Shown here: positions 1 to 64,000 of the stretch, piece by piece
Layout: each line of letters begins with the position of its first letter
How positions within the stretch are numbered: position 1 is the stretch's first letter
Source of the DNA: Salpingoeca rosetta
Taxonomy: Eukaryota > Protista > Choanoflagellata
Assembly (NCBI GenBank): GCA_033442325.1
Contig: JAWQFM010000015.1
Span: forward strand, 250,843-314,842
DNA length: 64,000 bases
Reading direction: 5' to 3'
Notes under the pieces: generated by a model
Seen by the model: only the letters and a program-made list of their open reading frames with translations
What the model was told of the DNA's origin: nothing
The model's database searches: none
Made by a program: the position numbers and the translations under genes

Positions 1-1693
1 GCTTGCCCTGCAGCCAAGACGTGTCATTGTGTCAGTAAGCAATTCCGACGTAGGCATCAATGCGCTTCACCAGATGCACAAGACGCGCAAACAGAAGCGC
101 AAACGCAACACATGTACACACAAGCAACACAAAAACAACAAACAAATGCACAAACACACACACACACAAAACAAATGCACAAACACAACAAACAAACACA
201 CACACACAAACAAACAAGCAAACAAACAAACAAACAAACACACAAACATACACACAAACAAACAAATGCACAGCAGGAACACGAGCTCGCACACCTTCTG
301 GCCTGCATCTGCGCCCTGGCCCTTCTTGCCCTTGTTCTTGCGACCCTTCTTGCCCTTCTTGCCGCGCTGGCCCGGCAGCGCGTCCTCGTCGCCCTCACCA
401 GCATCGGCCGCCGCCTTCACGGGGTCTGGCGGCGCAACCGTCTCAACAACGCCGCTGCTCGACATCACAATTTGCCGCCGTGGGCCCGTCGGGGCAGGCG
501 CAGCCGTGCTGCCGGTGTCATCGTTGTTGTCGTCTTCCTTGCCGCGGGACTTGCGGTTGCGGCGGCTCTTGCCCTTCTTCTTCTGCCCGGGCAGTGGCGC
601 CTCGCCGGCCTCATCTGCTGCTGCTGGTGCTGTTGTTGTTGCTTGTGCTGTTGCTGGCTGCTGACCCTCTGCCGCCTGCTTCTCCTGCTGCTTCGGCTTC
701 TGCTTGCGCTGTTTGCGGGTCTTCTTGCTGCCCTCACCACCCTGCTGCTGCTGCTGCTGTTGGTCGACAGCAACGTCCTCCACGCGATCCTCCTTCGACG
801 ACAGCGTGATGTGCTTCTTCGGGCCCTGCTGCTGCTGTTGCTGCTGTGGTTGTTGTTGCGCGTCGTATGCGTCCACGGGTCTGCCCTGCGGCGCCTCATC
901 GCCAGCAGGACCGCCACGGCCCCGACCGCGACCACGCCCACGGCCCCGCCCCATCGGCCGACCACCGGGGCCACCGGGGCCACCTGGACCACCAGGGCCG
1001 TACCCGCGCCCGCGCCCGTAAGGGTAGCCGCGGCCCCGTCCAAAGCCGCGTGGCATGAACGAGGGCAGCTCCTCGTCAAACTGGCGCGCGTCAAAGGAGA
1101 CCTCGCGCATGCGCGTGTCAATCTCCTGGATGGACTGCAGGCGGTCGCGCGCAAGCTTCAGCGCAGACTCCGCAAGCACAAACGCCCGGTCAACGCTCTC
1201 CTGCCACATGAAACGGTTGAGTGTGTGTGTGTGTGTGTAGTGAGTGAGTGAGTGAGTGAGTGAGTGAGTGTGAGTGAGTGAATGTGAGTGTGAGTGAATG
1301 AATGAGTGAGTGAGTGTGTGTGAGTGAGCAAGGTGTACGCCACTCGTGCGCTATCTGTCACGGCGAGTGTAGAACAATATGCATGAGTGCGTGCGTGTTA
1401 CCTGTGAGCCGATCATCTCGGCGCCCTCGCCGTCCCTGATGCGGATGCGCAGGACGCCCGACTGGTCAATCAGCCGCTGGATCGTCGCGCCGTTCTTCCC
1501 AATAAACGGGCCAATGTCTTGCCTGCAAGCCAGGGATATTTGGGGGGGGGGGAGGAAGGAAAGGTGCAGTGAGGGATGTGGGTGTGGGAAGGCGAAGGCG
1601 TTTACGAGGAGCGAGCGACCATGGGTGGGGGGAAGAAAGACGCACAGACACGAGCAACACAGGCACACGACAACACCAACAACAAGAAATCCC

Positions 1694-1767
<74 letters not shown>

Positions 1768-3016
1768 ACATGCATCAAACGTACTCGTCGAGCGGGAAGA
1801 CGCGCTTGACAATGGTCATGGCGGCGGTGGCGTAGTCGAGGCCCTCCTTTGTCTTGGCACGCACCATCACCGACGCCGATGAGCCCGCAGGGTCGCGGTT
1901 AATCACCACCCGGTCAACCTCGGGGTGCGACTCCACGTGGCTCACGTAGCTGCCCTTCTGCTCGCACGTGCGCAGGCACCAAAGGGAATACAAGCATTGT
2001 GATGTGAGGTGAAGACGATGGTGGTAAAGGTGGCACAGCGGCGAGAGCGTGTGTGTGTATGTGTGTGTGCGTGTGTGTATGTGTGTGTGCGTGTGTGTGT
2101 GTGCGCACGCATCGTCTGTGCGTGTGTGTGCTAACCGGGCCAATGGCGAGCGAAACAAATTCGCGGGGAATGTCGAATGTGTGTGTCAGCATGTTCAGCG
2201 ACTCCTGCAATCGAAAGTGACACGCAAGCAACACAACAATGTCAGCGCTGCTTGTGTGTGTGTGCTTGTGTGTGTGTGTGTGCTTGTGTGCTTGTGTGTG
2301 TGTGTGTGCTTATGTGTGTGTGCTTATGTGTGTGTGTGTGTGTGCAGACCTGCTGGCGCTGGGCGATGGACTCGAGGAACCGCTGCTTGTCGGCGTGGAT
2401 TTGAAGCTGTCAATGAACACAGAAGGTAGATACAAACACACCCCCCCCCCACACACACACGACAAGCAAGGGGCAGTCAACGAAGCGTGAGGCAACAAAA
2501 TTAACTGGCAAGGCGCAAGAGGTTCAAATAGGGATGCCGTGCACATGCGTGTCACGTACGCGGCGAAGGAAGTCGTTCATGACCAGCTGTGATTTGTTGA
2601 TCGCCTCCCGGTTGCCCTAAGGAAACACACACGCGCATACAGGAAACACATGCACGTGCACGGTTATGCTGTGAGCAAACCCGCAACGCAAGTCGGGATG
2701 AAGTCGGGATGAAAACGACAAAGCCCTGTCTTTCTCTTGACGATGCATGTATGCACACGCGAAGAGGCAGTGCGCAATGTGAAAGAAGCGAGTGAGCGCG
2801 GAACTTACGACGAGGACCCAGATTGGCTGGGCGCCGGGCGGGGTTTCGACCTGCACCGCCACCAGGCCGCACAGTGCCCGCAGATCCTCCTTGATCGCCT
2901 CGTCGCTCCTGTCGAAGCACAACACACACGCACGAAGAGCACAGCATTGTGAGCCTAACAAACACTCGACATTGAGTGAATACGTGGGTATGTGTGTGTG
3001 TGTGTGTGCGCGTGCA

Positions 3017-3048
<32 letters not shown>

Positions 3049-4310
3049 ATTGACGTACGCGGCCTGTACGAGCGTTGGCGCAAGGGCGACGTCGTGGCGG
3101 GCGAGCGTCTCCGGGTTGAACGCCGTGCTGCAATCATGCACGAAACACAACATGAAAAGACACACACACACACACATACACACGCGATACTTTGGTGAGT
3201 GGATGCGACAACAACTGCTCAGCAGCGCGTAGTCAAAGCGCGATACACTCTTGTGTTGTCGACAGCATGCGTGCAGGAGCACGCAATGCGCGTGCTTGCG
3301 GCGGCGGCTTACTTGTCGTTTGCCATGCGAACACGGCCGGGCTCCACCCACTCGTTGAAGCTCTCATCAAAGCCAGCGTACGTCACCAGCAGCAGCTGCA
3401 AGAGTGACACGGCAGCACGAGACAGTGGCACACATGCAAAACGCACGCTTGCGTGAGTAAAGAACGTGAGAGCGAAGCAAGCACAGGCAGGATGGCAGGC
3501 TGCACATTCATTCAACCACGGGTGTGAGGTGAGCAGTTGCAGCGTGTTGCACCACGTGACTGACCATGCTGGGGCCGTCGCCACGGACTTCAACGATGCT
3601 GGCACGCGCCCAGCACGGCGGGATGTTGGCGTCGACATAGTACAGCACCTGGTGATTCGAGAAATGCTCAAGCATAAGCAGAATGCGCGTCGACACAAAG
3701 GGCACGTTGACACAAAGATATGCACACACACGTACTCGGCTTATAGGCAAGTACCTACGAACAAACGCACAAGCGAACAAAGGTACAAACAACAACCACG
3801 CCAGGACACACACACACACACACATGTGCACGTACGTCGACTTTCTGGCCTGGGACAGCCTTGAGGTCCTCATGGGGCGGCGTTGTGCGGACATGTGCCA
3901 GGGGCACTGACTGGGGCTGGCGCCAGCTACAGGAGCCACAACAACAACAAACAACCACAAGTAGCCACAGCCCACAAAGCAACAGGACACGCAACGGAGT
4001 GAGCAAAAGCACGCGCGCGGGGCATCGACGCTCTTGCAACGCTAAACAACAGGCGCAACCAGACGCTTGCACACCACGCCACAACGCACTTGTTGTCGAA
4101 GACGATGGTGGCATCGTCCTTGCTCCACTTTGTGATGGTTGCCTGTCGTTCACAACGGAGAGTTGTCGCGGGTTCAGTCAATAGCGCGGGAAATGAGTCA
4201 ACGCGATCGGTTCATGCAGACCATGGCAGAACACAAACAAATTCGCTGCAACCACCACCTACCGGGAAATAGCCCCCAATCTCGGGGTCGAACACCTCGA
4301 CGCGAAGCAT
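1..4310 (-). CDS. FMR1: Fragile X protein family (FMRP/FXR1-like) RNA-binding protein: two Agenet/Tudor domains, KH domains, RGG-like region; multi-exon, 3' end lies beyond the window start
   Basis: Spliced translation from ATG 4308-4310: MLRVEVFDPEIGGYFP|ATITKWSKDDATIVFDN|WRQPQSVPLAHVRTTPPHEDLKAVPGQKVD|VLYYVDANIPPCWARASIVEVRGD|LLVTYAGFDESFNEWVE...REFVSLAIGP|KGSYV...QDIGPFIGKNGATIQRLIDQSGVLRIRI...ESVDRAFVL...GRGRGYPYGRGRG. This matches by eye the FMR1 motifs ([51 protein letters not shown]). GT-AG introns keep the frame at the junctions checked. The last intron seen ends at an acceptor near position 8. Confidence 0.88.
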
Positions 4311-4803
4311 GTCGTCGTCTCAAGTCTGTTTGCCTCTGCTAGTCTTGCTATGCGTTGTTGTTGTTGTTTCACTTTCACAACAAAGAAACACAGTGCACAG
4401 GCCAAAGTTGCAGACAAATTGAAGCGATCCACAGTCAGCACAACAAAACGAACGTCAGTGAGATGGAACGGTGACAGAACGTATGTGTGTGGGTGTGTGT
4501 TGTGTGTTTGTGTGTGTCTTCCCCTCTTTCCCTCCCTCCCACTCTCGCCCTCGCCCTCGCCCTCGCACTCGCACTAACACTCACGCAAGCAAGCGAATAA
4601 TGTGGGGTGTCAGGGCTGGCGTGGTTGCGAGCGAGCGAGTGGACAGCGGCAAACAAACAACACAAAGCAAGCAAGAAGCAAGCAAGCAAGAAGCAGACAC
4701 AAACCTTTTCCACTGCCACGACGCACCAATGGAATTCTGTTGGAAAATATTCGCCAATTTTCCGGAGATCACAGGTTTGTGACAACGACGACGACGAAGA
4801 ACA

Positions 4804-5449
4804 ATGACTGGTGGCGGTGGCAGCAACAAGGTGACGGCCAGCCTGGCAGCGGCGAGGCGGAGGTTTCGACGGCTCCCAGAGCACCTGGCACAGTGCAAGC
4901 AAGAGGTGCGTGTGGGTGTTTGATAGGTAGAGGGGAGAGGGGAGTTTAGTCGTGGGTGCGTGTGATGTGTGCGACGTGTGGTGTGGTGTGTGGTGTGATG
5001 TGTGCGACGTGTGATGTGATATGCGATGCGCAACGTCATCATCACAGATATGCAAGTGTTTGTGGGTGTTCGTGGGTGCTGACCACGGCTTCCCACACGG
5101 TGCAGGCGTCAACGTATGCCAAGTGCATTGAAGGGAACGTTTCTGGTGTGCAGAAGGACATGTGTGCGCAAGAGTTTTCTCGCTTGCTGGCCTGCGTCAA
5201 AGCAGCTGCGGTACGTGTGCCATGAACATGGGCGTGTGTGCGAGCGTGTGTTGTTGTGCGTGTGCGAGCGTGTGCATTTTTGTGAGTGTGAGTGCATTGT
5301 GTATGCGTGTATGCGTGTGTGTACGTGTGTGTATGTGTGTCTGTGTACAAACGAGTGAAACTGTGCTTCCCCAACCAGCCATTTTCTCACATGGCAGCGC
5401 GCCATGCTTCACGACACTTAACACGCTCGTTTTGCAGGCCAAGAAGTGA
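4804..5449 (+). CDS. NDUFAF8: NDUFAF8-like twin CX9C mitochondrial complex I assembly microprotein, 72 aa, 3 exons (4804-4905, 5106-5210, 5438-5449)
   Basis: MTGGGGSNKVTASLAAARRRFRRLPEHLAQCKQE|ASTYAKCIEGNVSGVQKDMCAQEFSRLLACVKAAA|AKK*. Two exact CX9C motifs and phase-0 GT-AG introns. Resembles NDUFAF8 (RLRAFPERLAAC..A..Y..C..KD.C..EF..L..C...AAKK). Confidence 0.85.
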
Positions 5450-5831
5450 CAGCATGGCAACACCAACCTCCCTCCCCCCCCCACACATACACACACTCTC
5501 TCACGCACATGTAACGACTTGGCTTAGGATTACTAATGAACCCCCCCCCCATGTTTCTGTCGCTGGCGGTGTACACATGCACATATTGAAACCTTGTGCT
5601 CTGCACGCAAGTGTTGCACCTGGCTCGCTTGCCTTGGTTCGCTTCTAACATGCAACTGGTGACACCTTGTGATATCAAAGTACAAGCCAGCAAGATTGCA
5701 CAAGGAACAAGCACACACAGCGGACAGAGAGGCAGAGAGAACGAGAGGAAAAAGTTGACGCTGACACACACACACACGCACACACACACACACGCACACA
5801 CATACATACACACATAACACGTCAACAACGG

Positions 5832-6666
5832 CTAAGCTTGTTGGGCGGCCTTGCTGCGCATAATCTTGTCCTGTCGCTTGGCCACCTTGCGTGCCTTCCT
5901 TGCCTTCTGCGCCTCTGTCTTCTTGGGCTTCTTGGCGTGCGGGTTCGGGCCCTTGCTGCGGCTGCTGTTGGCCTTGCGTCGTTTCATGCTCGTCGCCGGC
6001 GCAAACTTCTCCGACGCCACCAGCCCCTGATATGACGGCCGTCGCGGCGCACCAGGCCTGGGCACAGAGACACGTGGTGATGGAATTGAAGAAGAGGGGG
6101 GGGGGGGAGAACAAGGGTGGATGTGAGGATAGGCGCGCGTGCGTGTGTGCGTGTGCGCGTGTGTTGCGGATTGAATCGTGTCGTGTTCTGCGCACTGTGG
6201 CAATAGCAGGAGCAACTGCACCGACGAGCACGTGCAACCACTTCACCACAATCACCCTGCACAGCACAGCACAGCACGGCACATCACCTTGGTGCGTGTC
6301 GCGGCTTTTTCCCGCGGTGGTCCAGCACAACGACCTTCGCCCGCTTCCCGCCAGGCCCGCCTGCACAGCAGCAAACAGGCACGACGCAACGTTGGTGGAT
6401 GCATGCATGGTAGGTGAATGTGTGGATGCGCGTGTGCATGTGTGTGTGTGTGTGTGCATGTGTGTGTGTGTGTGTGTTCACCTGCTCGCTTCTTTGCGTT
6501 GCGGTCTGCCTTGCTCCTCTTCGCTGCAAGTCGGCGCAGTGCACCCGGCTACAAACACACAAGCACACACAGATGCGCGTAGAAGTACGGTAAATGTCAG
6601 TCGCGGTCATCACAATAGCCGTCACAACACAATGTTCCTCTGCGAAGCAGCAGGCACACACACACA

Positions 6667-6741
<75 letters not shown>

Positions 6742-7084
6742 GCAACACAGCGCAGAAGCATGACAGCAAAATCGTACCGGGAGATCCTCTGGGTTGACAT
6801 CACGGCCACCATCACCATCACCATCATCATCACCATCGGCCTCCTGTGCCCTTCGCTTCCCTTTCGCCCCCTTGCTCCCCTTGCTCTCCTTGCTCCCCTT
6901 GCTCTCCTTGCTGCTGTCATCGCCACCCTTGCCACCGTCAGTGCCGCCACGGCCGCGTGCACATCGCTGCACGCGCATCTCGCGCGTTCGGAGTTTCTTT
7001 CCGTCAAGCAGGAGCGCAAGGGATACGCTCTCCTCAAGCGCAAACGACACATACGCAAACCCTTTGCCAACACGCAGCACCTGC

Positions 7085-7147
<63 letters not shown>

Positions 7148-8938
7148 CGGGGGTGAGGAATTGCATGAGCACCATCGCCCGGTTCAAGACCACATACACC
7201 GGCAGCAGCAGCAGCAGCACCACCACCACCACCAGCAGCAGCACACCTTATCACGGATCACACGGACGCCGGCGACGGTGCCGGCCTCATCAAACGCCGC
7301 GTACAGCTCCTCTTCCGTCACGTCTGATGGTGGCGGTGATGGTGAGTGGGTGGTGGAGCATCAAGCAATGAGGATGCGAAGCGGAAGATGCAAAGAATCA
7401 GAGAGACAGACACACACACACACACACACATAAACACATAAACACGCACACACGCAAGACACACTGACAGACAGACAGACTGACACACACACACACACAC
7501 ACTCCATGATGAAGAGGCGCACCAAAGGGGAGGTTGCCGACAAAGACGGTCTTTGTTGGCGGGAGCCTTGTGTTGGACCCGGCCATATCCACACGCAGAT
7601 GCCGCTCGTTGAACACCATCCCATTGCTGCCGTATGGGAAGCGCATGCACGTGTGCGTGTGTGTACGTGTGTGTGCGAGAGTGAGGGTGAACGTACAGGT
7701 GTACGTGTGTGTATGTGTGTGCGCGCGCGCTGTTGAGTGGGTTGCATTGGTGCATGTGTACGTTACGTGTGCATGTATGGGAATGCTTGCTTTACATCTG
7801 CACGACAATGCATGAAAATATGAACATGACCGTGCGTGTTCGCCACTGTAACGCACCACTTGAGTGCAGCGCGTGCCATTGCGTCCTCTGCAAAGACGAC
7901 ATACGCGTTGACCGAGTTCTCCTCCCCGCCAACTTTGCGCCGCCTGAGCAACAGCACGGGCAGCACAACACGGAGGTGGGGCGGGAGCATTAAGATCGCG
8001 AAGGGTGGTACGCTCGCAGCGCATGGCAAGGCTTGAACACACACATACACAAACACACACAAACACAAACACAGCACCATGACAAGCGTGGGCTTCCAAA
8101 CGCACAGGAGAACGGCGGCCTTGGCTCCGCCCTTGTGTGCCATCAGGTTCTGTGAGCAGGCAGACAGGTCGCACATTGGAGAGGCATGTGAGGCTACAGT
8201 ACAAGCACACACACATGCACACATGCACACATGCACACAGACACACAGACACACACACACAAGCACACACACACAAGCACACACATACATACACAACCAC
8301 ACACCGTCGTTCGGAATCGGCATGACTCGATCTTGCCAAACTGGCTGAACAGCTTCTTCAACGCCTACAATATGCACACGAACACACGCCCAGGGATCGT
8401 GAGAGGAGAAATAGAGTGGTGCACCATCACCCACAACCAACATGGCAGAAGCAGACACAGCAAGCAGCCAAGCCAGTGTGCAAGGTACCCATGTCTGTGC
8501 ACAGCCGTGTGTGCATGCTTCTTTCACACGCACCTTTGGCTTTGTGTTGATGGGCAGGTTGCCGACGAAGATGGTGCGCTTATTCCTCTCTTCCTTCTCC
8601 TCTGCACTCATTCGTCCTGTTGTGGCCTCGGCTGTGTCTGCTGTCTTGTCCTTTTGATCTTTCTTGCTCTTCTTGCTCTTCTTTGATTTGTTGGCTGCAC
8701 CATCGCCACCCTCCTCACCCTCTCCACCTTCCTCATCCTCGCCCTCGCTCCCCTGCTCTCCATCTGCACCAGCGTCACCGCTGCCGCCTTCCTCGTCCTC
8801 ATCGTCCTCCTCCTCGTCATCTGTCTCCTCCTTGGCTGGCGGCATCACAAACGGATCGGGTGCGGCAAACAGGTCTGCGATCGCCGCATCCTTCGCCACC
8901 TCGGTCTTCGGGCCGCTCGAGCCAAACACAAACGCCAT
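5832..8938 (-). CDS. RBM34: Nucleolar two-RRM protein RBM34/Nop12-like, multi-exon
   Basis: Acidic/lysine-rich N-terminus. RRM1 RTIFVGNLP...LKKLFSQFGKIESCRFR...NAYVVF...NGMVFNERHLRVD. RRM2 TVFVGNLPF|DVTEEELY...VRVIRD...GKGFAYVSF. Basic C-terminal tail ending at TAG 5832-5834. Confidence 0.88.
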
Positions 8939-9032
8939 CCTCGATGTGTGCGTGTGCGTGTGTGTGTGTGTGGGGGGGGGGTGGGTTGGTTGGTTGGTTG
9001 GTTGGTGTGTATCGATGTGTCGATGCAGATGC

Positions 9033-9163
<131 letters not shown>

Positions 9164-9299
9164 ATGGATGTGGCTGGATGTGTGTATCTGCTGCTGCAAA
9201 CACGTGCGCGCAAATCACGTTTTCCTGTTTTGCACAAGCAAGCAACGGCAACAGCAAACAACAACAACACACACCACGACCCACCTCACGTCCATCACC

Positions 9300-9412
9300 A
9301 TGTTTGAGGAGGCGCTGAAACGGGCTGGCGTGGACGAGAAGGATGAAGGGACGCTGACACGCGCGCAGCAGTTGTGGTCGTTCCTGGACACCATGGCTGC
9401 CACCGACCCAAA

Positions 9413-9468
<56 letters not shown>

Positions 9469-10218
9469 ATGTTTGTGTCAATGTGTGTGTGTATGTACGA
9501 ACGTCCTTGTTGCTGCTGTGTGTATGTCGTCCCCACATGCAAGAATACGCGTAGTTCTTCATCTCACCTGCGCTCGCACTCGACTGTAGCGTATCGTGAG
9601 TTCATCCGCAAGCAGATGGACGAGAAGAAGAAGATGGAAGAGGAGATGCACCCACCAGCCGCCTTTACCCTCCGCGCAAAGAATGTGCGCCAACTGTCGT
9701 TGATGCCGCTGTGTGTGTTGTGTGACTGAAGCCGCTGTTGCTGGTGTGGCCTGGCCTGCACTTGATTCTCGTCATTCCGTGCACACACTCATGGCACACC
9801 CTCCCTCACACACACACACTCACTCACTCACTCTCTCTCTCTCTCTCACATGCACAAACACACACACACACACACACTTACAAACATACACATGCATGCA
9901 CCGCCTGAACCACGCGTGGTTCTGAAGATGAAGAACAACGACACGTGCCTGGTGTCGTTTTGTGGTTCGGACAAGGTGCCATATCCCCAGACGCCGACAT
10001 CACCGGTGCCTGTCGTCACGCGAAAGCCGGTGCAGACAACCCATCAAGGCGAACCCACACAGCTGCTCGAGGTGCGCGTGTGTCCTTCTCCCCACCACCG
10101 TTCATGCCAATCTTGTATTGATGCAATCGTCTTCTTTAACCCTAACCCTAACGCTAACGCCCAGCCGCATCATCCCCACACTCACTCATTCAAGAACATG
10201 TGCTGCCATCTCCACCCA

Positions 10219-10262
<44 letters not shown>

Positions 10263-10520
10263 ATTCACACACACACACACACACACACATTCACACACTC
10301 ATTCACACCACATTAGGTGATCTTCAACCCTCGGGTGCTTTCGGAGTGCGAGGAGGATGCAGAGGCGCACCGCATGCTGGTCGACCTTGCCCTGCGCTGC
10401 ATCAACAGCAAGCACGGCGACACGTTCCAGCTGGACCAGGCGAAAACAGCCCGTCTCAAGCAGCCATTCACATACAAGGAACCCACGTTCCCGCCATCCT
10501 TTCAGCATCATCAACAACAA

Positions 10521-10551
<31 letters not shown>

Positions 10552-10891
10552 GAGGGCCTTTGGAGCCGCAGGATTTGCTGCGAGAGTTGGCGCGACAACG
10601 CGCACAGAACGACACCACCGATGATGACGACGGCAGCGGCGATGGTGATGTCGCGAGCAGCGATGGTTTGTTGAGTGCAGTGAAAAAGAGCAGCGGGCGC
10701 AGTGCAAGCGGCGTTGAAACCTCGAGCATCCTGCTGCCGGGTGGCCTTCGCGCGAGCGAGGTCATTGGGGGCGGCACCAACAGCGCACCAGCAGCGCCAG
10801 CACCATCGTCGACATCGACAGCAGCGACGACAGGGTTGAGAGAGACAACAGCGGGCGTGAGGGCAGGAGAGACTCGAGGTGTATCACAGCA

Positions 10892-10927
<36 letters not shown>

Positions 10928-11342
10928 CGGGGTAGACAGCGATAGCAGCAGAAGTGACAAGAGCCACCAGCGGACTCGCACTGGCGGTCACGATGATAAT
11001 GATGATGAGGATGGCGACAATGATGGTGATGGTGCGAGGCGCGCGTTGTCGTCACAGCAGCGGCCGCTCGTGCAGACGATTGCGTCCACATCCGGTGCCA
11101 CCATCCCCACATACCGGTTTGCACCGTCGCCGCCACCCAACTCCACCGTGCTGGAGGTGGTGCTGCCTGGCGTGGCGACAGCAGCAGATATCGACCTGGA
11201 CATTGACGATGACAGCGTGGAGTTGAGTGTGCCCGACCGTCACCAGCTGCAGGTATCGCTGCCAGCACCAGTTGACCCCGACGCAGCGCGCGCCAAGTTT
11301 GTCAAGGCCACCGCCACCCTCGTCCTCACCCTCCCGCACCAG

Positions 11343-11345
<3 letters not shown>
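9300..11345 (+). CDS. PIH1D2: PIH1 domain-containing protein (PIH1D2-like R2TP/dynein-assembly co-chaperone) with C-terminal CS domain
   Basis: MFEEALKR...AQQLWSFLDTMAATDPK|AYREFIRKQM matches the PIH1D2 N-terminus (QFWNLLDDLAQSDPEGYEKFIQQQL). Central VIFNPRVL. C-terminal LEVVLPGV...DIDLDI...AKFVKATATLVLTLP CS domain. Last exon 10317-11345. Confidence 0.85.
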
Positions 11346-11439
<94 letters not shown>

Positions 11440-11819
11440 TGTGTGTGTGTGAAAGTGTGTGTGTGTGAAAGTGTGTGTGTGTGTGTGTGATTGCATTTGC
11501 TGTGTGTCAGTGTATTTGTTCCTTTGTCTCTGTGCCCCTTTGTCATCCTCTCGGCAATACCGTGTGTTGTCGTGTTGTTTACTTGCAACGAAGCATATTC
11601 CCTTGTATATTCACACGCGTGCCTGCACGCAAGTTATTACCTCTCTCTCATTCCCGCAACCCTACCAGCCGCTACAATACGTCGTTCAAGCCAGTACAAG
11701 TACACATACACGACAACCGCACAATTGCACGGTCGCACACTCGCACAGGCAACGCCACTGCTGACACTGCTGCTGTCTGTATGTCACACTCACTCCACAT
11801 TCACGCCATCATTGGCTTG

Positions 11820-11820
11820 G

Positions 11821-11909
<89 letters not shown>
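11820..11909. repeat. (GTT)30 trinucleotide microsatellite downstream of the ADAT2 stop
   Basis: Perfect repeat read directly. Confidence 0.95.
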
Positions 11910-12009
11910 GCTGGTGGGTCTTCTTTCTCGCTCCTTTTCCCTTCTGCTGCTGCTGCTGCTGCTATTCATGTTCTTGTACTTGTTGTTCTTGTTCCCGCGT
12001 GGCTGCCCT

Positions 12010-13076
12010 CTATCCTCCTTGTCCTTGCTCTCCTCCTCCATGTTCTGTCTCCCCTCCTCCCTGCTGCTGCTGCTGTTCAGGCAGAAGCTTTGGGTCACGG
12101 CGCGTCTTGCGTTTTGGCCGCGGGGCGTTGGGGTTTTCGTTAACGTAGAACAGCTTGAGCAAGTTGATGGCCCGCGTGCGCATGGGCCCGGCCTCCAGCT
12201 GCAACTTGGGCAGGCCGTCTGGCGTCTCGCACTGCAGCAGTGCCGTGTGTCATGCAATGCATTCATGGTGATGATTGGTGGTGATTTGTGGTGATTGTGG
12301 TGATGCTTGAGCGTTTGAGCGTCTACAGTGGTAGACTCAAACAGGCAAATAAGAACAAAGCAGTGCAAGCACACACACACACAATAACAACAGCTGCACA
12401 CTCACTAACACACACATGCACGCGCGCGCACACACGCACAAGGATGCACACCGTACCGTGGCAACGTCCATGGTGGAGCCGCAGCCGCCGAACCGATCAT
12501 TGTGGCAGCCAAACACGACTCTTGTGACCCCGAGCAGGCGCAGCGCATAGGCACACATCACGCACGGTTCAACCGTTACGTAGAGCGTGCAACTGGCTAC
12601 AATATCCTTGGCCTTTTCCACATCTCCGCCGCACCTCGCAACACAGTCGTCAAAGGCAACCAGCTCTGTTCCCACATACATGTGCATGTGTTGGGGGTTG
12701 CGGAGTGCGATAGGCGTGAAGGGATGTCCACGAAGGATACAGAGACAGACGTCGAGGCAAAGAGCGGGAGAGGGATAAAGACAGAGAGGGAGACACACAC
12801 ACACACAGACACACACACACAGACACACACAGAAACGCACACAGAGCGACACTCACTCACTCTCACGCAAACATGCACACACACTGCTCACTCTCACACA
12901 AACATGCACGCACACATACAACAAGCCGTACCTGCGTGGCGGGTAGCGTTGTGCTCAATGTTCGTTTGGTTGCGCCCTGCTGCTTGTACGTTGCCGTTGT
13001 CATCCACAAACACGCAGCCAACAGGCACCTCACCCTCAGCCAGCGCACGCTGCGCCTCAGCCACCGCCGCCTCCAT
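12010..13076 (-). CDS. ADAT2: tRNA-specific adenosine-34 deaminase catalytic subunit (ADAT2/Tad2)
   Basis: [24 protein letters not shown]...NATRHA|E (HAE split by an intron), [11 protein letters not shown] (PCxxC), [32 protein letters not shown]. The start codon position is slightly uncertain. Confidence 0.93.
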
Positions 13077-13275
13077 CACTCTGCTGAAAATTACCTACAT
13101 TGCCCAACACTTTTCTACAACCACCACAACAAGCACAACAACAACAACAAGCACAACAACGACAAGCACAACCATCCACCACTAACCAAACCTTCAACCT
13201 CCTCCTCCTCCTCCTCACCACCTTCCCCATCTCCCCCCCCCCCAATCCCCGGTCCAATTCGGTGCGTATGAGAGG

Positions 13276-14805
13276 ATGACGACGACGATGACGACGCCGC
13301 CGCCGCGAGAGGCGCCTGCACAGGCACGAGCGCTGTTTGATCGCTTCACAATGGGCATGGTGCAAACGTTGGAAGAGTGCGAGCATGTCGTGGACATTCG
13401 GAGCAAGCCCGCAGTGCCGTGCACCAGCTCGCAAATCGCCACTTGGGAAAGCACGCACACCCACCGGCTCCCCACAGATGTCAAGGACTTCTACCTCAGC
13501 TCCAACGGCCTGCAAATTGCGTGGACCGTGCTCTTCGGCCAGCAGATCCTGCCCCTCGGGTGGCTGCACATCAACGCCCTCGGCGATCTCAAGCCCGTGT
13601 CCGCCACATCCTCGTCTGCGACTTCCATGGCTGGCACCAGCAAGGCCAGGGCCTCCAAGCTGCCAGAGGGCGTTGAGGAGTTTCTCAAGTCCACCAGCGT
13701 CGCAGATGATACCCTCACCATCAAGCGGAGGAGACACATGCCGTTCCGAGCGTTTGCCCTTTCGCCTTGCGGCACGCACGCCACCGTGTGCCTCACCTTC
13801 ACACATCCATCGCCGTCCATCTGGCTCCTGGACCGCAGCAAGACGTGGCACATGATCGCACGCACGTTCACCGAGTACTACCGCCTGATGACCCTGTACC
13901 TTGGCCTGCCGGAGTGGCAGTATGCGCTCACGACACTTGGGCCTTTGCCCGACACCCGCCGCTGGCTGCACGCCTTTGTACCCCCGCACGTCCTGCGCGA
14001 CAACGCCCACGAAAGTGGTGGCGGCAGTGGTGGCGGTGGTGGTAATCAGCACGGCAGCACTCGAGATGGTGCTTCCAATGGCAGTGCGTGGACTGTTGCG
14101 GGCAGCACGGATCGCAGCGTCAGCCCACAGGGCACAGGCACCGACCACCATCATCAACATCATCAACATCATCAACAACACCACCAACGACAACAAAACG
14201 TGGTGGGCAGCAGCACGTGGCCCAACAGGCATGGTAGCGATGGTGATGGCGATGGTGGCACCACTGTCGCTGATGGCACGGTCGGTGCACGCTCCCGGCG
14301 CACGAGGGCTCAGTCTGCACTGCCAACATCCGCGCGATCGCAGCTGCGTGGCGAAAGCAGCGGCCGATACGACGCTGCCGGCAATGGGGCGGTGGCATCA
14401 AGGCATCGCCTAAAGAGCGCTGCACCTGGGCGCTCCCGGCGAGCGTCACGTGATCACCGCGACGCAGGCGCTGTCTCCACCACCACACACGCAACCAAGT
14501 TCACCAGCGGCGGCAGCAGCGGCGGCGGTGCGAATATGGGGGCGACCGCAGCAGCGGCAGCACACACGCGACGGGCCATGTCCAAGCTGGACCTGGAGAC
14601 GGTGATGCGCCGCGTGCGCAACACCGTGGTGAGCCCATCCAAAGGTGATGGTGGTGGTGGTGGTGAGCAGCAGCACCAGCACCAGCAGCAGCAGCAGCAG
14701 CAGGTGCGGTCGAGTCAAGCACGACCGCCTCGGCCATTGAGCGGCGCGACGACACCCGGCACCACACGCACGACGTCACGCACCAGCGCCACTTCCAAGC
14801 AATAG
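13276..14805 (+). CDS. TPGS2: Tubulin polyglutamylase complex subunit 2-like (SMI1/KNR4-like domain) with long low-complexity C-terminus; intronless, 509 aa
   Basis: IATWE...LPTDVKDFYLSSNGLQIAW...PLGWLHINAL..L and IWLLDRSKTWHMIARTFTEYYRLMTLYLGLPEWQY are characteristic TPGS2 motifs. Confidence 0.87.
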   Translation: MTTTMTTPPPREAPAQARALFDRFTMGMVQTLEECEHVVDIRSKPAVPCTSSQIATWESTHTHRLPTDVKDFYLSSNGLQIAWTVLFGQQILPLGWLHINALGDLKPVSATSSSATSMAGTSKARASKLPEGVEEFLKSTSVADDTLTIKRRRHMPFRAFALSPCGTHATVCLTFTHPSPSIWLLDRSKTWHMIARTFTEYYRLMTLYLGLPEWQYALTTLGPLPDTRRWLHAFVPPHVLRDNAHESGGGSGGGGGNQHGSTRDGASNGSAWTVAGSTDRSVSPQGTGTDHHHQHHQHHQQHHQRQQNVVGSSTWPNRHGSDGDGDGGTTVADGTVGARSRRTRAQSALPTSARSQLRGESSGRYDAAGNGAVASRHRLKSAAPGRSRRASRDHRDAGAVSTTTHATKFTSGGSSGGGANMGATAAAAAHTRRAMSKLDLETVMRRVRNTVVSPSKGDGGGGGEQQHQHQQQQQQQVRSSQARPPRPLSGATTPGTTRTTSRTSATSKQ

Positions 14806-14808
14806 CAC

Positions 14809-14882
<74 letters not shown>

Positions 14883-14884
<2 letters not shown>

Positions 14885-15224
14885 TCTCATCCTGTGCGGT
14901 CAGAACTTGCCAACGTGCAGCCTATTTACCAGGGGGACCGGTGGACCGGGATTAATTTTAATGGGACGGGAACGTCTATGGACGACCTAATCACTGCAAT
15001 TAAAGTGGTCAGCCACTCATCTACAATGATCTTCAGAGAATAGCCGGATTAAGAGTACCCCGAAAAGAGGAGGGTAACATAAATCGGCTTGACTCCTTGG
15101 GGAACTACACCCCCAGTGAGCGTGCAACTGTCATGCGGTGTATCCTTACTGGGCCTCCACTTGTGACATATGAGTCGTCTGTGACTAGAATTTGAGAAGA
15201 ACCCGTGGCGCCATCCATGTCACA
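14883..15224. mobile_element. Compositionally foreign 342-bp insert, possibly a solo LTR or a transposon/viral fragment
   Basis: Repeat-free, TA-rich sequence unlike its surroundings. Begins TGTCTCAT and ends ATGTCACA (TG...CA, 6/8 inverted-repeat match) and sits between (GT)n and (CA)n tracts. No target-site duplication seen. Confidence 0.35.
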
Positions 15225-15258
15225 GGGAGAGAGAGAGTGTGTGTGTGTCACACACACC

Positions 15259-15315
<57 letters not shown>

Positions 15316-15719
15316 CCTTTCCTCTGCCGATAATCAGCGTATGATTTTGTGCAATTTTCCTTTGTGTGGCTTGGCCGTTGCTGTCTGTTGTTTGTTGTTG
15401 GACAGATTTGCGCTTTGTATTTTTCGTCGCGCATGCACACAGCTGGCGGATATCGACCTGCGAGACACACCAGGGAAGGAACGCAAAGCATCAAGCAAGC
15501 AAACAAGGCTGGCTCACTCGCTTGTGCACCCCTCTTGCGATCTGCAGAAGCGCAGGGATCCAGCCACTGTTTGGGCTTTGCACAAAGTGATATTGTGACA
15601 AACGCAGAAGCAGGCCACCGAACAGACGTGTCTTGTTGTTTGCTTGCACTCTGCTGTTGCCGTTGAGTTTGCATTTGTGGCCCTTTGTTAGCTTGCCGCT
15701 CCAACGATTGCACGCCACC

Positions 15720-21632
<5,913 letters not shown>

Positions 21633-22550
21633 TCGCAGCCAATATGTGTGTGTGTGTGTTCAAGACAACGCAATGGGGAACAAGATAATGGCGCAAGCAC
21701 GATCCTCGCTCTTGTTCCAATGTCTCCCAAAGCCGTGTCCCTTCTGGCCTGTTTTCGCATAGCGTAGCCCAGTGTGCATTGCTTGTCGCTATTCGTTGCT
21801 GTTCTTTCTGCGTCATTTTCTTGCGTGCCTTTGCTGGCGTCCATGGGTGTACATCGTTGTATGTGCACGTGCGTGTGTGTGTGTGTGTGTGTTGGCTCAT
21901 AATTGCTTTTTCACATTTTTCTTTCTGCAAGTGCTGGAACGTTCGTGCCACTTGTTCATGTGCGCAACTTTGATTGGTTGTTGTGATTGTGCGTGCTTGC
22001 GTGTGTGTGTCTGTGTGTGTGTGTGTGTCCGTCTGTTCCATTAGCCCTTACTTCATTTCTTCCGTCGCTGCCTGTTGCGTTGCCTCGTGCTTCCTCTCAT
22101 GTTTCTCTGTCTCTGTTGTCATGTCGTTACAATCCCACGCTGTGTTTGCTTTAACATACACCGTTCCTGTCCAATCCCAACGAGGCATGCACCACGCTTC
22201 CTTTGGTGTAGCGTGTGCGCATGTGCGTGTGTATGCGTTGTGCGACAGCAGACATGTATTCTTCTTCGTGGACGCACGCGCACACGCAGAACGTGCAAAA
22301 CAAGCGCAAACAAGCAGTGCGAAGGAGGGCACGAAGGCACAACAACAAGCAACGAAGCAGCAAAGAAGCAACCAAAACAAGCAAACAAACCAAAGGCAAC
22401 ACGCAGAGCTCGCACACACGCAAAACGTGTAAGCATCGACATGTGCGTGCACGTGAGTGTGTGTGCACGTGCATGTGTGTGTGCGTGCACGTGCATTTGT
22501 GTGTGTATGTGTGTGTGTGTGTGCGTGTGTGTGTGTGTGTGTGTGTGCGT

Positions 22551-25258
<2,708 letters not shown>

Positions 25259-25514
25259 CGTGGACGGAAGGACGGAAGGAAGCCGTGGACAGGGCGGTTG
25301 TGACACACAGACAGTCAGTGCCGCTTGTTGCTTGTTGGGCTTGCTTGCTTTGTTGCGCACTGTTGTTGATATCTGCTATATTTTTGAGTGTCGTGTCGCC
25401 CACTATCGCTTTGGCGCGCTCGCACATCCACATACGCTGACGCACACGAAAACACGACACACACCAACCCGCATCGGCCCCACGACGCTTTAGCAGGCAA
25501 GTGGGGAGGGAATC

Positions 25515-31655
<6,141 letters not shown>

Positions 31656-32309
31656 GCGCTGACACGCCTGTCTGTAAGTGTGCGTGTGCGTGCGTGTGTG
31701 TGTGTGTGTCTGCGTTAGCGTATCTGTTGTCTGCGTTAGCGTGTCTGTTGTCTGTGTGTCTGTGTGTCTGTGTGTGCATGCCTGCGTCACACTGCGGCGC
31801 GTCTCCGTTTGAAGATGACCCTTCCGCACCAGTGCACTCGTGCATGACATGAGATGGGATGAACTTGCTTTCCGATAAACTCATTGATGATCATTCACCT
31901 CTTCACCTTTGTGAGTGACGAGACCCCTCGCAACACCCCTTGCAACATCCGTCTGTTGTGTGGTTGTTGATGCGCACTTCTCCACATATCCACCATTCAC
32001 GGCGAGAGGAAAGTTGGCGGGTAAAGGGTCGAAAGGACAGTTTGTGCAAATCGCCCAAAGAGAAACTTTGTCATTGCACTACAAAATGTCGGACGCTCCT
32101 CACATTATTCAGATTATTCTTGCACAACCCACAAACTGTCACGCCACGGCGCGCTAACACACCGCAGTTCCCGCGTGGGTCAAGGCATTCCTTGTTCCAT
32201 TTCCTCACATAAGCTCCTTTGCACCCACAGCACGCCCCAACACGAGCCAGACCACCGGCCGACCCATTGCCCAGCACCTTCACGCACTCCCCAAAACCAA
32301 AGAGCAACA

Positions 32310-33841
32310 ATGGACCCTTCGAAGAACTGGACGCAGAGCGACAACACCGGCGCCAGTAGCAGCTCCAGCCCAAGCAGCTCCAGCAGCTCCAGCAGCTCCA
32401 GCTCAAGCTCCAAGAACAACACCAACACCAACAGCATGGACATGGATGTGGATATGGAGGCTGACGCTATGGATGTGGCACCCGACGCGTCCAAGGCTGA
32501 GCCTGCATCAAGCTCCAAGCCAGGTGCGCGTGCCATGGTGACTGCAGATGACCACGACCCCAGCGACAACTTCCTCAACACCAATGGAGAGGCCGACGTC
32601 ATCCAACTCATGCAGAACATGGCTCTGGAAGTGGACCGACGCCACCCAGTGATTGTGCCGCCGGAAGAAGACAAGCAAGATGACGACGGCAGCAACACCA
32701 TCCGCGTCGACAACGGCGTCCTCGACCTCCGAGGTATCCTCGTCCCTTGTGTCGAGGGTGACGAGTATCCGCAAGTCGGAAAAGGGCTGCTGACAACAGC
32801 AGACTTGCTTGAGGTGGCAAAGCGGCGCGCCCAGCCCAACACCAACCGCGAGGGGGGTAGACCCGATCATGACAACGGCGACGGCGGCAACCGCGGCGAT
32901 GCTCGCGTCGATGACGATGATGATGATGACGACGACGACGATGACGACGGTGAACATGTCGACGAGGACGACGACGACGACGAGGACCAGGACGACGAGG
33001 ACGAGCGCCCGCCTCTCAAAGTGGACTGGCCCACCATCTCCACCATTTGCTTCACGCGCCGCCAGTGGGGCCTGATGGACACGTGCCACATTCTCCTCGC
33101 GTGCCGGTGGCTTGCTGCAGGCAACCCAGAGTTTACCGGTATCAACCTGGTTGGCATCGACCTCAAGCGCGGACAGAGCGAGAACCAACCGCACTGCAAT
33201 ACCCCTACGCGAGACGACCGAGCCCAAGCCCTGGCTGGCCCTGAGTTCACCAAGCAACTGGTGCGTTTTGTTTGCGTGGTGTGTATGCATGTGTGTATGT
33301 GTGCATGTGTGCATGTGTGCATGTGTGCATGTGTGCATGTCCGTGTGCGTCTGTGTGTGTGATTGTCTGTGTGTGTGTGTGTGCAAGTGTGCGTATGCGT
33401 GTGTATGTGTGTATGTTTGTGTGTGCCTATCTTTCTGCCCCTGCAACTGCGAGGATGGGCAAGCTGGTTTGTTTGTTTGTTGTTGGCACACACTGTGGTG
33501 CTTCACTGTCGAAGCACAGCCACTTCCCACTCACGCCGCACTCGTTGCTGCGCTTCATTGTCGCTCGACAGGTCAAGGCACTTGAGGAGTACATTGTGCA
33601 GAACGGAGGCGTTCCTGTGTATCACCATGTGAACCGAGCCCAGGATGACAATGTCGTCAGAGCTGGCAAGGCCAGGCTTGCTCGCAACGCTGTCAACGCG
33701 CGCCACACCGCAAACGCAGACAATGCCAGGATTGCGCGCAGGAAGACGGTCCTGCGCGTGAGAGTGCGTATGGGCCAGGTCGAGCGAAGGCTCCCACTCG
33801 ACCACCGTGCCGTGTTTGAACTCCTTCAAGACGAAGCTTGA
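32310..33841 (+). CDS. Hypothetical protein, 2 exons (32310-33260, 33572-33841), about 406 aa
   Basis: Long GC-rich, codon-like ORF starting at ATG 32310. A phase-0 GT-AG intron joins ...FTKQL|VKALEEYIV... to TGA 33839-33841. No family recognised. Confidence 0.65.
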
Positions 33842-34667
33842 GCCAACAGCAGGCTCATCTTCACAAGACAGAACAGCTGTGCTATGCTGTGCTCGGCTTG
33901 TTTCTTGTAGTCCAATGCGTCGCAAAGGTGACGCTTTGAGGCTTTGGATTTGCGTTTGTACAGTGTGTATGTACGTGCACGTGTGTGCCTTTGTACACGT
34001 TTCTTTTCTTCTTCTTTTCTTTTCGTCCCTGTGTGATCTGGACGCTTCGCATTGTCAGTTTGCGCGCTAGCATGCTTCATTCATGGAGATGTATCGCAGC
34101 ACCAATGCAATGTAATGTTCCCACCCTCTTGGTCCTTTTCTTTTTTCCTTTTGCGTATTGTTTGCGCTCGTGTTGCGTGTACGTATCTCTGTCGCCTGCT
34201 GCTTTTTCTGCACTTCTGCCTGGCATGGTACTGCACCACACCAGGTCAAGCGCTGGCAGCATTCGTGTGTGTGTTCCCTTTAGGTTGCTGCTTTCGTTCA
34301 TTGTTGTTTGTGCATGCTTTCTCGTTTCGTGATGCGCTTTGTGCGCCGTAGTGTTGTTGCGCAAGACAATGAACAGAGTGATGATGGTTTCTGAAAGCAG
34401 GGCTTGAACGAAGGTGTGGATGTGCTTGTACTTGAACGAGACACAAGGATAACAAATTCCCAAAAAGCGAACAAACACTACAAGGGGAGGAGGGTCAGTT
34501 ACTCGTGACAGGTGCGTGCACAACGCAACAGAAGCCTACACAGTCAAACAACAGAACATGCATGCACGCACAACAAACGCAACAAAAGGACGGTCTATTC
34601 GACTCGTGACTGGATGGGATGGGGCAGGGGCTTCAGTCACGCTCTGCTACAAATCAACAGCACTCCG

Positions 34668-41440
<6,773 letters not shown>

Positions 41441-41538
41441 ACTGCCGCGCAATCACTCAACGTGCACGGCGCCGCCGTTGCTGTGGGCTGGACCGTGCAA
41501 CAGCGTCGCTCAAACCAAAGTCGTGGCCGTTGACCCTG

Positions 41539-41618
<80 letters not shown>

Positions 41619-43154
41619 TGGATGGATGAGTGGATGTGTGGACAGACGTGTGGATGGGTGAATGCCCCGTTGTTCGCAGAAGAACAGCAGCCGCAAATAC
41701 AAACAACAAACGTGTGTCCGAGCAAACAAAGTACCTCAACCCACGTGGCTGTGATGTGATGTGTGTGTGTGCTTGTGTTGTGTTACATTACTGTGCGCCA
41801 CGCAAGCTTTCGCAGCACTGAATGTCACCAAGCACATCCGTGCGTGCAAGCGTGTCGTCTCACCGTGCTTCTTGTCTCTGGTTGTACCTTGTGTGTGTGT
41901 GTGTGTGTCACACCCGGCCTTGTGTGCCAGCAGCGTGGGTTTGTTGTGTTGTTGATCTTGGAGGCGTTTGTGCGGGGCGATTTCCGCAATCCATCACAAT
42001 CAGCAGCGGCCGCCATTCAAAAATAAACACAGCTCTTTGTGCGCGTTGCTGATGACTTGACAGCAATTGGAGAGATGGCCTGACTCGCCGCTGTGGTTGT
42101 CATGTCATGCCATTGATGCGAGTGTGCACCAGACACAGGGTGTGCAGTTTGTGGTCGTCTCCCTGCTTTGCACCTTCATTGCGCTACGCTTTCTTGCTCC
42201 AAGCATGTGCGATTTGGGGGGTTTTGCTGTTTGCGTTGGACACACACAACGCGACACGCTACGGCTGGGCAGAACCCGCAAAAGAAACGCAAGTGCGGGA
42301 AAGCAGTAGCAGCAGCTATGCCAACGTTGCCCAGAAAAGGAGGAGATCCAACAAGGAAGGAAACAGGGAGAGGAAGGGGAGCAAGAGAGTTCACGGGGCG
42401 CGACACGCAAACACCTCAGCCAGGCACACGGCGACAAAGCCCACACAATACATGTACACACGCGCACATACACAGTCGACAATCACGGGTAGAGAGACAA
42501 GTTTCCAAAACAAATGCACAGAGAAGAAGCAAGTGTGCTTGGTTCAATGCTGCGAGGCTTCACTTCACATTCACACATGCAGACAACACGACAGCACGCG
42601 CGTACACGTACACATACACTCACATGCCGGTGGAATCACCACCAAACACTGCAAATGGGGAAGAGGAGGAACAAAGAAATGGGAAACGCAAGGAGGAAGA
42701 AGAGGAGGGGGAAAATGCGACACATGCACAACGGCGAAAACGTGCGAGCCGCCGCAAGCACGCCACGCAGCAAGCAAGGTGCCACGTGCGCAAACGCACA
42801 GCCCAATGGACACCACACCGCTACCAAGTCAAAGGGGAAAAGGAGGGGACTGGGTCGAGCGAACCTCAGACCGCAAAGGCGGAATGACAAGGAACACCGA
42901 CAAAGAGAGTGGGCAGGGGAAAGGCTTGACATGGCAGACAGGCAGTTTGGAGAGACGATGCGCGGGGCAGAAAGGGGGAAAAGAAAAGAGGACACGAAAG
43001 AGCACGACAATAGGACATAACGTCACATGAAGAGAACACACGAAACAAAGCCAGCAACGCCACAACTCTCCCACACGATCCCGCCTTAGATCTGGAAGAC
43101 GAGGGAGGGAGGAGGCGACGCCACCAAGTTCATTTCACGAGGCCAATCTGTCCT

Positions 43155-43779
43155 TTAGTTCTCGTCATCGCCGTCCACGTTGTCGGTGTCCGAGGTCCAG
43201 AGCTGATGGTTGAAAGTGCAAAACAAGAGGAAGCGGAGGGAGCAGAGCATGGTAACAGGAAGAGCGGGTGAGTGGATGATCGCAGTCGTGTAATCCAGCG
43301 ACAAGGTCAACACACACACACAACACTGCAGATCCAGCGACTGATAGTGGCACTCATACACGAGAACGGGAACACCACCACCACCACGACCAAACAATGT
43401 TTCATTCGTACCGTGAGGTTGTCGCGCAGCAGCTGCATGATGAGTGTGCTGTCTTTGTACGACTCCTCGTTGAGGGTGTCGAGCTCGGCAATGGCGTCGT
43501 CAAACGCCTGCTTGGCAAGGTGGCAGGCCTTGTCGGGGGTGTTCTTGATCTCGTAGTAGAAGACGGAGAAGTTGAGGGCAAGGCCGAGGCGGATGGGGTG
43601 CGTGGGCGCCATCTCGGATTTGCTGATGTCAAGGGCCGCCTGGTAGGCCTCCTGCGAGTCGTTGACAATCTCTGCACAGTCGGAACAGTAAGTGCGCAAG
43701 GGGCATGTGGATGAGTGTGGAAGAGAGAAGAGAGTGTGTGAGAGGATAGAGAAAGACAGACAGACAGAGAGAGAGAGAG

Positions 43780-43814
<35 letters not shown>

Positions 43815-44550
43815 AAGAGAGAGAGAGAAAGAGAGAGAGAGAGTGTGTGTGTGTGTGCAGCAGCAGCAGCAGCAACAAAAACAACAACACGTGTACAAAT
43901 GCACACAACCCACAGAAAACACACGAAAACAGCAAAGAGATGCAACGTACTGTCGCGGTCGTCGCCGGTTGCGACCTCAGCGAGGTAGCGGTAGTAGTCG
44001 CCCTTCATCTTGAGGTAGAAGACCTTGCTCTCAGAGTTGGTGGACTTGGGGACGAGGTGGTCGTCCAGGAGTTTCTGATGAAAGAGAACCAAGGAAGCAG
44101 TGAGAAAGGCACGTTGTGCGAACGCGTGTTTGGCGGAGCAGAGACTTGGCAACCGTAATCGCTCGCTCAAATTGAGAAACCACACCAACCCACAGAAACA
44201 AAGCACACCGCTACCACCAAGGTGATACAAAAAGGTTGCACGGTTTGACTTACCAGGACCTCCTCGCAGATGGTCTTGAGCTCACCCTCAATCTTCTCCC
44301 TGTACTCCTTGGCCATCGACTGCTTGCGCTCGTTGCTCTCGGTCTTCTGTTCGATGGAGGAGATGACACGCCAGGACGAGCGGCGGGTGCCGACAACGTT
44401 CTTGTAGGCGACGGAGAGGAGGTTGCGCTCCTCGGGGCTGAGCTCGCTGTCCATCTCGGTGACCTTCTTCATGGCCGCGGCCATGTCCTCGTAGCGCTCG
44501 GCCTGCTCGGCGAGCTTGGCCTGTGTCACGGTATCGTCCCGCTCAGACAT
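43155..44550 (-). CDS. 14-3-3 protein, 4 coding exons
   Basis: [23 protein letters not shown]...[74 protein letters not shown]|LWTSD. Confidence 0.98.
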
Positions 44551-45720
44551 GATGCTGTTTGTTGTGGGATAAGGGGGTGTTCTGCAGGCCAACAGGAACA
44601 AGAGAGCCAAGACAGAGACCGTGAGTGTGTGAGTGAGGGATGGCTTGAGTGTGTGCGTGTGAAACAACAAAGATGCCGGCGATAGCTGGTGTTGGTTCGT
44701 CGTCTGTATGCTGTTGTCGTTTGTTCAGCCTCCTCACACAACACGCACACATCCACAAAAGCACACTCTCACGGCGCCACCAATGAATCGACTCAAACCA
44801 CCAACAACACACCAAAGAACTGGGTGGAAACTGACAGCGAAGCAAGCGCAAGGAAAGACAGAGAGGAGAGGAGAGGAGAGGGATTGAACAGGGGTTGGAA
44901 ATGCAAGCGAACAAGAGAGAGATGCAACACAAAGGGTGGGTGCGGGAAAGGTAGCACAGAGAAACAAGATGGAGCGAAAGACACACGGAAGGAACCCCGT
45001 TGCGAAGACAGCCAACAAACAAAAGCCAAGGAGAAAGCGGGTGTATCTTGAAACAGTCAAAGTAAAGTAAAGTGTACAGGCGGCACCACCCGAAAGCAAG
45101 AGCAGAAACAAGGGCAAGCGAGCGCGCGTGATCGGAACACCATTCAGTGCGGAACCACACAGCCCCATCTCGTGCGTGTGTGTTGGTTGCATGTTTGGTG
45201 TGTTGTGCACGCTTTGACACCCATCAACAAAGCGACAACAAATCAGAGGCAGGGCAAACGGTTGAATGGGCTACGGTTCGGTGAACAAGAAACAAACACA
45301 GCCCCATGGTTGAGGCAAGGCGAGGCGAGGACTGAGTCCACCATCAGCACCACCATCACCTCAACCCAAACAAAACAGGGAGCGGGGATGGAACAAAGCC
45401 AACAACCGTTGAAACCAAACACACAAACAGCAAACTCAAGAGGTAGGGAGGGGGAGGTGTGGACCTTGCCACACCCAGCCATCTCTACACCCATTGACGG
45501 TCACCCACAGCTCGGAGCACACGAACAACAACCAACAACCAACAACCAACAACGCTCAGCACCACAAAAGCTGCCGTCCGTCCGCTGCTGGTGCTGTTGG
45601 CGAACCACCACCACCACCAATGTCGTGCATGAAATCCATCCATCACTCGCTGCACACGGCGTTGGCTTCGTGTGTGCATGATGGCTCCCCGCTTCAGTCG
45701 CCTCTCCCAGAGAGCCACGC

Positions 45721-45755
<35 letters not shown>

Positions 45756-46370
45756 CTGATCCAAACACCAAGCTCCCATCCCCCATCACCATCACCAAGC
45801 GCGGCAGGTTGCTTGTGCTTGCCTACCTGTTGAGTTGAAGGGCTGAGTTGGCGCTGTGGTGGCAAGCGGTTGTGTGTGTGAATGTGTGCAGTAAGAAAAA
45901 CTCTCTTTCTCCTTTCCTCTGGCTGGCAAGAGCAAAGAAGCAACAGCGGAAAGAAAAAAAACGACGGATGCTGTGTGTGTGTGGCCTGAACGGACGTTGC
46001 AAAGAAAGAAAGAATTTTGTGGACTTTTGGTGAATGATTTCTATTGATTGTCGGGGTTCGATGGTGCGGAAGTTGTAATTGCTGGAGCGGCAAAAATGGG
46101 GCTCAGCTCATAACACACTATCCACCATCGAAACGAACAGATGCACGATTGCAGCAATCGTCCACCAAAAGCGCCAGGACAAAACAAGCAAGAAAAACGA
46201 CATCTATTTTTGGATGGAACCGGGCGAATGGGTTGGCAAGTGTGTTGTGGTGTGTGTGCTTGTGTGTTTGTGTGTTGTGTGTTGGCGTCAGTTGGTTCTT
46301 TCCCTTCTTCTTGCTGTCTGTCATCCTTGCCTTGCGTTGTCCCTTGCCTGTGCCTTTTGGGTTTGGTTGG

Positions 46371-46600
46371 TTAAGCCTCCTCTTGGAGTTCCAGGAGGGT
46401 TTCCAGCTCCTCCACCAGCGTCTCAAAGCGATAGGCGCAGCGCGTATCAGGCACGTTGGATTGCCTATGTTTGGGTGTGTGTGGGAGGGGGGAGATGTGT
46501 GTGATGTGTGTGTGTGTGAGGGATGCAAGGATGGCAAACGTGCACACACATACTCGCGCGCGCACACACCTCACGTATGCACACATCCCCCCCCCGACGC

Positions 46601-46642
<42 letters not shown>

Positions 46643-48373
46643 CACCACCACCACCAACGTACGCAATGTTGTTGCCTGAAGGGCCGGCGCTGTCAAAGTG
46701 GTCGCCGAGCCAGTGGCGCTTAAACTCTGCAGGGAAGCCGCTGATGCGAACAGAGTTGGCGCAAATCTCGCACACATCCACGCGGGACAGGCGCCACACC
46801 TGCGACGCAATGCTGTACTCCTCAATCAGGGGCTCGCGTGACAGATGGAACAACAGCGGGTCGTCTGTTTGTGTGTGTGTGTGTGCACTGTGGTGTGTGT
46901 GTGATGTGTGGTGTGTCTGTGTGGGGAATGTGAGAAGCGGGGTGGAGGGTGAACGACGACTGCTCAACGCACGCCTTCCAAACACGCACGCAGAGTCACG
47001 CGAGAGCAAACAAACAAAACACCAAACCAAACCAAGCAAACTAACAACCTCAACAAACAAAGAAACCAAGCAAAGGTCAGAACACACACACGTACACAAC
47101 ACACACACAAAATACGGACCGGTGGAGAGGGTGACGTTCATGCCCATGGCATGGAAGTTGGGGAAGGGGTTCTTGTGATAGTCGAGGAAGAGGTGGTTGT
47201 TGCTGAGCGGCGACACAGAGAGGCCCACCTGGCACAGGTAGTACAGGTACTGCAGCACGGGCGCCTGTGGCAAGTTACACCGCAACATTGGGAATGGGAA
47301 ACAGAGGTCAAAGTGAGATGGGGTATACACACACATGTGCAAGCAAGAGCAGGCACACGCGCACACCCATACCCACACCCCCACCCCACACACACACGCA
47401 CACACACACACACACACACACTTACTTTGCGGAGACGAATGCCGTGGGAAATGTTCTCGCTGAGAAGGTAGGTGGTGACCAGGTGCTCGATGGAGCCCGC
47501 CTCGCCAGAGTGGGGGCGGAACGCAAACGTGTTCAGGCCCTTGGCCTTGCGCAACTTGTTCAGCACGCTCAGGTTGGCATACGTGTAGTACGCATAGTAC
47601 GAGTACGACGGGTTGTCGGGCTTGTCCCACATCTCTGGTTGCTCGCAGCTGCGTATATGCGTGTGCATATGCGTGTGTGTGTGCATGTGTGTGGGTGAGG
47701 ACATAAATCACGCAGCAACACAGGCCATGTGCACTCGTTCCCAAGCCCTTCTTCACAACCCCCCCCCCCCTTCCGGGCTCCTCCATGATCATGAAAACAC
47801 TCTTCCAATCACCCGTCCCACCCCTTCCTCGCATCAACACGACACGCCCGCCAGCAAAGAGAGAAGGCGGCACCTTGGGGTGTGTGGGAAGCGCTCTGGC
47901 TTGCTCTCGTCGTCCACGCTGTCAAAGCCAACCACGTGCGCCAGGAACTCCGCCAGCTTGGGGTCCTTCTCGGGGTTGAGCGTGTTCTGCGCAGCAGGCA
48001 AAGGGGTGTGGAGGAGGGGGGAAAAAGTGGGTTGGTGAGTGTGGTGCAGATGTGATGCAACTGTGCGTGTGTGTGTGTGTGTTGTGTGCACGTACTTGTA
48101 GCAAGCAGACGCAGTGGCAAAGACATTTGAAGAGGAACAAGAGGAGGAAAAGGCAAAGCACGCATGCACAGACACATGTGCAGACACAGACACACGTACA
48201 CAGACACATGAGCCAACTGACCTCGAAGAGAGGGCGGAAGAGGTTGTCGAGAACTTGTGCAAAGTTGTCGAGGAGGCCCGTCTTCTTGTACACATAACTG
48301 CACACACACAAAGCGGTACAAAAAAAAAAAGCAGTGAGCAAAGGGTACAGCGAAAGAGTGTCCAAACAGCACG

Positions 48374-48441
<68 letters not shown>

Positions 48442-48713
48442 CCTCAACACCACGCGAGTTGAGACAACGCACTAGAGGCGGGGCACTTGGATGAGCCAGC
48501 GGACGTTGTCGGAGGCCATGTTGTTGTCGCAGAACCACGCGCCAAGCTTCGTCAGCTCGTCGGGCGCACGCCCGTACACAGACACGCGGTACTCAGCCTG
48601 CAGCGGACAAAGGTTTGGGGGTGGAGGAGGTGGGTAATTGGTAAGCGCAGAGGGAAACGGGGTGGAGGAGGAGGAGGAGAGAAGAGAAGAAGGCATGAGA
48701 GCACGTAAGGCGA

Positions 48714-48772
<59 letters not shown>

Positions 48773-49438
48773 CTTGTGTGTGTGTGTGTGTGTGTGTGCT
48801 GAGAGAACAGGACAACAGCCGACTGCCCAAGAGCAACAGCACGACATCTAACGCACCATCTGGTACTTTGACTCCTCGAGGTCGTCAATGACCTGGCGGG
48901 AAACCTCCGCAAAGTACCGCCCCTTGATCTGCAGTGACAGTAGTGGCGGCGGTGTGAGCAAACCCGTCATCGTGATGGTGACGCAACCACAACACAAAAA
49001 CAGCACACACACACACATCCGTAAACGCACACATCCGTAAACTAACCCAACACAACACGACACAACACAGCACAACACTACCACAACACAACACAACACA
49101 ACACCACACCTTGTTGCTTGTCTTGAGGAAGATCTCGCGCAGGCGGGACTCGCCAATGGGGTTGTACTTGAGGTTGAAGCGGTCAAAGCGGTGGAACGTC
49201 GACTGGTCCGCGTGCATGTCCAGCGTGTCAATCGACAAATCGTACGACGTCAGGTTCAGGCTGCAACGCGGTCATAGTGTGAAGGCAAGCGCGTGGACGG
49301 CGTTGTGGGTGGATTGAATGAGGTGTGGCAGTCGAGACGTGGACACAGGGCAAGAGTCACAAGCAGCAAAGCAAACACGTATGTACACGCACACGAAAAT
49401 ACACACACACACACACAAATACGCACACACACACAAAT

Positions 49439-49475
<37 letters not shown>

Positions 49476-50424
49476 TACGCACACACACACACGCACAAAC
49501 AACCAAATAAAGTTCAAACAGAGCAGGCCACCCCTGCACCACCACGGGCGGCGCACCTGTCAAAGACTTGCTGGAGGGTGAGGTCCTTTCCATCACGGTG
49601 GATGACCGTCTCGTCAGGGCACTTCTTCAGCTTCGACTTGATGAAGCGCAGCAGGTGCTTCTGGTTCATGCACGCAGACAGGTGCACGTGTGTGTCCACC
49701 TGACATGATGGTGTTGGTTGGTTGATTGGTTTGGTTGGTTGGTTGGCGAGGCAGGGAACATGGGATGGCGTGAGAGACGTGTGCGTGTGCGTGTGTGTGC
49801 GAGTAAGATGTGTGCGTGTGTGTGTGTGTTGGGAAAGGGGAGAGCAGAGTTGTGACGTGACAGCATCAAGCAAAACGTGAAGTAGGCAAGGGCATTTGCA
49901 CTGCGCGGGCTCACACCTTTCGGATGTTGTAAAAGTCACGATGGGGAACGGACTTTTGCTCCGCTGTCAAGGATATCGCAACAGCAACCGCAGGTGTGAG
50001 TCATCACGTGTTGTGCAACAAGAGCGTGCAGTGAAGCACAAGGAAGCATGCGCATAAGTAAGTTCACGAGCACATAGCTAAGAGTTTGGCCAAAATTTGC
50101 AAACACCACACACACACACAGAAACACACACAGAAACACACACACGCACACACCCACACACATACGCACACACGCCAAGGGCAGCAACGCACTGAGCTCG
50201 CGGGTGCTGTTGAGCATGGTGTGGAGGGTGAACTTGTTGAGGAGAAAGTGGATGCGGCGGAAGGAGAAGGACTTGGTTGGTCCGTCGTTGATCAGCGCCA
50301 ACAGCTTCGACAAATCCCGCAGATAGTACTTCACATCTGCAGTTTGCACATGGGGCACAACAGCCGGGGGTGTCAGAGACAAAGTAGGCGTGTCTCGATG
50401 ACAAGGGAGAGAGAATTGTCGCGC

Positions 50425-50488
<64 letters not shown>

Positions 50489-50682
50489 CACCAACTTGGT
50501 TGTATCAACCCCCCCTTCTCTCTCTTTTGTTTATTTCGATATAATTTTTTTCTTCTTCGCCTTACACTTTCCGACTTTTTTCNNNNNNNNNNNNNNNNNN
50601 NNNNNNNNNNNNNNNNNNNNNNNNNNNNNNNNNNNNNNNNNNNNNNNNNNNNNNNNNNNNNNNNNNNNNNNNNNNNNNNNNN

Positions 50683-50775
<93 letters not shown>

Positions 50776-51951
50776 TTCCGAGTGTTCAACACAAGCGATA
50801 CACGTGCACAGAAAGCGCTCGTTGTTGTGGCCACTCACCAACGTATTTGTAGAAGGGGATGGTGCACTCCTCATCATCGCCTGCGTACAGGTTGAACACG
50901 CCCTTATGCTGCAGACACACGCGCACGCAAACGTGAGCAGTCACCAGCACACGCAATCTGCACATTGGTTTCGTGCAACCACAAGTCGTTTGGCTTTGCC
51001 ACACACACACACACAAACACAAAGTCATGCACACACACACACACAAGCACATGTACGCAAGCATGTATACATACATGAACGCACGCACGCGCACTGACCA
51101 TGCTGAGCTTGACGTTGTTTGACTTGAGGCAATCGGCAACCACGTCCTCCTCTGCAAACACCTTCGAGCACTTTGGCAGATTCTGCCCGCTGGATGATGG
51201 CGCAGTCTTCGTATGCGTGTGCGTATGCGTGTGCGTGTGCGCGCGTGTGTGCGCGTGTGTGCGTGTGTGTGTGTACGTGTGGGGATGTATATACGTGGTT
51301 GAGAAGACATTGAATCAACCGCGTATCATTCAGCATATCTGCGACACAGCAAAGTGCTCGTGCGGCATGTGTTACCTTGCGGGACGGCCCTTTGCCTGCA
51401 AGCAAGAGCTCCGTCACAAACGAGGGGAACTGTTGCTCGCTCTGTCAAGGTGTGCGTCAAGATATCATGAAGGGGCACAAGGTTAGATCAGAGTGGCGGG
51501 CTCCACGATTAGTGATGGTTCAATCGACAGCATGAACGACAACAGTCCTCATAACAGCAAATCCCCCCGCGTCGTGAACACACGTGTTCCATCCTACGTG
51601 TTCCGCCCAACACTTCACACATAATCACACACGTACACACTCACACACACACTCACACACGTACACACACACACACACATTCCCACACACACGCACACAC
51701 ACACACACACACGCACGACGTACCCTGCGCATGTACTTTTGGCGAAGGAAGACGGCGTTCATGATCATGGTGGAAATGTCGCCCGTCTCAAGCTCGTGCT
51801 GGTGTTATCCAAACAACAAACAAGCCAATGCGTGCATGCAATGAGTCCAATGCACCAGAGGTGCTAACGATGCGGTTGCTAGTGGTGCAGGTGATGTAGA
51901 CACACACACACACACACGAACACACACACACACACGAACACACACACACGA

Positions 51952-51983
<32 letters not shown>

Positions 51984-52611
51984 GCACGCACACACACACA
52001 AAAAAAAATGTCACCACCGGCATACATTCTCACCTTCTCCATGCGTGTGAGGAGGATGCGGCGGAAGTCGACAGCAGAGGTGGCCTCCTTGAGGTCGGGG
52101 GCGATGGTGGTCATCGAGGTGAGGCGCTCGCGGCGGCGGACCGGCGGGGACAGCGACCCTTTGCTCGGCTCAGGGGCATCTGGAGGCTGCAGCTTCGCGT
52201 GCCACTTCAACAGCGCATCCTGGAGAGCGTGGACAAGGGACGAGGAGGTTTGGGGTGTGGGTTAGGAAAGGTTTGAAAGGGTGAGTGAAGAAAGGGGCGA
52301 GAGGATGGGGGATACAACAGACGAGGTAAGGGAAGGGAACAAACGCAACACACACATACACATACACACACATATGCAGCCAGGCTTACGTTGAGCTTCT
52401 TCTCTTCGGTGACGGTGTAGCGAGCGTCACCGGTCAGGCGGGCGGCCTGCAGCATCTCCTCCTCCTCGTCGGCTGAAACCTGCCGTGGAGTAGCAATTAA
52501 AGCAAGGGAAGGAAGGGAGCAAGGGAAGGGAGTTCAAGCACGAACCACACGCGTGTTAGTTCACACACACACACACGCACACACGCGCACACACTATCTC
52601 TCTGACTCACT

Positions 52612-52645
<34 letters not shown>

Positions 52646-53161
52646 CGCGCACACACCCGACCTGATCCTCTTCGTCGGAGACATCCTCGATGACGTCAGG
52701 CACGCCGCTCTGCAGGTACTTGAGGGCGCTGCTTGGCTGGGTCTCCATCAGCTGACGATACACGTCTTGCTGGTTCCTGTGGGTGTCAAAAGCAAGGTCC
52801 AAGGGCCGTTCGGAAATGAGGGTGAATGAAGCTGGTGTCACACCACACCACTGCAGGCAACAGCAAGCAAATGCACTCGTCGTGCAGTGCATGCAACGCA
52901 TGGGACACCACAAACGAAGGGGATCAAAGCCGCAACAGAAGCCCTGTCACACAGCACACACAGGCATTCAAACAGCACACACACGCACGCACTGGCGTAC
53001 CCTGGCAGGATGCAGACATCGCCGGAGGCGGTGTGGACGACGCCGACGTCCTTTGTCTTCTTGCTGCTGCTGCTGCTGCTGCTCTCCGCGCTTGTGTTGG
53101 GTTCCACGACCGTGGGCTTCTCTTCCTCCGTCTTCTTGGAGGCGTCTCCCTTGTCGGCCAT
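46371..53161 (-). CDS. AMPD: AMP deaminase, multi-exon
   Basis: [10 protein letters not shown]|[95 protein letters not shown]|DDPLLFH. An assembly gap lies inside one intron, and the flanking exons join in phase. Confidence 0.97.
50583..50682. other. Assembly gap (100 N) within an AMPD intron, adjacent to a long (GT)n tract
   Basis: Run of N characters. Confidence 1.
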
Positions 53162-53472
53162 GCTCACTGGCTCTTGTCGCAGTGGGGGTGGAGGGAGCGG
53201 TTCACTCACGTGCTACCAGCAAGGGCGCAATCAATCAATCAAGCAAGCAAGAAGCAAGGTCGATCTTGGATCTGGGCTGATGTGATGATGGCAATGCGGA
53301 CGCTGTGCGGAAAAAATGACAGCACTCTCTCAGCTCAGCGCACAAAAGTCAGCGCACAAAAAGCGCACACGGCACAATGCAAGAAGGAAACAACGTCTTC
53401 TTCGAAAACGCACACAACGCGCACACGAAGAAGAGAAGAAATTGCGCGATTGCGAAATCGGGAAACGACAGC

Positions 53473-55557
53473 ATGAACAGTAGTCGGATATGGCGGAGCG
53501 GCTCAACAAGCCCAGCAAGCACAACAAGCGCAGCAAGTACAACAAGCGCAGGAGCGTTGGGTTTGGTAGCTGTGCTGCCGTGTTGTGGCAGCGATTGCAA
53601 GCAGCACGCGCGCTGCGTCAGCGTGGACTTTGGCGTCACCACGCCACACATCCAAGGCAAGAAGCACAAGAAGCAGCACCAGCAGCACGACCACAGGCCA
53701 ACACAGCATGAGCAACGACAGCAAGCAACGTCGTCTGTCACCGAAGAGGTGGATGGTGCCGCGCTGCCCCGGAAGCGTGCAAAAGGCGCGCTGACAGGAA
53801 CACCAGCCAAACCAGCAGCTGTGCCAGCATCGGTACCAGCCGCAGGCACGCAGCGTGACAGGCTGTCTGCCTGTTTCAGTGCTTGTGAGACCTTCTATTC
53901 AACGCTGCCTCGTGAGCGCAGATGTGTCCACGACTCGCACACGTGCTTGACGCGAGAGCAGATCAAGACGCTCTCCAAGGACCCTTGGCCCGCAGCAACA
54001 GATCCAGGCACAACACAACAACTGCCGCCACTGAGGTTGCCAGACGCGAGCAGCGACAGGATGCCCATGCGCCTCACGACCACCGACCTCGCCAACCGCA
54101 TCGTCTGCGTAATGTCACCGGAAAGGGTGGCCCACGATGAAAAGCAGCCTGCTGACGGCCAGGCAGAGGCGACCAACACCAAGCTCGATACGAACTGCGG
54201 TGCGTGCTGCTACCGAGCGCAGATTGACGACAAGGAGATACTGGTGCCATCGCCCTGCAGGTTCCTGCTGGCAAACATCCAACACCTGCGCCCGCACATG
54301 CAGGACCTTGGCGTCTTTGATCTCATTGTGATGGATCCGCCGTGGCACAACGGCTCTGTTCGCCGCGGGTCCCGATATGGTACCATGGATTACGACGCCA
54401 TCATGGACATTCCCATCCCGTTTCTCATGTCGCCGCGCTGCCTCCTCGCCCTCTGGATCACCAACAACGACCGCTGCGCCACATTCGTCCACGTGAGTTG
54501 CAAGGAATGTGTGTGTGCGTGCTTTTGTCTGTGTGTGTGTGCGTGTGTGTGTGTATGCGTGTGTGTGTGTGTGTGTGTGTGTGCGTGCTTTTGTCTGTGT
54601 GTGTGTGTATGTGTATGTGTTTGTGCTTTTGTGTGTATGTGTGTGTGTATGTGTGTGTGTGCTTTTTTGTGTGTATGTGTGTGTGTGTGCTTTTTTGTGT
54701 GTGTGTGTGGTGGTGGTCACTAATGTGATGAATTCAATGCGGTCGTGCCGCAGTTCGCACCCGTGCGCACAAGCACACCATCACATACATAGACACAGAC
54801 GCGCAGCCACACCACATTTGTGCATGCATGAGCTGATGCTGTTCCCTTGCGTGCTGTGCAGGAGAGGTTGCTGCCTCACTGGGGCTTGAAGAAGGTGACG
54901 GAGTGGAAATGGTTAAAGGTGACGACGCAAGGGGAGCCCGTGTTCCCGCTCTCAAGCCGCCACAAGCGCCCATATGAGGTGCTCATCCTCGCCACGAATG
55001 CCCCGGGCGCCTTTGAAACCGCACCAGCATACGGCATCGTCCACCAATGGCAGGCAGCGATGCGCCAGCAGCAGGACGAGGACAGGAGGGAGCAGCAGCA
55101 GGACGAGGAGAAACAGCAGAAATTGGAGACGAAGGAGAACGAGGGTGAGAAGCAGGAAGGTGAACAGCACCAGCAAGTTGCGAAATGCTCAAACCACACT
55201 GAACACTCACAGCAGGTCAAACATGCACCACCAGCTGTTGTGCAGCATGGAGCTGATGCCCCAATAGCGCTGCCTGCGGACCTGCGCATTGCCGGCGTGC
55301 CCTCGCTCGTGCACAGCGAAAAGCCGCCCGCAATTCACCGCTTGCTCGTGTCGTTGCTGACACGCGGCTCGAACACATCTCCTTTGCGACAGCAGCAGCA
55401 GCAGCAGCAGCGGCAGGAGGAGGATGGTGTGCTTGCAAGCACACCACGACAACGCCCGCGGTGTCTGGAAGTGTTTGCGCGGCGGTTGCACCGGCATTGG
55501 ACGAGTGTTGGCAACCAGGTCTTCAAGCTGCAGGACGTGCGCCTGTATGACGCTTGA
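53473..55557 (+). CDS. METTL4: MT-A70 family N6-adenine methyltransferase, METTL4-like; 2 exons (53473-54492, 54862-55557)
   Basis: FDLIVMDPPWHNGSVRR (DPPW.N.S is typical of METTL4), LWITN, EWKWLKVTTQGEPVFPLSSRHKRPYEVL, VPSLVHSEKPP, LEVFARRL...WTSVGNQV. Start could also be the upstream ATG at 53377. Confidence 0.9.
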
Positions 55558-56047
55558 GCAACGTGCGTGTTGTGGTGTGTATGTTTGTATGTGTGAATGA
55601 ATGTAAGTATGCCTGTGTGTGTCTGTGTGTGTGTGTCTGTGTGTGTCTGTGTGTGTGTGTCTGTGTCTGTGTGTGTCTGTGTGTCTGTGTGTGTGTGTGC
55701 AAATATATGTACATATGTGTCTGTGTGCGTGTGTGTTGTGAGAGAAAGACGTGTGGTTGTATCAGTTCAAAGCACTCAGCCATCTGCGTGTTCGTTCCCC
55801 ACACCCACCCACGCCCTTGTTCACGAAGTTGTGTATGGGACGGGCGTTTATGGTGATTGATGGTTCTGTCAAACCAAGGAACAAAGTGAAACGAGAGAAA
55901 GAAGGAAGCAAAACACGACCCAAAAAACGAACAACAGAAGCGACCATTCGTGCCATGCCATGTACACCACAAACAGGCATCACGCGTGCCGCAGTATCGT
56001 CATGCAAGTCATGTCAGCAGCAAGCTTTTCTGTAAGCAGTCCAATCC

Positions 56048-56081
<34 letters not shown>

Positions 56082-56298
56082 GCAGCAGCAGCAGCAACAA
56101 CAACGACATACATGCATGCACATGCAAGCATGCGACAAGTACGAGTTCAAAATGCAGCAACGCAAAACGACAATCAGCGAGGAAGGAAGAGGGTCAGCGG
56201 GGAAACAAAGTGTGGAAACAATGCTCAGAGGAACAGGAAGAAGGAAGAAACGTGCTTAGTTCCACATCAAACACGCGGTTGGTTGTAGTGGTACAGCG

Positions 56299-58974
56299 TC
56301 ATGCCAGGAGATCAAAGATGGGAGCAGCCACGTTTTGGCGGGAAGAGGGGCTGCTGCCTGTATTGGCGTCAGCGTTGGGGGATGTGTTCTCGTCATCCTC
56401 CGTGATGCAGGCGAGGGCGGGACGTGCACGCGAGGGACCTGTGTGTTGGTACGGCGGGCAGCGAGTGGGCCGAACAGTGAGCGCAGGTGCACAACAGTAT
56501 CAACACGAAGAGAAAGAGAAACATGGCAAAGAACACAAAAGACTGGGAATGGATGCACGTGTTCCTCGAGTGAGTGTGCCCAACACAGAAAGCGCACGCG
56601 CTTACACGCAGACGCACACACACACATACACACATACATACACACACACATACACACACACATACACACACACACACTCACTCACGTTTGCGGGAGGACA
56701 TGAAGAGCGGAGTGGATGTGCAAGGGCGCGGAGTGAGGTTGATGAGGGCTGGCGAGGGTGCACAGCTGTCAGCGTTGTCACCGCCACGCTGCGGTGTCTG
56801 TTGCGGCGTCTCGCACGTGAGCAGCGCAGCCAGATTGCTGTTGGGCGTGAGGGCGCGAAGACTGCTGCGACGACGGCGCGTTGAGCTCGCATTGACTGGC
56901 GTACAAGGAATATCCTCCTCCTGCTGCTGTTGCTGCTGTTCAGTGGCGTGGTGGGCTGCACCATCAGTGGCATTCTGCTGTGCTGTCGCATCGGCTCGCA
57001 CATCAAGGGCCGGGTTGGGTTTGTATGCAAAGTTGGGCTGCTCAATGGCAGTGGAGAACTCCATCACCGTGTTGGCATTGCGGTACTTGCTGGGCGTCTG
57101 CGAGAATGTTGGTGCAGAGCAGACGACACATACAAAGGTCAGAGAAAGCAAATACAAGGGCACACGCGATCGAAAACTCGACCCCACCACCAGCCATACG
57201 CCACCCACAGCCCCATCACCACCCAAAACAACAACAACAGCAACCATGGCCAATATTTCCATCTGCGTACCGTGCGCCGGGAGCGACGAACAGGGGTGAA
57301 GATGACCTCGGCGCCAAGGCTCTCCCGCTCCGTCTTGGAGGCGCGCACGGGGGTGAGCAGCATGCTGTTGTTGCGGCGGGCGCCAGCAGCTGTGCGGCGC
57401 TTGCCAGAGAAGAGTGGCGTGATGGGCGCAACCATCGCAATGCCGTTACCGTTGTCATCGTTGTCCGTCTCAACATCGCTGTCATCGCGGAGCGAAAGGC
57501 GCGCGTTCTTGCGGCGTGGGAGGGCATCAGCAGCAATTGGCGACGCGGCCGTGATATTGTCAGCGATGAGCGCATCAACCCCGTTGGCCACATCGTCCAG
57601 GGATGGTGGCGGCACGGGTGCTGGCAGACTCGCGGGCTTGGGTGCAACAGCGAGCTCAATCTGCGGTGACGCCTGGAACCGATTGCAACGAAACGTGTGC
57701 ACGAGAACAGGTTAATATGGGTTGGGCATGGTGTGTGTTTGTTTGTTTGTTTGTTTGTTCGATTGCTTGTTTGTTTGTTTGTTCGATTGCTTGTTTGTTT
57801 GTTTGTTTGTTTGTTTGTTTGTTTGTTTGTTTGTTTGTTTGTTTGTTTGTTTGTTTGTTTGTTTGTTTGTTTGTTTGTTTGTTTGTTGTGTGTTTGTGTG
57901 TATGTACAACAAGCAACACTTGATGTGGGTTTGAATGTGTTGTTCGTGACAGTGGTGGTGCTCACAGTGGCAGCTGTGCGCTTTTCGGCGCGCTTCTTGG
58001 CGAGAAAGGCGGCGACAGCAGATGAGGGCTTGCCCTTGCGCGCCTTGCGAACGACCCTGATGGACAAGAAGTGCAGGAGTGAATGGACAAAGTGTCAGAT
58101 AAACGACAGTAGACTCACACACTCATGAAGAATTCTTCAAGAAGCGATAGGGGTCCGGTTTGCCACCGTCGCTGCTCACAGCGCCAATTAATCACTCACA
58201 CACACTCCACACACACACACACTCCACACACACACACACACGCACACACACACTCCACACACACACGCACGCACGCACGCACGCACGCACACCCGCACGC
58301 ACACACGCACGCACGACGATCAGCACGCACTTCTTCTTTGCTTTGCGCTTCTTTGGCGCAGCAGGCTCCGGTGTCTCCTGCTTGTGCTGCCAGTTGTTGC
58401 TGCGAATTTCATCCAGCGCCTTGAACATCGCCTTGATGTCCATCACCTGGACAAACAGAAAACATGTTGTTTTGCGTGCAGCGCAAATGGATGAGGGTCG
58501 AAGGTGGTGCTGCTTTGTGTTTTATGTCACAGACACGCTCCATGGAGTCATGTAAAGGGTTACCTTGTCGCAACACACCATACACCACACACCATACAAA
58601 CAAGTCACACACCTGAGCTTCGACGCGCGCGTCCCAGTAGCCCTGAAGATCGTCCAAGCGGACAGTGGCGTCGTCGTTGTTGGCGTTGTGGCACAGCTCC
58701 AGGTACTGTGACAAACAACATGCACACACAATGCATGTTCGTTTGGTGAGGACCGTTGTTGCAGTGGTGTGCCACCATGACACAACACAAGCGCGTCCTC
58801 ATAGAGCACACACACACACACGCACACACACACACACAACACACACACACACACACACACAAACTCACAAACACACCTTGGGCATGAGCTTGCGCATGAG
58901 AAGCTCCGCCTGGCCGAGGGCGCGGTTGATTTCGCCCTCAAGCTCACTGTTCACAGCAGTGGCCTGTGTGTGTG

Positions 58975-59006
<32 letters not shown>

Positions 59007-59014
59007 AACCTTTG

Positions 59015-59060
<46 letters not shown>

Positions 59061-59061
59061 T

Positions 59062-59102
<41 letters not shown>

Positions 59103-60221
59103 TGTGTCTGTGTGTGTCTGTGTCTGTGTGTGTCTGTGTCTGTGTGTGTGCGTTATGTTCGCATGGAAACTTGTTACTCTTCAATCGGACACAGAGAGTG
59201 ATGACTGCACACATTACCTTGATGAACTGCTCCATGGTTTTGAATGGCGATCGCGCTCGCCCGACAATAAATGGCGGCTTTGCGTTTGCAGTGGCCTGCT
59301 CCTGTTCTTGTTGTCTCTTCTCCTCGCGCGCCTGAACAGAAATCAACAGCGCAAACCACAACGTGAGGCGGTGACATGACGTGTGCAAAGGCAAGAAAAA
59401 GGAAAAGGTAGGCTGTGTGCATGTGCAAAACGTGTGCAAGCCGCAGGATCAAACGACAGAGATCGGTAGGTGTACCTTTTGCCAGATTTGCAGTTTCTGT
59501 CGGCGATCCATCTTGGGCACTGAGGAAAAGGGAGAGAGTGTGTGTGAGTGTGAGTGTGAGTGTGTGTGTGTGTGTGTGTGTATTTGTGCGTGAATGCACG
59601 GGTGAGTGAGTGAGTGTATGTATGTGCGTGAGTATGTGTATATGTATGATTGTATGCGCATGTGTGAGTGGGATGAAGCAAAGAAGGGGTGAGAAGGTGC
59701 CACGAATATGCATGCAAACTGGGAGTGGTGCGTGTGTGCAACGCAGCCACCCCAACGCAACGGAACGCACTTGTGCTAAAGTCGACGAGCGAAGTGTTGG
59801 TGGACTCCATGTCCCTATTTTCGTTGAGGCGCTGTTGCCGTGTGACGGAGCGTTGGTGTTGCCTTCGAGTCTGGCGTGAGTTCTGAAGGACTGCAGGCGT
59901 GGTCGACGGCATAGGAATAGGGGGAGTGTGTGAGGCGGGGGGGGAGTGTGTGTGTGGGAAATGTGCATTGAAGCATGAAAGTGTAAACACATGACGCACG
60001 TTCTTGGTTTATCTTTGTGTACGCGTGCATGAGTGTAGCCACGCACGCCCACGCACAACGACAAGCTAGCGCGCACAAGCACACACAGACGAGCACATCT
60101 GCTCATATCTCCCCACGTCCCTCCCAACGCACACACACACACACACACACACACCTTCTGAGGAGCGCTCGAAGCGCTGTTTGAATTGGTGAAGGCGGGC
60201 GCTGCGCCGTGTCGTGGGCAT
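56299..60221 (-). CDS. DLGAP5: GKAP-homology (SAPAP) domain protein, DLGAP5/HURP-like, multi-exon
   Basis: EINRALGQAELLMRKLMPK|YLELCHN...VRLDDLQGYWDARVEAQ|VMDIKAMFKALDEIRSNNWQ matches the GKAP domain (IR.AVGQA.LLM......F..L....DL.GFWD....QI.DV...F..L..L..N.WQ). KPPFIVG and multiple TP/SP motifs (LLTPVR, IFTPVRRS) fit the mitotic HURP branch. Confidence 0.8.
57735..57885. repeat. (TTTG)n tetranucleotide repeat in a DLGAP5 intron
   Basis: Directly visible, with two interruptions. Confidence 0.9.
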
Positions 60222-60445
60222 GATGGCAACTGGCGTGCACGCTACTGCTTGAGAGGTCAAGGGGCAGGCAGGTGGAGGTGGGAGGGGACGCGATCAAGCG
60301 AAGGGAAGAAGGATGACGGTCTGGATGCGGTCGGTGCGCCAGATTCATTCAGTGCGTGCAGTGCTGTGTGCTGTGTGTGCAGAGAGAGGAGGAAATGTCG
60401 TGTGTGGGGGGAAATCGTGGTTGCGACAACAACCAACCAGCTTTT

Positions 60446-60460
60446 TTTGAATTTCGCGGC
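60446..60460 (-). promoter_or_regulatory. Putative CDE-CHR / E2F-LIN54 (DREAM) element
   Basis: The minus strand reads GCCGCG-AAA-TTCAAA (GC box, 3-nt spacer, TTYRAA) about 225 bp upstream of the DLGAP5-like ATG. The plus strand reads TTTGAA-TTTCGCGGC. Confidence 0.4.
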
Positions 60461-60751
60461 GAATGTGGCCGTGGCATAGAAATAGCATGGTGAAAATTGA
60501 CCTATAATTTCAACCAACATTCCGAGCGTGTGGTGTTGTGTGTGCGATCGCACGACAACCGCGTGTGTGCATCCTTTTCTCTTCGCCCACCTTGCTTCAC
60601 TCGCTGCCTTTCAGCTTCTCCTGTGGATCCACACCCACTGCGCCCGTCCTTGTTTGCCGCATCGCTGTTTGAGTCAGCCCCCCCCCCTTGCCACTTTTCC
60701 TTCCGCACCTTACCCTCCACGCCCCCATACTGTTGCGTCGCACCAGCCAAG

Positions 60752-60842
60752 ATGTCCATGCTTGAGCGCAAGTCGTCCGAACAGGAGCAGCCAAACAACG
60801 TGCGTGTGTGTGTGTGTGTGTGTGTGCGTGTGTATGTTCTTG

Positions 60843-60873
<31 letters not shown>

Positions 60874-61531
60874 CTTGTGTTGTGCGTGTATGTTCTTGTT
60901 GTGTGTGTGTGTGTGTGTTCTTGTGTTGTGCGTGTATGTTCTTGTTGTGTGTCTGTGTGCGTATGCTCTTGTTGCGTGTGTCTGTGTGCGGATGCTCTGC
61001 GTATACGCGTCGCCCTCCCTTGCAGAACCGCACACAGAGTGACTCACTCAATCAGTCTCTTCTTCTCCCCCCCCCTCTTTGCTCTGTCATCAACCCTGCA
61101 GCAATGCGAGTTGGCTGTCCCCATTGGCCCTGAGCCGGAGCACAAGCTGTGCGACACGTGGTGCCTGTACTACGACAACCCCATGGACCTTCCCCGCAAC
61201 CCCACAGATGAGCAGTACAAGCAGAACCTCAAGAAGGTGTGTGGGTGTAAATGCGAAGTGGGTGTGTGGGTGTGTGGGTTTTGTTGGTGGGTGTGTGGCA
61301 GTTGTGTCCTCGTCGCTGTCATGTTGCTGCGTGCACGTTTTCGCCCTTCCTTCCCCTTCCCTCTGCCTGTGAATGTTCGTGCTGATGCTTCCTTTTTCCG
61401 GTGCACTCAACACTGCACATGACCGTGACTCGAAACAGGTGTATGTGTTTGACACGCTGGAGCAGTTCTGGCGCCTGTACAACAACATCAAGGCCGTGGA
61501 GGAGATGAGCGGCTGCAACTTCCACCTCTTC

Positions 61532-61574
<43 letters not shown>

Positions 61575-62554
61575 GGTAGACTTGTGCGCTTTTGCTTCTT
61601 GCACGCATGCGTGTGTGCACCCTTGGTGCCTGTTTTGTCTTCGTCTTTGTTCAACCCTTTCCTCCTTCACCCAACCACGTGTGCTTTCATTTGTTTACAA
61701 TGTAGAATGGCGTGTCGCCGACCTGGGAGGATCCCTTCAACGAGCGCGGTGGCAAGTGGGTGTGCCAGGTTGGCATTTCCAACGACCTGTGGATGCGCAC
61801 CATCTTGAGCGTGATTGGCGGTCTCTTCGGCGAGTATCAGGACCATGTGTGCGGCGCTGTGGCCGCTCTCAAGAAGTCCAAGAAGCGCGACCGCCTCAGC
61901 CTCTGGCTCAAGGACGTGTCTGACAGAGAGGCCTGCATGGCGATTGGGTGCGTATGATGATGGTCGTGCTGCTGCTGCTGCTGCTGTTGTTGTTGTTGCT
62001 CCTTCCTGCTTCTTCCAAGTCTTTGCTGCGCCTTGTCCTATTTTATGTGTGTTGTGTCGACTGTATCACTCATGGGCTTCCCCACATTCGCTCACGTGTC
62101 TTCCTCCCTCTCCCCCGGGTCCTGTTCTGTTTATTTCTGTTCAGCCGCAAGTGGAAGGATATTTGCAGGGAGCTGGGCAAGATTGAGTTCCTTGTAAGTT
62201 GGTTGCACCATCGCAGCTGTATTGCTTCGTGCACATGCACACTCACGCACACTCACACATATGCACACACGCACACACTCACACATATTCACACGCACGC
62301 ATGCACGCACGCACGCACGCATTTCTCATCTCCCAAACCCCCCCCCCCTACACACACACCCTCACACATATGCACACTCACTCACACACACATATGCACA
62401 CGCACGCACGCATTTCTCATCTCCCAACCCTCTCCCCCTCCCAACACACACACACACGCGTCCCTCGCATCTGTCACCCTCCCAACAGCCTCATCAGGTC
62501 GCACAGAAGGCCAAGTCCAGCTACTTCTCTGAGAGCAAGTACATGATCAACTAG
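60752..62554 (+). CDS. eIF4E family cap-binding protein with Trp56->Tyr (class III-like variant), 6 exons
   Basis: HKLCDTWCLYYDN...EQYKQNLKK|VYVFDTLEQFWRLYNNI...FHLFR|NGVSPTWEDPFNERGGKW...DLW...VCGAV...DRLSLW; ends ...SESKYMIN* at TAG 62552-62554. Confidence 0.93.
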
Positions 62555-63218
62555 GCAGATTCCACACACACACACCCCTCTCTCTCTCCTCCCTCTCTTC
62601 CCACACGTTCTATGCGCGCTGTGGTGGTGTTCTGTTTTTGGTGTGCGCGCACGCGGTAGCTGTGCGCGCTTTCTTGGTGTACATGTACATGGCTTAATGG
62701 AAATTGCAGCCCTTTGCAAGTCTTTTGAGCCAGTTGCTTGCTTGCTTGGTTCTGTTCCTTTGCCCCTGCCCCCTCTCTCTACTTCTCTTCCTTCCTCTCA
62801 CCACCCTACGATTGAGCCAGTGACATGTTGCTTCCTCGCGCGCTATGTGCACGTGATGCCATAGCATCCTTCGTGTGTGTTGCTTCTCTGTTTTCCTCCG
62901 CCGTGTACGACGCCGGTTATTCCGAGCTGTCGTTGCGGAGATGTGCGTTGTGCGTGTATGTAATTGTGTGAGTGCGCCCCTCATTTGCGCGACGGTCGCA
63001 TTAAACACCAGACAAGTCGCGCTGTGGCTCTGGATGCGTTTATTGCGGCTCATAATTGTAGTGTGGTGTGGTGGTGTGATGTGACACGCAAACGCAACAT
63101 ATGACATGTGACAACATCACATGCGTGAGCAACAAACGCTTCCCTCAACCCAGACCCAAGGACCCATGGCCTCGCTCCTTCGCTCGCTCCCTTCCCCTCT
63201 CAAGCCTTCAAGCTCCCT

Positions 63219-64000
63219 TCAGTGCCTCGTGCGGCGCCTGTGTGGCGGCACGTAGACCTCCGTTTGCCTTTGCTCCTCCTGGTCCTGGGTACCTTCAGTG
63301 CTACGTGTGGTTGTGAGCCCATCCAGGCCGGGCGGGGTAGAGACGCTGCGCGTGTGGCGGCGGCGGCGGCGATGCAGATGTTTCTGATCGCCACCGTGGC
63401 CCCAGCGAGCATTGGGATGAGGATGATGTGGCTGCCTCCCGTTTGGCCTGCTCACTCCGCTGTTGCGGCGGCGTGTCTCCGGTGAGGCCGGAGCAGAGGT
63501 TGTCACGGGAGTGTTTGCGTAAGCACGCGTATTGCCACAGTTGGCATCATAGCCGTATCCATAGCCGTCGCCCAGCATGTGCAATGATGAAGCACTGCTG
63601 TCAACAGAGGAGTCACGGGTGTTGCTGCCACTGCTGCTGACGCTGTGGTCGTCTTGGTAATCCTGGTAGTTGGAGTTCATGAACGACGAGAGTTCGCGCT
63701 CACCGTGGCGCTGCAGCAACCTGCCCATGTTCGTGGCTGTCTCACCATCCTGCTCACATGTTCGTTGCTGACGTTGCTGACGTTGCTGGCGGTGGTGATG
63801 ATGGCGGTGTTCGTCGCTTCTGCTGCCTCCGCTTCCTTTGCTGTCTCCGCTTCCTCTGCTGCCCCCACTTCCTCGTTTGTGCCTACCAACACCACTACTT
63901 CTCCTGCTGCTGACGGTGGTGGTGGTGTGCTGTCGGATGCGCGTCCAGAAGGTGACTTTGGCGGCGCGCTCCTCGCCGAGCACGCGAAGCGCCCACTGCT
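63219..64000 (-). CDS. 3' end of an unidentified protein (low-complexity tail ending YVPPHRRRTRH*)
   Basis: The frame is open from the window edge (QWALRVLGEERAAKVTFWTRIR...) to TGA 63219-63221, with coding-like composition and no GT/CA repeats. Confidence 0.6.
   Translation of the reverse strand, partial: QWALRVLGEERAAKVTFWTRIRQHTTTTVSSRRSSGVGRHKRGSGGSRGSGDSKGSGGSRSDEHRHHHHRQQRQQRQQRTCEQDGETATNMGRLLQRHGERELSSFMNSNYQDYQDDHSVSSSGSNTRDSSVDSSASSLHMLGDGYGYGYDANCGNTRAYANTPVTTSAPASPETRRRNSGVSRPNGRQPHHPHPNARWGHGGDQKHLHRRRRRHTRSVSTPPGLDGLTTTRSTEGTQDQEEQRQTEVYVPPHRRRTRH

What the first reader, a model, noticed from the sequence alone, without database searches (positions are those of the whole stretch)
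1..4310. Full-architecture fragile X (FMRP/FXR) homologue in an apparently non-animal genome
Seen: after hand-splicing the short exons, the protein has tandem Agenet domains, a KH0-like linker, KH1 (LAIGP|KG, with the GxxG loop split by an intron), KH2 (IGKNGATIQRLIDQSGVLRIRI), the following helical segment and an RG-rich region, in the FMR1 order. Known: FMRP/FXR proteins are translational regulators studied mainly in animal neurons and germ line. Inference: if the host is a choanoflagellate, the complete FMRP module predates animals and neurons. The N-terminal Agenet exons are short (about 50-100 nt) and easily missed, so the gene may be annotated only as a hypothetical or KH protein.
Basis: partly seen in the sequence, partly recalled or inferred. 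Interest (0 to 1): 0.78.

Follow-up and report, generated by a model that had tools for sequence, protein, structure and literature searches.

The report
Choanoflagellate fragile X protein homologue
The choanoflagellate Salpingoeca rosetta has one expressed 14-exon gene for a 756-residue protein; its first domain and second KH domain specifically resemble the human fragile X protein, so this RNA-binding regulator probably predates animals and neurons, though several domains could not be checked independently.

Summary
The gene is real. It lies on the minus strand and has 14 GT-AG exons. CDS: window 4310 down to 295, plus a last exon starting at window 7 that runs 352 nt beyond the window edge. 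RNA-seq from four studies shows the predicted junctions, and one transcript contig carries all 14 exons. The model is 756 aa, the same length as the product already annotated at this place in NCBI GCA_000188695.1 (Salpingoeca rosetta); no Pfam family is on record for it.

The host is a choanoflagellate. The window is 100% identical to that record, and the genome has many cadherins but no Wnt, TGF-beta or integrin-beta.

Two anchors are specifically FMRP-like:
- The KH2 exon's best solved relative is human FMR1 KH2 (E 1.3e-6).
- The chain E1-E3 aligns without gaps across both splice junctions to human FMRP 12-48 (0 of 20,000 shuffles reach its score).

A GPKG loop split by intron 10, a helix, an RG box and polyQ follow in FMR1 order. 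The second Agenet, KH0 and KH1 were not independently verified. FXMRP1_C_core does not match.

Overlapping windows of this scan noted this same gene on the same DNA.

Verdict: probable pre-animal FMR1/FXR homologue; a new member of a known kind.

The parts
4263..4310 (-). Exon 1 coding part (ATG at 4310; 16 codons). The 5'UTR runs up to about window 4375.
   Evidence: Joint for intron 1 (39 reads) and contig pieces reaching L004 5075. The annotated CDS start coincides with this ATG.
4090..4142 (-). Exon 2 (53 nt, ends in phase 2).
   Evidence: Joints for introns 1 and 2.
3836..3926 (-). Exon 3 (91 nt). Together with E1 and E2 it forms the FMRP-like first Agenet/Tudor stretch (residues 11-47 = window 4280..3887, introns excluded).
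   Evidence: Intron 2 joint, 55 reads. Ungapped alignment to human FMRP 12-48, raw score 71, 0 of 20,000 shuffles reach it. Peptide test P<0.0004.
3565..3648 (-). Exon 4 (84 nt), putative first half of the second Agenet.
   Evidence: Intron 4 joint. The domain label is not verified.
3313..3395 (-). Exon 5 (83 nt), putative second half of the second Agenet. It carries a Y-x-G-F-x(4)-E-W-V motif.
   Evidence: Joints for introns 4 and 5. Weak chromo-barrel/Tudor-knot hits, EAF3 and MOF, E 0.5-2.
3059..3127 (-). Exon 6 (69 nt), linker / putative start of KH0.
   Evidence: Intron 5 joint and the contig length sum.
2809..2908 (-). Exon 7 (100 nt), putative KH0.
   Evidence: Contig pieces at L004 3508-3608 and the intron 7 joint. 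No family hit.
2560..2616 (-). Exon 8 (57 nt).
   Evidence: Intron 7 joint, and the 351-nt skip that ends at window 2560.
2350..2406 (-). Exon 9 (57 nt).
   Evidence: The loose-end consensus at L004 2908 equals the exon 9 sequence; contig length sum.
2136..2204 (-). Exon 10 (69 nt): start of putative KH1; ends with LAIGP.
   Evidence: Intron 10 joint, 24 reads. The GPKG loop is completed by exon 11.
1785..1957 (-). Exon 11 (173 nt): body of putative KH1; begins with KG.
   Evidence: Joints for introns 10 and 11. Single copy in the genome. Folded alone: strand-strand-strand-helix, pLDDT 77. No HMM, PDB or fold match.
1402..1522 (-). Exon 12 (121 nt): KH2 with its GKNG loop (window 1500-1489).
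   Evidence: Pfam KH_1 E 2.4e-4, 21.3 bits. Best PDB relative is FMR1 KH2, 2qnd, E 1.3e-6, 15 of 27 identical. Single copy.
295..1200 (-). Exon 13 (906 nt): end of KH2 plus a helix (residues 336-385), the RG box (386-450, window 1050-856), two polyQ runs (window 846-826 and 762-742), and a Lys/Ala/Gly-rich disordered stretch.
   Evidence: Joints for introns 12 and 13. Composition. The RG box hits only generic RGG proteins. No relatives among 1.84 billion representatives.
8..294 (-). Intron 13 (287 nt).
   Evidence: 128 junction reads in X21 and contigs in three other runs.
1..7 (-). First 7 nt of exon 14. The exon continues outside the window to a stop at window -350..-352 (119 codons, Ala/Thr/Pro-rich), then a long 3'UTR.
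   Evidence: Locus L004 = G000:C15:250143-255342.

Best explanation
This is the single FMR1/FXR-type (fragile X related) gene of the choanoflagellate Salpingoeca rosetta.

SHOWN
- A 14-exon, minus-strand, well-expressed gene encodes a 756-residue protein.
- Its first about 385 residues are ordinary in composition, not low-complexity. They begin with a stretch homologous to the first Agenet/Tudor domain of human FMRP.
- They end with a KH domain whose closest solved relative is FMR1 KH2.
- A second GxxG loop (GPKG) lies 67 residues upstream of the KH2 loop, where KH1 should be.
- The C-terminal half is low-complexity: an RG box, two polyQ runs, and Lys-rich and Ala/Thr-rich tails.

INFERRED FROM THE FAMILY
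- The protein binds mRNA and possibly ribosomes through its KH domains.
- It binds structured or G-rich RNA through the RG box.
- It reads methylated Lys/Arg partners through the Agenet pair.
- It assembles into RNP granules through its disordered half.
- Together these would repress or time the translation of target mRNAs.

No Piwi-domain (Argonaute) gene is detectable in this genome, so the mechanism here would have to be independent of RISC. A CYFIP gene is present, so that partnership is possible.
For: GENE AND TRANSCRIPT
- GT-AG exons with consistent phases.
- Every listed RNA joint equals a predicted intron.
- One 2,219-nt contig equals the sum of all 14 exons.
- Strand-specific reads place the RNA on the minus strand.
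- The model is 756 aa, the same as the product annotated in NCBI at the same start.
- The gene is single copy.

HOMOLOGY
- Exon 12 against all PDB sequences: FMR1 KH2 ranks first, E 1.3e-6, 24.8 bits for that domain. The best single domain printed for another KH protein scores 14.8 bits, and the next whole-chain score is 26.6 bits over two domains. Pfam KH_1 E 2.4e-4.
- Chain E1-E3 against human FMRP 1-49 as printed in bioRxiv 10.1101/608331: an ungapped 36-residue alignment across both splice junctions, 11 identical, raw score 71, z 11.4. 0 of 20,000 shuffles and 0 of 6,127 real peptides of the window reach it.
- The FMRP tryptic peptide covering residues 22-40 lands on the E2|E3 junction, P<0.0004.
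- There are only two GxxG loops in residues 200-340, 67 residues apart.
- An RG box follows directly after the post-KH2 helix.

HOST
- 100% identity to the S. rosetta assembly.
- Cadherins present; Wnt, TGF-beta and integrin-beta absent.

PARTNERS
- CYFIP (FragX_IP) is present as a collinear multi-exon gene.
- No Piwi domain was found, while the tool's controls did ring.
Against: - Exon by exon, Pfam finds nothing except KH_1 on exon 12, and that is 0.2 bits under the curated cut-off.
- The FMRP-specific models Tudor_FRX1, KH_9 and FXMRP1_C_core find nothing at this locus in six-frame searches. FXMRP1_C_core also fails on the contiguous 302-residue exon 13.
- Single N-terminal exons do not stand out against the window background when searched with the human segment. 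The significant N-terminal result needs the exons chained, which I did only in a local script.
- Exons 10 and 11 (putative KH1) have no detectable relative by sequence or fold.
- The public annotation has no Pfam family on record for the full product. About a quarter of products have none, so this is weak evidence.
- No reciprocal best hit and no tree were obtained.
- The function is entirely inferred.
Confidence: 0.78

Rival explanations
1. It is a lineage-specific RNA-binding protein that combines a Royal-family (Tudor/Agenet-like) domain with KH domains and an RGG tail, but it is not an orthologue of FMR1/FXR. The resemblance would be shared domain families plus convergent order.
For: - The FMRP-specific Pfam models do not match.
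- KH1 and KH0 are unrecognisable.
- The C-terminal half has no relatives at all.
- Exon 5's nearest solved relatives are chromo-barrels, not FMRP.
- The language-model atlas places exon 12 only in generic KH clusters.
Against: - Two separate regions match FMRP itself rather than the generic families. KH2 is closer to FMR1 than to any other KH chain in the PDB.
- The N-terminal 36 residues align to FMRP without a gap across two introns, including the motif F-[ED]-N-N-W.
- To my knowledge, the order Agenet - KH - KH - RG box with this spacing occurs only in this family. This rests on established knowledge and was not tested here.
Confidence: 0.17
2. The gene model is an artefact: two neighbouring genes (a Tudor-type gene and a KH gene) wrongly joined, or spurious micro-exons.
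For: The exons are very short, and the GC-rich genome gives many chance open frames.
Against: - Junction reads support each listed intron (12 to 128 reads each in raw stranded RNA-seq).
- Introns have zero depth.
- Single assembled transcripts span exon 1 to exon 14 in independent studies.
- The length is identical to the public annotation.
Confidence: 0.02
3. The locus is animal contamination or a recent transfer from an animal.
For: None found.
Against: - It lies inside a 1.5-Mb contig of the S. rosetta assembly with 100% identity.
- Its introns are of the host's own type, (GT)n at donors and (CA)n at acceptors (notes).
- It is expressed in runs from several studies of the same organism.
- The genome lacks Wnt and TGF-beta.
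- The protein is only about 30-55% identical to human FMRP in its best stretches.
Confidence: 0.01

Closest known systems
Human FMRP (FMR1) and its paralogues FXR1 and FXR2
   Same: - An N-terminal Agenet/Tudor-type stretch: model residues 11-47 align with human 12-48 without gaps, 31% identical.
- A KH2 with a GKNG loop, 15 of 27 identical.
- A second GxxG loop one KH-length upstream.
- A helix after KH2, then an Arg/Gly-rich box.
- A long disordered C-terminus.
- By my recollection of human numbering (GKNG near residue 298), the distance from the N-terminus to KH2 is almost the same (GKNG at 303 here).
   Different: - FXMRP1_C_core is not recognisable.
- The KH2 variable loop is short.
- The RG box is of the RGRG/GPGG type; only one RGG triplet is present.
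- There are two polyQ runs and Lys-rich and Ala/Thr-rich tails with no relatives.
- There is one gene, not three.
- The organism has no neurons and no detectable Argonaute.
Single invertebrate orthologues: Drosophila dFMR1 and the Hydractinia Fmr1-like gene (Guduric-Fuchs 2004, cited in PMC4216185)
   Same: One family member per genome, as in invertebrates.
   Different: [quoted passage not shown] This gene lies outside animals.
Other Tudor-plus-KH proteins (TDRKH/Papi, AKAP1) and plant Agenet proteins
   Same: They share a Royal-family domain and/or KH domains. Exon 5 resembles chromo-barrel/Tudor-knot strands.
   Different: From established knowledge, those proteins have KH before Tudor, or Agenet without KH, and lack the RG box after a tandem KH. 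The KH2 here is closer to FMR1 than to any of them in the PDB.

Membership tests
FMR1/FXR (fragile X related) family | N-terminal first Agenet/Tudor domain with the family's own sequence | tested here: met
   - Local pairwise alignment of chain E1-E3 to printed human FMRP 1-49: ungapped, raw score 71, 0 of 20,000 shuffles and 0 of 6,127 window peptides reach it.
- Peptide test P<0.0004.
- Caveats: single exons are not significant, and Pfam Tudor_FRX1 finds nothing in six frames.
FMR1/FXR (fragile X related) family | Second Agenet domain directly after the first (tandem Agenet) | tested here: inconclusive
   - Exon 5 gives only weak Royal-family hits, E 0.5-2.
- Exon 4 gives none.
- Similarity between the two putative repeats has P about 0.03.
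- Exon-wise Pfam gives none.
FMR1/FXR (fragile X related) family | KH0 domain between the Agenet pair and KH1 | tested here: inconclusive
   - Pfam KH_9 finds nothing in six frames.
- Exon 7, and the stop-free read-through of E6, intron 6 and E7, find no relevant PDB chain.
- The exons here are 19-33 residues long, so the test has little power.
FMR1/FXR (fragile X related) family | KH1: a type-I KH domain with a GxxG loop | tested here: inconclusive
   - A GPKG loop is formed across the RNA-verified E10|E11 junction, 67 residues before the KH2 loop.
- Exons 10 and 11 have no Pfam, PDB or fold match.
- Exon 11 folded alone gives strand-strand-strand-helix. Its last three elements are compatible with the second half of a KH domain.
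FMR1/FXR (fragile X related) family | KH2 with the family's sequence | tested here: met
   - The best PDB relative of exon 12 is FMR1 KH2 (2qnd), E 1.3e-6, ahead of all other KH chains.
- Pfam KH_1 E 2.4e-4, 21.3 bits against a cut-off of 21.5 for this half-domain.
FMR1/FXR (fragile X related) family | Divergent C-terminus with Arg/Gly-rich motifs (the family definition in PMC2662490) | tested here: met
   - 11 RG dipeptides in residues 386-450, directly after the post-KH2 helix.
- This stretch hits only generic RGG proteins in the PDB.
FMR1/FXR (fragile X related) family | Pfam FXMRP1_C_core signature after KH2. It is typical of animal members; I do not treat it as defining, because the family's C-terminus is described as divergent. 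| tested here: not met
   - No hit on the contiguous 302-residue exon 13 at E up to 10.
- The only six-frame hit in the genome is elsewhere, at E 1.2.
FMR1/FXR (fragile X related) family | Reciprocal best hit and monophyly with animal FMR1/FXR | not testable with these tools
- Word searches were blank.
- The exhaustive search does not hold this proteome.
Choanoflagellate host (Salpingoeca rosetta) | Sequence identity to the reference assembly, and choanoflagellate gene content | tested here: met
   - 21,530 of 21,530 nt are identical to GCA_000188695.1 record GL832969.1.
- S. rosetta papers use that accession.
- At least 150 cadherin repeats; no Wnt, TGF-beta or integrin-beta.

The most novel reading that the evidence does not exclude
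The whole FMRP module (Agenet pair, KH0, KH1, KH2, RG box) was already assembled in the last common ancestor of choanoflagellates and animals. It may even share intron positions with human FMR1. It would work there as a RISC-independent translational regulator. The 'neuronal' fragile X protein would then be a co-opted unicellular regulator whose ancestral job can be studied by genetics in S. rosetta.
Probability: 0.55. Interest if true: 0.62.

Novelty: new member of a known kind. Interest (0 to 1): 0.5.

Why it matters
A 2013 review, citing Guduric-Fuchs 2004, states that the fragile X gene family arose in the cnidarian-bilaterian ancestor and is absent from organisms without nervous systems (PMC4216185). 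None of my searches of about 8.4 million papers and preprints linked the family to choanoflagellates or other unicellular holozoans.

An expressed, single-copy homologue in S. rosetta moves the origin of the family to before animals. It adds FMRP to the list of 'neuronal' proteins with a unicellular past.

S. rosetta is a laboratory organism with several cell types; CRISPR/Cas9 editing is used in it and many RNA-seq studies exist. The ancestral, neuron-free and apparently Argonaute-free function of an FMRP-type protein is therefore directly testable.

The surprise is moderate. Many synaptic proteins are already known from choanoflagellates, the gene model is already in the public annotation, and orthology databases that I cannot query may already group it with FMR1.

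Tried and rejected
LEFT OUT BY RULE
The full-length Pfam scan, PDB search, structure prediction, reciprocal search and tree were therefore not done. The chain of exons was used only inside local scripts (length and composition; pairwise alignment to a 49-residue human segment printed in a paper).

TRIED WITHOUT RESULT
- Pfam on each exon: only KH_1 on exon 12.
- Sequence search against the PDB: nothing for exons 3, 10 and 11; nothing relevant for exons 4 and 7 or the E6-E7 read-through. The exon 13 start gave only generic RGG hits.
- Three word searches of the 5.8-billion protein set were blank. The first two were limited to proteins of at most 747 aa, 9 short of the real 756.
- The exhaustive HMMER search with exon 13 gave no self hit and two bacterial low-complexity proteins, P0001 and P0002.
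- The metagenome scan with the KH2 exon returned one contig, L005. It is a generic tandem-KH gene on which no other exon matches, so I dropped it.
- Six-frame Pfam searches of the genome with Tudor_FRX1, KH_9 and FXMRP1_C_core gave no hit at the locus.
- Protein atlas: nothing for exon 11; generic KH_1 at 0.8 for exon 12.
- Exon 11 folded alone reached pLDDT 77. Foldseek (best E 0.35) and VIA-align (best Z 4.7) gave only common strand-strand-strand-helix arrangements.
- tblastn of the printed human segments against the window, exon by exon: the exons do not rise above background.
- Supplements of three holozoan comparative papers do not mention FMR1, FXR or Agenet.
- My recollection of human FMR1 exon sizes could not be checked.

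REJECTED
- A chimeric gene model and animal contamination (see the rival explanations).

OTHER


Full report
1. THE GENE

The finding lies on the minus strand. Reading window 4400-1 in three frames gives a chain of short open segments. Anchoring them and inspecting the borders gives 13 exons between window 4310 (ATG) and 295. All have GT-AG borders, the phases are consistent, and there is no stop over 637 codons. Introns are 120-262 nt.

The frame of exon 13 runs on into microsatellite-derived nonsense, but there is a good donor at window 294 (AAG|gtgtgc). I located the window in its genome (G000:C15:250843-314842; 55.4 Mb in 68 contigs) and fetched the left flank. An acceptor (ctgcag|GGC) opens a last exon at window 7. 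It runs 119 codons to a stop at window -350..-352. The full model is 756 residues.

2. RNA EVIDENCE

Many runs of one much-studied organism hold about 45% of the sampled words of the locus, which is roughly the exonic share. I laid one raw stranded RNA-seq run and the contigs of three other studies on L004 (L004 coordinate = window + 700).

- The listed joints equal introns 1, 2, 4, 5, 7, 10, 11, 12 and 13 exactly, with 12-128 junction reads each in the raw run and CT..AC ends on the plus strand.
- Exons 10, 9 and 8 appear as a 351-nt skip with exon 9 between them.
- Depth in the introns is zero.
- First mates lie on the plus strand, as expected for an RNA from the minus strand.
- Contig X12 record 3 (2,219 nt) is exactly the sum of part of exon 14, exons 13 to 2, and exon 1 with 62 nt of 5'UTR.

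So the Agenet-type exons and the KH exons are in one mRNA.

3. THE HOST

A look-up of the neighbouring single-exon gene (window 13276-14802) found it in NCBI GCA_000188695.1, record GL832969.1. That locus is 100% identical to window 3276-24805 over 21,530 nt. Salpingoeca rosetta papers use this accession.

Independently, the genome has at least 150 cadherin repeats in giant open frames, but no Wnt, TGF-beta or integrin-beta. From established knowledge, this is the gene content of a choanoflagellate and not that of an animal or of Capsaspora.

The same look-up shows that the public annotation already calls a minus-strand gene ending at my ATG, with a product of 756 residues and no Pfam family on record.

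4. WHAT THE PROTEIN IS

Exon by exon, the tools are weak because the exons encode 16-57 residues.
- Pfam finds only KH_1 on exon 12 (E 2.4e-4, 21.3 bits).
- Against all PDB sequences, exon 12's best relative is human FMR1 KH2 (2qnd). The E-value is 1.3e-6, and 15 of 27 residues are identical around the GKNG loop. That domain scores 24.8 bits. The best single domain printed for another KH protein scores 14.8 bits, and the next whole-chain score is 26.6 bits over two domains.
- Exon 5 gives weak chromo-barrel/Tudor-knot hits.
- Exons 3, 4, 7, 10 and 11 give nothing relevant.
- The FMRP-specific Pfam models Tudor_FRX1, KH_9 and FXMRP1_C_core find nothing at the locus in six frames. The same tool readily finds the multi-exon CYFIP gene.
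- FXMRP1_C_core also fails on the contiguous exon 13.

To test the N-terminus I used short human reference segments printed in papers: FMRP residues 1-49 (bioRxiv 10.1101/608331) and tryptic peptides (PMC6399764).
- Exon by exon these do not single out the exons in the 64-kb window.
- Chained in a local script, the result is different. Model residues 11-47 align to human 12-48 without any gap across both splice junctions. There are 11 identities, including F-[ED]-N-N-W. The raw score is 71 and z is 11.4. None of 20,000 shuffles (maximum 50) and none of 6,127 real 64-residue peptides of the window (maximum 34) reach it.
- The peptide for human residues 22-40 lands on the E2|E3 junction (P<0.0004).

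So the two ends of the folded half are each specifically FMRP-like, and they stand in the right order.

Between them, the only other GxxG loop (GPKG) is formed across the E10|E11 junction, 67 residues before GKNG. After KH2 come a 50-residue charged helix, an RG box (11 RG in 65 residues), two polyQ runs, a Lys/Ala/Gly-rich stretch and an Ala/Thr/Pro-rich tail. This half has no relatives among 1.84 billion representative proteins.

The second Agenet, KH0 and KH1 remain unverified. Folding exon 11 alone gave a fair model, but the fold searches were uninformative.

5. HOW IT PROBABLY WORKS

The steps shown are the gene, its expression, single-copy status, and homology at two anchors. Everything else is inferred from the family:
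- RNA and possibly ribosome binding by the KH pair;
- binding of structured RNA by the RG box;
- methyl-lysine/arginine reading by the Agenet pair;
- granule formation by the disordered half;
- the net effect being translational control.

Two context checks constrain this. A CYFIP gene exists, so that interaction is testable. No Piwi-domain gene was found although the tool's controls rang. An Argonaute-linked mode is therefore unlikely here, with the caveat that a six-frame blank does not prove absence.

6. KNOWN OR NEW

A 2013 review places the origin of the family in the cnidarian-bilaterian ancestor and says it is absent from organisms without a nervous system. None of my full-text searches, and none of the supplements of three holozoan comparative studies or a 2025 survey of Tudor genes in Holozoa, mention the family in unicellular relatives of animals.

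The gene model itself is public. Orthology databases that I cannot query may already group it with FMR1.

I class it as a new member of a known kind. Confidence in homology is about 0.8. Interest is moderate (0.5): it corrects a textbook statement and offers a tractable system, but it matches the established pattern that 'neuronal' proteins predate animals.

7. LIMITS

- No reciprocal best hit, no tree and no full-length domain or structure analysis were run.
- The intron-position match with human FMR1 (48/53 nt here against a recalled 51/53 nt) is an untested recollection.
- Overlapping windows of this scan noted the same gene on the same DNA (s1-433372 and s1-434623).

Noticed in passing
window 741-855 (polyQ part of exon 13): Reads and contigs pile up and break here. 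There are many loose ends. G>T at window 848 appears in most reads of all four runs. RNA reads show a net 63-nt in-frame skip (window 763..829, with TTGT between) supported by about 107 reads, but with only 21-22 nt of anchor. This is probably cross-mapping from other CAG/CAA-repeat genes; a length variant of the polyQ stretch is not excluded.
   Followed up: no
introns of the gene, e.g. window 1681-1762, 1210-1320, 2040-2110, 2250-2345: On the coding strand the introns carry (GT)n-type repeats just after the donor and (CA)n or (CACT)n repeats before the acceptor, with little polypyrimidine tract. This is the same architecture as first-stage notes s1-433480 and s1-432572 describe elsewhere in the window.
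   Followed up: partly
window 4804-5449 (+): A divergently transcribed small gene (72-residue product in the public annotation, no Pfam on record) starts about 430 nt from the 5' end of the FMRP-like mRNA. The two genes probably share a bidirectional promoter region.
   Followed up: no
window 13276-14805 (+) and about 12010-13078 (-): A single-exon 509-residue gene with a weak SMI1_KNR4 hit lies next to a 191-residue cytidine/dCMP deaminase-family gene (dCMP_cyt_deam_1, MafB19-deam).
   Followed up: no
G000:C36:365375-385156, C4:1896502-1914099, C24:805541-828988 and others: Giant cadherin genes: single open frames of up to 7,568 codons with dozens of cadherin repeats each.
   Followed up: no
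whole genome G000: No Piwi-domain (Argonaute) gene at E<=1e-5 in a six-frame search whose prokaryotic controls rang. A CYFIP gene is present at C1:3422460-3428031, with a second FragX_IP-like fragment at C12:1320324-1320527.
   Followed up: partly
L005:8962-9243 (metagenome contig Ga0182014_10007708): An environmental contig encodes two adjacent KH domains. The second is 55% identical to the KH2 exon over 29 residues, but no other exon of the gene matches. It is an unrelated KH protein.
   Followed up: yes
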